Assembly: GCA_902516235.1 (NCBI GenBank)
Contig: CABXXO010000002.1
Span: forward strand, 3,132-67,131
Direction of reading: 5' to 3'
DNA length: 64,000 bases
Source of the DNA: an uncultured Alphaproteobacteria bacterium
Lineage (GTDB): Bacteria; Pseudomonadota; Alphaproteobacteria; HIMB59
Part shown: positions 1 to 64,000 of the stretch, piece by piece
How the letters are laid out: every line of letters starts with the position of its first letter
Numbering within the stretch: the first letter of the stretch is position 1
Program-made: the position numbers and the translations under genes
The notes under the pieces: model-generated
What the model was told of the DNA's origin: nothing
Seen by the model: the letters and a program-made list of their open reading frames with translations, nothing else
Database searches by the model: none

Positions 1-88
1 AAACGATCACTCATATTTTAAAAATTATATGCAATCAATTTGCATAATAAAGTTCTACTTAAAAAATTTAATATTTTGAGAATTTAAA

Positions 89-144
89 TAAAACTAGCTC
101 CGGAGGAATAAGTAAGGATAGGAATAAGGTTGGAACTAGTTTTA
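89..144 (-). ncRNA. Candidate small RNA: 13-bp closing stem with a 30-nt C/U-rich loop (anti-SD-like)
   Basis: 89-101 TAAAACTAGCTCC pairs with 132-144 GGAACTAGTTTTA. The single imperfect pair is G-U on the minus strand but C-A on plus. The minus-strand loop AACCTTATTCCTATCCTTACTTATTCCTCC has CTTATTCCT twice. Intergenic. Confidence 0.45.
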
Positions 145-171
145 AGAATAAATATAAATACTAATATTCTG

Positions 172-188
172 TGCAAAATTAAATTGCA
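172..188. promoter_or_regulatory. TGCA-N9-TGCA dyad (NtrC/NtrX-type enhancer-binding-protein site candidate)
   Basis: TGCA AAATTAAAT TGCA. A second near-palindrome, GCTGTGCAAAATATGCATAGC, lies at about 203-223. Confidence 0.4.
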
Positions 189-240
189 GAAATGAAAAAG
201 TAGCTGTGCAAAATATGCATAGCTATAAACACTGATTTTA

Positions 241-396
241 TTAAAACTTAAATAAATTTTTAATTTTATTATAATAAACTAGTGAGCAATCAGCACCACA
301 AAAAAATACCTTTTTTGGGATATTATAAAATTTTGGATCAGCCCAATATAGTGGTTCTGTAATTTTCTTTTTGCATACTTCACAATTATTATTCAT
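241..396 (-). CDS. 51-aa CxxC...FCxxxC metal-binding microprotein (TRASH/zinc-finger-like)
   Basis: My translation: MNNNCEVCKKKITEPLYWADPKFYNIPKKVFFCGADCSLVYYNKIKNLFKF*. ATG lies 9 nt downstream of the phosphatase stop, same strand. Below the ORF-track cutoff. Confidence 0.7.
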   Translation of the reverse strand: MNNNCEVCKKKITEPLYWADPKFYNIPKKVFFCGADCSLVYYNKIKNLFKF

Positions 397-405
397 AAAA
401 TTATC

Positions 406-912
406 TTAAAAATTTAATTCTACAATTCTACTTTCTTCAATTGGTTCAGGGTTAAAATAAGAAACAGATCCATAAAGCCTATTCTTTAATCCCAATATTT
501 CATCATAGTACTTCATCATAATTTTATTAGGACTAGCATGAGGTGCTATTTCTTTTAGATTTTCAATGATTAATTCAATGTTCCCAGGTGCAAATTTTCC
601 TGCAACCCCTAAACTTGTTGCGGTAGAGCGACTTATACCCATATGGCAATGAATTAATATAGGTTTGGTCTTATCCCAGTCATCAGTAAAATCTAATAAT
701 TCTTGAGCATGATGTTTTTCAGGTAATATAAATCCATCTCTAGGCTCAGATATATCATCAATTAACATTTTAAGGTGTCTATTTTTATCCATACCTAGGG
801 GTGTCTCAGGTTCAAAGTTTTTATTAATGATGGTTAGCATTTTATCCGGATTGTATTTGTCAACACAATCTTGAATATCTGCTAATCCACATATAATTAT
901 TTTTTTTTGCAT
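406..912 (-). CDS. Predicted protein-tyrosine/dual-specificity phosphatase
   Basis: HCHMGISRSTA (CX5R) active-site motif, plus DDI and SPN motifs of the COG5350-type family. Confidence 0.8.
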   Translation of the reverse strand: MQKKIIICGLADIQDCVDKYNPDKMLTIINKNFEPETPLGMDKNRHLKMLIDDISEPRDGFILPEKHHAQELLDFTDDWDKTKPILIHCHMGISRSTATSLGVAGKFAPGNIELIIENLKEIAPHASPNKIMMKYYDEILGLKNRLYGSVSYFNPEPIEESRIVELNF

Positions 913-968
913 AAGAAGTTTTATTAATATATAGCTTTAATAAGTATTAAGAAACAATATTTATTTTC

Positions 969-1928
969 ATGATATCTCAATTAGAAAGTCTAAAAAAATT
1001 TTCATCAGTTGTTGCTGACACCGGAGATATCGACAGTATTCAAAAATTTAGTCCTGATGATTGTACTACAAATCCATCTTTAATATTTAAAGCAGTTCAA
1101 TCCAATAAATATAAAAAACTTTTTGATGAAGTATTAGCTAATTCAAAAAGTAGAAAATTTAATCAATTAAATGATCAAGTTGATTATATTGCAGATCAAC
1201 TTGCAATAGCTTTTGGAATAGAATTGACAAAAATAGTGCCAGGTTACGTTTCAACCGAGGTGGACTCTGATTTATCATTTAATACAGAGGCTACTGTTGA
1301 AAAAGCCAAACAAATTATCAATAGTTACGAACAATCTGGAGTTCCTAGAAATAGAATTTTAATAAAAATAGCTGGAACTTGGGAAGGTATTCAAGCTGTT
1401 AAAAAATTAGAAGCGGAGGGAATATCATGTAATTGCACATTAATATTTTCTTTAACCCAAGCTGTAGCGTGTGCAGAGGCGGGTGCTTTTTTAATATCAC
1501 CATTTGTTGGAAGAATTCTTGACTGGTTCAAAGCAAACAGCTCAAAAGAATATGATGCAACTAACGATCCTGGTGTCGAAAGTGTTGAGAAAATTTATAA
1601 TTATTTTAAGAAGTACAATTATAGTACGATTGTAATGGCTGCTTCTTTTAGAAACAAAGAGGAAATAATCAATTTAGTAGGATGTGATAAATTAACAATA
1701 AGCCCATCTCTGCTTGAAGAATTAAATAAATCAGAAGGGGATTTGGATCAAAAACTATCACAAAATCAATCTAGCCAAATAGATATTGATAGAATAAATG
1801 TAAACGAGAGTTCTTTTCGTTGGCATCTAAATGAGAATCAAATGGCTTCCTTTAAGCTTGCTGAAGGAATTAGATTATTCAACAAAGACCTTCTAAAACT
1901 CAAGGAAACTATTAGAGAACAATTATAA
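969..1928 (+). CDS. tal: Transaldolase
   Basis: VADTGD, TTNPSLI, LIKIAGTWEGI, ISPFVGRI motifs; 319-aa long-type enzyme. Confidence 0.97.
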   Translation: MISQLESLKKFSSVVADTGDIDSIQKFSPDDCTTNPSLIFKAVQSNKYKKLFDEVLANSKSRKFNQLNDQVDYIADQLAIAFGIELTKIVPGYVSTEVDSDLSFNTEATVEKAKQIINSYEQSGVPRNRILIKIAGTWEGIQAVKKLEAEGISCNCTLIFSLTQAVACAEAGAFLISPFVGRILDWFKANSSKEYDATNDPGVESVEKIYNYFKKYNYSTIVMAASFRNKEEIINLVGCDKLTISPSLLEELNKSEGDLDQKLSQNQSSQIDIDRINVNESSFRWHLNENQMASFKLAEGIRLFNKDLLKLKETIREQL

Positions 1929-1966
1929 TTATTGCCAAACTTCAAACAAAATTATAAATAATATCT

Positions 1967-2515
1967 ATGCAAAATAGAAATAATATCACAATTCTCAGTC
2001 AATATTTACCTAGCAATATTTCGAAATTAGGTTTTTTCTTATTAGGCATTATCCTTTTGTCTGTATCTAGTAAAATAAGTATTCCATTTTACCCAGTTCC
2101 TATGACTCTTCAAACCTTTGTGGTTTATTTTATTGCTGCCTCTATGGGCATTGTTGGGTTCTACTCAACTTTATCCTATGTTATTCTCGGGTTAATAGGA
2201 CTGCCTATTTTTGCTGCTGGTGGAGGATTTGGCTATATTATTTCCCCAACCTTTGGCTTTTTGTATGGCATGGTTTTAGCTTCTTTTGTAATCGCTTATT
2301 TTTCAAAAAATTTATTTAACAAAAATTTACTAAAGGTCACTTTTTCAATATTGATTGGGGCGGCTATAATTTTTGTTTGTGGTTTATCTCATCTTGCTGG
2401 TTTTATTGGATTTGAAAAATCAATTAAAGCTGGTTTATATCCTTTTATCTTCAGCGAACTTTTAAAAATAGCATTAGCTATCTCAATTTCTTATTTGTTA
2501 ATAAAAAAAAATTAA
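1967..2515 (+). CDS. bioY: Biotin transporter BioY
   Basis: PVPMTLQT, GLPIFA, PTFGFLYG motifs. Confidence 0.93.
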   Translation: MQNRNNITILSQYLPSNISKLGFFLLGIILLSVSSKISIPFYPVPMTLQTFVVYFIAASMGIVGFYSTLSYVILGLIGLPIFAAGGGFGYIISPTFGFLYGMVLASFVIAYFSKNLFNKNLLKVTFSILIGAAIIFVCGLSHLAGFIGFEKSIKAGLYPFIFSELLKIALAISISYLLIKKN

Positions 2516-2970
2516 CTTGGAATAAACTTTAAGGCAAAACCATTATTGCAGTATCTTAGTCCAGTTGGTTCTGGACCATCTTTGAAGACATGACCATGAT
2601 GACCGCCACATCTTGCGCAATGATATTCTTTTCTTGGTATTACAATTTTAAAATCTGTTTTAAAACCCAACGAATTTGGAATGTAATCAAAAAATGATGG
2701 CCAACCAGTTCCACTATCAAATTTCATATCAGAATTAAATAAAGGAAGATTACATCCAGCACACTGATATACACCGTTCCTTTTTTCGTTATTTAAGACA
2801 CTTGTACCAGGGCGCTCTGTTCCTGACTGCCTAAGTATATAATATTCCTCTTCTGTGAGTTTTGCTTTCCATTCTGTTTCTGTTAACACTAATTTTTCCA
2901 TAGATAATAAAGGTTTCAACCCAAATAAACACCCTCCTAAAGTAAAAGTTAAAAAAAATCTTCTATTCAA
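2512..2970 (-). CDS. msrB: Peptide-methionine (R)-S-oxide reductase with Tat-like signal peptide
   Basis: GTERP, KFDSGTGWPSF, HGHVFKDGP, LRYCNNG; two CxxC motifs; N-terminal NRRFFL. Confidence 0.96.
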   Translation of the reverse strand: MNRRFFLTFTLGGCLFGLKPLLSMEKLVLTETEWKAKLTEEEYYILRQSGTERPGTSVLNNEKRNGVYQCAGCNLPLFNSDMKFDSGTGWPSFFDYIPNSLGFKTDFKIVIPRKEYHCARCGGHHGHVFKDGPEPTGLRYCNNGFALKFIPS

Positions 2971-3015
2971 AATATCAGTTCTATTTTAAGAATAAAAAAT
3001 TAAAAATGAATATAA

Positions 3016-3099
3016 TTATTTCTTTTTTGCTCTTCGTTTGGCACGACGTTTTCGAGAACCGATTTTACGTCTGCCACGATGTTTTTTAGGATAACCCAT
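3016..3099 (-). CDS. 27-aa Arg/Lys-rich microprotein
   Basis: MGYPKKHRGRRKIGSRKRRAKRRAKKK*. Locally GC-richer, uses CGT codons, and has TATTAT 8 nt upstream of the ATG. Confidence 0.7.
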   Translation of the reverse strand: MGYPKKHRGRRKIGSRKRRAKRRAKKK

Positions 3100-3165
3100 G
3101 ACGGCGTATAATAGATAATTAACTTAAAAAATAAACATATTTTTTTTCTAACATTAATATAATTT

Positions 3166-4368
3166 ATGCGGATGAAATCGTTTTTCCTCATATTAGTCAG
3201 TGGATTAATACTATGTGTAGGGAATGGTTTTAGAATGTCTTTAGGTATTTACGTTCCTGATTTATTAGGTTCAACTTTTTTTAGTGCTTCATTAATCGGA
3301 CTAACATATGGAATTTTTAATTTACTGTGGGGCTCCATGTCACCTATAGCAGGGGCATTTGCTGAACAAAAAGGGTATGTAAAAACTCTCTGCGTAGGAT
3401 TTATCGGTGTCTCTTTATCATTTTATGTAGCATCATCCGCTGTTGATCCGATTCATTTCTTATTTAGCATTGGCGTTATAGGCGGACTCTCTGCCGGAGT
3501 AATTTCTGTACCAGTTATTATTGGAGGTGTGTCAAAGTTTTATGCAGATGATAAAACACAAAGTACTGTAACAGGGATATTAATGTCTATTGCTGCCTCT
3601 GGTATGTTCATATTTACACCGATAAATCAATTTTTAGTATACACATATCAATGGAGTTTATCATTTCAAATAACATCTATTTTTTTCTTATTTATGATAC
3701 CTTTATCCTTAATTTTTTTACTACCTAAACCTGAAAAGAAAAATAAAAAAGAATTTACCAAAAGAAAAATCTCAGATGTTCTTCAAGAGGCTTTCAAAGA
3801 TAAAAGTTATAAATATTTAATCTTAGGATTTTTTGTTTGCGGCTTACACGTAGCTTTAATCTCAAATTATCTTCCAGTTTTTACAAAATTAAAAGGACTT
3901 GAAACTACTATTGCCGCAACGGGATTAACATTAATTGGAATATTTAACATGATGGGAACTTTAATATCAGGAAAGATTTCTGGAATTATTAAAAAAAAAT
4001 ATGTCCTTTCTTTTATTTATTTTTCAAGGAGTATAGTAATATTCTTCCTATTAATTTTACCAACTAATAATTTTGTTGTTATTGGCTTTAGCTGTCTAAT
4101 TGGCTTACTCTGGCTCTCAACAGTTCCTCCAACTTCAGGTATTGTTGCAAATAGATTTGGAACACGATACCTATCAACTCTTTTTGGTATTGTAATGGTT
4201 TCTCATCAAGCAGGTGCTTTTTTTGGATCTTTTGTGGGTGGCTTAGTAATAGATGCTTATGGTTCTCTTGACTTAGCATGGGTAATGGCAATAGTTATCT
4301 CATTATTTTCTGCTTTTATTCACCTACCTATTGTAGAAAAAGAAAAATCAGAAGAAGTTTTTGCCTAA
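3166..4368 (+). CDS. MFS transporter
   Basis: About 12 hydrophobic segments; GFFVCG, WLSTVPPT, SHQAGAFFG motifs. Confidence 0.9.
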   Translation: MRMKSFFLILVSGLILCVGNGFRMSLGIYVPDLLGSTFFSASLIGLTYGIFNLLWGSMSPIAGAFAEQKGYVKTLCVGFIGVSLSFYVASSAVDPIHFLFSIGVIGGLSAGVISVPVIIGGVSKFYADDKTQSTVTGILMSIAASGMFIFTPINQFLVYTYQWSLSFQITSIFFLFMIPLSLIFLLPKPEKKNKKEFTKRKISDVLQEAFKDKSYKYLILGFFVCGLHVALISNYLPVFTKLKGLETTIAATGLTLIGIFNMMGTLISGKISGIIKKKYVLSFIYFSRSIVIFFLLILPTNNFVVIGFSCLIGLLWLSTVPPTSGIVANRFGTRYLSTLFGIVMVSHQAGAFFGSFVGGLVIDAYGSLDLAWVMAIVISLFSAFIHLPIVEKEKSEEVFA

Positions 4369-5230
4369 AATTAACCCATTCTTTATTTTAATAATAGGTG
4401 CCATTGCGATTGCTTTCTCCCCGATCTTTGTAAGATTTTCAGATGTAGATCCAATAATGACTGCTTTTTATAGAATTTTTATAAGCTTGCCTTTTTTTTT
4501 ATTTTTTTCATCTTTAAATATAATTGAGAAAGTTAAATTTCCTGAATTTAATAATAGCTACGTAATTTTTCTAGTTTCAGGTATTTTTTTTGCTCTAGAC
4601 TTGATTTGTTGGCACTGGTCAATAAAACTTACCACTGTCTCGAAAGCTACCTTTTTATCAAACCTCGCTCCAATAGTAGTTATTATCTTTTCCTTAATTT
4701 TTTTAAAAGAGAGATTTTCTAAATTTTTTTATTTAGCAGCATTACTGTCTATGGTGGGAATGTTAATGTTGCTTGGTGAGAGCTTTAAATTTAACAAATC
4801 ACAATTTATAGGAGATCTTTTAGGAGTTTTAACAGCAGTCTGGTACGGAAGCTACATAGTTACAATTAGTCAATTAAGAAAAAAATATAACTCAACTTCT
4901 ATTATGTTTCTTTCAGGAATAGTGACAGCAATAATTCTTTTAATTGTTTCAGTACTTTTTGAGCAAAGTTTGATACCACAATCCTTATTTACAATTACGA
5001 TAATATTTTTTTTAGGATTTATTTGTCAATTTATGGGACAATCATTTATTACGTATTCTTTGGCATATTTATCTGCATCTCTCTCATCTCTATGTCTTTT
5101 AATCCAACCCATCGCCGCAACAGTTCTAGCCTACTTCTTCTTTCAAGAAAAACTGACAACAATTCAGTTTTTTGGAAGTGCATTAATACTAATAGGAATT
5201 TATATCGCTCGAACAAAATATGAGAAATAA
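4361..5230 (+). CDS. DMT/EamA family transporter
   Basis: Duplicated EamA-type halves; AFYR, GDLLG, QPIAA motifs. Confidence 0.9.
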   Translation: MPKINPFFILIIGAIAIAFSPIFVRFSDVDPIMTAFYRIFISLPFFLFFSSLNIIEKVKFPEFNNSYVIFLVSGIFFALDLICWHWSIKLTTVSKATFLSNLAPIVVIIFSLIFLKERFSKFFYLAALLSMVGMLMLLGESFKFNKSQFIGDLLGVLTAVWYGSYIVTISQLRKKYNSTSIMFLSGIVTAIILLIVSVLFEQSLIPQSLFTITIIFFLGFICQFMGQSFITYSLAYLSASLSSLCLLIQPIAATVLAYFFFQEKLTTIQFFGSALILIGIYIARTKYEK

Positions 5231-5633
5231 CATTATAAATGTTGTAGGAGGTTTGATTATTAAAAATCAAAAACTATTAATTTGTCAGAGGACAAAGAAT
5301 AAAGATCATGGTTTAAAATGGGAATTTCCTGGAGGTAAAATTGAGGATAAAGAAACAAAGGAGATAGCACTAACTAGAGAAATACAAGAGGAGCTATCAA
5401 TAACAATACAAAATTATAGTTTTTTGACAGACTACTTTTACACATACAAAGACTTAGATAAGCACATTCATTTAAATTTCTATTTGATTTCAAAGTATAA
5501 AGGTGAAATTAAAAATAATTTGCATAATAATCTGAATTGGATTGAAAAAGAGGACTTACCTAGCTATGATTTTCTTGATGGTGATAAAAAAATTATAGAT
5601 CAAATTATCAATAATGAGCTTAAAATTTACTGA
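5220..5633 (+). CDS. MutT/NudG-like NUDIX (deoxy)nucleoside triphosphate pyrophosphohydrolase
   Basis: WEFPGGKIE...ALTREIQEEL Nudix box. Confidence 0.9.
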   Translation: MRNNIINVVGGLIIKNQKLLICQRTKNKDHGLKWEFPGGKIEDKETKEIALTREIQEELSITIQNYSFLTDYFYTYKDLDKHIHLNFYLISKYKGEIKNNLHNNLNWIEKEDLPSYDFLDGDKKIIDQIINNELKIY

Positions 5634-6648
5634 TTTAAAACAAGATGGATACGAAAGAGTATTACTAGCTGAAGAGCATGTAACTGGTTTTTATTCTATA
5701 ATAGCTATTCATAATACAAAAAGAGGTCCTGCTCTAGGGGGATGTCGTTTTTTTGGTTACCAAGGTGAAGATGATCAAAAAACAGATGTTTTGAAACTAT
5801 CAAAGGCTATGACCTATAAAAATTCTTTAGCTGACTTAGATTTTGGAGGTGGAAAAGCTACTATTAACTCTAGGGTTTCTAAAAATAAAATGTATGAACT
5901 TTATGGAAAAATGCTGGATCATCTTGATGGTTCTTACATTACTGCTGGAGATATAGGCATAGTGGATCAAGATTTAGTGGAACTAAAAAAACACTCTAAT
6001 TATGTCTGCAGCACTAAAGGTACTGACTCAGGTCAAAGCACAGCATACGGTGTTTTTAATGCAATATTGGGCTATAGTGAATTTAAGTACAACTCAAGTT
6101 CAATTGAAAATAAAAAAATTGTTCTTAAAGGTTTCGGAAAAGTTGGATCTAGACTAGCTCATTTTTGTAAAGAGGTAGGGGCTATAGTAGAGGTTGTTGA
6201 TTTTGAGTCTAATAGAAGTCTAATTGAGAACGCAGGATTTAAATTCCTTTCAAAATATCAGAATACATCCTTCGATAGCATAGATATATTCTCTCCTTGC
6301 GCAACAGGAGGAGATTTAAATACAGAATTTATTGAGTTTGCAAATTCTGTTAAAGTCGACTGTGTTATTGGTGCTGCAAATAACCAATTAGAAAACAATA
6401 CTATTGAGAAAAATTTATTTGATATGGGTATTACTTTTTGTCCTGATTATTGTGTAAATGCTGGAGGGGTAATTATTTTAGCCTTACGTTCAAGCATTAA
6501 AGAGGATATGGAATATTTAGATACTGAAGCAAAAAATAAACTTATTGGTATCAAAAACCAGCTAATTAAAATTTTAACTCTTTCAAAAGAAAAAAACCAA
6601 CTCACAACTGTTTCTTCGAATGAATTAGCTGAGGCAGGATTTCAATAG
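5614..6648 (+). CDS. Glu/Leu/Phe/Val dehydrogenase (leucine dehydrogenase-like)
   Basis: GPALGGCR, MTYKNS, GGGK, GFGKVG, GAANNQL, VNAGGVI motifs. Confidence 0.9.
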   Translation: MSLKFTDLKQDGYERVLLAEEHVTGFYSIIAIHNTKRGPALGGCRFFGYQGEDDQKTDVLKLSKAMTYKNSLADLDFGGGKATINSRVSKNKMYELYGKMLDHLDGSYITAGDIGIVDQDLVELKKHSNYVCSTKGTDSGQSTAYGVFNAILGYSEFKYNSSSIENKKIVLKGFGKVGSRLAHFCKEVGAIVEVVDFESNRSLIENAGFKFLSKYQNTSFDSIDIFSPCATGGDLNTEFIEFANSVKVDCVIGAANNQLENNTIEKNLFDMGITFCPDYCVNAGGVIILALRSSIKEDMEYLDTEAKNKLIGIKNQLIKILTLSKEKNQLTTVSSNELAEAGFQ

Positions 6649-7005
6649 TTGAATTACTTCCAAATATTTTCTCGTTCAGATCAAGTTGAGCGTATGACAT
6701 TTCTTGGATACTGGATACTTTCTTTAATTATTTGGTCTTTTATGATGAATATAAGTCTTATTATAGTAATTTTATTCAGTTTTCTTGGATATCATTTAGT
6801 TTGCAAACCCTTAGCCTACGTTCTTTATAAATCAAAAAGAATTGTTATCAAATATTTATTTGATGGATTTAATATTTTTGAAGCTTATTACGCTGGTTTT
6901 GAGCCAGGAAGAGTTGCAAGAATATTTTTAAAGTTAATATTCTTTTTTATTACTTTAGTTATAGCAAAAATATTTATGGAAGGTTATTTAGCCTTTATCA
7001 AATAA
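6649..7005 (+). CDS. Hypothetical membrane protein
   Basis: 118-aa hydrophobic ORF abutting the upstream stop codon. Confidence 0.6.
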   Translation: MNYFQIFSRSDQVERMTFLGYWILSLIIWSFMMNISLIIVILFSFLGYHLVCKPLAYVLYKSKRIVIKYLFDGFNIFEAYYAGFEPGRVARIFLKLIFFFITLVIAKIFMEGYLAFIK

Positions 7006-7612
7006 ACTCTTTATAAAAAACAACAATTCTAGAGACGAAAGTTATTAAACATAAAATTCCAAATATAATTGATATAAAAATATAAAAATTAGGCAATAAC
7101 AGACACAAAATCATAAAAATAGTTGTTTCAGTTCCTTCAATTAACCCAGATGAGTAATAAAAACTTTTAGGTAATTCTTGATTTAACTCTGAACTATGAG
7201 GAATTTTATCTAACTGCGTCTGTAGTGCTGCTTGCGCAAGAAATGTCGTGCCTGTGCCAATATATAAAAAAAGTAAAACCATGGATATAACTGTGAAATT
7301 ACTATTACTCAATCCAAAAGCTAAAACAAATCCCGAGTAGATAGTAAAATCAAAGACAATGTCTAAGTACCCTCCCAAAGGCGTAGGAATAGTAAGTCTA
7401 GCCATTGTTCCATCTAAACCGTCACAAAATCTATTTAGTATTAAGACTACAAAAGCAGAAAGATAAAATTGAAAAAAAATTAGAATGCACATAGACAGAC
7501 CAAATATGAAACCTAATATGGTCACATGATTTGGTTTTATTAATTTTATAAAAATTTTTGCAACAACAACTAGTGGTTTTTGAGTGAATTTTTGAATTTG
7601 GCGATCAAACAT
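6998..7612 (-). CDS. CDP-alcohol phosphatidyltransferase family protein (YnjF-like)
   Basis: NRFCDGLDGTMAR...GGYLDIVFD signature; KSFYY and GLIEGTET. Confidence 0.9.
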   Translation of the reverse strand: MFDRQIQKFTQKPLVVVAKIFIKLIKPNHVTILGFIFGLSMCILIFFQFYLSAFVVLILNRFCDGLDGTMARLTIPTPLGGYLDIVFDFTIYSGFVLAFGLSNSNFTVISMVLLFLYIGTGTTFLAQAALQTQLDKIPHSSELNQELPKSFYYSSGLIEGTETTIFMILCLLLPNFYIFISIIFGILCLITFVSRIVVFYKEFI

Positions 7613-7652
7613 CTGTGTTATTGTGAGTTTAGTATAATGTTACTATAATTTC

Positions 7653-8381
7653 ATGGTTCAAGATATTCCCCTAACTATTGCTTTTTTAGCTGGTATTTTA
7701 AGTTTTCTTTCCCCATGTGTCTTACCTATTGTTCCAGGATTTATATCATACATTGTTGGTAAATCTTTTGCTGATTTACAAAATTCATCAAATGTGAACA
7801 GTCTAAAGTTGCTCCCCTATGTCTTGTTATTTACTCTAGGTTTTTCCTCTGTTTTTATAATTATGGGAGCTTCGATCGATTTTTTAAGTGATATTTTTTT
7901 TGATTTTAAAAGGCAGTTAAGCTTCATATCAGGAATATTAATTATTACATTAGGACTCTACTTTATTGGGATAATTAAAATTCCTTTTCTAGATTTTGAA
8001 CGTAAATTGAAATTACGAGGTTTTCAAAATAACCATTTTTTTCCTTTTTTTATAGGAGTTGCCTTCGCTTTTGGATGGAGCCCATGTATAGGACCAATTT
8101 TAGGATCAGTATTGGCTGTTGCAATTAAAGACAGTGTAAATGGAGTTATATTATTATCCTTCTACTCAATGGGTTTGGCAGTACCTTTTATAATTGTTGG
8201 TCTTATGATGAGTAAATTATTGATCATGACTAGTTTTTTAAACAAATACATTCGCTACTTTCAATTTATTACTGGTATAATTTTACTTATTACAGGTGTA
8301 CTAATTTTTAATGGATCAATTCAATCTTTGGGATTTCAACTTAATTCAGTTTTACCATCATTAGAAATGCTTCTAATTTAG
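7653..8381 (+). CDS. ccdA: Cytochrome c biogenesis/thiol-disulfide membrane protein CcdA
   Basis: SFLSPCVLP and WSPCIGPIL conserved Cys motifs. Confidence 0.93.
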   Translation: MVQDIPLTIAFLAGILSFLSPCVLPIVPGFISYIVGKSFADLQNSSNVNSLKLLPYVLLFTLGFSSVFIIMGASIDFLSDIFFDFKRQLSFISGILIITLGLYFIGIIKIPFLDFERKLKLRGFQNNHFFPFFIGVAFAFGWSPCIGPILGSVLAVAIKDSVNGVILLSFYSMGLAVPFIIVGLMMSKLLIMTSFLNKYIRYFQFITGIILLITGVLIFNGSIQSLGFQLNSVLPSLEMLLI

Positions 8382-9076
8382 TGAGCTTATCAAAAAAAAT
8401 ATCAATTTTATTTTTATCAACTTTAATTATAATTTTATGGTCTATATATTTTTTAAATATAGATTTTTTTCAACTTCAAAACTTTTTTTCTAATTTAGAA
8501 ATAATTCAAAATTTCATTTTACAGAATTTTGTTATTTCAATATTTATATTCATTCTTACGTACAGTTTTTTAATTATGTGTAATTTCCCATTTGCTTCTT
8601 TGTTATCTATGATCAATGGATTTCTATTTGGTACATGGATAGGTGGCACTATGTCTATTGTTGGTGGTACAATTGGTGCTTTTGGTATTTTACTGATTGC
8701 TAAATTTTTTTTTTTAGATTTTATTAAAAAAAATTTTTTGAATAAATATTCATATATAGAGGAATACTTCAATAAAAATGATTTAGAGTTAATGATTTTA
8801 ATACGTATTATTCCTGGAATTCCTTTTTTTCTTCAAAATTTAATTTTAGCAGGTCTTGGAGCTCATAATAAAAAATTTCTTTATACCACTTTAATTGGAC
8901 TGGCTCCATGGTCTTTTATTTTTGGAAGCGTAGGACAGGGGTTAGAAGAAATATTTGTAAATAAAACTAAATTAAGCTTTTCTCTTGTAGCACAGCCAGA
9001 GTACTTAATACCTATAGGCTTTATAGCTTTTTTAATAATTATGATAATCCTTTTTAAAAAAAAGTTTAAAAAGTAA
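8381..9076 (+). CDS. TVP38/TMEM64 (DedA/VTT) family membrane protein
   Basis: GFLFG, RIIPGIPF, IGLAPW motifs. Confidence 0.85.
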   Translation: MSLSKKISILFLSTLIIILWSIYFLNIDFFQLQNFFSNLEIIQNFILQNFVISIFIFILTYSFLIMCNFPFASLLSMINGFLFGTWIGGTMSIVGGTIGAFGILLIAKFFFLDFIKKNFLNKYSYIEEYFNKNDLELMILIRIIPGIPFFLQNLILAGLGAHNKKFLYTTLIGLAPWSFIFGSVGQGLEEIFVNKTKLSFSLVAQPEYLIPIGFIAFLIIMIILFKKKFKK

Positions 9077-9081
9077 ATTTG

Positions 9082-11238
9082 TTAATCAATTACATTGATT
9101 AATTTATCTCCAGATTTTTTGAATTTTCCTAAAAGTATAGGCCTAAATCCAAGTTTTAATTGAAATTTTTTCTCAAATTCAATTTGATCTTTTTTATGAA
9201 TAGATAATAAAAGAGGGCCATTAGTCTGAGGGTCATATAGGATATTTTTTAACTTATTACTATCAGATATTAAAATTTCATTTACGGAAGACGAATAATT
9301 ATTATCAAAACCTGTACTTTTAAAGTTTTCTAATATCCCAATATTTTTATTAATCAATATATCTTTATTGAGTTTAATTTCAGCAGATAATTTTGAAGAT
9401 TTACAAATATCTGATAAGTGAGATCCTAAACCAAATCCACTAATATCAGTTGTAATATTACTATTAAAACTTTTTGATATTTCAGATGCTTTACCATTTC
9501 CTTTCTTTAGCCATTCAAGTAAATTTTGAAAATCGATGCTTGATAGAAAGTCTGAATTATTAAAATATGCAGCTAAGAGGTACCCAGTGCCTAAAGGTTT
9601 TGAAAGATAGATAAGATCATTTTCTCGTCCTTGGTTTTTGGATACTTGTTTTTTAAAAATTCCATTCATAGTAATTGTAATACCTGGTTCCTTTGACTGG
9701 TAACTATGTCCTGAAACAATAACTGAGTCGTCTTTAATAGCTTCAGATTTTATGCCCTTCATAAAATATTCCATATAAAAGTTTTCTATTATCCCCTCTG
9801 AAAAAGGCAAGGCTTGTGAAACACTGATTGTTTGAACTGAGCCACCACTTGATAAAATATCATTTTGGGAATGTAGATAGCTAATAATACCAAAATCATA
9901 AGGATTGAGAGATATAAATAACTTTATGTGATCAATACTTTGTAACATATATGAGGAATTAGTAGTTATTCTTGATGCATCTGATAGCTCAGGATTTGAA
10001 TTTTCCTCATTTAAAAAATTAACTAAGGTTTTTTTTGAAACTTTAGATCCACATCCTTGACAATACATTTTAATATCTTTTAAATTTTCTAATTCTAGAT
10101 TTTTCTTAGTCATGCTTACGTTATTTGTAAATTTAAATTTGTTAATAAATCCCCTATCAATCCTTTCTTTTAATTTCCAGCACCATCGACCATGAAAAGA
10201 TAAGAAAAAATAGTTTAATAATGCATAATTTTTATATGTACCAACTAAATAAAGCCAATTTTTTTGTGGCTTAAATTTAATAAGCGACCTACCAGTTAAT
10301 TTTAAAAAAATATTTTCCTTTAATACCTCTCCTTGACGAACTGCCATCACTCCTGATTTTGGTCTGAAATTTTTTTCTATACTGCAGGCATCTCCTGTAA
10401 CAAAAATACTTTTATCATTAGTAGATAAGAGATTATCATTAACAGCTATAAATCCATTTTTATCTTTGTTAAGGTCACTTTTAGATAACCAATTTTCAAT
10501 ATCAGCACCAGAAGAAAGTAAACTTAAATCACACTCAAATATAAATCCATTTTTTAAAGTTAAATGTGTTTCTGTTATTGAAACAACTTCTCCTTGAATT
10601 TCTTTGATGACTAAATGATTTGATATTTTCTTTAGATATTTTTTTGTTTTTCTATTTAAGTTTTTCTCTTTTAAAATATTTTTTCCTAAAATAGTTATTT
10701 CTAAATTATTTTCATATCTTCTTAATAGGCTAAATGCTAATTCATAAGAAGCTATCCCTCCACCTATAATAGCAATTTTACTTTTTTTATTTTTTATAAT
10801 TTGATCAATCTTATTTAAATTTTTAACAAGTAAGCTAATAGGTTTTACAAAAAAACATCGAGATGAATTTTCTATTTTTATTCCTTTAGAATTTGAGGTC
10901 GAACCAGTATTGATTGACAATAAATCATAATATATTGATGGTAAATTTTGTAATTCTAATTTTTGATTGTTGGTTTCAAGCTTTACGACTTTATTTCTGA
11001 TAAATGTTGCTCCTGCATTAAAACATAGTCTTTGAAGATCTATGCTTATTTCCTCTTTGCTAAAATCTTTATGAATATATCCAGGCGTCATACCTGAATA
11101 AGTAGCCTCATAATGCTCACTAATTAGAATTGTATGAAGTCCTTTTATGTTATTCATACATAGTTTCTTTAAAACTTGAACATTAGCATGCCCACCACCT
11201 ATCAAAACTAACTGTTTAGTGAAATTATTTTCAAACAA
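9082..11238 (-). CDS. selD: FAD-dependent pyridine nucleotide-disulfide oxidoreductase fused to selenide,water dikinase
   Basis: N-half: IGGGHA, YSGM, GDA, VMAVRQG. C-half: CQGCGSKV, LSKPLGTG, TDISGFGL, DPQTNGPLL. Confidence 0.88.
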   Translation of the reverse strand: MFENNFTKQLVLIGGGHANVQVLKKLCMNNIKGLHTILISEHYEATYSGMTPGYIHKDFSKEEISIDLQRLCFNAGATFIRNKVVKLETNNQKLELQNLPSIYYDLLSINTGSTSNSKGIKIENSSRCFFVKPISLLVKNLNKIDQIIKNKKSKIAIIGGGIASYELAFSLLRRYENNLEITILGKNILKEKNLNRKTKKYLKKISNHLVIKEIQGEVVSITETHLTLKNGFIFECDLSLLSSGADIENWLSKSDLNKDKNGFIAVNDNLLSTNDKSIFVTGDACSIEKNFRPKSGVMAVRQGEVLKENIFLKLTGRSLIKFKPQKNWLYLVGTYKNYALLNYFFLSFHGRWCWKLKERIDRGFINKFKFTNNVSMTKKNLELENLKDIKMYCQGCGSKVSKKTLVNFLNEENSNPELSDASRITTNSSYMLQSIDHIKLFISLNPYDFGIISYLHSQNDILSSGGSVQTISVSQALPFSEGIIENFYMEYFMKGIKSEAIKDDSVIVSGHSYQSKEPGITITMNGIFKKQVSKNQGRENDLIYLSKPLGTGYLLAAYFNNSDFLSSIDFQNLLEWLKKGNGKASEISKSFNSNITTDISGFGLGSHLSDICKSSKLSAEIKLNKDILINKNIGILENFKSTGFDNNYSSSVNEILISDSNKLKNILYDPQTNGPLLLSIHKKDQIEFEKKFQLKLGFRPILLGKFKKSGDKLINVID

Positions 11239-11378
11239 TTATGATAGCCAATTTTTAAAAAAACGATAGACAATGAATAATTTAGCTAAGTTGTTTAAAT
11301 TTGAGCTATTTTGCATATAGGGATAATTATGTAATTAGGAGGAAATTTCAATATTTTTCATTATTTTAATGTTTTTCG

Positions 11379-11406
11379 CTTGAAACCAGAAATATATTTA
11401 CCATTT
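11379..11406 (+). promoter_or_regulatory. Putative RpoH (sigma32)-type promoter of groESL
   Basis: CTTGAA-N16-CCATTT just upstream of the CIRCE element. Confidence 0.55.
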
Positions 11407-11417
11407 ACTAATAAGAA

Positions 11418-11444
11418 TTAGCACTCTATAAAAGTGAGTGCTAA
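11418..11444 (+). promoter_or_regulatory. CIRCE element (HrcA operator)
   Basis: Exact TTAGCACTC-N9-GAGTGCTAA upstream of groES. Confidence 0.97.
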
Positions 11445-11474
11445 AAACTAAATTTTAGATATAGAGGTAAAAAA

Positions 11475-11765
11475 ATGAATTTAAAACCCTTACACGATAG
11501 AGTCTTGGTCGAAAGAGTCGAACAAGAAGATCGTACAAAAGGCGGTATCATCATTCCTGATACTGCTCAAGAAAAACCTATGGAGGGTAAAGTTATATCT
11601 GTAGGTGGTGGTGCTAGAAACGAAAACGGACAAGTTGTTCCTTTAGATGTAAAAAAAGGAGATAGAATTTTGTTTGGTAAGTGGTCTGGTACTGAAGTAA
11701 AAATTGATGCCAAAGAGCTTCTTATTATGAAGGAGTCAGACATCATGGGAATTATTGAGAAGTAA
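11475..11765 (+). CDS. groES: Co-chaperonin GroES
   Basis: [24 protein letters not shown]. Confidence 0.99.
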
Positions 11766-11783
11766 TTGAAAGGAATTTTATAA

Positions 11784-13442
<1,659 letters not shown>

Positions 13443-13461
13443 CTATAAATCTTTAAATACT

Positions 13462-13493
13462 AAAAAAAAGCCGCTTTATGCGGCTTTTTTTTT
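13462..13493 (+). terminator. Intrinsic terminator after groEL
   Basis: A8-GCCGC-TTTAT-GCGGC-T9. Confidence 0.92.
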
Positions 13494-13514
13494 AAGCTAA
13501 TATAATCATATTTA

Positions 13515-14615
13515 ATGAATTTTATTGAAAATTTTTACACACAAATTCTTAAAGTCTTTAGTGATGGCGTATTCGGTATAAGTTTAGGTAACTTAGCAAT
13601 TATTTTTGTATGCATAATAGTATCTTTACTAATAAGAAGTGTTGTCGCTAGAGTATTGGTAAATAAAGTAAAAAAAATAGTATCTAAAACCGGCAATAAA
13701 ATTGACGACAAGTTATTTGAAGCATTAGTTCCACCTTTTAGACTTTTGCCAATTGTAGTTGTTTTTCTTGCTATAACATTATACTTCGATATTGAATCTA
13801 CCCTTGGTCTTTACTTACAAAAAATAAACAACACCCTATCAACAATTTTTGTTTTTTGGTTAATCCATCAAGCTTTAATTCCCTTTTCAAATTTATTTAA
13901 TAAATTGGAGAAAATTTTATCCAAGGGATTGGTCTTGTGGATTGTTAAATCACTAAAATATTTAATCATTTTTTTAGGAATCGTTGCAGTTCTTGAGGTA
14001 TGGGGTATAAAAATCGGACCTGTTATTGCAGGTTTAGGCTTATTTGGTGTAGCTGTAGCATTGGGAGCCCAAGATTTATTCAAAAATTTAATTTCAGGAA
14101 TTATGATACTATTAGAAAAAAGATTTCAAATAGGTGATGTTATTAATGTTCCTGGCCATACTGAAGGAACTGTTGAACATATAGGTTTTAGGTCAACATT
14201 AATAAGAAAATTTGACTCAACACCTATAACTATTCCAAATTATATTTTTGCTGAGGCACCGATATTAAATTACACTAATAGAAATTATAGAAGAATTAAT
14301 TGGACAATAGGTCTCGAGTATAACTCAACATTGGATCAAATTAAGAAACTTACAGAAATGATAACTGCTTATTTTAAAGATAATGATGACTTTATGGTTG
14401 ACGATAACTACAAATCATTTGTCAGGATAGAGAAATTCAATGATAGTTCTATAGACATATTAGTAATTTGTTTTACTTCCACAAAAGACTGGGATAAATA
14501 TTTAGAAATTAAAGAGCAATTGGCAATAAAAATTAAAGAAAATGTTGAGAAAATAGGATTAAATTTTGCATTTCCAAGTCAGTCAATTTACATTGAAAAA
14601 ACTGAAAATTCATAG
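13515..14615 (+). CDS. mscS: Mechanosensitive ion channel MscS family protein
   Basis: AGLGLFGVAVALGAQD, GTVEHIGFRST, FAFPSQ. Confidence 0.92.
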   Translation: MNFIENFYTQILKVFSDGVFGISLGNLAIIFVCIIVSLLIRSVVARVLVNKVKKIVSKTGNKIDDKLFEALVPPFRLLPIVVVFLAITLYFDIESTLGLYLQKINNTLSTIFVFWLIHQALIPFSNLFNKLEKILSKGLVLWIVKSLKYLIIFLGIVAVLEVWGIKIGPVIAGLGLFGVAVALGAQDLFKNLISGIMILLEKRFQIGDVINVPGHTEGTVEHIGFRSTLIRKFDSTPITIPNYIFAEAPILNYTNRNYRRINWTIGLEYNSTLDQIKKLTEMITAYFKDNDDFMVDDNYKSFVRIEKFNDSSIDILVICFTSTKDWDKYLEIKEQLAIKIKENVEKIGLNFAFPSQSIYIEKTENS

Positions 14616-14637
14616 TTTAAACTTCAATCTTTAATTT

Positions 14638-15699
14638 ATGAAAAAAGTTATTCATATCTACAAAACATATAAACCCTTTACTCAAGGAGGAATTGAGGAG
14701 TATATTGATTCAATAATTAGTTATCAGAATTCTAAATTTGATTACAATTTATTAAGTATTGGCAATGTTAATCACACAAATGATAAAGTAAAAATATTTA
14801 AAAAAAGTTTTTCATTTAATTCTGATATCATATCTTTTCAGCTTTTTTTTTATTTATTTAAAAAAGTAAACAGAAAAAAAGTTATTTTGCATCTTCATAC
14901 TCCATGGCCTTCCATGGAATTATTTTTATGTATTTTTGGTTTTGAAAATATTGTAGTTACTTATCACTCGGATATTGTAAGACAAAAATTTATAAATTTT
15001 TTTTATAAAAGAATAAATATAAAATTATTAACTAAGGATAATATAAAAAAAATAATTGTTACAAGTAAAGTTTATTACGAGACAAGTAAAATATTAATGA
15101 GTCTCCCTGTATCAAAAATAAAAATTATACCAATAGGAATAGGAAGTTTAATGTCTCCTGTCAAAAATTCGCTTAATAATAAGAAAAAAAATATTCTCTT
15201 TATAGGTTCAAATAGAACTTATAAGGGTATAGATTTATTAAAAAGATTAATAAAAGAAAAAAATTTTAATATTTTAATAATCGGGTCTAATCTGAAAGAG
15301 TTAAAAAAATTTAAAAATGTAAAATTATATGAAAATGTAAGTGAAGTAGATAAGGAAAAAATTTTATCTGACTCATATTTATTACTTATGACATCTACAT
15401 CAAGGAATGAAGCATTTGGAATAGTGCTGGTTGAAGCACTTAGATCTGGAATACCTATAATTTCCCCAAAAATTAATAGTGGAGTTAGTTGGATAAATAA
15501 GCAAGATGAGACAGGTTACCAATACAATACTAAAAATTTTGATGATATGTTTGATAAAATTAATAAACTCATGAAAATTGATGAACAAAGTTACATTAAA
15601 ATGAGTAATAAAGCTCAAATTCGTTATGAAAGGTATTTTAAATTAAGTAAAATGATTGTTGAAATTGAAAAAGTTTATTCTTCAATCCCTAATAATTAA
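14638..15699 (+). CDS. Glycosyltransferase family 4
   Basis: GGIE, TYHSD, YKG, EAFGIVLVEA motifs. Confidence 0.88.
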   Translation: MKKVIHIYKTYKPFTQGGIEEYIDSIISYQNSKFDYNLLSIGNVNHTNDKVKIFKKSFSFNSDIISFQLFFYLFKKVNRKKVILHLHTPWPSMELFLCIFGFENIVVTYHSDIVRQKFINFFYKRINIKLLTKDNIKKIIVTSKVYYETSKILMSLPVSKIKIIPIGIGSLMSPVKNSLNNKKKNILFIGSNRTYKGIDLLKRLIKEKNFNILIIGSNLKELKKFKNVKLYENVSEVDKEKILSDSYLLLMTSTSRNEAFGIVLVEALRSGIPIISPKINSGVSWINKQDETGYQYNTKNFDDMFDKINKLMKIDEQSYIKMSNKAQIRYERYFKLSKMIVEIEKVYSSIPNN

Positions 15700-15737
15700 T
15701 TTTTTAATATTGAAATTAGAATCAAAAAACTTATTAA

Positions 15738-16616
15738 ATGAAAAATCTACTTAATATATCTGATATTGGTGCTGACGACCTTACAGAAATATTCAATTAT
15801 GCTGATAAATTGAACAATGAGCTTGATGAAAGTTTAATTGGAAAAAATATAGGTTTAATTTTTGAAAAAAATTCAACCAGAACAAGACTATCTTTTCAAG
15901 TTGGCATAAATCAATTAAAAGGAAATTTTATTGATATTAAACTTAATGATTTAAATATGCAAAGATTTGAGAGTTATGAAGATACTTTTGAAATCATGTC
16001 TTGTTATTTAGATTTTTTAGTTTTTAGATCAACCGACCATAAAAAACTAGAACTAGCTAGCAAGTTTTTTAAAAAGCCAATTATTAATGCTCTTTCCGAT
16101 TTATCTCATCCTTGCCAAGCAATTTCTGACCTTTACACTCTAAAAGAACATTTTGGTCGCTTAGGTAATTTTAATATAATTTGGATGGGAGATATGAACA
16201 ACGTACTTTTTAGCCTAGCTGAGGTGATGAGTTTTATTGAAAGTTCAAAAATTGATGTATTTACTGATGAAAAAATCTATGTCAACTCTCACAAAAAATT
16301 TAAAAGTTTTTCAAATATTAATTATCACTTTGAAATAAGAGACAATATTCTAAATTCTGCAGACTCTGTAATGACAGATGTTTTTAACTCAATGAATGAC
16401 ACAGATAATAAAGAGGAAATTCTAAAAAAATTTCAAGTCAATGATCAGCTCATGTCAAACACAAATAAAAATACTGTATTTATGCATTGTTTACCTGCAA
16501 AAATAGGTTCCGAAGTTACTAAAGAAGTTATTAAAGGTCCTAAATCAATAGTGCTAAAACAAGCAGAAAATAGGTTAGTTGCACAGAGAGGTATTCTTAA
16601 ATGGCTAGAAACTTAA
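15738..16616 (+). CDS. argF: Ornithine carbamoyltransferase
   Basis: STRTR, HPCQ, HCLP, QAENR. Confidence 0.9.
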   Translation: MKNLLNISDIGADDLTEIFNYADKLNNELDESLIGKNIGLIFEKNSTRTRLSFQVGINQLKGNFIDIKLNDLNMQRFESYEDTFEIMSCYLDFLVFRSTDHKKLELASKFFKKPIINALSDLSHPCQAISDLYTLKEHFGRLGNFNIIWMGDMNNVLFSLAEVMSFIESSKIDVFTDEKIYVNSHKKFKSFSNINYHFEIRDNILNSADSVMTDVFNSMNDTDNKEEILKKFQVNDQLMSNTNKNTVFMHCLPAKIGSEVTKEVIKGPKSIVLKQAENRLVAQRGILKWLET

Positions 16617-17083
16617 CAATTTTATTTTTTATTTTTTTTATTGGTTGTGAAATCAATAGTGAGCAACTCATAAAAAGTGAGAGAGTAAACTTTGAAAATG
16701 TAAAATTTAATGCTGTTTCAAAAAACTTAAATTTCAAAAATCCACAATCAGGAATTGATGTTAATTATACAAAAAATCTTATTACTGATTGGTTTAATAA
16801 CAATATTAAAACAGACGGTCTAGAAGGTACCTTAAACGTTGTCGTAAATTCAATAGATATTAAAAAAACAAGAGAAGATGAATACTATAAATTTGAAATT
16901 AATTTAAGTATCGAATTTACTGAAATTAATCAAATACTGAATAAAAGTAAAACTTATAAAGTAAATTCTTTAGATTATGGAGACATCCAAGGAAGTTTTT
17001 CAATAAATGATATAGAGAATTTAAATAAAAATATCATTTTAAAGAGCTTACAAAATATAAACAAAAAAATTATACAAATGTGA
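16601..17083 (+). CDS. Hypothetical lipoprotein
   Basis: Hydrophobic N-terminus ending in lipobox-like FIGC. Confidence 0.6.
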   Translation: MARNLTILFFIFFIGCEINSEQLIKSERVNFENVKFNAVSKNLNFKNPQSGIDVNYTKNLITDWFNNNIKTDGLEGTLNVVVNSIDIKKTREDEYYKFEINLSIEFTEINQILNKSKTYKVNSLDYGDIQGSFSINDIENLNKNIILKSLQNINKKIIQM

Positions 17084-18531
17084 TTAATTTTTCCAAAAAG
17101 ATGGAATTATCAATATTAAAATAGTTAAAAGCTCTAATCTACCAAGAAACATGGTTGCAATTAATACTAATTTTGAATAACTGTCTAATATTCCATAATT
17201 GCCATCCGGACCTATAATAGATCCTAGACCTGGACCAACATTTGAAATGGTAGTTGCTGATGCTGAAATACATGTTAAAAAATCAAGACCACTGAAAGAT
17301 AATAACAATGCTGAAATAAAAAAAGTCAAAATATAAAGAAAGAAAAAACTCATTACAGACTCATAAGTAGCTTCACTTATAATTTTTCCATTAAACCTAC
17401 TTGTACTTACTGAATGGGGTTGAAGCATTTTTTTTAAATGTAAATTTATGTACTTAAATAATATTTGAAATCTAAAAACTTTTAATCCACCAGTTGTTGA
17501 ACCAGCACAACCACCAATAAACATTAATATAAGAAATAATACTGAAGCATAATTTCCCCAATTTTCAAAATTTTCACTTATATAACCAGTTCCAGAAATT
17601 ATAGATATGGTATTAAAAGAAACAGAAATAATTTTACTAAAAAAATTTCCATCAATAAAGGTATTTGCAAAGAAAAAAATCATTGTAATAGCAATAACTA
17701 ACAATAGAAAAAAACCCTAATTTGATGGTCTTTAAAAATAGCAAATAAATTCTTTCGAGATGTTTGCACAAGCACTAAAAAAGGTAAGCTACCTAAAATC
17801 ATAAAAATTATTGCAATTACAAGAATTTTATTATTATTAAAATTAGCAAACGAGTCATCATACGTAGAAAAACCCCCAGTCGAAATAGTAGTAAAACTGT
17901 GGGCAATAGAATCAAAAAAATTCATTCCAAAAATGTAATAAAAAAATATCAATAATATTGTCAATATTGAATATATTGTAAATATTTTTTTAATTACAGA
18001 TGAAATTTTAGGTAAAGATTTATCGTAAGGATCATCTCCTTCTAAATGAAATAGTTGCATTCCACCTATTCTTAAGAAAGGTAGTATAAATAAAGCTATA
18101 ACGACTATTCCTATGCCACCTAGCCATTGTAAAAAAGACCTCCATATCAGAATTCCTCTTGGGAGCGTTTCTATATTACTTAATACTGTTGCTCCTGTAG
18201 TTGTAACACCACTCATGGACTCAAATAATGCATCAACCAATCCAAGATTAACTTTTGTGTACAAAAAAGGAACAGCACAAAGAAATGTCATAAGAAGCCA
18301 TGATAAAACAGTTATTATAAATGCCTCTTTCAAAGAGATTTTAAGATCTACATTTTTATTTGTTATTACTAGAGAGCCCCCCACGATAAGGTAAAGTAAT
18401 ATAGGCACAGCATATGATTGCCATGACTCAGTTTTATAGATTAATTCGGTTATAAGAGGTATAAATAAAAAGAAACCAACAGCACATATTACAGTGCCGC
18501 ATACCAGTGCGATAGGTTTGAGATTAAACAT
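17084..18531 (-). pseudogene. trkH: TrkH potassium uptake permease split by a 1-nt frameshift (or sequencing error)
   Basis: N-half has FESMSGVTTTG, WLGGIGI, STGGF; C-half has GGCAGSTTGGLK, NVGPG, GRLE. Adding one A to the A7 run at 17708-17714 joins the frames (RVFFLLLVIAITM). Confidence 0.85.
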
Positions 18532-18544
18532 TTATTGTTATGTT

Positions 18545-18937
18545 TTAATGAACTTTTTTTTTATTGTAAGGGCTATCTAATGAGAATGCAGGAATATCTA
18601 TTTTTAAATTTTCACCACTATCCTGAGAAACTAAATAAAAACCTTGCATTATTCCACTGTTGGTTCTCAAGGGTGTGCCACTAGTATATTCAAAGGTTTG
18701 TCCTGGTTCTATTATTGGAAACTCTCCAACAACTCCTTCACCTTGAATATTTATAACCTTGCCATTAGCATCAATAATTAACCAATTTCTATGACTAACT
18801 TTAATTGATGAGTTTCCTGAATTAGTAATATTCACTTGGTATGCCCACACATAGTGGCTTTCTTGAGGAGATGATTGATCATCTAAAAAATATGGTTTAA
18901 CAGTCACTGTAACTCCATTTGTTGTTTTAGAATACAT
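18545..18937 (-). CDS. apaG: ApaG (Co2+/Mg2+ efflux-associated protein)
   Basis: WAY, GEGVVGE, YTSG, IPAFSL. The likely start is ATG 18937 (ORF track extends to 18955). Confidence 0.95.
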   Translation of the reverse strand: MYSKTTNGVTVTVKPYFLDDQSSPQESHYVWAYQVNITNSGNSSIKVSHRNWLIIDANGKVINIQGEGVVGEFPIIEPGQTFEYTSGTPLRTNSGIMQGFYLVSQDSGENLKIDIPAFSLDSPYNKKKVH

Positions 18938-18985
18938 TATAATAATATAACCCATTTATGGGGTATATAGAATTAAATTGATAAG

Positions 18986-20656
18986 TTAAAATAGTCCTTG
19001 AATTAATCCTTTTTCATCTAGCATAATCGAATTAGCGCTTGGAACTTTCGGTAAACCCGGCATCGTCATAATTTGACCTGTTACCACAACTATAAATCCA
19101 GCCCCGGCAGATAATCTTACTTCTCTGACTGGAACAGTAAAACCAATAGGCGCACCTCTCAAAGATGGGTTTGTGGAAAAACTGTATTGTGTCTTGGCGA
19201 TACAAATAGGTAAATCTCCATAACCATTTTCTTCAAAACTTTTAAGTTGATCACTCACAGATTTATCAATAACAATATCATCAGCTCTGTATATTTTTTG
19301 AGCAACAGAACGAATTTTTTCCTTTAATGATACATTATCTTCATACATAAACTTAAAATTAGAAGGGTCACTTGCTTCACTAATTTTTACTACTTCTTCA
19401 GCTAGCTCTAAAGTACCCTCACCACCATTTGCCCAATGTGAACAAAGGATTGCTTTTACTCCCAATTTCTCACAACCATTTGAAATAACATTACTTTCTG
19501 CATCAGTATCAAGAGTAAAACTATTAATTGCTATTATTGGTTGGAGACCAAAAGATTTTATATTTTCAATATGTCGCTGCAAATTCTCAAAACCCTTTTC
19601 AACCGCAGATACATTTTCATTGTTAAGATCAGCTTTTTCAACACCACCATGAGATTTTAATGCTCTTACCGTAGCCACAATAACAACAACACTTGGAGTT
19701 AATCCAGCTTTACGACATTTTATATCTAAGAATTTTTCAGCACCTAAGTCTGCACCAAATCCAGCTTCAGTAACAACATAATCGGCAAGTTTTAAGCCTG
19801 CTTTTGTAGCTATAACTGTATTACATCCATGAGCAATATTAGCAAAAGGACCACCGTGTATAATGGCAGGATTATTTTCTAATGTTTGAACTAAATTAGG
19901 CATTAAAGCATTTTTTAATAAAACTGTCATTGGTCCATCAGCTTTTACATCTCTTGCATAAATTGGAGATTTATCTCTTTTATAAGCTATGATTATGTCA
20001 CCAATTCTTTTTTGAAGATCATTGATATCATTTGCTAAACAAAAAATTGCCATTATTTCACTTGCTACTGTAATATCAAACTTGTCTTCTCTTGGAAATC
20101 CATTTGATACTCCTCCAAGATTAACATTAACTTTTCTTAATGATCTATCACCTAAATCAACTACTCTTCCCCATGTAATTCTTCTTTGGTCAATTTTTAA
20201 TTCATTTCCCCAATAAATATGATTGTCAATTAATGATGATAAAAGATTGTGCGCAGCAGTTATTGCATGAAAGTCTCCAGTAAAGTGAAGATTTATTTCT
20301 TCCATAGGTACCACTTGAGCATAACCTCCTCCTGCAGCTCCACCCTTCATACCAAAACATGGGCCGAGACTAGGTTCTCTTAAACAAACAATGGATTTTT
20401 TTCCAATTTTGTTTAATCCATCATTTAAACCAACGGAAGTGGTTGTTTTACCCTCACCAGCAGGTGTCGGATTAATCGCAGTAACTAATATTAACTTTCC
20501 ATCAGAGTTAGATTTGCTTTTCTCAATAAAATCAAAATTTATTTTTGCTGCATCATGACCATAAGGAATAAGATTTTCCTCAGGAATATTAACTTTAGCC
20601 GCAACATCTCTTATGTGAATTTTTTTAGCAGCTCTTGCTATCTCTATATCTGACAT
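18986..20656 (-). CDS. fhs: Formate--tetrahydrofolate ligase
   Basis: [58 protein letters not shown] upstream of ATG 20656. Confidence 0.98.
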
Positions 20657-20683
20657 CAAAGTTTCGATCCTTTCCCAAATAAC

Positions 20684-20702
20684 TTGGTATACAATATACC
20701 AA
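20684..20702. promoter_or_regulatory. Perfect inverted repeat, GntR-family-like operator upstream of fhs
   Basis: TTGGTATA-CAA-TATACCAA in the divergent fhs/ugd intergenic region. Confidence 0.6.
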
Positions 20703-20838
20703 TAACTTCATATATATTTAAGTTATTTAAGATAAAAAAACTCATAATTCTCTATTAATTTATAGCCTATGTGTCGCATTAATATCTATTTTGCAAAAAA
20801 GTCATTGTTACATAATAAAAATTTTATACCTTTAAATT

Positions 20839-22005
20839 TTGAAAATATTAGTTATAGGGCTTGGTTATGTTGGTACCGCAAATGCAGTTCTTCTCTCACA
20901 AAAAAATGAAGTAATCTGCTTTGACACCGATTACTTAAAAATCAATAAACTCATCAATGGTATTTCACCAATAAAAGATAAAGAAATCTCAGATTATTTG
21001 TCATCAAAAAAATTAAATTTAATTTCTTCAAAAAATTATCCAATGGATATTGATAACTTTGATTTTGCAATTATTGCGACTCCAACTAATTACAATGTTG
21101 AGACAAATACATTCGATACTACTTCAATTGAGAAATCATTAGAATGTATTCATAAATCTAATTCAAATCCTACTGTAATTATTCGCTCAACCATACCTAT
21201 TGGATATATAAAAAAAATACAAATGAAATATCATGATTTTGAAATAATTTTTGTACCAGAATTTTTAAGAGAAGGTAGCGCTCTTAAAGATAGTCTTTTT
21301 CCTTCAAGAATTGTAATAGGTTCACATTCCATAAAAGGAAAAGCGTTTGCAAAACTTCTATCAGACTCCTCCTTGAATCAAAATGTTCAAATTATTCATA
21401 CAAATTCAACTGAGGCTGAATCATCAAAATTATTTTCTAATGCTTATCTCGCAATGAGAGTTGCATTTTTTAATGAATTAGACTCTTTCGCTATGTCAAG
21501 AGATTTAAATTCTCAAGAAATAATAAATGTTTTAAGTTTAGATCCAAGAATTGGAGATTTTTATAATAATCCTTCTTTTGGATATGGAGGTTATTGTTTG
21601 CCTAAAGATACAAAACAATTACTTACTAACTTTGACAAAACTCCTCAAAAAATTTTTAAAGCCATAGTTGACTCTAATGTAATTAGAAAAGATTTTATTG
21701 CTTCAGAAATTACAAAATTAAAACCTAAAATCATAGGTATTTATAAATTAGCAATGAAAGAAGGATCTGACAATATAAGAGAGTCAAGCATGCAAGGCAT
21801 AATGAAAAGAGTTAAAGCAAAAGGTATTAGAGTAATTGTTTACGAACCTTTGATAAAAGAAAAACAATTTTTTAACTCAGAGATTTATCGAGATTTAGAA
21901 TTATTTAAAAAAGATGCCGATTTAATTCTTTGTAATCGAAGTCATCCAGACTTAAAGGACGTACAAGATAAGATTTTTACAAGAGACCTGTTCAATCAAG
22001 ATTAA
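20839..22005 (+). CDS. ugd: UDP-glucose 6-dehydrogenase
   Basis: GLGYVG, PEFLREG, NPSFGYGGYCLPKD, DNIRESS. Confidence 0.95.
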   Translation: MKILVIGLGYVGTANAVLLSQKNEVICFDTDYLKINKLINGISPIKDKEISDYLSSKKLNLISSKNYPMDIDNFDFAIIATPTNYNVETNTFDTTSIEKSLECIHKSNSNPTVIIRSTIPIGYIKKIQMKYHDFEIIFVPEFLREGSALKDSLFPSRIVIGSHSIKGKAFAKLLSDSSLNQNVQIIHTNSTEAESSKLFSNAYLAMRVAFFNELDSFAMSRDLNSQEIINVLSLDPRIGDFYNNPSFGYGGYCLPKDTKQLLTNFDKTPQKIFKAIVDSNVIRKDFIASEITKLKPKIIGIYKLAMKEGSDNIRESSMQGIMKRVKAKGIRVIVYEPLIKEKQFFNSEIYRDLELFKKDADLILCNRSHPDLKDVQDKIFTRDLFNQD

Positions 22006-22129
22006 GACAAAGATAATTAGTTTTCATTTATTTATGCAAAAAATACACGAATTATATAGCATTTTTGTATTTTAGTTTCAGATCAGATAGGTCTATACTG
22101 CCCAAGCTTATAATTATAAGGAGGAAACG

Positions 22130-23155
22130 ATGACAAAAATTAAATCGTTGTTTATTTCTCTTCTATTAATTCTTGGTGTTTCTACAGCGATAGCTGGAAG
22201 TCACGGAAGCACTCATGATTTAGTTAAAGAAAGAGGAAAATTAATGTGCGGTTCCAACACTGGATTAGCGGGCTTTGGTGCTCCTAACGATGCTGGTGTT
22301 TGGGAAGGCATTGACGTTGATGTATGTAGAGCTGTAGCAGCTGCTGTATTTGGTGATGCTTCTAAAGTTGAATACGTACCTACAACTTCAAAAGTACGAT
22401 TCACAGTTCTTCAATCTGGTGAGATTGATATGCTATCCAGAAACACTACTTGGACTTTATCAAGAGACGTTGACCTTGGTTTAGAATTTGTTGGTGTTAA
22501 TTATTATGATGGTCAGGGCTTTATGGTAAGTAAAGACCTTGGAGTTTCAAGTGCAATGGAATTAGATGGAGCTTCAGTTTGTATCCAAGTTGGTACAACA
22601 ACTGAAATGAACCTTGCTGATTTCTTTAAAGCTAATGGAATGTCTTATGAGTCAGTTCCTGTTGAAACTAACTCAGAAGCAGATGCTGCTTACACAGCAG
22701 GTCGTTGTGACGTATACACAACTGACGCTTCAGGTCTATATGCAAGTAGAGCTGGTTATCCAGATCCATCAGCACACGTTGTTTTACCAGAGATTGTATC
22801 TAAAGAGCCTTTAGGTCCTGCAGTTCGTCATGGTGATAGTGAGTGGGCAGATATCGTAAGATGGTCACTCAATGCTATGATCATTGGTGAAGAGCTAGGT
22901 ATTACATCAGGTAATGTTGATGAAATGAAAAGCTCAAACAACCCAGAAGTTTTAAGGCTTTTAGGTGTTGATGCTGGTTATGGTGCAATGTTAGGTCTTT
23001 CTGATGACTGGGCTTACAATATTTTAAGTCAAGTTGGTAACTACTCAGAGAGCTTTGAAAAACATATTGGTCCAAATACACCAATTAATATTCAAAGAGG
23101 CTTAAATGCATTATACAAAGACGGTGGAATACTTTACGCACCTCCGTTTAGATAA
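22130..23155 (+). CDS. aapJ: General L-amino acid ABC transporter substrate-binding protein
   Basis: CRAVAAAV, SRNTTWT, ISKEPLGP, VGNY, YAPPFR; GAGG RBS. Confidence 0.95.
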   Translation: MTKIKSLFISLLLILGVSTAIAGSHGSTHDLVKERGKLMCGSNTGLAGFGAPNDAGVWEGIDVDVCRAVAAAVFGDASKVEYVPTTSKVRFTVLQSGEIDMLSRNTTWTLSRDVDLGLEFVGVNYYDGQGFMVSKDLGVSSAMELDGASVCIQVGTTTEMNLADFFKANGMSYESVPVETNSEADAAYTAGRCDVYTTDASGLYASRAGYPDPSAHVVLPEIVSKEPLGPAVRHGDSEWADIVRWSLNAMIIGEELGITSGNVDEMKSSNNPEVLRLLGVDAGYGAMLGLSDDWAYNILSQVGNYSESFEKHIGPNTPINIQRGLNALYKDGGILYAPPFR

Positions 23156-23163
23156 AAAAATCA

Positions 23164-23190
23164 AGGGTATGGGTTTAAAACCCATACCCT
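23164..23190 (+). terminator. Strong intergenic hairpin after aapJ (mRNA-stabilising element or partial terminator)
   Basis: AGGGTATGGGTTT-A-AAACCCATACCCT inverted repeat without a U-tract. Confidence 0.7.
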
Positions 23191-23227
23191 CATATTTAGT
23201 TTTACAAGAGAGAGATACCTAAAATTT

Positions 23228-24397
23228 ATGGAGTCATATTTTGTCAGAAAACTTATTTTTGATGAAAAATCAAGATCTCTTCTAATCCAAACACTTGTTA
23301 TAGGGCTTTTTGCCCTCTTTATATATTTAATTGCTCAACAAACAGCTTATAATTTAGAAAAAAGAGGAATTAGCTCTGGCTTTGATTTTTTAAATATTTC
23401 TGCAGGCTATGACATAAGCATTCGTCTCATACCCTTTACTAGTGAAGATACCCATCTTAGAGCTTACTTTGTAGGATTACTTAACACTTTAATGATAGCA
23501 GTATGCGGATGCTTTCTTGCAACAATTATGGGTTTTCTTGTTGGTGTAATCAGACTATCTAGCAATTGGCTTTTTCGAAATATAGCCTATGTTTATGTAG
23601 AGTTTACAAGAAATGTACCAGTTCTTCTTCAGATTATTCTTTATTACAGTATCCTTCTTCATTTACCAAAAATTAAACAGGCAATTGAAATATTCGATGG
23701 TTTCTTTTTAACTAATCGGGGGTTTTTTACTCCCTCACCAATATTTAAAGAGGGTTTTTCAATAGTTTTATGTAGTTTCATAGTTGCAATAATTGTATCT
23801 ATTTTTATAAAAAGAATTTTAAAAAAGAAACAAGAACAAACAGGTAAACAATACCCAATATTTTATATTAATAGCGCTCTTATCATTTTAACACCTATTT
23901 TATTCTATTACATTATGGGAAGACCTCTAGAATTTGATACCCCTGTTTTAAAAGGTTTCAATTTTAAGGGTGGCATGGTCATACGACCAGAATTTTTAGG
24001 AATGCTTTTTGGTTTATCAATTTATACTGCAGCATTTATATCTGAAACTGTCAGGTCAGGAATAATAGCTGTTTCAAAAGGACAAAGAGAAGCCTCACAA
24101 GCCTTGGGTTTAAAAAATAATTTGGTTATGAGGCTAATAGTCATTCCTCAAGCGTTAAGAGTTATTATCCCTCCTTTGACATCTCAATATTTAAATTTGA
24201 CTAAAAATTCTTCTCTTGGTATCGCAATAGGTTATGCAGATTTAGTCCATGGATTTGGAGGTATTTCTTTAAATCAAACAGGTAGAGCAATAGAAATAAT
24301 GTTAATGGTGATGCTTACTTATTTAACTATTAGTTTAACAATTTCTTTATTCATGAATATTTATAATAAATCAGTTCAGTTCAAAGGTAACGCATGA
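23228..24397 (+). CDS. aapQ: Amino acid ABC transporter permease
   Basis: GFDFL, RNVPVLLQ, EAA loop GQREASQALGL, KNSSL. Confidence 0.93.
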   Translation: MESYFVRKLIFDEKSRSLLIQTLVIGLFALFIYLIAQQTAYNLEKRGISSGFDFLNISAGYDISIRLIPFTSEDTHLRAYFVGLLNTLMIAVCGCFLATIMGFLVGVIRLSSNWLFRNIAYVYVEFTRNVPVLLQIILYYSILLHLPKIKQAIEIFDGFFLTNRGFFTPSPIFKEGFSIVLCSFIVAIIVSIFIKRILKKKQEQTGKQYPIFYINSALIILTPILFYYIMGRPLEFDTPVLKGFNFKGGMVIRPEFLGMLFGLSIYTAAFISETVRSGIIAVSKGQREASQALGLKNNLVMRLIVIPQALRVIIPPLTSQYLNLTKNSSLGIAIGYADLVHGFGGISLNQTGRAIEIMLMVMLTYLTISLTISLFMNIYNKSVQFKGNA

Positions 24398-25506
24398 CTG
24401 CATTTTCTAATCAAAGCCTAATGCGTAATAAGTACTACAGTTGGATTATTAAAAATTTATTTTCTTCTTGGGTAAACTCTTTAATGACGGTTGTTGCAAT
24501 CATCTTTATTTACGAAGTAGGAACTTTTTTTTTAAATTGGGCTATATTTGGTGCTGATTTTAGGACAAATTTTCGGGGCGAATTAATTACTGATCGAACC
24601 TTGTGTTCAAAAAATATCTCACCAGGAGAGTTCGGTGCTTGTTGGGCAATTATTTATGCTAGATGGGATCAATTTATGTATGGGTTTTATCCAATCGAAC
24701 AAGTATGGAGGGTAAATTTTGTCTACGTGCTTTTGCCTTTAGCTATTATAGGAATACTTTTTGATAAATTACCTTTTAGAAAATACTTTATTTATTTCAC
24801 CTTTATTTACCCATTTTTAGCATACTTCATGCTTTACGGAGGTCCCGGCCTAAGTGTTGTAGGAACAAATAAATGGGGTGGTTTACTGGTAACTTTATTT
24901 TTAGGAGTTACCGGAATTGGCCTAGCATTTCCTTTAAGTATTGTTTTAGCTCTTGGTAGACGTTCAAAAATGCCAATTGTTAAATCTCTTTGTGTAGTTT
25001 TTATTGAATTTATAAGAGGTGTCCCTCTTATTACACTTTTATTTACTGCAAATGTAATGCTACCGCTATTTTTGCCAGATGGTGTTAACCCTGATAATTT
25101 ACTAAGAGCTTTAGTTGCTGTAACTCTCTTTCAATCTGCTTACATGGCAGAAGCAATTAGAGGTGGGCTTCAAGCAATTCCTCGGGGCCAAATAGAGGCA
25201 GCACAATCTTTAGGTTTAAATTATTGGCAAACAACTCGTAAAATTATATTACCTCAAGCACTAAAAATTGCCATTCCTCCAATAGTCAACACCTGTATTG
25301 GTCTTTTTAAAGACACTTCATTAGTTTTAATTATTGGTCTATTTGATTTACTAGGAATTGGAAGGGCAGCTCTAGCTGATATGACTTGGACAAAACTCTA
25401 TTATGAGGTCTATGTCTTCATATCTCTTGTATTTTTTATATTTTGCTTTGGGATGTCTCGCTATAGTTTATATTTAGAAAAGAAATTAAAAACAGATAAT
25501 AGTTAA
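24394..25506 (+). CDS. aapM: Amino acid ABC transporter permease
   Basis: [33 protein letters not shown]. Confidence 0.93.
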
Positions 25507-25508
25507 CC

Positions 25509-26246
25509 ATGGAACGAGTAATTCAATTAGAAAAAGTTAATAAATGGTATGATGATTTTCACGTCCTTAAAGATATTGATTTAAATGTTCAAAAAGGTCA
25601 AAAGATTGTTGTATGTGGTCCGAGTGGTTCAGGCAAATCTACTATGATTAGGTGCATTAATAGACTGGAGGCTCATCAAAAAGGACAAATTGTTGTCCAC
25701 GGTACAGAACTTACAAATGACTTGAAAAATATAGATATGATTAGAAAAAATGTTGGAATGGTCTTTCAACAATTTAATTTATTTCCACATCTATCCGTCA
25801 TAGACAACATTTCTCTTGCTCCAATTTGGGTAAAAAAGATGCCAAAAAAAGAAGCAGAAGATATAGCTATGTCTTACTTAGAAAAGGTAAAAATTCCAGA
25901 ACAGGCTCAAAAATTCCCTGGTCAGCTCTCAGGTGGACAGCAACAAAGAGTTGCTATTGCTAGGTCTTTAGCAATGAATCCTGATATCATGCTATTTGAT
26001 GAACCAACCTCTGCACTTGATCCTGAAATGATTAAGGAAGTCTTAGATGTGATGATTCAACTAGCCGAAGAAGGAATGACAATGCTAGTTGTAACTCATG
26101 AGATGGGTTTTGCAAAAACCGTAGCTGATCAAATGATTTTTATGGATGAAGGAAAGATTGTTGAACAAGCAACACCTGATGAATTCTTTAATAATCCCAA
26201 AAGTGATCGTACCAAATTATTCTTGAGTCAAATACTAAATCATTAA
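25509..26246 (+). CDS. aapP: Amino acid ABC transporter ATP-binding protein
   Basis: [26 protein letters not shown]. Confidence 0.95.
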
Positions 26247-26251
26247 AAAAA

Positions 26252-26878
26252 ATGAATGAAATTACAATGGCCCTAATTTCGGGCTGGATTGTATTTTATT
26301 TTGCTGTTTTTTTACCTGGTCCTAATACATTTTTTGTAGCTTCAGTTGGAATAAGTGGTAAGAAAAAACAAATATGGGGTGCTGCTGTTGGAACTGCAAT
26401 AGGCTCTTTTACTTGGTGCTTATTAGCTACTACTGGAATATCCTTTCTTATCTCTAATTTGATGGGTTGGGGGTTTGTGTTATTAAAAATACTCGCAAGT
26501 CTTTATATGATTTACTTAGCATATCAAATTGGTAGTCAATACTTTAGCTCTGAAAATCAACTTATTAAATTATCTAATGAGAAAGATTTTTTTCACAGCT
26601 TGAAAAAGGCAGTAATCGTAGCCTATACTAATCCTAAAGCTTTTGCATTTTGGTCTGCTCTAGCAACTTTGCAATTTAGTGAAAATTTAACTTTTAGCAT
26701 CGCTTTAATTTTTGCTACTGGTAGTTTTTTTATCTCTGCTATGAATTATTCAATTATTGGCCATTTTTTTGGAATTAAAAAGTTTTCAAATTACTTCAAT
26801 AGACCTAAAAATATTATCAATTTAATATTTGCTGGACTATTTATATTTGTTGCTATTGAAATTTGGGTATTGAGTTAG
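26252..26878 (+). CDS. LysE/RhtB family exporter
   Basis: PGPN and TNPKA motifs; about 6 TM segments. Confidence 0.88.
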   Translation: MNEITMALISGWIVFYFAVFLPGPNTFFVASVGISGKKKQIWGAAVGTAIGSFTWCLLATTGISFLISNLMGWGFVLLKILASLYMIYLAYQIGSQYFSSENQLIKLSNEKDFFHSLKKAVIVAYTNPKAFAFWSALATLQFSENLTFSIALIFATGSFFISAMNYSIIGHFFGIKKFSNYFNRPKNIINLIFAGLFIFVAIEIWVLS

Positions 26879-26880
26879 GC

Positions 26881-26903
26881 AAAAAGCCCTGAATAGGGCT
26901 TTT
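26881..26903. terminator. Bidirectional intrinsic terminator between convergent genes
   Basis: AAAAAGCCCT-GAAT-AGGGCTTTT. Confidence 0.8.
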
Positions 26904-27066
26904 AAAATTTTCTTATAAATCTTCTTTCTAACTCTTTTTGCCTTCTCTCAAGATCAATCATATCAATTGCTGGAGATAAATAGGCCTCCTCTTTGTTAGA
27001 TTTTGTTTTTTGATCATTTTTTTCGTTGATAATTATATTTCTGATAGATTTAAATAAATTACTCAC
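26902..27066 (-). CDS. 54-aa DUF3563-like small protein
   Basis: GTG start; MSNLFKSIRNIIINEKNDQKTKSNKEEAYLSPAIDMIDLERRQKELERRFIRKF*. EAYL...D..DLERR motif. Confidence 0.7.
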   Translation of the reverse strand: MSNLFKSIRNIIINEKNDQKTKSNKEEAYLSPAIDMIDLERRQKELERRFIRKF

Positions 27067-27245
27067 TATGCAGCATCTTTCATATTATTAGGAAAAGATT
27101 GATTTCTTTGATATTGGGAGTAAGCCCATTGCCAATCATTGCCATATTCAACTTTGCAAAAATTTATAATACTATCCTCTTTTTTACTAAAAAAAGACAA
27201 CCAGAAATTTAAAGATCGATCTGTAAATCCAAAAATTTTATTCAT
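27066..27245 (-). CDS. 59-aa small hypothetical protein
   Basis: MNKIFGFTDRSLNFWLSFFSKKEDSIINFCKVEYGNDWQWAYSQYQRNQSFPNNMKDAA*. AAGGA RBS upstream; TAGTG stop/start overlap with the next ORF. Confidence 0.72.
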   Translation of the reverse strand: MNKIFGFTDRSLNFWLSFFSKKEDSIINFCKVEYGNDWQWAYSQYQRNQSFPNNMKDAA

Positions 27246-27408
27246 TTATTATATTTCCTTTCAGGCATATATATAGGTCTAAAAAAATATTTTACTTTTG
27301 CTAAATACAGACAGCTGATGTCTTTTTATGAGACTACCGAAAAAATTTCATTAAATATTTTAAATTTGTATGTAGTCAATATTATAAAAATAATGATAGT
27401 TTTGCTAT

Positions 27409-28488
27409 ATGGACTATAAGATTTTTGATGGTCATAACGATGTTTTATTTAGGCTATTTTTAAAGAAAAACCCAAACTCTCACCTTGATTTTATAGATGG
27501 AGATAATGAGGGCCATTTAGATCTACCTAGAATGAACCGAGCTAATTTCAGAGGGGGTATGTTTGCAATTTACGTCCCATCTCCAGAACATGTTATTTCT
27601 GACTCAGATAAATTAGTTAATTATAAAGATATGGAACAAGAAGAATACTCATTACCATTACCAGGATCTGTAGATGTGAATGATGCTTTACCTATTGTTT
27701 TAAATCAAATATCAATTCTTTCTAAAATTGAGAGAAACTCTGGCAACAAAGTTAAAATATGCTTATCTAGAGAGGATTTAGAGACTTCTTTCAATGAGGA
27801 CAAACATCAATTATCTGTTGTGATGCACATTGAAGGTGCAGAGTGCGTAGATAAAAACTTTTACAATCTTGAAACTCTGTACCGAGCTGGCCTTAGATCT
27901 ATTGGACCAGTTTGGTCAAGACCAACTATATTTGCAGAGGGCGTTCCCTTCGCATTTCCAAAATCACCAGATATTGGCGAGGGTTTAACAGATATCGGGA
28001 TAGAGTTAATAAAAAATTGTAATTCTCTCAAAATGTTAATTGATACATCTCACTTAAATGAAAAAGGATTTTGGGATATTGCTAAACACTCAACATCTCC
28101 TTTAGTAGCAACACATAGCAATGCTCATGAGATATGCCCACATACTAGAAATCTCACAAATAAGCAATTAGATGCGATCAAAGAAACGGAAGGTATGGTT
28201 GGGGTTAATTTTGCACCTGCCTTTTTGAGGAGAGATGGGAAAATGGTCTCTGATACAGAGCTACAAATAATTGCAGACCATTTTAAATACCTCATGGATT
28301 ATCTTGGAGAAGACAAAGTAGGTTTTGGATCTGACTTTGATGGAGCTATGATGCCTAAAAATCTTAATAGTGTATTAGAAATGCAGAAATTAATTGAATT
28401 ATTATCAAAGCAAGATTTTAATGAAAAACTCATGATTAAAATTACCCATTCAAACTGGATAAATCTTTTAAAAAGAGTACTAAATTAA
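27409..28488 (+). CDS. Membrane dipeptidase (peptidase M19)
   Basis: DGHND, HIEGAE, DTSH, ATHSN, GSDFDG. Confidence 0.93.
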   Translation: MDYKIFDGHNDVLFRLFLKKNPNSHLDFIDGDNEGHLDLPRMNRANFRGGMFAIYVPSPEHVISDSDKLVNYKDMEQEEYSLPLPGSVDVNDALPIVLNQISILSKIERNSGNKVKICLSREDLETSFNEDKHQLSVVMHIEGAECVDKNFYNLETLYRAGLRSIGPVWSRPTIFAEGVPFAFPKSPDIGEGLTDIGIELIKNCNSLKMLIDTSHLNEKGFWDIAKHSTSPLVATHSNAHEICPHTRNLTNKQLDAIKETEGMVGVNFAPAFLRRDGKMVSDTELQIIADHFKYLMDYLGEDKVGFGSDFDGAMMPKNLNSVLEMQKLIELLSKQDFNEKLMIKITHSNWINLLKRVLN

Positions 28489-28545
28489 GATCAAATTTAT
28501 TGATCTGAAACTTTAGTATAAAAAAAATTCTGATATAATTTTCAT

Positions 28546-28731
28546 ATGGGATTACATTTTGACTATAAATCAAAAGCTGGTGAAAGAGCTATGGAGAAAG
28601 AACGAAAACGTCAAGAAAAGCTTGCCGCGAAAAAAGCTAAAAGAGAAGCTAAGAAAGAGGCAGAAGAATTAGCTGAATTAGAGCGTCTTACAAATCCAAA
28701 TGCTCCACCTGAGGGAAATCAGGAACAATAA
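28546..28731 (+). CDS. Small charged coiled-coil hypothetical protein
   Basis: 61 aa, K/E/R-rich; extended -10 TGATATAAT 6 nt before the ATG. Confidence 0.75.
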   Translation: MGLHFDYKSKAGERAMEKERKRQEKLAAKKAKREAKKEAEELAELERLTNPNAPPEGNQEQ

Positions 28732-28778
28732 TCTGATTAACTTCAATTATATGAATTTTTTCGATCTGTAGTATCGAC

Positions 28779-29492
28779 TTAGATTTCTTTTAATTTATAT
28801 TTTCTTTGTTCCTCAGACATAGAATTAATTTGCTTCTCATACCAAATTTTAAAATCAGTTGAAGTGTCCTTGTAAAGAATAACTTTTTTTCTGATAAGGA
28901 AAATACCAATATCACTTTTGGGAACACCAATGAAAGTTTGTCTTTCAGTATGCATAACTTTAACGTTTTTTTGTAGAGGTTCATGTTCACATAAAAAATA
29001 TCCGTAGTGCTCCCCCCAAACATACCTAATGATAGGATTTGTCGCCTCAACCATCATTTGTACATATTTATCTTCATTTTTAAGAAAACTTTCCATACCT
29101 GGTACTGGTTGGTGAATTTGAGCAAAACTTAGACCAATTTTTTCTTTAGGCATCCAAACAGATGGAAAAGACACGTGTAGAGCTATAAGCTTATTAGATC
29201 TGTGAAAAATTGCTATGTCTTCTTGGATAGCATAACCAAGCTCAACAAAATTATTGAAATTAAAAGTCTTTGAGGGATATTCACTTTTTAAAATATTATT
29301 TAACTTATTGCATATAGCTTTATCTGTTTCTGCTGAGTAACAATCATCAAAAAAAATATTCTCTTTACATTTTTTTTTCAAATTTAAGTATCTGTTTTGA
29401 TGCTCATCAAATTCTATAATTGGCAAATCATTTATCTTTTTTATTCCAGGAGCTACAGAATAAATAGGTCCGTATGGTTCCCAATCAATCAT
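28779..29492 (-). CDS. DUF3445 / heme-dependent oxidative N-demethylase alpha-subunit-like protein
   Basis: QEDIAI...FPSVW.PKEKIG..FAQIHQPVPG and TERQ motifs. Confidence 0.75.
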   Translation of the reverse strand: MIDWEPYGPIYSVAPGIKKINDLPIIEFDEHQNRYLNLKKKCKENIFFDDCYSAETDKAICNKLNNILKSEYPSKTFNFNNFVELGYAIQEDIAIFHRSNKLIALHVSFPSVWMPKEKIGLSFAQIHQPVPGMESFLKNEDKYVQMMVEATNPIIRYVWGEHYGYFLCEHEPLQKNVKVMHTERQTFIGVPKSDIGIFLIRKKVILYKDTSTDFKIWYEKQINSMSEEQRKYKLKEI

Positions 29493-30202
29493 TTTGTAAA
29501 AAAAATCAATATGCCAATTAAAGTGATAGCAATAATTATAAGCCTTTTAAATAGGTCCTCTGGTATTTTTTTGTGAACATAATAACCTATCCAAACACTC
29601 AACATTACTAAAAAAGCTATTGGATAATATGTTTTGATAATATTTAAATAGCTTCCTCCGAGAAAAACAAAAAATAATGATCTTAATAAGTTGATAATAA
29701 AAAAATATCCAGCCATAGTAGATCTCAGCTCTTGTTTTGATGAAAAACTATCTTTATAACCCATCAATACAAAAGGTCCTCCAATGGTGTAAACTCCTTG
29801 AATAAAACCTCCTAAGATTACAAAAAAATTTTTTAAAATTTGAGGAAATTTTATATCTGGAAAAAATAGGTTAAAGCTTCCATATATAATCAAAATTAAA
29901 GCAAATATTTTAATTAAAACATCTGATGCAACATAACTAATAAAATATGTTCCAATAAGAGCCCCTGGAATTGTGTAGATCAAAATCTTGATTAAGTGTT
30001 TTGTAGAAACATAATTGTATGATTGAATTAAAACTGCCAAACCAGATGATAGGCCAACAATCATAGCTAATTTTAATAGGGAGTTAAAATCAAAGAAAAA
30101 TCCACTTAGTCCTAAAAAAATTATAGTTCCACCAAAACCAAAAATACTCTCAATTGCATAAGCAAAGCATGCTATTATTGCAATTATTGAAAAATTTGGC
30201 AT
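29489..30202 (-). CDS. TauE/SafE sulfite exporter family (TSUP) permease
   Basis: GFGG near the N-terminus, IGGP, about 8 TM segments; ATGA-type overlap with the DUF3445 gene. Confidence 0.82.
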   Translation of the reverse strand: MPNFSIIAIIACFAYAIESIFGFGGTIIFLGLSGFFFDFNSLLKLAMIVGLSSGLAVLIQSYNYVSTKHLIKILIYTIPGALIGTYFISYVASDVLIKIFALILIIYGSFNLFFPDIKFPQILKNFFVILGGFIQGVYTIGGPFVLMGYKDSFSSKQELRSTMAGYFFIINLLRSLFFVFLGGSYLNIIKTYYPIAFLVMLSVWIGYYVHKKIPEDLFKRLIIIAITLIGILIFFTK

Positions 30203-30248
30203 CTAAATGTATTTAACAATCTAGAATGTTTTATGTTAAAAGTAATCT

Positions 30249-30827
30249 ATGTATTTAAAAATAATATTTTCTTTAATTATATTATTATTTAAAACAAATT
30301 TATTGTATGCGCTATCCCAAGATATCTCTTTAACAATAATGGTTCGATCTACACTGGGTACAGAATACATACTTGCTAAAAGCATATGTAAAGTTTTGGA
30401 TAGAGAGCTTGAGGTATCACATAGTTATGGAGGGTCCAATACTTTAGAATGTAATACACGTCTAGACGATAGTGTTGATGAAATAATAAAAAAAATTGAA
30501 CAAAATCAATTTCAATATGCAATTATAAAAAAATCAGATTTATTTGAACGACCATCTAACTTATCTCTTCGTTCAATTTTAAATTTTCCTGCAGATAATG
30601 ATTATGTCTTCATTTCAAATCAGAATGTGGATGCTAATGTTATAAAAGATATTAACTTTGGGATCATGAATCATTTGTTAGAGTTCCGCTATCTACACAA
30701 TTCATTCTTTGAATTTTCAGAGAGTAATTTGATTGTTAAACAAGAGATCCCATTACATTTAGGAACTCTTAAATTTAGCAATGAGTGGGGTAATGGAAAA
30801 AGAAGAAGGTTTACAGAGGTAGACTAA
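30249..30827 (+). CDS. Shortened TAXI-type TRAP solute-binding-like protein
   Basis: Signal peptide, G.EY..AKSICK, LRSIL, IPLHLG (cf. PLHPGA). Only 192 aa. Confidence 0.6.
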   Translation: MYLKIIFSLIILLFKTNLLYALSQDISLTIMVRSTLGTEYILAKSICKVLDRELEVSHSYGGSNTLECNTRLDDSVDEIIKKIEQNQFQYAIIKKSDLFERPSNLSLRSILNFPADNDYVFISNQNVDANVIKDINFGIMNHLLEFRYLHNSFFEFSESNLIVKQEIPLHLGTLKFSNEWGNGKRRRFTEVD

Positions 30828-30900
30828 TCTTAACGAATCCATCAGTTACTACATAAATAAATATTAAGGCAAAAAAAACTCCACCAACAAATACCTTCAT
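30811..30900 (-). CDS. Possible 29-aa single-TM microprotein
   Basis: MKVFVGGVFFALIFIYVVTDGFVKISLPL*; fills an otherwise empty gap. No clear SD. Confidence 0.4.
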   Translation of the reverse strand: MKVFVGGVFFALIFIYVVTDGFVKISLPL

Positions 30901-30958
30901 TCATCAAACTTACTAAATAGATTTTAGGTGTAAAGTATATAAACTGTGCAAAATTGTC

Positions 30959-31570
30959 ATGAATGAGTTTGTTTTTGGTTTTTCAACAGGTTTAAGTCTA
31001 ATACTAGCAATAGGAGCACAGAATTTATTTGTAATTGAGCAGGGTATAAAAAAAAATAATATATTTTTAGTCACATCGATCTGCATACTAGGTGATTTTT
31101 TATTAATTTTTTTTGGGATTTTTCTATTTTATTTTATTAAAAATTTTATCAATGATTTCATCAATCTATTATTATCTTTATGTCTAGTACTCTTTCTCTT
31201 AAATTTTATATGGTTGAAATTAAAAACATTTAAATATGATATTGAATTTTCACAAACTAACTCACAAACATCAAAGTCAAAAATAGCTTTACAAACTCTT
31301 GCTTTTACTTTCCTAAATCCTCATGTTTATTCAGATACTGTTTTTATTTTAGGGAATTTATCAAAAAATTTCCTATCTATTTCTGATAAGGTTTTGTTTG
31401 GACTGGGTGCTAGTCTAGCATCTTTTATTTTCTTTTATTTCTTAGGCTATGGTGCTCAATCACTAAGAGTATATTTTTTGGACAAAAAAGTATGGAGAAT
31501 TATTCATACTATTATTATTTGTTATTTAATAATTCTTACTATATCGATCATCTATACAGAAATAATCTAA
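30959..31570 (+). CDS. LysE/ArgO family amino acid exporter
   Basis: SLILAIGAQN and TFLNPHVYSDT motifs. Confidence 0.9.
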   Translation: MNEFVFGFSTGLSLILAIGAQNLFVIEQGIKKNNIFLVTSICILGDFLLIFFGIFLFYFIKNFINDFINLLLSLCLVLFLLNFIWLKLKTFKYDIEFSQTNSQTSKSKIALQTLAFTFLNPHVYSDTVFILGNLSKNFLSISDKVLFGLGASLASFIFFYFLGYGAQSLRVYFLDKKVWRIIHTIIICYLIILTISIIYTEII

Positions 31571-31620
31571 TTTTCGAAATTTCAAATAAATATTTTCTTT
31601 TGATATATAATGATTGTTAG

Positions 31621-31639
31621 TTGCATAGTTGTTATGCAA
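31621..31639. promoter_or_regulatory. Perfect dyad TTGCATA-N5-TATGCAA (contains TGCA-N9-TGCA)
   Basis: TTGCATAGTTGTTATGCAA located between two convergent CDS. Confidence 0.5.
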
Positions 31640-31678
31640 TCATAACACGACATTCTTCTTAAATATTATGTATGATCT

Positions 31679-31750
31679 AATTAGGAGCAGTTCATAAAAG
31701 TTTCAAACAACTCCGTGTTGATATAGATTCTTGGTTATTCCCTCCTAGTT
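31679..31750 (+). ncRNA. Candidate small RNA
   Basis: AATTAGGAG (31679-87) pairs with CTCCTAGTT (31742-50) using a G-U pair on plus. Internal CAAC/GTTG hairpin; TTATTCCCTCC motif; TATTAT and TATGAT -10-like boxes just upstream. Confidence 0.4.
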
Positions 31751-33107
31751 ATAACGGACTGCTCCCTTTAACAAGGCTTGCTTGATTTTTGAATATATAA
31801 CGCATATGAAAATATACGAAAACTGAGCCTAGTAAATTTGTAAAAAATATGGCCCACCAAATGCCTATTAAGCCTTTTTCGAAAGTCTCTGAAAACAAAT
31901 ATATTAAAAATGGTGGTAAAAACACCAATCTAATAAAAGTATAGAAGACATTTACAGAGGGTTTTCTTAAACCAGAAAGCACAGAGTCACATCTATCAAT
32001 AACTTGATATATAAAAGCCAAGAACGCTACCATAAATAAGTAACTACCAGCAATAATTATTACCTCGCTATCTCTTGAAAAAAAACCAGCTATTCTCTCA
32101 CCTGCAAATATAAGTACAACTGCTCCAAATATCATCATTGTCAAAGATAACCTGAGTGAAATTAAAAAAGCCTCATAAATTCTCCCAAAATTCTTCGAAC
32201 CAAAATTTTGTCCAACCATACTTAATAAAGCACTACTAAATCCTATGGCTGGTAACAAAATAATTTGCTCAATTCTTAAAGCTATACCGTAAGCTGCACT
32301 AGCTGATGCACCATAACCTGTCACAAATTTCTGCATTATGAAGAAACCAACAGCTATCATAAACATATTCAAACTAGAAGGAATTGATTGTCTTAAAATT
32401 CTTAAGACAAATTTCAATTCTAGCCTAATATAATTGTAGCTGAAATAACTAAATAATGGGCTACGAATAGCATAGTAGCTTAGAAAGAAAAAATGAAATA
32501 ATTGAGATATGACTGTCGCAAGAGCTATGCCAAGTGTTCCCAAAGCAGGAAAAGGACCATAGCCTAAAGATAAGAATGGACTAAATATTAAATTAATAAA
32601 AAAGCTTATAATTAAAGCATTTCTATTTTTTTTGGTATCTCCTTGTGCATATAAAAGAGAATTGACAACAAAAGAAACTATAAAGATTGGGGCGCCAATT
32701 GATAGTATTTTAATATACTTAAGACCGTTAATTAAAAATATACCCTCCGCTCCAAAATATAAAAACACAGGTTTGGATAATAAAAAGGTTATAAGCCCTA
32801 TAGTAACAGAAACCAATAAAGTGATAACTAGTGCTTGAATATGTATCTTAATTGCTTCATTAAATTTTTTTTTGCCAATAGCTATAGAAACAAGAGCGGT
32901 TGTACCTTGTCCAAAACCTACAGCGAAGGCTAATAAAATAAAATATAAGGGGTAAGAAATAGATAAACCTGCAATAGCCTCTGTACTTATAAGACCTGCA
33001 TAAAAAGTATCAACAACATTATAAAGAGTATAAAACAACAGACCAGTTCCTGCTGGAACAGCCATACTAATTAATTGTTTTTTTATATCGCCATTAGTGA
33101 GATCCAT
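31749..33107 (-). CDS. MATE family efflux transporter
   Basis: MDLTNG start, YNVVDT, GIALAT, VGQNFG, GIW; about 12 TM segments. Confidence 0.93.
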   Translation of the reverse strand: MDLTNGDIKKQLISMAVPAGTGLLFYTLYNVVDTFYAGLISTEAIAGLSISYPLYFILLAFAVGFGQGTTALVSIAIGKKKFNEAIKIHIQALVITLLVSVTIGLITFLLSKPVFLYFGAEGIFLINGLKYIKILSIGAPIFIVSFVVNSLLYAQGDTKKNRNALIISFFINLIFSPFLSLGYGPFPALGTLGIALATVISQLFHFFFLSYYAIRSPLFSYFSYNYIRLELKFVLRILRQSIPSSLNMFMIAVGFFIMQKFVTGYGASASAAYGIALRIEQIILLPAIGFSSALLSMVGQNFGSKNFGRIYEAFLISLRLSLTMMIFGAVVLIFAGERIAGFFSRDSEVIIIAGSYLFMVAFLAFIYQVIDRCDSVLSGLRKPSVNVFYTFIRLVFLPPFLIYLFSETFEKGLIGIWWAIFFTNLLGSVFVYFHMRYIFKNQASLVKGSSPL

Positions 33108-33156
33108 TTAAAATTTATTAATTCCTAATTTTTTCAAGCAAGTTATTTCAATAGCT

Positions 33157-33540
33157 TTATTGAGATCTTGCGTGAATAAATGACTTAACACAAAGGAAAA
33201 TAAAAAAAATTCCAGTCAAAAGCATCATTATTTTTGATATATCTGCCCAAAAATTAATAAAAATTGTGTCAATACCTCGTAAAATATCTAAACCTCCTAA
33301 AACTACAACTAATCCAATAAAAACTACAATATGCATAAAAAGCTTCTTTCTTCTTGGAACATATAAAGCCAAAAGAGAAAAAAATAATATACAGACTCCA
33401 ATTAAGGAGGGTATGTAAGATGTAATTGAGCTACTCTGACTAAACAGACTAATAAAAACCCCCCAAATTATTAAAAAAATTCCATAGAAAGAAGATATTT
33501 TTTCCATGTTGTAACTTAAGAATTTGAATTCTTGAACCAT
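33157..33540 (-). CDS. Hypothetical membrane protein
   Basis: Four hydrophobic segments, SITSYIPS, MHI, SFIHAR. The start may be ATG 33507. Confidence 0.7.
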   Translation of the reverse strand: MVQEFKFLSYNMEKISSFYGIFLIIWGVFISLFSQSSSITSYIPSLIGVCILFFSLLALYVPRRKKLFMHIVVFIGLVVVLGGLDILRGIDTIFINFWADISKIMMLLTGIFFIFLCVKSFIHARSQ

Positions 33541-33596
33541 GCTTTTTCTTACACTAATTAATTGCTCTATTCAAATAACTTATGTAATAAGGCTCA

Positions 33597-34100
33597 ATGA
33601 AAAAAATTTTTATCTATTCTTCCTCCAATGGACAATCCTTAAAAATTTGTGAAACTCTTAATGAAGAAAAAGAGTCTTTAATATTAAATATAGACAGATT
33701 AAATAGTGTTAATTTAGATAATTTCGATCAGATAATTATCGGTGCGTCAGTAAAATATGGAGATCATAATAAGAAAATTTATAATTTTGTTAAAAATAAT
33801 AAAATTTTACTTAAAAGAAAAAAAACAGTTTTTTTTTCTGTAAATGCTACCGCAAGGAAATCTGAGAAAAATACACCTAATACAAATCCATATATTATAA
33901 AGTTTCTAAAAAAAACTAATTGGAAACCAGATCATATTGGAGTATTTGCTGGAAAGATAGATTTTCCAAATTATAACTTTTTAGAAAAATACATAATTAA
34001 GTTTATTATGTGGATAACAAATGGCCCAACGGATACAACAAAAACTTATGAATTTACAGATTGGGATGCAGTTAAAAAATTTTCTAGAGAAATCAATTAA
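33597..34100 (+). CDS. hemG: Flavodoxin-type protoporphyrinogen IX dehydrogenase
   Basis: YSSSNGQ, IGASVKYG, FFSVNATARK, NPY, FAG, TDW. Confidence 0.9.
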   Translation: MKKIFIYSSSNGQSLKICETLNEEKESLILNIDRLNSVNLDNFDQIIIGASVKYGDHNKKIYNFVKNNKILLKRKKTVFFSVNATARKSEKNTPNTNPYIIKFLKKTNWKPDHIGVFAGKIDFPNYNFLEKYIIKFIMWITNGPTDTTKTYEFTDWDAVKKFSREIN

Positions 34101-34921
34101 TCCCAAATAGCGTTTGGTGGCATTGACATCAGTATAGCATCAATATTTCCATTAGTTTTTAGTCCAAAAAGAGTTCCACGATCATAAAGTAAATTAAATT
34201 CCACATAGCGAGACCTTTTTTTCATTAAAAGATGGAGGTCATTTTCATTATATTTTAAATCTTTCTTTCTTGTTACATTTTCAATTACAAAATTTATAAA
34301 ACACTGACCAATATCTCTCACAAAAGAAAAGTCTTTTTCAAAATTGTCATGCATATAATCGAAAAATATTCCTCCAATACCTCTAGATTCTTTCCTATGT
34401 TGTAAGTAAAAATATTTGTCACATTCCTTTTTAAATTTGCTGTAAAAATCAGAATTGTGTTGGTCACAAGTTCTTTTTAAAACTTTATGAAAGTTTTCTG
34501 TTTCTAAATTTTCAGGAATTGCTGGAGTAAGATCACAACCTCCGCCAAACCATTGACTTTCATTTGTAGTAATATAGCGCGTATTAAAATGTGCAGCAGC
34601 TATTTTAGGGTTTTTCATATGGGCAACTACAGAAATTCCAGATGCCCAGAATTTTCCATCTTTATCTGTTCCAGGCATACTTTTTCTAATATCTTCACTA
34701 AAAACACCGTGAACAGTTGATATATTTACTCCTACTTTTTCAAAAATATCTCCCTTTAATACAGACATTAGCCCACCACCTCCACCTGGCCTTTGCCAAC
34801 TTTTTTCTTTAAATCTTGAATTATCAACTTTTTGAATAGCTCCAATCATTTGACTTCGGAGTTCTTGAAACCACCTTTCTGCTTTGATTTGCTGGTTTTT
34901 TATTAGATCACTCATACCCAC
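34097..34921 (-). CDS. hemF: Oxygen-dependent coproporphyrinogen III oxidase
   Basis: FEKVGVN, HFNTR, WFGGGCDLTP, RGIGGIFFD, RYVEFNLLYDRGT. Confidence 0.97.
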   Translation of the reverse strand: MGMSDLIKNQQIKAERWFQELRSQMIGAIQKVDNSRFKEKSWQRPGGGGGLMSVLKGDIFEKVGVNISTVHGVFSEDIRKSMPGTDKDGKFWASGISVVAHMKNPKIAAAHFNTRYITTNESQWFGGGCDLTPAIPENLETENFHKVLKRTCDQHNSDFYSKFKKECDKYFYLQHRKESRGIGGIFFDYMHDNFEKDFSFVRDIGQCFINFVIENVTRKKDLKYNENDLHLLMKKRSRYVEFNLLYDRGTLFGLKTNGNIDAILMSMPPNAIWD

Positions 34922-35934
34922 CCATGTAGTTCGTTTTCTAACAACGAAGTGAGTAGGAGTATATGATCTTCTCGATCATTAAGACAAGGAATATATCCAA
35001 ATTCCTTTCCACCATTTTCCATAAATATTTCTCTATTTTCTTCATTAAGTTCTTCAATAGTCTCGAGACAGTCTGAAGAAAAAGCTGGACTAATAACATG
35101 AATATGGTCTGTGCCATTTTTTGCCAAGCTCTCAATTGTTTTATCTGTATATGGTTGAAGCCACTCTGCTGGTCCAAACCTAGATTGGAATGTTGTCATG
35201 TAGCTTTCTTCTGGTAAACCCATGGCCTCGGCTACTAATCTAGTAGTTTTTCTACAAAAACAGTGATACGGATCTCCTTTGTCTAAATATTTTTTTGGGA
35301 CACCATGATAGCTAAATAAGATTTTTTTAGGTTTGTCGTTTTTATCCCAGAACTCTTCAATACTATTTTTAAGTGCTTTTATGTAAAGCTCATGTTCGTA
35401 ATAGCCTCCAATAAAACGTAGAGAAGGTACCCAACGCCAATTTTGTAATTCTTCTGCAACTGCATCAAATGTTGATCCTGTTGTAGCTGCACAATATTGA
35501 GGATATAAAGGTAGGACAATAATACGATCACAATTTTGATTACGTAAGTTATTCAAACCTTTAGAAATACTTGGGTTGCCATAGCGCATTCCAATATCAA
35601 ATACGATATTTTTATATTTTTTACTAATTACATTTTTAATTTTTGTTAACTGTGATTCAGTGTGATACAAAAGCGGAGATCCTTTTTCAGTCCAAACAGA
35701 TTTATAATTTTTAGCAGACTTTGCAGGTCGAGTATTTAAAACTATACCGTTAAGTATTGGCCACCAAATGGCTTTTGGCGTTTCTATTACACGTTTATCT
35801 GATAGAAATTGTTTTAAGTAAATTTTTAAAGAAGATTTAGTTGGCTCATCTGGTGTTCCTAAATTTGTTAATAGGATACCTGTTTTCAAACCAGATCCAT
35901 GAACATAGAGTTTATTACCTTTAAAAGTAGCCAT
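34912..35934 (-). CDS. hemH: Ferrochelatase
   Basis: NLGTP, GMRYGNP, PLYPQY, SYHG, FQSRFG, DCLET. Confidence 0.97.
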   Translation of the reverse strand: MATFKGNKLYVHGSGLKTGILLTNLGTPDEPTKSSLKIYLKQFLSDKRVIETPKAIWWPILNGIVLNTRPAKSAKNYKSVWTEKGSPLLYHTESQLTKIKNVISKKYKNIVFDIGMRYGNPSISKGLNNLRNQNCDRIIVLPLYPQYCAATTGSTFDAVAEELQNWRWVPSLRFIGGYYEHELYIKALKNSIEEFWDKNDKPKKILFSYHGVPKKYLDKGDPYHCFCRKTTRLVAEAMGLPEESYMTTFQSRFGPAEWLQPYTDKTIESLAKNGTDHIHVISPAFSSDCLETIEELNEENREIFMENGGKEFGYIPCLNDREDHILLLTSLLENELHGWV

Positions 35935-35943
35935 TGAAAAACA

Positions 35944-36969
35944 TTACGATTTTAGAGATAATTTAGTTCTTATCTTTTCTATGAATAGGTGAACGTTAGC
36001 CTCAGGTGTAGTTTTTTTTACACCATGATCCAGGCTAGCTATCCAACCTGATCTGTGGGATATATCATTTTGCATACATTTTTCTATATACTCATCGATG
36101 ATGTGTGAAAAAGCTTTTGTGTCTTCCATAGCTAGTAAATTATTTGAAAAATTTCCTTGTAAAGATAAGTGCGTTTTTGGTAATTCACTAAATATCTCCA
36201 AATTGGATCCAAGTACTGTTAGTTTTAAATTTTCTAATCTTTGCAATTTACTAAATTTGTTTTGAGAAATTTTTTTTGTAAAATAACCAATCTTATTGGG
36301 ATAACTATCTGCAATTTTTTTTATAAAAGGAATTACAAACTTATCAAATTCTTCATCATTAAGATTATTAGCCTCAGTATCAAAAATCATCAATAGATCT
36401 ATGTCACTTTGAAACTGAATTTGGATATTTTTATGTATTAACTTTTCTAAGATTGGTAGGGTTTGTTGAAATAATGTTCCTGATACAGGATTATTTCTGA
36501 TTGCAAAATGGTATAAAGTTAAAGGTCCTCCAGTAAAACCAATTAAGGACTTATCATTTGGTAATTCATTTCTAATAAGATTGAGTGATTTACTTTGAAA
36601 TTCCATAAAACTATCAAATTCATCAATATTAAACTCTGATATCATTTTAGAATTTAAATTTCTTTCAAATACGGGGCCGGGTTTAAATTTCAAGCCCATC
36701 CCTAAATAATCTAAAGGAAAAAGTATATCGCTGAATAGTATTGCAGCATCAAAGTCAAACTCAGCTATAGGTCCTAGAGTCACTTTACAAGCAAGCTCAG
36801 GCTCTTTGCATAATTGTTCAAAAGAATATGTTTTTTTTAAAGTTCTATAATGCTGATGGTATCGACCAGCTTGTCTCATCAGCCAAATAGGGGGTACTTT
36901 TTGCTCCACTTTATTTAAAGCATTGTGAAATTTTTTGTTATAAGTATTTTGCAATATCTCTTGCTCCAT
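35944..36969 (-). CDS. hemE: Uroporphyrinogen decarboxylase (divergent)
   Basis: PIWLMRQAGRY, DAAILFSDIL, QGN, HG motifs. Confidence 0.92.
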   Translation of the reverse strand: MEQEILQNTYNKKFHNALNKVEQKVPPIWLMRQAGRYHQHYRTLKKTYSFEQLCKEPELACKVTLGPIAEFDFDAAILFSDILFPLDYLGMGLKFKPGPVFERNLNSKMISEFNIDEFDSFMEFQSKSLNLIRNELPNDKSLIGFTGGPLTLYHFAIRNNPVSGTLFQQTLPILEKLIHKNIQIQFQSDIDLLMIFDTEANNLNDEEFDKFVIPFIKKIADSYPNKIGYFTKKISQNKFSKLQRLENLKLTVLGSNLEIFSELPKTHLSLQGNFSNNLLAMEDTKAFSHIIDEYIEKCMQNDISHRSGWIASLDHGVKKTTPEANVHLFIEKIRTKLSLKS

Positions 36970-37861
36970 AAGTAATAATAAAATCTGATTGTGCTCTTTT
37001 AAAGACCACCAAAGACTCTCTTAGTAAATCAATATAGTTGCCAAAATTAGCTTTACTAAGCATTTGCAAACTGGCAAATTCACCACTTACTTGGAACGCC
37101 CCGGTAGGTAGTAGTGTTTCTTTTTTTATATCTACAATTAAATCAATTGATGTCATTCCAGGTTTAACCATTAAATAATTCGCTCCTTGCGCAGCATTAT
37201 TTATAGAACTATTGATTGCTTTTTTTTTGTCTGCAACCGGCAACTGATATGATGATCGATCAAAACCTTTAGGTGATGATTTTGCTACATCTCTAAACGG
37301 ACCATAAAAATGGCTTTTAAATTTTGCTGAGTAGCTCATAATCTGTGAATTAGAAAATCCATTTTGTGCAAAGATCTTTCTCAAGTATTTTGTTGTATTT
37401 TTCATCATATCACTCGGAGCTATTATATCAGCACCTGCCTCAAGATATGTATTTGCCGCTAATCCTAAGGAGTAATGAGTTTTAATAAGATCAATAGATT
37501 TTTGATGAGTAATTCCACAATGTCCATCATGCGTAATAGAACACAGGCACGTATCGATGAGCAATACTATATCTTTGCCAAAATATTTTTTAATTTTTCT
37601 TATGACCTCGTAGTGAAAGCTAAAATCTTCAGGATTTTTTTGTTTTTGAAGAGGAACAATAAACAAAAGAATGTTACTTATACCCCTTTTAAGATCTTTC
37701 TCAATTGCCTTAATGACATTAGAAGATGACCAACTTCTATTATCGCCTAATCCTTTTATTTTTTTTGAGTCATTAACTTTTTGGTCTACAAAAAAAGGCT
37801 GTATCAACATTTTCTTTTTAATCGAATTTGATCGATCTATAGGGAAATAATTTTTAATCAT
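36938..37861 (-). CDS. hemB: Porphobilinogen synthase (Zn-type Cys motif)
   Basis: DTCLCSITHDGHCG, APSDMM, FYGPFRD, MVKPG, QVSGE. Confidence 0.95.
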   Translation of the reverse strand: MIKNYFPIDRSNSIKKKMLIQPFFVDQKVNDSKKIKGLGDNRSWSSSNVIKAIEKDLKRGISNILLFIVPLQKQKNPEDFSFHYEVIRKIKKYFGKDIVLLIDTCLCSITHDGHCGITHQKSIDLIKTHYSLGLAANTYLEAGADIIAPSDMMKNTTKYLRKIFAQNGFSNSQIMSYSAKFKSHFYGPFRDVAKSSPKGFDRSSYQLPVADKKKAINSSINNAAQGANYLMVKPGMTSIDLIVDIKKETLLPTGAFQVSGEFASLQMLSKANFGNYIDLLRESLVVFKRAQSDFIITYGARDIAKYL

Positions 37862-39336
37862 TTAAGTTCAAATTTTTTAAAATCTTCATATGTAAGATAT
37901 ATGTTTAATTGATTTTTAGGAATAAATTTAGAAATTTGAATATAAGTTTGTCCAGGACCGCATGCATTACGTTTATTCATTATTTCTGGCCTGAGTTGTA
38001 TAGCCATCTTGAAAGCAGAAAAGCTCATCCAATAAAAGCTCTCAGCTATAAATAAATTATCAATAGTAGTATCGTTAATAAGAGGGGTTAGACTGTAATG
38101 AGATATTATAGGAAATTTACTTTTTAAATTATTTTCCTTGTATGTGAGTTTGTAAGTATAGTTCTTATTGCCTTTGTAAACGTTTTCAATTTCACGGTAA
38201 TTTTCTCCAAAACCATCCAGAGATGAATTTACAAGAATACCTTTTTTATTTATTTTTTTCCAAGAAGTGACACCAGAAGTAATTAGATTTGATACAGTTT
38301 TTAAAGTCCCAAATTCTTTAAAGTCTGCTCTAGTTGCTAGAACGTTTTTATTCTTTAGAGTTTTGCTAAATTTATGCAAATCTCTCCTGAACATCTGATA
38401 TTTAGAGATGTTTGAAGGAAATATATTTTTCACTTTTTTTACACGCTTACTATTGAGGTATCTTTTTTCATAAAAATATTTTTTTGTTTGAGTGTCTTTA
38501 CCTCGAGCAAATAAAATTTTTTCATTTAAAACATTTTCAATTGTTACCCCTATGTCTAGATTACAACCCCCTCCCCACTTATATAAATATTTTCTCTCCT
38601 TGTAACAATCTTCAGAAGTGGGCATATGATTTATTTTTTCTAAAATTTTTTTAATTTTTTCATCATCATTCCTGAATTCTAAAGCAATACATCCCTGAGC
38701 TGCGGCGCTTGGAAATTCAGAAATTGGCAAAATAACATTTTCAAACTTTTCAAAATTTAATCTAAAATTTTTATAATCTTTCTTGTCAATTTTTTGGCCA
38801 TATTTCAAAATTCTGTCTATAGCAGCCTTTGCTATAAATAATCCATCCTCCTTAGAAGAATTTAAAACTTTTTCTAATCTTGAAGGAACATTGCCTCTAA
38901 TTTGAATTGATTTTAATTCCTGATATGGGAGGAATTCCTTTAATTTTTTTAAATAATATTTTCTTCTTGGTGAAGAAGTTCCTATTACTAATTTTTTTTT
39001 ATTTAATGAAGATCTTTTTATTAGAATAATATCTCTTGGATCATCTCTTTTAAGACAAACAAAAGAAGTTTTATTGAGATTTTTAACAGGCAGGTCCTTG
39101 AATGAATGAACTACAACATCTGCCTCTTTAGAAACTAATTTCTTTGAGAGAGAATTTGTAAATATTCCAAAACCATGCTGCTCCCAAGCATTAGCCAAAA
39201 GATGCTTGTCACCTACACTAGATGAGTAATGAATATCTATTAAATTTTTTTTAATCTTATTTATTTCTATTTTAGCTATATATGTTTGAATTTTAGCTAG
39301 AAAACTTTTTCTTGATAATAGAACTATTTTTTTCAT
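37858..39336 (-). CDS. hemC: Hydroxymethylbilane synthase with a long C-terminal extension (possible HemC-HemD fusion)
   Basis: VHSFKDLP, GTSSPRR, IRGNV, AAAQG, GGGC cofactor Cys. 492 aa versus about 310 for typical HemC. Confidence 0.88.
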   Translation of the reverse strand: MKKIVLLSRKSFLAKIQTYIAKIEINKIKKNLIDIHYSSSVGDKHLLANAWEQHGFGIFTNSLSKKLVSKEADVVVHSFKDLPVKNLNKTSFVCLKRDDPRDIILIKRSSLNKKKLVIGTSSPRRKYYLKKLKEFLPYQELKSIQIRGNVPSRLEKVLNSSKEDGLFIAKAAIDRILKYGQKIDKKDYKNFRLNFEKFENVILPISEFPSAAAQGCIALEFRNDDEKIKKILEKINHMPTSEDCYKERKYLYKWGGGCNLDIGVTIENVLNEKILFARGKDTQTKKYFYEKRYLNSKRVKKVKNIFPSNISKYQMFRRDLHKFSKTLKNKNVLATRADFKEFGTLKTVSNLITSGVTSWKKINKKGILVNSSLDGFGENYREIENVYKGNKNYTYKLTYKENNLKSKFPIISHYSLTPLINDTTIDNLFIAESFYWMSFSAFKMAIQLRPEIMNKRNACGPGQTYIQISKFIPKNQLNIYLTYEDFKKFELK

Positions 39337-39452
39337 ATCTTATGATGACATTAAGAAATAACAAATAATCAACCTTAATACAATTTAACCGAGACTTAAT
39401 GGTCAATATGTACTTAAGTAAAAATATGTTATAGCTATGCATTATTCAAAAG

Positions 39453-40130
39453 ATGAGTCAGAAATCAGTTTTAATTGTAGGTGCAGGATCAGGTTTAAGT
39501 GCCTCATTAGCTAGAATCTTTCATTCAAAAGGTATGAAAATTGTTCTAGCTGCAAGAAATATTGAAAAACTTAGCTCTTTAAAACAAGAGACTGATGCTT
39601 TGGTTTTTAAGTGTGACTCAACTGAAAATAAAAGTGTTTATGATTTATTCTCACAAACTGATTCAACTATCGGTACCCCAGAAATCGTTATATACAATCC
39701 ATCTCTTAGAATAGTAAAACCTTTTGTAGAATATGACCCTGACGAGATGCTTCAATCAATAAAAGTAAATAGCTACGGGGCGTTCTTAGTAGCGCATGAA
39801 TCAGCAAAAAGAATGATTAAATCAGGTCAAGGAAATATTTTTTTTACAGGCTCATCTGCAAGTGTTAAAGGATTTGCTAAATCTGCATCTTTTGCAATTG
39901 GCAAGTTTGGATTAAGAGGCTTAGCTCAATCATTGGCTAGAGAATTACACCCACAAAATATTCACATTGGTCATTTTGTGATTGATGGAGGGATTGGCAG
40001 AGAGCCAATTGGAAATTATCAAATGATACACCCTGATGAAATTGCAAAACAATACCTTAACTTCTACCAACAAGATAAAAAATCCTGGTCTTGGGAAATT
40101 GAAATTAGAACTAATACAGAAAAATTTTAG
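39453..40130 (+). CDS. SDR family oxidoreductase (atypical, FxxxK)
   Basis: VGAGSGLS, FAIGKFGLRGLAQS, VIDGGI. Confidence 0.9.
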   Translation: MSQKSVLIVGAGSGLSASLARIFHSKGMKIVLAARNIEKLSSLKQETDALVFKCDSTENKSVYDLFSQTDSTIGTPEIVIYNPSLRIVKPFVEYDPDEMLQSIKVNSYGAFLVAHESAKRMIKSGQGNIFFTGSSASVKGFAKSASFAIGKFGLRGLAQSLARELHPQNIHIGHFVIDGGIGREPIGNYQMIHPDEIAKQYLNFYQQDKKSWSWEIEIRTNTEKF

Positions 40131-40139
40131 AAAAATACT

Positions 40140-41159
40140 TTGGAAATAGGTATAGACAGTTTTGCTGATAAAAGAGAAGGATCAGATAGTGCCAAAGCTA
40201 TAAATAACGTCATTGATAGAATTATTTTTGCTGATGACTTAGGTTTAAATTCATTTGGAATAGGTGAGCACCATCGAAAAGAATTTTTAGACTCTGCTCC
40301 ATTCATGATTTTATCTGCAGCTGCAGCAAAAACAAAAAAAATAAAGTTGATAAGCGCTGTAACTGTTCTAAGTGCAGCAGATCCTGTTCGTGTATTTCAA
40401 AATTTATCTACTCTTGACCTTATATCTGGTGGTAGAGCAGAAATGGTTGCGGGTAGAGGATCATTTTCTGAAGCATTTCCTTTATTTGGTTTAGATTTTA
40501 AAGACTACGATGATTTATTTATTGAAAAACTTAATTTACTTCTGAATATAAGAGAAAACGAATTTGTCAGTTGGTCAGGTAAATATAGACCCTCAATAAA
40601 TAATTTACCTGTTTACCCAAGACCTATCCAAAACCCAGTACCAATTTGGTTAGGTGTTGGCGGGACTCCTCAATCTTTTGCAAGAGCTGGATCAATGGGT
40701 TTGCCTTTAATGATTGCAATTATTGGGGGTAATACCCACCGTTTCAAACCTTTAGTAGATATTTATAGACAAGCTGGTAAAGAATCTGGACATCCTCCTG
40801 AAAAACTCTCTGTGGGACTTCATTCCTTAGGCTATGTAGCAAATAGTATGGATGAGGCAATTAATTTGTATTATGAGGGTTACTATAAAATGTTCACAAA
40901 AATTGGAAGAGAAAGAGGCTGGGGTCCTGTCACTAGAGATCAATTTGACAATCAGATAGGCCCATTAGGTGCGATAGTCTTAGGAGATCCTGATCAAGTA
41001 GCGAAAAAAATTATTCGACATAGTGAAGCTCTTGGAGGAATTGATAGATTCCAATTTCAAATGGATATTGCTGATATTACACATGAAAATTTAATTAAAT
41101 CCATTGAACTCATTGGCAAAGAGGTAATTCCTAAGATAAATAGGACAAAAAGCCCCTAA
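40140..41159 (+). CDS. LLM-class flavin-dependent oxidoreductase (luciferase-like)
   Basis: GEHH, AVTVLSAADPVRV, GRGSF, GVGGTPQS. Confidence 0.92.
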   Translation: MEIGIDSFADKREGSDSAKAINNVIDRIIFADDLGLNSFGIGEHHRKEFLDSAPFMILSAAAAKTKKIKLISAVTVLSAADPVRVFQNLSTLDLISGGRAEMVAGRGSFSEAFPLFGLDFKDYDDLFIEKLNLLLNIRENEFVSWSGKYRPSINNLPVYPRPIQNPVPIWLGVGGTPQSFARAGSMGLPLMIAIIGGNTHRFKPLVDIYRQAGKESGHPPEKLSVGLHSLGYVANSMDEAINLYYEGYYKMFTKIGRERGWGPVTRDQFDNQIGPLGAIVLGDPDQVAKKIIRHSEALGGIDRFQFQMDIADITHENLIKSIELIGKEVIPKINRTKSP

Positions 41160-41222
41160 ATATAAGCTTTATGCGTCTTTATTGCAGTATCTTTTAGAAT
41201 AGTAAAAAATAAATTAATATTT

Positions 41223-42494
41223 ATGAAAAGTCATAATTGGAAATCCAGCTATTTAAGTACCCTTCAATCTGAAATTGATAGGATTAAAGACGAAGGTCAT
41301 TACAGAGTATTTAACAATATTGAGAGAAAAGCTGGACAATTTCCTAAAGCCACAAGACACAGTGGCAATGGACAAACAGAAGAAATAGATGTTTGGTGCT
41401 CAAATGATTATTTAGGTATGAGTCAAAATAAAAATGTTATCTCTGCAATGCAATCTGCTGCAGAAAAGCTTGGCGCAGGCAGCGGAGGAACAAGAAATAT
41501 ATCAGGCACAACAAATTTTCATATACAGTTAGAAAAAGAAATTGCACTTTTACATAAAAAGGAGAGAGCTTTAGCATTTAACTCTGGATATAGTGCCAAT
41601 GAATCAGCTCTTAAGTCAATTATCTCAGCTTTTGATAATTGTTTAGTTTTAAGTGATGAACTCAATCACGCTTCACTTATAGAGGGTATTCGAACTAGTA
41701 AAAAAGAAAAAGCAATTTATAGACATAACGATGTAAAACACCTTAAAGATATTTTGAAAGGTGTTGATTTTGTGCGACCTAAAATTATTGTTTTAGAATC
41801 TGTCTACTCTATGGAAGCTGATTTTGCACCACTAGAAGATATCATTCAAGTTGCTCAAGATAATGGAGCACTAATTTATTTGGATGAAGTCCATGCTGTG
41901 GGTTTATACGGTCCCAATGCAGCAGGTGTTGCTGATCAAAGAGGCTTAGCCGAACATATTGATATAATCAATGGTACCTTAGCAAAGGCTTTTGGGCTAG
42001 CAGGCGGATATATAGCTTCGACAGAGACCATAATTGATTTTGTCAGAAGTTTCTCAAAAGGTTTTATTTTTACAACTTCTATGTGCCCTGCAGTTGCTGC
42101 TGGAAGTTTAGAAAGCATTAGACAAGTAAAGAAAAGTAATGAAATTCGATCTACATTTTTTGAGAACGTTGATTTCGTTAAAAAAGAGCTTCGCTCTGCA
42201 GGAATACCTTTTTTAGACTCAGGTTCTCATATAATTCCAGTCTTAATTGGAGATAGTAAATTGTGTAAAAAAATTAGTGATTTTCTTTTAAACGAGCACC
42301 AAGTTTATGTTCAGCCAATAAATTATCCTACTGTTCCAAAAGGAACTGAAAGAATTCGAATAACTCCAACTCCATGCCACGATCAAGAGTCAACAGATAA
42401 ATTTGTGGATGCCCTAAAAGATGCTTGGTTCAAATTTATGCCTCAGTTATCAAAATTTGAAAATCAATTTACCAATAAATTCAAAGCTATTTAA
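41223..42494 (+). CDS. hemA: 5-aminolevulinate synthase (C4/Shemin pathway)
   Basis: WCSNDYLGM, GGTRNISGT, DEVHAVGLYG, GTLAKAFG, INYPTV. Confidence 0.96.
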   Translation: MKSHNWKSSYLSTLQSEIDRIKDEGHYRVFNNIERKAGQFPKATRHSGNGQTEEIDVWCSNDYLGMSQNKNVISAMQSAAEKLGAGSGGTRNISGTTNFHIQLEKEIALLHKKERALAFNSGYSANESALKSIISAFDNCLVLSDELNHASLIEGIRTSKKEKAIYRHNDVKHLKDILKGVDFVRPKIIVLESVYSMEADFAPLEDIIQVAQDNGALIYLDEVHAVGLYGPNAAGVADQRGLAEHIDIINGTLAKAFGLAGGYIASTETIIDFVRSFSKGFIFTTSMCPAVAAGSLESIRQVKKSNEIRSTFFENVDFVKKELRSAGIPFLDSGSHIIPVLIGDSKLCKKISDFLLNEHQVYVQPINYPTVPKGTERIRITPTPCHDQESTDKFVDALKDAWFKFMPQLSKFENQFTNKFKAI

Positions 42495-42538
42495 ACACCT
42501 TATTTGATCGTTCGTTATATTTGTTATAAAACATAATA

Positions 42539-43402
42539 ATGCGAGTCATAGCGTTCTATAGCTTTTTTGGTATTTCTGATCCTGAAAAATTAAAAGAAGA
42601 AATAAATTTATTTTTCCTCTTAAAAAAAATTAAAGGATCAATTCTTGTTAGCAAAGAGGGGCTTAATGGAACAATTACTGTTTCACCAGAAAAAGAAAAA
42701 AATACAATTAATTATTTAATCTCATTGGGAGTTTTAAATGAAAATATCAAAATATCTAATTTTAGTGGTCACCAAATATTTAAGGAATTTAAGATAAAAC
42801 TTAAAAATGAAATTGTCACTTCTGATTTTGGATTAAAAATCTCTGAGATTAAAAAAAGTAAATTTATACAACCAAATGATTGGGATAAATTTATTTATAA
42901 AAAAGATGTAAAAATTGTTGATACAAGAAATGACTATGAATTTAAAATTGGACATTTTAAAAATGCTATAAATCCAAAAATCGACACATTTAAAGAGTTT
43001 AATGAATATATAAAAAAAAATAAGGACCAATTTAAAGATAAAAAAGTAGCGATCTATTGTACAGGCGGGATCAGATGTGAAAAAGCTGGCCCCTTAATGA
43101 AAAGATACGGAATAGATACATACCAACTTAAAGGTGGTATTTTAAAATATTTTGAACAAACTACTTCAAAATTATGGAATGGAGAATGTTTTGTTTTTGA
43201 TTATAGAGTTTCATTAAACAAAGAACTTTCAAAAGGAATAAGTAAGCTTTGTTATGGCTGTAATATGCCCTTGACAATTAAAGAGACAAAATCTCCAAAA
43301 TATGAAAAAGGATTTTCTTGCCCTATTTGTTTTGACAATATGACAGATAAAAAGAGACGATCTCTTAAAGACAAGCGAGAACATTGGAAAAAAGTCTTTT
43401 AA
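42539..43402 (+). CDS. trhO: tRNA uridine(34) hydroxylase TrhO (UPF0176 rhodanese)
   Basis: EGLNGT, DTRNDYE, YCTGGIRCEKA, LKGGILKY, WNGECFVFD. Confidence 0.9.
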   Translation: MRVIAFYSFFGISDPEKLKEEINLFFLLKKIKGSILVSKEGLNGTITVSPEKEKNTINYLISLGVLNENIKISNFSGHQIFKEFKIKLKNEIVTSDFGLKISEIKKSKFIQPNDWDKFIYKKDVKIVDTRNDYEFKIGHFKNAINPKIDTFKEFNEYIKKNKDQFKDKKVAIYCTGGIRCEKAGPLMKRYGIDTYQLKGGILKYFEQTTSKLWNGECFVFDYRVSLNKELSKGISKLCYGCNMPLTIKETKSPKYEKGFSCPICFDNMTDKKRRSLKDKREHWKKVF

Positions 43403-43419
43403 TTTTCCTAATATCAATC

Positions 43420-43453
43420 TTGACCAAATTTAAAATTAGTTTATTTTACGCCA
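43420..43453 (+). promoter_or_regulatory. sigma70-type promoter giving a leaderless rpmG transcript
   Basis: TTGACC-N16-TATTTT-N6-ATG, no SD. Confidence 0.55.
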
Positions 43454-43648
43454 ATGGCCAAAAAGTCCACTTATCAGTTAAAACAGTTAATACCTGAAGA
43501 AAAACCAGAAACTGGCACGAAATATATTGTACGTAAGCCTACTAAGGGTTTAAAGGTATCTGACAAACTTCGTCAAAGGAAGTATGACCCTATCTTGAAA
43601 CAACACGTTTGGTTTGTTGAAAAGAAAATGCCTCCTCATAGTAAATAA
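43454..43648 (+). CDS. rpmG: 50S ribosomal protein L33 (divergent, Cys-free)
   Basis: MAKK start, TG, KLR.RKYDP...HV.FVE.K. Confidence 0.85.
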   Translation: MAKKSTYQLKQLIPEEKPETGTKYIVRKPTKGLKVSDKLRQRKYDPILKQHVWFVEKKMPPHSK

Positions 43649-43666
43649 TTTTGTTATTCTCTAACT

Positions 43667-45073
43667 ATCGAACATAAAACGTTATACTGGCTGAGAAGAG
43701 ACTTTAGGATCATAGACAATCCATGCCTTGAATTTATTTCAAACCAAAAATCTGAAGCCCTTCTTGTATATATATATGATGACATAGAAAAAAAAGCTAC
43801 TGGAGATGCTGGACACTGGTGGCTTCAAAAAACTCTTAGATTACATTCAAAAAAATTAGAGCAGATTTTTAATGTAAAGTTAATAATACTTAAGGGAGAG
43901 GCAAAAAAAAATATCTCTGATTTAGTTAATAAATATAAAATTACATCTTTAATATGGAATAGGCTTTATTCTAAGCAATCTATTAGACGAGATACTGAAA
44001 TAAAAAAATTTTTTAAAGATAGTAGTATCCAAGTTGATACATTTAATTCACATTTATTAAATGAGCCTTGGGAAGTGCAAAATAATTCAGGACAATATTT
44101 TAAAGTTTTTACACCTTACTGGAGAGCAGCTTATAAAGTTTATTTAAATAAGAGATTTAGTTATAAAAAAAAAATATCTATAAAACCCTTAAGACACAAT
44201 CAAAATACTGATCTTAACTTTTTTGATGATAAAAATTGTTACGATAAATTTGATAAGCATTGGAGTCCAGGAGAAGACGCAGCATTAAAAAAAATTGATA
44301 CTTACATCTCATCCAATATTGATAAATATGAGGTTAATAGAAATAGACCAGACTTTGATCAAACTTCAAGAATATCACCTCATTTAAGATTTGGAGAAAT
44401 TTCTCCACGCTTAATAATTGAAAAAATCCAAGACTCAAAAAAAATTAATAATTCAGTTAATACATATCTTTCAGAGATTGGATGGAGAGAGTTCTCTTAT
44501 TCTTTATTATATTACTCGGAAGATTTATCCAATAAACCCATAAATCCAAAATTTAAAAAATTTCCATGGAGAAATAGTAAAAAAGATTTTACTCTCTGGA
44601 CTAAGGGGGAAACAGGCATCCCACTAGTCGACGCTGCGATGAAACAAATCTATGAAGAAGGGTGGATGCACAATAGATTGAGGATGGTTGTTGGAAGCTT
44701 TTTAGTTAAAAATTTATTGTTAAATTGGACATTAGGTGAAAATTACTTTCATAAAAGTTTATTAGACTATGATGAGGCAAGTAATGCTGCTGGATGGCAA
44801 TGGATTGCAGGTTGTGGGGCAGATGCATCTCCATATTTTCGAGTTTTTAACCCAGTGCTACAATCTGAAAAGTTTGATCCTCAAGCCCATTATATTCTCA
44901 AATATATTCCTCAATTAAAAATTTTTAATTCTACAAAATTAATATTTGAGCCGTATTTAGACAAAAATTTGTTAAAAAATTTAATCAAAGACAAAAAATA
45001 TTTTAACCCAATTGTAGATCTTAAAGACTCTCGAAACAGAGCTCTTGAGGCTTACCAACAAACCAAATCATAA
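43667..45073 (+). CDS. phrB: Deoxyribodipyrimidine photolyase (468 aa from a non-canonical ATC start)
   Basis: The frame is open upstream of the ORF-track GTG 44075 and encodes LYWLRRDFRIIDNP. C-terminal part has TSRISPHLRFGEIS, WREF, MHNRLRM, GWQW. Confidence 0.9.
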   Translation: MEHKTLYWLRRDFRIIDNPCLEFISNQKSEALLVYIYDDIEKKATGDAGHWWLQKTLRLHSKKLEQIFNVKLIILKGEAKKNISDLVNKYKITSLIWNRLYSKQSIRRDTEIKKFFKDSSIQVDTFNSHLLNEPWEVQNNSGQYFKVFTPYWRAAYKVYLNKRFSYKKKISIKPLRHNQNTDLNFFDDKNCYDKFDKHWSPGEDAALKKIDTYISSNIDKYEVNRNRPDFDQTSRISPHLRFGEISPRLIIEKIQDSKKINNSVNTYLSEIGWREFSYSLLYYSEDLSNKPINPKFKKFPWRNSKKDFTLWTKGETGIPLVDAAMKQIYEEGWMHNRLRMVVGSFLVKNLLLNWTLGENYFHKSLLDYDEASNAAGWQWIAGCGADASPYFRVFNPVLQSEKFDPQAHYILKYIPQLKIFNSTKLIFEPYLDKNLLKNLIKDKKYFNPIVDLKDSRNRALEAYQQTKS

Positions 45074-45074
45074 A

Positions 45075-46340
45075 TTGAAACAAAAAGTTGCTATAATTGG
45101 ATCTGGTATAGCAGGGCTATCATCAGCATATTTTTTACAAGATAGGTTTGATGTTACACTTTTCGAAAAAAATGATTATTTAGGTGGTCACGCTAATACA
45201 AGAGAGGTTAAAGATAACTTAGGAAATATTGTCCCTATTGATACAGGTTTTATTGTCTATAACGAGTTAACATATCCAAATTTAACTAAATTTTTTGATT
45301 GTCTAAATGTCGAAACAGAAAATAGCAACATGTCCTTTAGTTTCTTTAATGAGGAAAGAAATTTTGAATATGGAGGGGGAAGCTTAAGCGCATTATTTGC
45401 AGACTCTAAAAATTTTTATAATCTAAGATTTTATAAAATGTTAAAAGACATAATAATTTTTTATAAAACATTTCAAAAGAAAAATATAGTTTCAGATACT
45501 TCTATTAGAAATTTTCTAGAAACAAAAAATTACTCTGATGAATTTATTAATTTCCATTTAATTCCTTTAATTTCAAGTATTTGGTCTACTCCTGATCACG
45601 ACTCTCTTAATCAACCATTAAAAAGTATTATAAATTTTTTTCAAAATCACAAACTATTTAATTTTACTAATAGACCACAATGGAAGACTATAAAAAATGG
45701 ATCCAAACAATATATTAAATCTCTTATTAGATCTTCAAAATTTAGTATAAAGAAATCTTGTAGGATTCAAAAAATCTTAAGGACTGATAACGTTGAAATT
45801 TTCTTTGAAGGAAAAAAATCAGTTTTTGATATAGTAATATTTGCTTGTCCTCCAAATCATTTTTTTCCTCTTTTAGATAAAATTGATCAAAAAGAGTATG
45901 AGATACTGAAAGAATTTAATTTCCAAAAAAATTTAGCCCAATTACATCAGAATACTTCCTTAATGCCTAATCATTTAAAAGCCTGGTCAAGCTGGAATTT
46001 TCATACCAATATGAATAATAAATGCACACTTAGTTATTGGATGAATAAATTACAACCACTTAATACAGAAGATAATTTTTTTGTTTCATTAAATCAGGGG
46101 CAAAAAGACAATCATTATCAAACACTTTATGAACATCCAATATTTTCACAAAAAACTTTAAATGCTCAAAAAAATATTTCACATATACAAGGTCATGATA
46201 AATCATTCTATGTTGGTAGCTATCTTGGTTATGGTTTTCACGAAGATGGTATTCAATCGGCTATAAAAGTTTGTAATAAGTTAGGTATTGATTTAAAGGG
46301 ATTTAATAATGCTGATACATCAAGAGTACAGTGGAGTTAG
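45075..46340 (+). CDS. FAD-dependent oxidoreductase (UfaD/RSP1091-like)
   Basis: IIGSGIAG, LGGHA, DTGFIVYN..TYP, WSSWN, Y.HP, GFHEDG. Likely TTG start at 45075 (ORF track gives 45045). Confidence 0.85.
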   Translation: MKQKVAIIGSGIAGLSSAYFLQDRFDVTLFEKNDYLGGHANTREVKDNLGNIVPIDTGFIVYNELTYPNLTKFFDCLNVETENSNMSFSFFNEERNFEYGGGSLSALFADSKNFYNLRFYKMLKDIIIFYKTFQKKNIVSDTSIRNFLETKNYSDEFINFHLIPLISSIWSTPDHDSLNQPLKSIINFFQNHKLFNFTNRPQWKTIKNGSKQYIKSLIRSSKFSIKKSCRIQKILRTDNVEIFFEGKKSVFDIVIFACPPNHFFPLLDKIDQKEYEILKEFNFQKNLAQLHQNTSLMPNHLKAWSSWNFHTNMNNKCTLSYWMNKLQPLNTEDNFFVSLNQGQKDNHYQTLYEHPIFSQKTLNAQKNISHIQGHDKSFYVGSYLGYGFHEDGIQSAIKVCNKLGIDLKGFNNADTSRVQWS

Positions 46341-47083
46341 TTTCTTCTCATAGTCTTGGAATAGGTAAAATTGTTCATAAAAGAACAAGAGATACTAAAA
46401 ACTTTTTCCAATACAGTGCACCTTACTTAAGTATAAATCTTAGTGATACTGCAAATATACACCCTTTCATTTCGCTCAATAAATTAAATTTTTTTTCTAT
46501 ATTTTACAAACGACATGGATTTAGAGATAAAAAAAAGAATTTGTACGATTTTGCAAAAAACATTGCAGACAAACACAATATTATATTTAATAATGTACAA
46601 TTTATATGTATTCCTTCAATAATCGGTTATTCTTTTAACCCAATTAGCTTTTATTTATATCTTGATGATCAAAACAAAGTGAAATCAATTATCTATGAAG
46701 TAAAAAATACCTTTGGAGATCAGGTCCATTACTTAACTTTAGATAAATTTAAAGATAAAGAATTTAAAAAAAATATGTATGTATCACCTTTCATTGAGAT
46801 GGACTGTGTTTATAAAATTTCATCAAAAAATAAATCTAAAAACCATTTTTTTTGCAATATTAATCAATTTAATCTTAAAAATGAGCAAATATTTTATGCT
46901 TCAATTGATCTAAATCTAAAAGAAATAACGTTTTTAAATTGTATATTATTTTTTATTTTAAATATTTTTGGGAGTATAAAAACGATCACCTTAATTCATT
47001 ATCAAGCCATTAAGCTTTTACTTAAAAAAAGTAAATTCTTTAAATATTCCAATAGAATAAAAGATAATCTATACTTAGATTAG
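46331..47083 (+). CDS. DUF1365 family protein (UfaO/RSP1090-like)
   Basis: H.R, FNPISFY, EVKNTFG, VSPF, IHYQAIKL. Confidence 0.88.
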   Translation: MELVSSHSLGIGKIVHKRTRDTKNFFQYSAPYLSINLSDTANIHPFISLNKLNFFSIFYKRHGFRDKKKNLYDFAKNIADKHNIIFNNVQFICIPSIIGYSFNPISFYLYLDDQNKVKSIIYEVKNTFGDQVHYLTLDKFKDKEFKKNMYVSPFIEMDCVYKISSKNKSKNHFFCNINQFNLKNEQIFYASIDLNLKEITFLNCILFFILNIFGSIKTITLIHYQAIKLLLKKSKFFKYSNRIKDNLYLD

Positions 47084-47099
47084 AAAAGATTAGTGAAAA

Positions 47100-48269
47100 T
47101 TGTTAATTGATAAATATATACATAAAGTTTGCTCCAAAATAAGACATGGATCCTTGAGCTTGGACGTAAAGGGAAAACCTTATGAATTTAAGGGAGATTT
47201 AGAGGGTCCCTCAGTGCATTTAACAATTAAAAGTCTTTCCATGATATGGGATTTATATTTTCGCGGATCTGTTGGACTTGGAGATGCTTATATAAAAAAA
47301 AAATTTGAAGCAGATGATTTAAGTAAATTTTTGGAATTTGGAGCTTTAAATGAAAATGCTTTTGGAGGTGAAATGAGTGGATCTAAATTTTATAGATTCT
47401 TATCTAAAAAATATATGAATAAAACAAAAAACTCTTTATTTCAAAGTAAAAAAAACATTCACGCTCATTATGACCTTGGTAATGATTTTTACTTGGAGTG
47501 GTTAGACGACTCTTTAACATATTCCTCAGGTTTTTTTAAAACAGGTTCTGAAACATTATCCGAAGCACAAAAAAATAAATTTGAAAGTCTTATAAAAGGC
47601 AATGAGCCCAAACCCGGTGATTATGTTTTAGAAATAGGATCTGGTTGGGGAAGTTTTGCTTTTTATCTTATTTCAAAGTATCCAGATATAAAAATTGATA
47701 CTTTAACTATTTCAAAAGAACAATACGAATTTGTTAATTCAAAAATTAAAGAACACCATTTACAAGATAAGTTAAATGTCATTTATAAAGATTACAGAGA
47801 GCATAAGGGGAAATATTCAAGAATATATTCCATCGAGATGTTTGAGGCAGTTGGAATTCAATATTGGCAAACTTATTTTGAAAAAGTAAAAAATTTATTA
47901 AAACCCTCAGGAGTATTTTCAATGCAAACTATAGTAATTTTTGAGGATTTATTTGATAGATACACACAAAAAATTGATTTTATTCAGAAATATATATTTC
48001 CTGGTGGAATGTTGCCTTCAGTGAAAGCTCTTGAGAAAATAGCCACTCAAAAAAAATTCAATTTTCAAATAAAAAATCAAATGGCTGATAGTTATTATCA
48101 AACTTTGGAGATGTGGAGGAATAACTTTAACCACAAGTGGTATAAAATTAAAAACTTAGGTTATTCTGAGGATTTTAAAAGAATGTGGAATTTTTATTTA
48201 TCATATTGTTCAGGAGGTTTTAAGGCAAAAACAATTGATGTGTATCAAATAGATTTTACAAATAAGTGA
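47100..48269 (+). CDS. Cyclopropane-fatty-acyl-phospholipid synthase family methyltransferase (UfaM/CfaS-like)
   Basis: NIHAHYDLGNDFY, LEIGSGWG, SIEMFEAVG, YIFPGG, YLSYC. Confidence 0.92.
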   Translation: MLIDKYIHKVCSKIRHGSLSLDVKGKPYEFKGDLEGPSVHLTIKSLSMIWDLYFRGSVGLGDAYIKKKFEADDLSKFLEFGALNENAFGGEMSGSKFYRFLSKKYMNKTKNSLFQSKKNIHAHYDLGNDFYLEWLDDSLTYSSGFFKTGSETLSEAQKNKFESLIKGNEPKPGDYVLEIGSGWGSFAFYLISKYPDIKIDTLTISKEQYEFVNSKIKEHHLQDKLNVIYKDYREHKGKYSRIYSIEMFEAVGIQYWQTYFEKVKNLLKPSGVFSMQTIVIFEDLFDRYTQKIDFIQKYIFPGGMLPSVKALEKIATQKKFNFQIKNQMADSYYQTLEMWRNNFNHKWYKIKNLGYSEDFKRMWNFYLSYCSGGFKAKTIDVYQIDFTNK

Positions 48270-48320
48270 AATACTATTGATTAACATCTACTTAGATAAA
48301 AGAGCGTACTGAATGGGTGT

Positions 48321-48845
48321 ATGAGAAATGTATTAATAGCGAGTATTTTATTAATATTTCTTGGCGGATGTGATAATATGAAACTTGAAAATTTTGCGGA
48401 TAAGCAACCCACTCTCAAAATAGAAGAATACTTTTTAGGTAAAACAACAGCAAGTGGCCTTTTCATTGATAGGCTTGGCAAGGTACGACGACAATTTACT
48501 GTTGAAATGGAGGGTATCCAACAAAAAAATAGCTTTATACTTAATGAGACATTTCTTTATGATGATGGTGAAGAAGAATTTAGAAGATGGGAAATTAAAA
48601 AAACTGGTGAAAAAACCTATGAGGGTACCTCTGAAGATATTAAAGGTATTGCACTTGGTGAGAGATCCGGTAATGCATTAAATTGGCATTATACTTTAAA
48701 GCTTAAGTATGGGGATGGCATAATGAACGTCAAGTTTGATGATTGGATGATCATGCAAGATGAAAAAAATGTTTTCAATAAAGCCACAATGAAAAAATTT
48801 GGGATCAGGTTGGGTGACGTTTATTTATTTTTTACTAAACATTAG
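48321..48845 (+). CDS. DUF3833 family lipoprotein
   Basis: Lipobox LGGC; YF.G, F.YDDG, FDDWM, KFG motifs. Confidence 0.85.
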   Translation: MRNVLIASILLIFLGGCDNMKLENFADKQPTLKIEEYFLGKTTASGLFIDRLGKVRRQFTVEMEGIQQKNSFILNETFLYDDGEEEFRRWEIKKTGEKTYEGTSEDIKGIALGERSGNALNWHYTLKLKYGDGIMNVKFDDWMIMQDEKNVFNKATMKKFGIRLGDVYLFFTKH

Positions 48846-49419
48846 TAGAATGTAATTTTTCAGCTTTTTCTTTTGCTTTTCTTTCACGCTCAGCTTTACG
48901 CTGACCTTTCTCAACTAAAGACTCTAGATCTTCGTATGTACACAGTCCAAGATCAGTAGGGTTTCTAAATTCTGTAATTGGTTGAGATTGGTTACCAGCT
49001 CTTATATTAGCAACTGTTGGTTTAGTGGAACTTGTAAGTTTAGCAATTTGGGTATCAGTTAATATTTTACCATACTCTCGAATTAGCCAAGCAATAGCCT
49101 TAGGTCTTTCTTGTCTAACTGATAACGGAAGATATTTTTTTGTTTTGACACTAAATTGAATTGATTCAGACTTTTTATTTTGCAATTGTAACTCTTGCAT
49201 GTGATCAACCTCACATCGTTTGATTTCATCCATCGTAAGTTGACCACTTGCAATAGGATTTAATCCTTGCATACGGTATGCATCTTCACCATCTGCAATA
49301 CTTTGAACTTCTAGTTCGTGAAGCTGACAAAATTGCGATATTTGAGGAAAACTTAAAGCTGTGTTGTCTACTAACCAAACGGCTGTTGCAAGGGGCATTA
49401 AGGGTTTGTTATCAGACAT
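48835..49419 (-). CDS. trcR: DUF1013 protein (cell-cycle transcriptional regulator TrcR family)
   Basis: PLMP.ATAVWLVDNT.L, FC.LHELEV..IADG, RP.AIAWL, LGLC. Confidence 0.88.
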   Translation of the reverse strand: MSDNKPLMPLATAVWLVDNTALSFPQISQFCQLHELEVQSIADGEDAYRMQGLNPIASGQLTMDEIKRCEVDHMQELQLQNKKSESIQFSVKTKKYLPLSVRQERPKAIAWLIREYGKILTDTQIAKLTSSTKPTVANIRAGNQSQPITEFRNPTDLGLCTYEDLESLVEKGQRKAERERKAKEKAEKLHSTNV

Positions 49420-49437
49420 AATTTTTAATTTTTAGTT

Positions 49438-49659
49438 TTATATATTAAATGACTTATATTTATTTTTAAAACGTGCAACTCTTCCACCAGAGTCTACCAT
49501 TTTACCAGATCCTTGATTCCATGCTGGGTGAGATAGAGGATCAATTTCAAGCTTCATTGTATCGCCTGCTTTTCCCCAAGTGGATCTAGTCTTGTAAGTA
49601 GAGCCGTCAGTGCGCTCCACAGTTATCTCATGATAATCAGGGTGTATTTTTTGCTTCAT
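49438..49659 (-). CDS. rpmE: 50S ribosomal protein L31
   Basis: MK..IHPDYH, TRST, HPAW, GGRVARF. Confidence 0.97.
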
Positions 49660-49705
49660 GATTTAGAGAAAATAGAGATCAAAGATTAAAAAATCAAGTA
49701 AATAT

Positions 49706-50500
49706 TTATAAATTTTTCAGTAATTCACCACTGATAGCAGCACTTGAGGCTATTAAACTCTCATCTTTTAAAGGGTTAAAATCATTTCCTTTTTCATTTA
49801 AGCAAATCCCACCGGCCTCTCTTACTAAAATAATACCTGCTACAATATCCCAGAGATTTAGTCTTAATGACCAAAAGCCATCAAATTTTCCTGATGCAAC
49901 ATTAGCTAAATCTAGTGCTGATGAACCCAATAACCTGACACTTGTTTTTCTTTGAAGGGCTCCTATTTGTGCAATTCCTTTTTCAAGAATATCTTGGTGC
50001 TTAATTTGAACACCAGATGTAAACATGCATCCATCTAATTTATCTCTTTGAGAAACTCTTAGTCTTTGATTATTAATCCAAGAACCAGAACCTTTATGAG
50101 CCCAATATAATTCGTTTAAAATTGGGTTGTATGTAACACCAGCAATAATTTCTCCTTTTTGCATCAAACCAATAGTCACTGCAAAGTATCCATTGCCATG
50201 TATAAAATTTTTTGTACCATCGAGTGGGTCTGTAATAAATATTGGAGTGCTACCATTAAGTTTTTCTAAATCCTCAGAACTGAAAGTCTCCTCATCTATT
50301 TGAAGAAAATCGGGTCTATCTTTTCCCAAATTATAACTTATTGTTTCAGAAGCCTTAATATCTGCTGAGGATACAAAGTCATTTTTATCTTTTTTAGAAA
50401 TTTGAAGTTTTTCAAGTTCACCAAAATCTCTAATCAAAGACTTGGCAGCACTTCTACATGCTTTTTCCATAACAACAATTACTGGAGGGACAATAGACAT
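49706..50500 (-). CDS. suhB: Inositol monophosphatase family protein
   Basis: RDFGE, DPLDGTKNF, GSSALDL, WDIVAG, EAGG. Confidence 0.92.
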   Translation of the reverse strand: MSIVPPVIVVMEKACRSAAKSLIRDFGELEKLQISKKDKNDFVSSADIKASETISYNLGKDRPDFLQIDEETFSSEDLEKLNGSTPIFITDPLDGTKNFIHGNGYFAVTIGLMQKGEIIAGVTYNPILNELYWAHKGSGSWINNQRLRVSQRDKLDGCMFTSGVQIKHQDILEKGIAQIGALQRKTSVRLLGSSALDLANVASGKFDGFWSLRLNLWDIVAGIILVREAGGICLNEKGNDFNPLKDESLIASSAAISGELLKNL

Positions 50501-50507
50501 AGAAAAT

Positions 50508-51074
50508 TTATTTTGCTTTTTCTATATAAGATAATTCGCTTGTATTTATTCTAATTTTTTCACCTGTTTCGACGTGGGGAGGAACAGTAACTCTTACACC
50601 ATTAGTTAGTAAAGCAGGTTTATAAGAAGAGGACGCAGTTTGTCCTTTAACAACAGCTTCTGTTTCGGCAATTTGCACCACAATACTTTCAGGAGGATTA
50701 ACATTCATTGGTTTTTCATCATAAAACTCAATAGAGACTTCCATTCCATCTTCAAGAAATTTAGCTGTATTTTCATTAACCTGAGTAATATTCATAATTA
50801 TCTGTTCGTAAGTCTGGTTGTTCATAAATGTAAAATCTTCTCCACTACGAAATAAAAATTGATGATTTATCTCTTCAGCTCGAATTTTTTCTAGAGACTC
50901 TGAACTTCTAAATCTCTCATTTAATTTTGACTGATTTGAAATATTTTTAAGTTCTGCCTGAATATAAGCACCACCTTTACCAGGTTGTGTATGGGAGAGT
51001 TTAGCAACCTTCCACAAAGATTTATTATGTTGGATTATATTTCCAATCTTTAAATCGTTAGCATTGATTTTCAT
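50508..51074 (-). CDS. efp: Elongation factor P
   Basis: PGKGGA loop, KGQTA..SYKPA. Confidence 0.98.
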   Translation of the reverse strand: MKINANDLKIGNIIQHNKSLWKVAKLSHTQPGKGGAYIQAELKNISNQSKLNERFRSSESLEKIRAEEINHQFLFRSGEDFTFMNNQTYEQIIMNITQVNENTAKFLEDGMEVSIEFYDEKPMNVNPPESIVVQIAETEAVVKGQTASSSYKPALLTNGVRVTVPPHVETGEKIRINTSELSYIEKAK

Positions 51075-51988
51075 TTAGATTTATAGATCTGTATCATTCG
51101 TTCTAATAAAGCTAATGCATCAGCTCTAGACCTTTGAAAACAATTTCTTCCAATAATGGATCCGTTACCATTTCCTTGATGAATTGCGAGTACTTCATCC
51201 ATTAAAGCTTGATCATCTTTTGCATCTCCGCCAGAAAAAACAACTAATCGCTTTCCATCAAAAGCAACTTTTTTAATGTGGGCTACGCGATCTTTTAAAG
51301 TGCTTATAGTTATATTATTATCTTCAAAAGATTTTTTTGTTGGATCTTCTTCTAAAAAGTCACTCGGCAGCTTAACTTTAATTATATTAGCTCCTAATAA
51401 AGCAGAAATGTGTGCAGCATATGAAATTATATTAATTGATGTCTCACCTTTTTTAGAAATATTTGAACCTCTGGCATATGCCCACAATACTACTGCGAGA
51501 CCTTTTTCTTTAGCCTCAAAACTTAGTCTTTTAAACTCTTCCATCAAATCAAAATTATGTTCAGATCCAGGATAAATAGTAAAACCTATTGCTGCACATC
51601 CTAGTTTTAAAGCATCATCTACACTCCCAGTAACAGCCTGATCTAGAGAGGTTGCAAGAGTATTCGAGCTATTAATTTTTAATATTGTTGGAATTTGACC
51701 ATGAAAGTTTCCAGAACTTGTTTGAAGTAACCCAAGAGGTGCTGCATAAGCTGACAAACCAGCGTCTATTGCAAGTTGATGATGATAGTTTGGATCGTAA
51801 GCAGGAGGATTAACTGCAAAACTTCTATCTGGACCATGCTCAAAGCCCTGATCGACAGGTAAAATGATCATTCTCCCAGTTCCACCAAGCTTTCCTTGTC
51901 CTAAAATTTTCATAAGATTTGATCTCACACCTAAATTTTCATGGGCATAGTTTGAAATGATTTTTTTGGTAGTATTTGTTACTTTCAT
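51071..51988 (-). CDS. fbaB: Class I fructose-bisphosphate aldolase
   Basis: ILPVDQGFEHGP, AYAAPLG, IIKVK, FSGG, IIGRN. Confidence 0.93.
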   Translation of the reverse strand: MKVTNTTKKIISNYAHENLGVRSNLMKILGQGKLGGTGRMIILPVDQGFEHGPDRSFAVNPPAYDPNYHHQLAIDAGLSAYAAPLGLLQTSSGNFHGQIPTILKINSSNTLATSLDQAVTGSVDDALKLGCAAIGFTIYPGSEHNFDLMEEFKRLSFEAKEKGLAVVLWAYARGSNISKKGETSINIISYAAHISALLGANIIKVKLPSDFLEEDPTKKSFEDNNITISTLKDRVAHIKKVAFDGKRLVVFSGGDAKDDQALMDEVLAIHQGNGNGSIIGRNCFQRSRADALALLERMIQIYKSK

Positions 51989-51996
51989 AATTTCTC

Positions 51997-53013
51997 CTAT
52001 AAATTACATACTTGAGCGGTTGTCTCAAGCATTCTATTTGAAAATCCCCATTCATTGTCATACCAAGTGAGTATTCTACCAAAATTATCAGATACTGTAG
52101 TTGTTTCACTCAAATCTAAAATTGAACTTCTTGAGTCATGATTATAATCACTTGATACTTTCGGATCTCTATCCACTCCCAAAATATTTTTAAGAGAATT
52201 ATTGGCATATTCTTGAAATTTATTATTCAAAGACTCAATTGTAATATTTTTTTTTGTATTAAATTTAAAATCTACAAGAGAGACATTTGGAGTTGGAACT
52301 CTTATTGCGGTTCCATCTAATTTTCCTTTTAAATGAGGCAGAACTAGACCGACAGCTTTTGCTGCACCTGTGCTCGTAGGAATAATATTGTTAGCTGCCG
52401 CTCTAGCACGTCTAAGATCTTTATGAAATGTATCAACTGTATTTTGATCTCCTGTATAAGAGTGAATAGTTGTCATGTATCCATTTTCAATTCCAAACTC
52501 CTGATCTATTACAAAAGCCACAGGTGCTAAACAATTAGTTGTACACGAAGCATTTGATATAACTTGGTGATCTAAATTAATATTTTTATTATTTACACCT
52601 TGAACAACTGTTATGTCTGCACCTGAACATGGAGCTGAAACGATGACTTTACTAGCGCCACTTTCGACATGTGACATAGCTTTATCTTTAGATGCAAAAA
52701 CTCCTGTACACTCTAAAATAATATCTACATTATTTTCGCTCCACTTTAAATCAATTGGGTTTCGCTCAGATGTAACAGTTACTTTGTTTTCTTCTATTGA
52801 AAACTGATTGTTTGAAATTTTATTTATTTCCTTAAAGAGGGGTCCGTGAATGCTGTCATATTTAAGTAAGTGAATGTTTGTATCTATATTAGCTAAGTCA
52901 TTAATATAAGCTATTTCATATTGATCACTAAATTCATTCGATCTTTCTAAAAATGCTCGATAAACAAGTCTGCCTATTCTACCAAAGCCATTAATTGCTA
53001 CTTTTTTTTTCAT
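51997..53013 (-). CDS. gap: Glyceraldehyde-3-phosphate dehydrogenase type I
   Basis: INGFGRIGR, SNASCTTNCLAP, WYDNEWG. Confidence 0.98.
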   Translation of the reverse strand: MKKKVAINGFGRIGRLVYRAFLERSNEFSDQYEIAYINDLANIDTNIHLLKYDSIHGPLFKEINKISNNQFSIEENKVTVTSERNPIDLKWSENNVDIILECTGVFASKDKAMSHVESGASKVIVSAPCSGADITVVQGVNNKNINLDHQVISNASCTTNCLAPVAFVIDQEFGIENGYMTTIHSYTGDQNTVDTFHKDLRRARAAANNIIPTSTGAAKAVGLVLPHLKGKLDGTAIRVPTPNVSLVDFKFNTKKNITIESLNNKFQEYANNSLKNILGVDRDPKVSSDYNHDSRSSILDLSETTTVSDNFGRILTWYDNEWGFSNRMLETTAQVCNL

Positions 53014-54941
53014 TTTGTTTTAATTTTCCTTAATATTTTAGTTGATATATTTTTTATTGTTAACCCAAATTTTTTAAATACTTCATTCCCAGGAGCACTT
53101 GCGCCAAAATTATCTAATCCAAAAATATTTTCCGAATTTGTAAATTTATTCCAATACATGGTAGAGCCAGCTTCAATCACAAAAGTTTCATCTAATTTAG
53201 ACTTCAACAGAGTAATTTTAAAAGATCTAGATTGCTTTTCAAAAATTGATGAAGATGGCATTGATATTACTTTTACAGTAATCCTATTATTTTTCAAAAT
53301 TTCAGCAATATGAACAGCTAAAGATACTTCTGAACCAGTCGCTATAATCGTAATATCATTATTTTTTTTTGGTCCACTTATTACATAAGCCCCCTTGAAG
53401 TTTTTTGAATCTAATTTTTTGTAAGAAATCTGAGGCAAATTTTGCCTTGAAAGGCATATAAATGATGGAGCATCATCAATCTTTAAAGCCTCTCTCCAAC
53501 ACACTATTGTTTCTTTGAGATCACAAGGTCTAAAAATATAACTATTTGGAATTAGTCTTAACATATTAATTTGCTCTATAGGTTGATGAGTAGGACCGTC
53601 TTCACCCAAACCAATAGAGTCATGCGTGAAAACTTGAATAGGATCAATTTTCATTAAAGCAGCAAGGCGAATACTCGGCTTCATGTAATCAGCAAAACTT
53701 AAAAAAGTCCCTGAATAGGTTTTATAAATTTTAGTAGCTGCAATTCCATTCATTATTGCAGCCATTCCATGTTCTCTCACTCCATAATGAATATATTGAC
53801 CTTCCATGTTTTTACTATTCATGACAGACATCTCTTTACCTTTGGTATTATTAGAACCAGTTAAATCTGCAGAACCTCCAAGGATCGGATGATATCCTTT
53901 GATATAATTTAAGATCGTTTCAGAGGATTTTCTTGTAGCTTGATCAGAGTTAAAATTTTTTAAATCTAATTCTATCTTGTTGAATAACTTATCTATATCT
54001 TTTTTAGATAAATTTGAATGAATTATTGATTTAGACTTTTTGTATAACTTTTTATTCTTATCGGCAGATTTTCTCCAAATTTTTAAGAGCTTACTGGGAA
54101 TTTGAAATGGTTTTTCATTCCAAGATAATTTACTTCTTGTTAAATTAACTTCATCTGAACCTAAAGGTGAACCATGTGATGATGCTTTGGCAGACTTATT
54201 AGGTGAACCAAAACCAATAGTGGTTTTAAAATTTAGTAAACATGGAGCTCTTGAAAATTGCACTTTTTTAAATAAGTCATAAATATTTTTATGGTTATGG
54301 CCTTTACCATCATGCACTTCCCAATTTACTGACTTGAACCTTAGGTTTGTATTGTCACTAAAAGCTAAGTCAGTGGGCCCGTCAATACTAATATTGTTGT
54401 TATCATAAATTAATATCAAATTATTTAACTTTAGGTGCCCAGCTATACTTATTGCCTCTTGGCTAATTCCCTCCATTAAACAACCATCACCACAAAAGAC
54501 ATAAACTTTAGGGGTTTTTGATAATTTTTTTTCTTTTGATAACCTTTTAAGAGCTATTGCCATTCCAACAGCATTTGAAATTCCTTGTCCAAGAGGACCA
54601 GTTGTGATTTCGATACCTGCATCTGGTTCATATTCTGGATGCCCTGCAGTAATGGAGTTTAACTGTCTGAAATTTCTAATTTGAGATAATGTCATTTTTT
54701 TATAACCCGTGAGATATAAAAGTGAATAAAGTAACATTGAGCCATGCCCATTTGATAAAACGAATCGATCTCTAAGTAACCAACTTGGATCCTCTGGATT
54801 ATGAACAAGAAAATTATGAAAAAGAACTGTGGCTATGTCTGCCATTCCCATTGGCATACCTGGATGACCAGATTTTGCTTTTTCTACAGCATCTATTGAT
54901 AAAAATCTTATACAATTTGCTAATTCAGTGTAATTTTTCAA
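53010..54941 (-). CDS. tkt: Transketolase
   Basis: SGHPG, TTGPLGQG, GDGCLMEG, GEDGPTHQ. Confidence 0.98.
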   Translation of the reverse strand: MKNYTELANCIRFLSIDAVEKAKSGHPGMPMGMADIATVLFHNFLVHNPEDPSWLLRDRFVLSNGHGSMLLYSLLYLTGYKKMTLSQIRNFRQLNSITAGHPEYEPDAGIEITTGPLGQGISNAVGMAIALKRLSKEKKLSKTPKVYVFCGDGCLMEGISQEAISIAGHLKLNNLILIYDNNNISIDGPTDLAFSDNTNLRFKSVNWEVHDGKGHNHKNIYDLFKKVQFSRAPCLLNFKTTIGFGSPNKSAKASSHGSPLGSDEVNLTRSKLSWNEKPFQIPSKLLKIWRKSADKNKKLYKKSKSIIHSNLSKKDIDKLFNKIELDLKNFNSDQATRKSSETILNYIKGYHPILGGSADLTGSNNTKGKEMSVMNSKNMEGQYIHYGVREHGMAAIMNGIAATKIYKTYSGTFLSFADYMKPSIRLAALMKIDPIQVFTHDSIGLGEDGPTHQPIEQINMLRLIPNSYIFRPCDLKETIVCWREALKIDDAPSFICLSRQNLPQISYKKLDSKNFKGAYVISGPKKNNDITIIATGSEVSLAVHIAEILKNNRITVKVISMPSSSIFEKQSRSFKITLLKSKLDETFVIEAGSTMYWNKFTNSENIFGLDNFGASAPGNEVFKKFGLTIKNISTKILRKIKTK

Positions 54942-54976
54942 TGGAATAACTTTACTTAATAACTAATAATTAAAGT

Positions 54977-55237
54977 ATGAATGAATTTCAACAACAAATA
55001 CTCCAAAAAATTGAGCATATTGCAACAAAACTTCAAAATTACAAAACTAAGAATCAAAAATTGATGAATGAGATACAAGAATTGAAAGCAAAAATAGAAT
55101 ATCTCGAGAGAAGGGAGTCAGAATTAATTTCTGAGCAAGAAAATAATAAACTTGAGTTATCAGAAAAATCTCAACTTATTGAACAAGCTACAAATAAAAT
55201 TGAGGAACTTTTAGGTTCAGTTGATATTGATGGTTAA
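54977..55237 (+). CDS. Coiled-coil protein, ZapB/ZauP-like
   Basis: 86-aa heptad-rich ORF directly upstream of the zapA-like gene, divergent from tkt. Confidence 0.6.
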   Translation: MNEFQQQILQKIEHIATKLQNYKTKNQKLMNEIQELKAKIEYLERRESELISEQENNKLELSEKSQLIEQATNKIEELLGSVDIDG

Positions 55238-55562
55238 TTTAACTTTATTAATTGGAGGTATGCCTCTAAAAATACAGTGTGCTGATAATAATGTTGAGTC
55301 AGTTAAAGAAATCGCCGCTACAATTAGTAAACTAATACAAGATGAAAAAAAATTGAATGTTCCTTTTTTAACTTCCACACTTATTGCTTATTTAAAATCT
55401 ATGGAGGATGTATCAAATAAAGATAAAATATTACAAGAAACTCTGAATAAAAAATTATTATATGAAAGTCGCATTCAAGAATTACAAAATGAAAATCACA
55501 ATTTAAAATCAGACATCGAACAAATTTTTAAAAAATTAAATGACAATCTAATTGTTGAATAA
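55230..55562 (+). CDS. zapA: Cell division protein ZapA-like (divergent)
   Basis: MVNLTLLIGG...IQC N-terminal pattern plus C-terminal coiled coil; conserved tkt/zapA/ygfA position. Confidence 0.65.
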   Translation: MVNLTLLIGGMPLKIQCADNNVESVKEIAATISKLIQDEKKLNVPFLTSTLIAYLKSMEDVSNKDKILQETLNKKLLYESRIQELQNENHNLKSDIEQIFKKLNDNLIVE

Positions 55563-56118
55563 AAAACAAATACGCAATTATCACTTAGATCTTAGAATGA
55601 AACTTAGCACAGCTGACATAGATACTTTTTCAAATAAAATTAATACAAATATTATTGATCTTATTAAAAAATTTAATCCAAAAAATTCTGTTGGTTTGTT
55701 TTATCCATATAAAAAAGAAGTAGATGTACTGAGGATATCTAGAGATTTAATAAATAAAAACATTACTTGCTTACTCCCAAGAGTATTATCAAAAGATACT
55801 CCTTTAAAGTACTATGAATATAATCCTAATAATCCAAATTTAGAAAAAGGTTTTGGCGGGATAATGGAGCCTAAAGGTGAAATGCATATAAATCCTGATA
55901 TCATTATAGTATCTTGTTCTGCATTTAACGAACAAGGCTACAGGGTGGGTTATGGAGGAGGTTTTTTTGATAGAACTATTGAAGAGTTGAAAAAAAAAGG
56001 AAATTTAAAAACCATTTTAGCTGCCTTTGAAATTCAAAAAACTAACACAAACTTTCAAGAGAGTTTTGATCAAAAAGTTGATTACATTTGCTCAGAGCAA
56101 AAAATCTATTCTTTATGA
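55552..56118 (+). CDS. ygfA: 5-formyltetrahydrofolate cyclo-ligase
   Basis: K..IR, LPR, EP, G.RVGYGGGFFDRT. Confidence 0.92.
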   Translation: MLNKKQIRNYHLDLRMKLSTADIDTFSNKINTNIIDLIKKFNPKNSVGLFYPYKKEVDVLRISRDLINKNITCLLPRVLSKDTPLKYYEYNPNNPNLEKGFGGIMEPKGEMHINPDIIIVSCSAFNEQGYRVGYGGGFFDRTIEELKKKGNLKTILAAFEIQKTNTNFQESFDQKVDYICSEQKIYSL

Positions 56119-56930
56119 ATTTTTTAGTGATAGGTGATGTGGTTGGAAGGTCTGGTAGAATGGCTCTAAAAAAAAATTTAACTAAAATACAAAAACAATT
56201 CAATATTGATTTTACAATTGTTAATGCTGAAAATTCAGCAGGCGGTTTTGGGCTCACAGGAAAAATTTACGAGGATCTTATTAGCTGGGGAGCAGATGCT
56301 ATTACTTTAGGAAATCATGCTTGGAAACAAAAAGAGATAATTGGGTATATGGAGAAAAATCCTAATCACAGTATTATAAGGCCTTTAAACTTTGAAATAG
56401 GATCACCTGGAAATGGATTTAAAATTTTTACTCATAAAAATGGTAAAAGGATATTAGTAAGCCAAGTCCATGGCCAAACATTTATTGATTTTCCTTTGGA
56501 TAATCCTTTTAACTCTATTGACACACAACTTTTATCTATAATTAATGACCATAATATTGACTTCTCATTCTTAGAGGTACATGCGGAAGTAACGTCTGAA
56601 AAAAATGGCATAGCACATAATTATGATGGAAAATTTACTGCTATATATGGAACACATGTTCATATTCCAACATCAGATGCTAGGGTGTTAGATAGGGGAA
56701 CTTGCTTTCAAACTGATATTGGCATGACAGGTGATTATAATTCTGTTATTGGTATGAAAAAAGAAAATGCTATAAAAAGAATGAGGACCGGCTCAAACAC
56801 ACATAGGCTTGAACCAGCTGAAGGTATTGCAACTATCTCTGGAGCAATAATCACTACTAATGTCGAAAGGAAAAATACTATTCAATCTATTCAAATAGGT
56901 GGTGTTTTGGATGGTAATTTATTATCTTAG
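56115..56930 (+). CDS. ymdB: YmdB/TIGR00282 metallophosphoesterase
   Basis: GDVVG, NAEN, TLGNH, HAEVTSEK, GTHVH, TDIGMTG. ATG 56115 overlaps the ygfA stop (ATGA). Confidence 0.92.
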   Translation: MNFLVIGDVVGRSGRMALKKNLTKIQKQFNIDFTIVNAENSAGGFGLTGKIYEDLISWGADAITLGNHAWKQKEIIGYMEKNPNHSIIRPLNFEIGSPGNGFKIFTHKNGKRILVSQVHGQTFIDFPLDNPFNSIDTQLLSIINDHNIDFSFLEVHAEVTSEKNGIAHNYDGKFTAIYGTHVHIPTSDARVLDRGTCFQTDIGMTGDYNSVIGMKKENAIKRMRTGSNTHRLEPAEGIATISGAIITTNVERKNTIQSIQIGGVLDGNLLS

Positions 56931-56933
56931 TTC

Positions 56934-57674
56934 ATGGCAGGGCATTCCAAATTTAAAAATATACAATATCGTAAAGGTGCTCAGGATAAAAAAAGAGCAA
57001 AACAATTTGCAAAAATAGGTAGAGAAATTCAAATTGCAGTAAAAATAGGAGGAACAGACCCAGAGTCTAATCCTAGATTGAGATTAGCTATAACTAATGC
57101 TCGAAGTGTAAACATGCCAAAGGATAATGTGGACAGAGCAATTAATAAAAATAATACTGATACTGCGGATTACTCAGAAGTGCGTTATGAAGGGTATGGT
57201 CCTTTTGGAACGGCTTTTATAGTTGAGGCTTTAACAGATAATAAAAATAGAACAGCTTCTGAGATAAGATCTATTTTTTCTAAAAATGGAGGAAATTTAG
57301 GGGAGACAGGAAGCGTAAGTTTTAATTTTAATAAAGTCGGAGAAGTACAAGTAAAAAAAGAAATTGATGACAGTGTGTTAGAAGACTTACTTGACTATGG
57401 ATTAGAGGACTACAATACAGAGGAAGAGATAACATATATTTATTGTTCTTATGAGACATTAGCTTCACTAGAGAAAATATTACGTGAAAAAAAATTTGAA
57501 ATCGAAAGTGCTAATATTATTTGGAAGCCAAATCTAACTGTCAAAATTGAAAAAGGGGAAGAGCTAACAAAACTAGTCAAATTAAATGATGAACTAGAGG
57601 ATAATGATGATGTTCAAAATTGTTTTTCAAATCTTGATTTTGACACTAGTTTATTAGAGGTTACTAATGCCTGA
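56934..57674 (+). CDS. yebC: YebC/PmpR family protein
   Basis: MAGHSKF, NPRLR, YEGYGP, TDNKNRT, DDVQ. Confidence 0.97.
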   Translation: MAGHSKFKNIQYRKGAQDKKRAKQFAKIGREIQIAVKIGGTDPESNPRLRLAITNARSVNMPKDNVDRAINKNNTDTADYSEVRYEGYGPFGTAFIVEALTDNKNRTASEIRSIFSKNGGNLGETGSVSFNFNKVGEVQVKKEIDDSVLEDLLDYGLEDYNTEEEITYIYCSYETLASLEKILREKKFEIESANIIWKPNLTVKIEKGEELTKLVKLNDELEDNDDVQNCFSNLDFDTSLLEVTNA

Positions 57675-57993
57675 TAAAGCATGGAAGAATAGAGAGAGAC
57701 TCGTTGCAAAGTTTTTTGGTGGTTTGAGAAACGCGCTAAGCGGTATTAATTCTAAAGTTACTCATGCAGACGTAATTCACGATAATCTATTTATTGAGTG
57801 TAAATTAAGAGCTAAGCACTCGGCAATTAAACTATGGGATGACACAAAATCTTTTGCAGATAAGGAAAATAAAACACCAGTTATTGCATTATGTGAAAAA
57901 AATAGACCTGGTTTTTGGATAATGGTACATTCAGATGACTTTGATAAAGTTTCCAATGAGCTTAAAAATAAAAAAAAAGTTGAAGAAGAGTAA
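57667..57993 (+). CDS. Small PD-(D/E)xK nuclease, Hjc-like putative Holliday junction resolvase
   Basis: E10-R11, R21..S25-G26, D35, E44-C-K46 in 108 aa; sits in the usual ruvCAB position. Confidence 0.65.
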   Translation: MPDKAWKNRERLVAKFFGGLRNALSGINSKVTHADVIHDNLFIECKLRAKHSAIKLWDDTKSFADKENKTPVIALCEKNRPGFWIMVHSDDFDKVSNELKNKKKVEEE

Positions 57994-57996
57994 CAT

Positions 57997-58695
57997 ATGG
58001 AAGAAATAGTTAACTTAGCCGCCCTTGAGGGCTCTGTAGATTTCTCAATGATGGGAATGTTTCTCAAATCTGATTGGGTTGTCAAATTTGTAATTGTATT
58101 GTTAGTGATTTTTTCAATTCAATCTTGGAAGACAATCATTCAAAAAATTCTACTAATAAATAAAATAAAGAAAATATCCAAAAAATTTGAAAACCATTTT
58201 TGGTCTGGTGTCTCTTTGGATGAACTTTACCAGCAAATTGATGATTTCGATCAGGAAAGCTTCTCAAATATTTTTAGAAATATTATGAATGAGTACGAAA
58301 AATCTAGGATGCAAAAAAATAAAGTTGACTCTGCTTTTATTCAAAGACTTTATACCTCTCTTGATTTAAGTATCGCTGTTGAAGATACAAATTTAAATAA
58401 AGGATTGTCTTTTTTGGCCTCCTCTGGATCTGTGGCTCCGTTTATCGGATTATTTGGAACAGTTTGGGGAATTATGAATAGTTTTCAAGCGATAGCAATT
58501 GCTCAAAATACAAATCTCGCTGTAGTAGCACCTGGTATTGCAGAAGCTTTATTTGTAACCGCTTTGGGTCTTTTTGTTGCTATTCCCTCAACCGCTTACT
58601 ATAACCTCATTACTTCAAAAATTGATAATTATTTGTCAGAAGCTGAGAGTTTTGGTAAGGACTTAGTAAATATAATTTCACGTCAAGTTAATTAA
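57997..58695 (+). CDS. tolQ: Tol-Pal system protein TolQ
   Basis: FW, PFIGLFGTVWGIM, LAVVAPGIAEAL. Confidence 0.96.
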   Translation: MEEIVNLAALEGSVDFSMMGMFLKSDWVVKFVIVLLVIFSIQSWKTIIQKILLINKIKKISKKFENHFWSGVSLDELYQQIDDFDQESFSNIFRNIMNEYEKSRMQKNKVDSAFIQRLYTSLDLSIAVEDTNLNKGLSFLASSGSVAPFIGLFGTVWGIMNSFQAIAIAQNTNLAVVAPGIAEALFVTALGLFVAIPSTAYYNLITSKIDNYLSEAESFGKDLVNIISRQVN

Positions 58696-58699
58696 ACAT

Positions 58700-59095
58700 A
58701 TGAGAAAAAAACACCGACCTGTTTCTAGTATAAATGTCACACCTATGGTTGATGTTATGTTGGTTTTACTTATTGTATTTATGGTTACCGCTCCCCTCTT
58801 AACTGTAGGTGTTCCTGTAAATTTGCCAAAAGTTGAAGCTAATTCTTTAGATGCACAAAAGGAACCTCTAGAAATTTCAATTAATGATAATAATGATATT
58901 TACTTAGGTGAAGAACTAATACCTTTTGAAGAGTTAATACAAAAAGTAAAAACAATTGCTGGCTCCAATAAAGATATTAGAATCTTTTTAAGAGCAGACA
59001 CCACAATTGATTATGGCGAAGTCATGAAAGTCCTTGGAGCATTAAATACCTCTGGTTTTTTAAAAATTGCTCTCATTACGAAAAAACCAAGTTAA
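58700..59095 (+). CDS. tolR: Tol-Pal system protein TolR
   Basis: INVTPMVDVMLVLLIVFMVTAP. Confidence 0.95.
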   Translation: MRKKHRPVSSINVTPMVDVMLVLLIVFMVTAPLLTVGVPVNLPKVEANSLDAQKEPLEISINDNNDIYLGEELIPFEELIQKVKTIAGSNKDIRIFLRADTTIDYGEVMKVLGALNTSGFLKIALITKKPS

Positions 59096-60100
59096 TTGTC
59101 TACTATTTCACTATTTAATCCTTTCAGAAATTTAATCTTATTCATTGAAAATTTCAGTTATAAAAAAAGTGATTTTTATTTCCAAATATTCTCTTTTTTT
59201 TTACATCTTTTAATTTTAATACCGATGATAAATTTTACTTTTGAAAAAAAAATCAGTGATATTCCAATGATTTTACCTGTCGAAATGTTCATTATTGAAG
59301 AAGAGACAGCTGCACCTGAATTTGTTGAGGAGATAAATGAAATTGTTCCGACATTTCAAGAAGAGGCTCCTAAGAAGAATGAAACTAAGGCTATTGAACC
59401 AGAATTAAAAGAAATAACATCACAAGAACCAATTGACCCAATAATTCAGGACACTAATGAAGAGGTATTGATTGATAACTCCGCAGACAAAGCAAATGAA
59501 TTTATAATTGATGAAAAAGTTAAACCTGAAATTAAAAAACCAGAAGAGGAGACACCACCGCCAATTGAGAATGATTTTGAGATCAAATTAAAGCAAAAAC
59601 CTGAACCTAAGGAAATACCTGAACCCAAAAAGGATATCGAGATTGTTGTTAAGAAAAAGCCGGCAAAGAAAACTTTCAATGTTAGTACTGTTTTAAAAGA
59701 CTTAGAGAATGAGAACAAAGAATTCAAAAAAGAACAAGAAGCAGCTGAAATCAAACAAGAGGAAGTTTTCACAGAAAAAGTTGGACCAACGATGACTATT
59801 TCAGAAATTGATTTATTAAGGCAACAATTACATGGCTGTTTAAATCTTAATGTTGGTGTAGCTAATTTAAAAGAAATAAAGCCTGTCATTTATATTGAAG
59901 TTAACCCCGATAGAACAGTAAAAAGTTCTAAAGTAGTTAATAAAGAAAAATTGAATGATCCATCGTTTAGAACTGCTGCTGAAGCTGCGATGAGAGCAGT
60001 GAACAATCCAGATTGTAGCCCTCTTTTATTACCTGCAGATAAATATGAACAGTGGAAAGAAATTAATTTTACTTTTGATTTCAGCTGGATGTTTGATTAA
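59096..60100 (+). CDS. tolA: TolA-like energy transducer
   Basis: S...H TM anchor, E/P/K-rich linker, C-terminal AAEAAMRAV...PL.LP..KY..W; located between tolR and tolB. Confidence 0.8.
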   Translation: MSTISLFNPFRNLILFIENFSYKKSDFYFQIFSFFLHLLILIPMINFTFEKKISDIPMILPVEMFIIEEETAAPEFVEEINEIVPTFQEEAPKKNETKAIEPELKEITSQEPIDPIIQDTNEEVLIDNSADKANEFIIDEKVKPEIKKPEEETPPPIENDFEIKLKQKPEPKEIPEPKKDIEIVVKKKPAKKTFNVSTVLKDLENENKEFKKEQEAAEIKQEEVFTEKVGPTMTISEIDLLRQQLHGCLNLNVGVANLKEIKPVIYIEVNPDRTVKSSKVVNKEKLNDPSFRTAAEAAMRAVNNPDCSPLLLPADKYEQWKEINFTFDFSWMFD

Positions 60101-60145
60101 TAAAAATTTAAGATATAATTAGCAAAATATATTAAAAATATTCTT

Positions 60146-61465
60146 ATGATTAAAAAAATCCTATTAATTTTGTTTTTTTCACTAAACGCAAACGCTGCTC
60201 TAGAGGTAACAATTGCACAAGGAAAAGTTGAACCCACTCCCATAGCTATAACTCAGATATTTGGTACAGACTCAGACACTGCTAGATATGGTAATACTCT
60301 AAGACAAATCATTAACAATAATCTCACAAATTCTGGTCTTTTTTACACTGTGAATGAAGATCTTTATATTCAATCTGATAATTTAGTTGAAAAAATTCCA
60401 CGTTTTGAAGATTGGAAGCTAATTAAAGCACAGTTCTTATTAAGTGCAGATGTCAGTAAAACAGATACGGGGATTAGATTGCGCATGAGACTTTACGATG
60501 TATTTAATGGAAAAGAGATAGAAAAATTACAACTCACAATACCTGACGAAAATCTAATAAGAAGAGTAGGTCATACTGTAAGTGACATAGTTTATGAAAG
60601 AATAACTGGCGAGACTGGTTATTTTGACACAAGAATTGTTTATGTTTCAGAAATTGGTCCACTAGATCAAAGAGTAAAAAGATTAGCAATCATGGATCAA
60701 GATGGACATTTGGATAGTCATCAATTTTTAACAGACGGAAAAAATTTGGTTTTAACTCCTCGTTTTGCGCCAAATAATCAAATAATAACTTACATGGAGT
60801 ACAAAAATAATCTTCCAAGAGTTTATATTTATAATCTTAAAACTGGTGAAAGGGAAATTGTTGGAGACTTTCCTGGGATGACTTTTGCACCAAGATTTTC
60901 TCCAGATAGCCAAAGTGTGGTAATGTCTTTTTCAGATCCTGATAATGCAGCAAATTCTGAGATCTATTTAATGGATTTAAATACCCGATCTCGCTTAAGA
61001 TTGACAAACGACTCTGGAATTGACACATCCCCATCTTTCTCTCCCAATGGAGAGAGAATTGTTTTTAACTCTGATCGTGGTGGAAGTCCTCAATTATTTA
61101 TAATGGATAAGAACGGAGATAATATGAAAAGAATTTCAAAAGGGAGAGGTGTTTATGGAAATCCAGTATGGTCTCCAAGGGGTGACTTGATAGCTTTTAC
61201 AAAGTTAACTCAAGGTAATTTCCACATAGGAATTATGGACACAAATGGAAACAATGAAAGAGTAATAGTCAGGGATTTTTCTCTTGAGTCTCCAGCGTGG
61301 TCTCCAAATGGCAGGTATTTAATATTTCACAGACAAAAAAGGTCAAATCTTGATGGAACAGGTGGAGAAGTAACAATACATTTCATAGATATAACTGGAT
61401 ACAATGAGAGGCTTATTCCCACTCCAAGAGATGGAAGTGACCCCGCTTGGTCACCTTTGTTATAA
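60146..61465 (+). CDS. tolB: Tol-Pal beta-propeller protein TolB
   Basis: TGETGYFDTRI; repeated P.F/WSP blades. Confidence 0.97.
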   Translation: MIKKILLILFFSLNANAALEVTIAQGKVEPTPIAITQIFGTDSDTARYGNTLRQIINNNLTNSGLFYTVNEDLYIQSDNLVEKIPRFEDWKLIKAQFLLSADVSKTDTGIRLRMRLYDVFNGKEIEKLQLTIPDENLIRRVGHTVSDIVYERITGETGYFDTRIVYVSEIGPLDQRVKRLAIMDQDGHLDSHQFLTDGKNLVLTPRFAPNNQIITYMEYKNNLPRVYIYNLKTGEREIVGDFPGMTFAPRFSPDSQSVVMSFSDPDNAANSEIYLMDLNTRSRLRLTNDSGIDTSPSFSPNGERIVFNSDRGGSPQLFIMDKNGDNMKRISKGRGVYGNPVWSPRGDLIAFTKLTQGNFHIGIMDTNGNNERVIVRDFSLESPAWSPNGRYLIFHRQKRSNLDGTGGEVTIHFIDITGYNERLIPTPRDGSDPAWSPLL

Positions 61466-61588
61466 AAATTCATTAAAAATCAACAAATTATTATAAAAAT
61501 TAAATAAAAATTGTCTTGATTTCCAAAAAATTCAGTGTTTATTTACCTAAACTATAGTAAGAATATATTTACGCGGAGATTTATAATA

Positions 61589-62083
61589 ATGTTAAAAAAA
61601 TTGTTTATGCTTATTGTTGCGGGTTTTTTCCTTGCTTCATGTGCTGCCACTAAGACAGAAGAAGGTGGAAACGTTGATGCAGCTTCAACTAGCGCAAGTT
61701 CATCCTCGGGAGGTGAAATTACAGCTGGAACTCAAGAAGACTTGATTGTCAATGTAGGTGATAGAGTGTTTTTTGAATTTGACAGCTCAGAACTCACTGT
61801 TGATGCTCAAGCAACGCTTGACGCTCAAGCAGCTTGGTTAATGCAGTACCCTGACACTAACATAACTGTTGAAGGTCATGCTGACGAAAGAGGCACCCGT
61901 GAGTACAACTTGGCTTTAGGAGATAAAAGAGCATTTTCTGTTTACTCTTATCTTGCTCAGGCAGGTATTGACACCAACAGAATGGAATATGTAAGTTGGG
62001 GGAAAGAAAGACCAGAAGTTATTGGGTCTGATGAAACCGCTTACAGTCAAAATAGACGCGGCGTTACAATAGTAAGTAATTAA
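61589..62083 (+). CDS. pal: Peptidoglycan-associated lipoprotein
   Basis: GGAG RBS before ATG 61589, lipobox LASC, EGHADERGTREYNLALG, NRR. Confidence 0.96.
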   Translation: MLKKLFMLIVAGFFLASCAATKTEEGGNVDAASTSASSSSGGEITAGTQEDLIVNVGDRVFFEFDSSELTVDAQATLDAQAAWLMQYPDTNITVEGHADERGTREYNLALGDKRAFSVYSYLAQAGIDTNRMEYVSWGKERPEVIGSDETAYSQNRRGVTIVSN

Positions 62084-62094
62084 TAAAAATTTCA

Positions 62095-62128
62095 TTAGGG
62101 TGCTCTTTTTATTTGAAAGAGCACCTAA
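62095..62128 (+). terminator. Hairpin after pal
   Basis: GGTGCTCTTT-N7-AAAGAGCACC inverted repeat. Confidence 0.75.
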
Positions 62129-62134
62129 AACTTT

Positions 62135-63166
62135 ATGAAGAAAATAAACAAAATATTGGTTATTTTTTTTCTTCTCTTTTTTAACAACCACGCACTTTCT
62201 GAAAAACACAATAAAATATCTGTAGAAATAGACAGAATTAAAAATGATATAATTGATCTTCAAAAGTTTGTTTATAAAAATGAGTCGTCATTAGAAAATT
62301 ATAATGACTCAAATGACGATACTAAATTAGATGAATTAAAAATACTTATTAATGATATTTCAAAAAGTGTAACTTCATTGGAAAAACAAATTTTGGATAT
62401 TAAAGATGATGTCAGTAATTTGTACTCCTTATACACATCATCTAATTTTGATGAAAAAAAAATAATTAGTACATTTGATCAACTAAATATAGAGGAAAGT
62501 TCCTCAAATATTGTGGAAAACTCAGAAGATGATCAGTTATTAGGTCAAATTAGTCTTTCTGAGCTTGAGGTAGATAAAGTATCAACAATTGACAACTCTA
62601 ATGTTGAGATCGAAGAAAAAACTTCTTCGTTAAGTATTGAAAAAGAGGAATTAGATGATGTTATCGAAATAAAATCTATATCAGAAATTAATGTTTCTAT
62701 GCTTAATGATTTGGACCAACTAATAAAAGACAGAGAAATTGAGTTAAATAAGCCGATAATTGACGTCCAAGAAGAGTTAAATAATGCTAAAACAAGTTAT
62801 GCAAGTTTTAACAACAAGTCTGCTATTGAGAGTCTGCTCCTAATAGTCAATTCAAACACAGATCAAAAAGAATATTTGGCTGAAACTTATTATCTTCTTG
62901 GTAGAACTTATTTTATGGAGAATGAGATAATTAAAGCTGTAAAATATTTTGGTATCAGACATAGAGATTTCTCTTCATTTCCAAAATTTAGATCTGAAAA
63001 CTATTTTTGGCTAGGAAAGTCACTATTTAGTATAGGTGATCAAGAAAACGGTTGTTTAATTATGGAAGACCTAATTTTCTCTAATACTTACATTGAAAGC
63101 AAAAAAGTCATTGAGTCAGCAAAATCACTTCAAACCGAAAAAGACTGTGGTTTGATTATTGATTAA
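62135..63166 (+). CDS. cpoB: CpoB/YbgF-like protein (coiled coil, acidic linker, C-terminal TPR)
   Basis: Signal peptide, YYLLGRTY TPR-like helices and terminal Cys pair; located between pal and tilS. Confidence 0.72.
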   Translation: MKKINKILVIFFLLFFNNHALSEKHNKISVEIDRIKNDIIDLQKFVYKNESSLENYNDSNDDTKLDELKILINDISKSVTSLEKQILDIKDDVSNLYSLYTSSNFDEKKIISTFDQLNIEESSSNIVENSEDDQLLGQISLSELEVDKVSTIDNSNVEIEEKTSSLSIEKEELDDVIEIKSISEINVSMLNDLDQLIKDREIELNKPIIDVQEELNNAKTSYASFNNKSAIESLLLIVNSNTDQKEYLAETYYLLGRTYFMENEIIKAVKYFGIRHRDFSSFPKFRSENYFWLGKSLFSIGDQENGCLIMEDLIFSNTYIESKKVIESAKSLQTEKDCGLIID

Positions 63167-64000
63167 TGAAACATCACTCTCTCTTGGTATTAAGAATTAC
63201 CTAGAAAATAATATATTAACTAACGAAAAAATACTAATTTCTATTTCTTGTGGCTTAGATAGTACTGTCCTATTTGATTTGATTACAAAATCAAAATATT
63301 TAAAAAATAAAAATATATTTTATCTGATTTTTGATCATCAAAAAAGACCTGAGGGAAAATATGAAATTAAACAATTTATTAAGTTTTATAATCTTTCAAA
63401 TAAAAATCTGTGTTTGAAGAAAATATCTCTTAAAAACAAATTAAATGGATTTCAGGAAAAATCTAGATCTAGTAGATATAATTTTCTATACAATTTTTCA
63501 AAAAAAAGAAATATTGAGAATATATTCTTAGGGCATCATCTCGACGATCTCAATGAGTCTTTCTTTATGAGGAAGATTCAACAATCCGGTACAATTGGAT
63601 TATCAAATATCTTTTCGAAAAAATACAGAAATATTAAATTACATCGCCCATTGAATAAATACACAAAAAAACAGATCAAAAGGTACGCAGACAGAAATAA
63701 ACTAATTTGGTTTGAAGATAGAACTAATCAAGAGTTAGAATTTACTAGAAACAAAATAAGACACTTTCTTTATTCAAATAAATATTTCTCTAAAATTAAT
63801 AAGGAAAGATTAATTTTTTCGAAAGCAGCTCATATAAGATCTTTGTGTAAGAATTTTTTCAAAAGCAAAAAAAATCAAACTTTTGAAATTGAAATAGAAA
63901 AATTTAATAATTTGACAGAAAATCTTAAATTCTTAGTAATACAATCGTTTTATTATAAGAATAGATATTTATTTAAAAAACAAATTCGTGATGAAAATAT
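63159..64000 (+). CDS. tilS: tRNA(Ile)-lysidine synthetase, truncated by the window end
   Basis: TTG 63159 frame encodes ISCGLDS (PP-loop variant), DH..R, R..RY, GHHLDD, RPL, ED.TN...RN.IR. Confidence 0.9.
   Translation, partial: MINETSLSLGIKNYLENNILTNEKILISISCGLDSTVLFDLITKSKYLKNKNIFYLIFDHQKRPEGKYEIKQFIKFYNLSNKNLCLKKISLKNKLNGFQEKSRSSRYNFLYNFSKKRNIENIFLGHHLDDLNESFFMRKIQQSGTIGLSNIFSKKYRNIKLHRPLNKYTKKQIKRYADRNKLIWFEDRTNQELEFTRNKIRHFLYSNKYFSKINKERLIFSKAAHIRSLCKNFFKSKKNQTFEIEIEKFNNLTENLKFLVIQSFYYKNRYLFKKQIRDEN

Follow-up and report, generated by a model that had tools for sequence, protein, structure and literature searches.

RuvA, RuvB, and RuvC are textbook core machinery of bacterial recombination, and their genes serve as universal markers. 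The archaeal and viral resolvases Hjc and Hje belong to Pfam family PF01870, with PDB entries 1gef, 2wcw, 1ob8, and 1hh1 as their structures and with SIRV2 ORF121 and the Thermus phage 15-6 protein (7bgs) as viral representatives of the Hjc type. In Escherichia coli, the prophage-derived, dimeric RusA acts together with RecG in a laboratory bypass of ruvABC mutants. Published work states the RusA-RecG link, lists RecU and RusA/RecG as known alternatives, and describes RecU, a PD-(D/E)xK resolvase, as the substitute for RuvC in a large group of bacteria, the Firmicutes/Mollicutes (PMC3403352). The same work records that yebC precedes ruvC in many bacteria, and that the yebC-ruvC operon is linked to ybgC and the tol genes (PMC3403352).

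The locus considered here lies in a stretch of 64,000 nucleotides (the window, analysed as a whole) from an uncultured alphaproteobacterium of the HIMB59 lineage. A preliminary description proposed that a phage- or archaeal-type resolvase had there replaced the Ruv genes in situ, within a core operon. The parts of this interpretation that can be tested computationally are supported; there are no cleavage data. Taken with its relatives, the window points to a whole order of very abundant ocean bacteria that appears to be without RuvABC, and to have a single phage-type nuclease of about 100 residues in its chromosomal place.

The gene for this nuclease is tightly packed between yebC and tolQ (Table 1). 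The yebC stop overlaps the nuclease ATG by 8 nt, ATGCCTGA, and the tolQ ATG lies 3 nt beyond the nuclease TAA; the preliminary description had reported a 108-aa ORF placed in just this way, and the sequence confirms it. An AGAGG Shine-Dalgarno-like box (57656-57660) stands 6 nt 5' of the nuclease ATG. In a scan of positions 54900-62300, promoter-like sites were rarer than in shuffled sequences, and no plus-strand terminator was found upstream of the end of tolB. Translational coupling of the nuclease to yebC is inferred. The overlap with yebC was examined in three relatives: G090, a closed, one-contig genome from the same genus (99% complete); G037; and G247, from a family outside the HIMB59 order. 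An overlap is kept in the first and gives way to short gaps in the other two, so that it was seen in the genus of the window only.

Table 1. Features of the ymdB-pal region, in window coordinates.
Feature	Position	Strand	Basis
ymdB-like phosphoesterase, conserved upstream neighbour	56088..56930	+	Pfam PF13277, 1.8e-87
yebC (TACO1/YebC family)	56934..57674	+	Pfam PF01709, 5.8e-53; PF20772, 4.7e-29
yebC/nuclease junction	57656..57674	+	Read from the sequence
Nuclease ORF, 108 aa	57667..57993	+	ORF list; ATG 57667, TAA 57991-57993
tolQ	57997..58695	+	Pfam MotA_ExbB, 4.6e-34
Remaining tol-pal cluster	58700..62083	+	Order of the ORFs and look of their sequences
tolR	58700-59095	+	ORF order; ExbD/TolR assignment tested on the G247 ortholog only
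tolA-like	59096-60100	+	ORF list, inspection
tolB	60146-61465	+	ORF list, inspection
pal	61535-62083	+	ORF list, inspection

Conservation of this slot is extensive. Homologs of the nuclease are present in 56 of 61 related genomes, drawn from two GTDB families of the same order, and in all 17 of those that are at least 90% complete. The gene is single-copy and keeps the same slot, ymdB-yebC-X-tolQ, across at least three GTDB families, with YebC and TolQ as flanks at 94 of 97 genomic loci, as a replacement in situ would have it. The longer order ymdB-yebC-X-tolQ-tolR is kept in G090, G037, and G247, the last with a nuclease that is 60% identical. The upstream position of ymdB is likewise the same in G247, and in two genomes (G175 and G114) that carry other nucleases after yebC.

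Within the genus, median dN/dS is 0.041 for the nuclease, 0.084 for yebC, and 0.023 for tolQ. The nuclease value rules out both a chance ORF and a pseudogene, and the breadth of its homologs also speaks against a chance ORF. Between GTDB families, the nuclease is 72-73% identical, versus 46-55% for YebC and TolQ. The contrast is due either to very strong constraint or to replacement through phages at a later time.

By sequence, the nuclease belongs to PHROG 2002, a phage family placed under DNA metabolism and named 'Holliday junction resolvase'. Residues 3-107 match profile positions 16-125 of 130 (E 1.2e-8), the full-length match that we required for membership, and 57 of 63 diverse relatives match the same family. 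The family name is an annotation, and we know of no biochemical data behind it. Membership of Pfam Hjc (PF01870) is not met: the nuclease has no match at E<=1, none of the 63 relatives has one at E<=0.01, and the SIRV2 ORF121 control, a true Pfam Hjc member, scored 8.8e-20. Nor is membership of PDDEXK_15 (Pfam PF24608) met by the nuclease, which has no match; three of the 63 relatives match that model weakly (best E 0.0027). The sole Pfam match of the nuclease, to DDE_Tnp_IS1595 (E 0.099), is at chance level and was rejected, and assignments to UPF0102/YraN, VRR-NUC, RusA, and RecU were dropped for want of any HMM match. Sequence searches of the PDB, with the nuclease and with the profiles of two alignments (A1 and the diverse A2), returned nothing meaningful. 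An exhaustive HMM search of 1.84 billion cluster representatives recovered 1093 relatives at E<=1e-3, 619 of them at E<=1e-10.

Conservation within the family is concentrated in a few residues. Across the 63 diverse relatives (down to about 37% identity), K7, E10, R21, D35, and K46 are invariant, and conservation reaches 90% or more at W6, R11, S25, G26, and E44. Four of these residues are predicted to be catalytic: E10; D35 (codon at 57769-71); E44 (57796-98); and K46 (57802-04). A MAFFT alignment with SIRV2 ORF121 (Hjr) places K7, E10, R21, S25-G26, and E44-x-K46 on the YK..E, R.P.SG, and ExK motifs of that protein, and the order ER, R.P.SG, PD, ExK is also legible in the Sso Hjc and Hje sequences. 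The Sso Hjc counterparts are E12, D42, E55, and K57 (numbering read from the sequence); the spacing between D35 and E44 is 9 residues, versus 13 between D42 and E55. Profile comparison by hhalign was too weak for homology, both with SIRV2 Hjr (probability 2%, from the A2 alignment) and with the PDDEXK_15 protein of G114 (7%). The ExK columns do line up in both of these comparisons.

The AlphaFold2 (AF2) monomer model has a pLDDT of 83.9. Its secondary structure runs helix 5-17, short strand 35-36, strand 41-46, helix 53-66, strand 70-75, strand 84-86, and a C-terminal helix. We read this model as a PD-(D/E)xK core, with E10 predicted in helix 1, D35 in the short strand, and E44 and K46 in the next strand. 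In a structural search of 48,161 PDB chains, the best match was Pyrococcus furiosus Hjc (1gef, Z 6.8; rmsd 4.6 over 94 aligned residues, 21% identity). Further matches include the Hjc of Archaeoglobus fulgidus (2wcw) at Z 6.5, Hje (1ob8) at Z 5.7, and the Hjc of Thermus phage 15-6 (7bgs) at Z 5.3 with an rmsd of 2.9. Other PD-(D/E)xK nucleases come close behind (Z 5.5-5.0), and Z values of 5-7 fall in the middling range by the tool's own scale. Foldseek found nothing in the PDB at E<=0.001; its Hjc rows (probability 0.8-0.95, E about 0.05) are interspersed with rows for influenza PA endonuclease.

Assignment to the PD-(D/E)xK superfamily rests on the core, the conserved residues, and the fact that all of the top structural matches are PD-(D/E)xK nucleases. 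The fold class is secure. To tie the nuclease to Hjc in particular, fold and motifs have to be taken jointly, because the Z scores are moderate and other PD-(D/E)xK nucleases lie close. An Hjc fold with the catalytic E, D, and ExK is nevertheless found, through the structural matches and the motif alignment, with a D-to-E spacing that is 4 residues shorter. Much of the preliminary description thus holds at this level: every residue in the layout that it named, ER(10-11), R21..S25-G26, D35, and E44-x-K46, is present, and the predicted PD-(D/E)xK fold is borne out by the AF2 model and by a structural search that puts Hjc and Hje on top. Its phrase 'phage- or archaeal-type resolvase' is right as to phage derivation and Hjc-like fold and motifs, and does not extend to membership of the Pfam Hjc family.

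Modelling also supports a homodimer. The homodimer model scored 0.60, versus 0.00 for the best of three controls; the mark applied to this score is reached by 20 of 30 one-chain-pair structures and by 1 of 23 single-chain structures. Contacts agree between dimer runs at 97% or more, and partner pLDDT is at least 72. This model is in favour of binding and is not a demonstration of it. Hjc dimers are already solved structures, so the pass may reflect likeness to Hjc. Moreover, the model makes 214 contacts over most of the chain, an excess for a simple two-fold interface; the predicted chains may be intertwined, or may be overlaid as an artefact.

The nuclease also has relatives in phages. In IMG/VR, homologs that are 67-77% identical occur at 158 viral loci, and phage homologs lie between terS and terL on marine phage contigs of about 37 kb. 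One such contig is clearly phage: it encodes a helicase, an HNH nuclease, terS, a 95-aa homolog, terL, a portal, a protease, and a major head protein, and the homolog overlaps terL by 4 nt. TerL is found at 79 of 83 viral loci, and YebC or TolQ at none of the 83. The phage copies have a core of equal length, without the K/E-rich C-terminal tail. The closest structural clusters in the ESM Atlas and BFVD are viral as well (96-100% viral for the nearest Atlas clusters), and the Atlas clusters that neighbour it structurally, at TM 0.60-0.65, are of the PDDEXK_15/Hjc kind. One distant family member adjoins an HTH regulator and excisionase-like genes.

In a tree of these proteins, each of the two bacterial families has good support (95 and 97); the phage sequences surround both as a grade, and G247 falls outside. 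This tree rests on 97 columns and is poorly resolved; a single bacterial clade is not rejected by the AU test (p-AU 0.266). Since the members of the wider family are overwhelmingly viral, a transfer out of phage and into the host is the economical reading, although it is not proven.

So viral a family raises the possibility that the gene is a selfish or defence-related phage remnant (acting in homing, restriction-like cleavage, or superinfection exclusion) that merely came to lie beside yebC. The viral make-up of the wider family and of its nearest Atlas clusters would fit, as would the HTH and excisionase-like neighbours of the distant member and the finding of no other carrier among 400 further genomes sampled from the phylum. 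A remnant of this kind would hardly be expected to remain single-copy in one slot at 94 of 97 loci and in three or more GTDB families, or to evolve at a dN/dS comparable to that of its housekeeping neighbours. The surroundings also tell against it: the flanks are ymdB, yebC, and tolQ, and TerL and portal probes match at none of the 97 genomic loci, in agreement with the earlier statement that no phage genes surround the ORF. Nothing in view would serve as a partner, immunity, or methylase gene, since the nuclease has no further Pfam domain and its neighbours are yebC and tolQ. We judge such a remnant to be very improbable.

RuvC, RuvA, and RuvB were not found in the window's own genome. That genome is 68.65% complete, so these negatives prove little by themselves, and the relatives were therefore searched. 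Each of the three proteins was found above the curated cut-off in 0 of the 61 relatives; none was found in G090; and a search for RuvB in 187 genomes of the HIMB59 order, 22 of them of high quality, came back empty. The Pfam RuvC model overlooked a divergent RuvC-like protein in G175. Therefore, the phage-type RuvC model phrog_1770 (a phage RuvC-like family, also named 'Holliday junction resolvase') was searched too, with matches in 0 of 18 high-quality genomes and a positive control at 1e-35.

These searches bear on the reading that RuvABC is present but was missed, through assembly gaps or divergence, and that the ORF is merely an accessory gene. The incompleteness of the window's genome and the protein overlooked in G175 are what such a reading has to draw on. 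Against it, gaps cannot account for the lack of RuvA, RuvB, and RuvC in the closed genome G090, which rejects that version; RuvB is a highly conserved marker that was found in none of the 187 genomes searched in the order; and the phage-type model matched none of 18 genomes but did recover its positive control. The reading is largely refuted, and we give it scarcely any credence. The first claim, of a RuvABC-independent system, is supported in that none of the three proteins was found in the window's incomplete genome, in the 61 relatives, or in the closed genome of the same genus.

Other recombination genes complete the picture. RecA and RuvX/YqgF are each present in 5 of 5 high-quality genomes. 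RecG (about 692 aa) is present in 52 of the 61 relatives and in G090, adjoining mfd. For RusA, RecU, and RadA/Sms, the count in high-quality genomes is in each case 0 of 5. It had been suggested that branch migration would rely on RecG or RadA, and of these RecG is there and RadA was not found; RusA, named as a further gene to look for, also failed to appear. The carriers accordingly meet our definition of a RuvABC-independent system: no RuvA, RuvB, or RuvC detected, even in a closed genome; RecA kept; and RecG available as an alternative motor. An even sample of 301 genomes from the class contains 284 with RuvC and 4 with the nuclease, and all four carriers are without RuvC, a pattern of the mutual exclusion for which a test had been proposed. 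(The RuvC tally counts one unpublished genome, G100, on which no claim depends.)

This class sample also contains independent parallels. Besides the four genomes with a PHROG 2002-type nuclease, the 17 genomes without a Pfam RuvC include four (G175, G332, G213, and G357, from two GTDB families) with a protein of about 165 aa that matches phrog_1770 (best 1.1e-35), and two (G114 and G286, from one GTDB family) with a 168-aa PDDEXK_15 protein (1.6e-21). Every one of these carriers has its junction nuclease gene directly 3' of yebC, with ybgC-tolQ or tolQ next in line, except in G114, where tilS comes next. RuvA and RuvB were not found in G175, G114, or G247, and RecG is kept in G175 and G114. 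The remaining seven of the 17 are mostly fragmented; G343 is closed and unexplained. The contigs of G277 and G165 stop right after yebC, leaving their slots unreadable.

That different junction-type nucleases occupy one slot in Ruv-less genomes is the strongest comparative argument that they replace RuvC functionally. A broader possibility is that phage junction nucleases have been captured again and again to take over from RuvC(AB) as marine bacteria streamlined their genomes, always directly after yebC. We regard the case for this as evenly balanced; it rests on at least three enzyme types in alphaproteobacteria, namely the PHROG 2002 Hjc-like, the RuvC-like, and the PDDEXK_15 nucleases. If recurrent, it would mean that RecA, RecG, and one small phage resolvase suffice to end recombination in some of the most abundant ocean cells, and that selection preserves the yebC-linked expression slot and not the enzyme. 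Repeated use of the slot after yebC also bears on the unexplained linkage of yebC to ruvC.

We consider it probable that a resolvase captured from phage, working with RecG, takes over from RuvABC. Family, fold, residue conservation, synteny, purifying selection, the failure to find Ruv genes, and the phage relatives are observations; junction cleavage, action as a dimer, and partnership with RecG are inferred. An ancestor of HIMB59/AEGEAN-169 would have captured the phage nuclease, which became fixed immediately after yebC, at the usual site of ruvC-ruvA-ruvB. The lineage may have lost RuvA, RuvB, and RuvC after this capture, or may already have been without them. RecA would form joint molecules, and the junction would be moved by RecG, the one known branch-migration helicase that is kept. 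The nuclease, as a homodimer, would then introduce paired metal-dependent nicks by means of E10, D35, E44, and K46, and ligase would close the nicked products.

Phage resolvases are often promiscuous branch nucleases, and therefore junction specificity of the nuclease is not implied. This leaves room for a domesticated phage nuclease whose main task is some other branched DNA (stalled or reversed forks, flaps, or D-loops), with junctions handled by RuvX/YqgF or by helicase-topoisomerase dissolution. RuvX/YqgF could in principle be the junction resolver here, being present in all five high-quality genomes, and the match to the Hjc fold is only moderate. The phage homologs, between terS and terL, might be expected to debranch DNA before packaging, which is itself an inference. 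On the other hand, RuvX occurs in every one of the 10 bacterial controls, including 8 with RuvC, and fixation exactly at the ruvC place would then go unexplained; so would the sharing of the position after yebC by three phage-type junction nucleases in genomes without Pfam RuvC. We consider this other task unlikely to be the main one, without dismissing it, and return to the junction-resolving nuclease as the preferred reading.

The nuclease would be a case of non-orthologous displacement of a resolvase, a known kind of event. In the literature, we found no paper joining HIMB59 or AEGEAN-169 with ruvC or with Holliday junctions, and no account of RuvABC loss or of an Hjc-like replacement in HIMB59, SAR11, or SAR86. 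If the enzyme does resolve junctions, RecG and an Hjc-like dimer would form the smallest natural route known in bacteria for completing recombination, and the gene would clearly exemplify a phage gene turned essential housekeeping gene. The nuclease would also be a simple target for biochemistry. Genome annotation is affected as well, both in the label 'hypothetical protein', which all of the nuclease genes carry, and in the use of Ruv genes as universal markers.

How does this nuclease compare with known systems? Archaeal and viral Hjc and Hje are its best structural matches, and share with it small size (about 100-140 aa), the PD-(D/E)xK fold, and the motif order of E-R in helix 1, an R-x-x-x-S-G loop, D, and E-x-K; the nuclease is also a predicted homodimer. 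Unlike them, it fails the Pfam Hjc HMM, has a shorter hairpin from D to ExK (9 versus 13), and is bacterial, chromosomal, and of phage origin, with no biochemistry. The PHROG 2002 proteins of marine phages are like it through direct HMM membership, 67-77% identity, and a core of the same length. Those copies are tail-less and lie between terS and terL, whereas the window copy is fixed in a cellular core operon. PDDEXK_15 (PF24608, putative PDDEXK endonuclease of phages) is a neighbouring phage family that occupies the same slot after yebC in G114 and G286, yet the window nuclease has no PF24608 match and its hhalign probability with the G114 protein is that 7%.

Two further systems are alike in arrangement. 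RecU, too, is a PD-(D/E)xK resolvase that replaces RuvC. However, RecU lineages keep RuvAB, recU is unlinked to yebC, and RecU is larger and was not found in HIMB59 (0/5). The pairing of RusA with RecG in E. coli is matched in HIMB59 by a retained RecG, with RuvAB and RadA not found, although the RusA fold is unrelated to that of the nuclease and RusA itself was not found (0/5). Moreover, RusA is a cryptic suppressor in E. coli, whereas in HIMB59 an entire order has the arrangement fixed as its wild type.

Another phage-type nuclease occupies the position after yebC elsewhere in the class. In two other alphaproteobacterial families (loci L109, L197, L198, and L199), yebC is immediately followed by a protein of ~165 aa and then by ybgC-tolQ. 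This protein begins MIVFGIDPG and is matched, at 1e-35 to 1e-21, by phrog_1770, a RuvC-like phage family annotated as "Holliday junction resolvase". The Pfam RuvC model has no match in either family, and misses this protein; RuvA and RuvB were not found in G175, the sole genome checked among its carriers.

In genomes G114 and G286, the gene directly after yebC, followed in G114 by tilS, encodes a 168-aa protein that matches PF24608 at 2e-21. Searches of G114 found RecG but none of RuvA, RuvB, and RuvC; for G286, only the Pfam RuvC model was searched, and was not matched. Finally, the closed genome G343 (99% complete) yielded neither RuvA, RuvB, or RuvC nor any of the three replacement nuclease types (Hjc-like, phrog_1770, and PDDEXK_15), and the 1.5 kb after its yebC (L111, 1987-3465) contains no ORF of at least 70 aa.

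RadA/Sms (TIGR00416, E<=1e-20) was found in none of five high-quality genomes from the HIMB59 order (G090, G004, G022, G024, and G037); the same search was positive for each of the 10 bacterial controls.

In the stretch 57994-62083 of the window, tolQ begins 3 nt after the nuclease gene. The usual occupant between ruvB and tolQ, ybgC, is missing from this slot; G175 keeps it. Elsewhere in the window, two small overlapping ORFs look like ZapB/ZapA-type cell-division proteins, by appearance only; a 188-aa ORF and ymdB lie downstream.

Features and their locations
Feature	Length	Location	Strand	Remarks
Phage homolog of the nuclease	95 aa	L113 6001-6288		IMG/VR contig, 36.6 kb
PDDEXK_15 (PF24608) phage-type nuclease	168 aa	L108 (G114) 945-1451	minus	also L201 (G286)
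phrog_1770-type protein	~165 aa	L109 (G175) 968-1465	minus	also L197, L198, L199
Coiled-coil ORF pair	86 and 113 aa	window 54977-55562		overlapping

The window nuclease shares 75% identity with its phage homolog, whose gene is flanked by terS (small terminase subunit) on one side and, with a 4-nt overlap, by terL (large subunit) on the other. This arrangement suggests that the phage protein debranches DNA during packaging. Among IMG/VR contigs with such a layout, many are 36-38 kb, and may be whole phage genomes.
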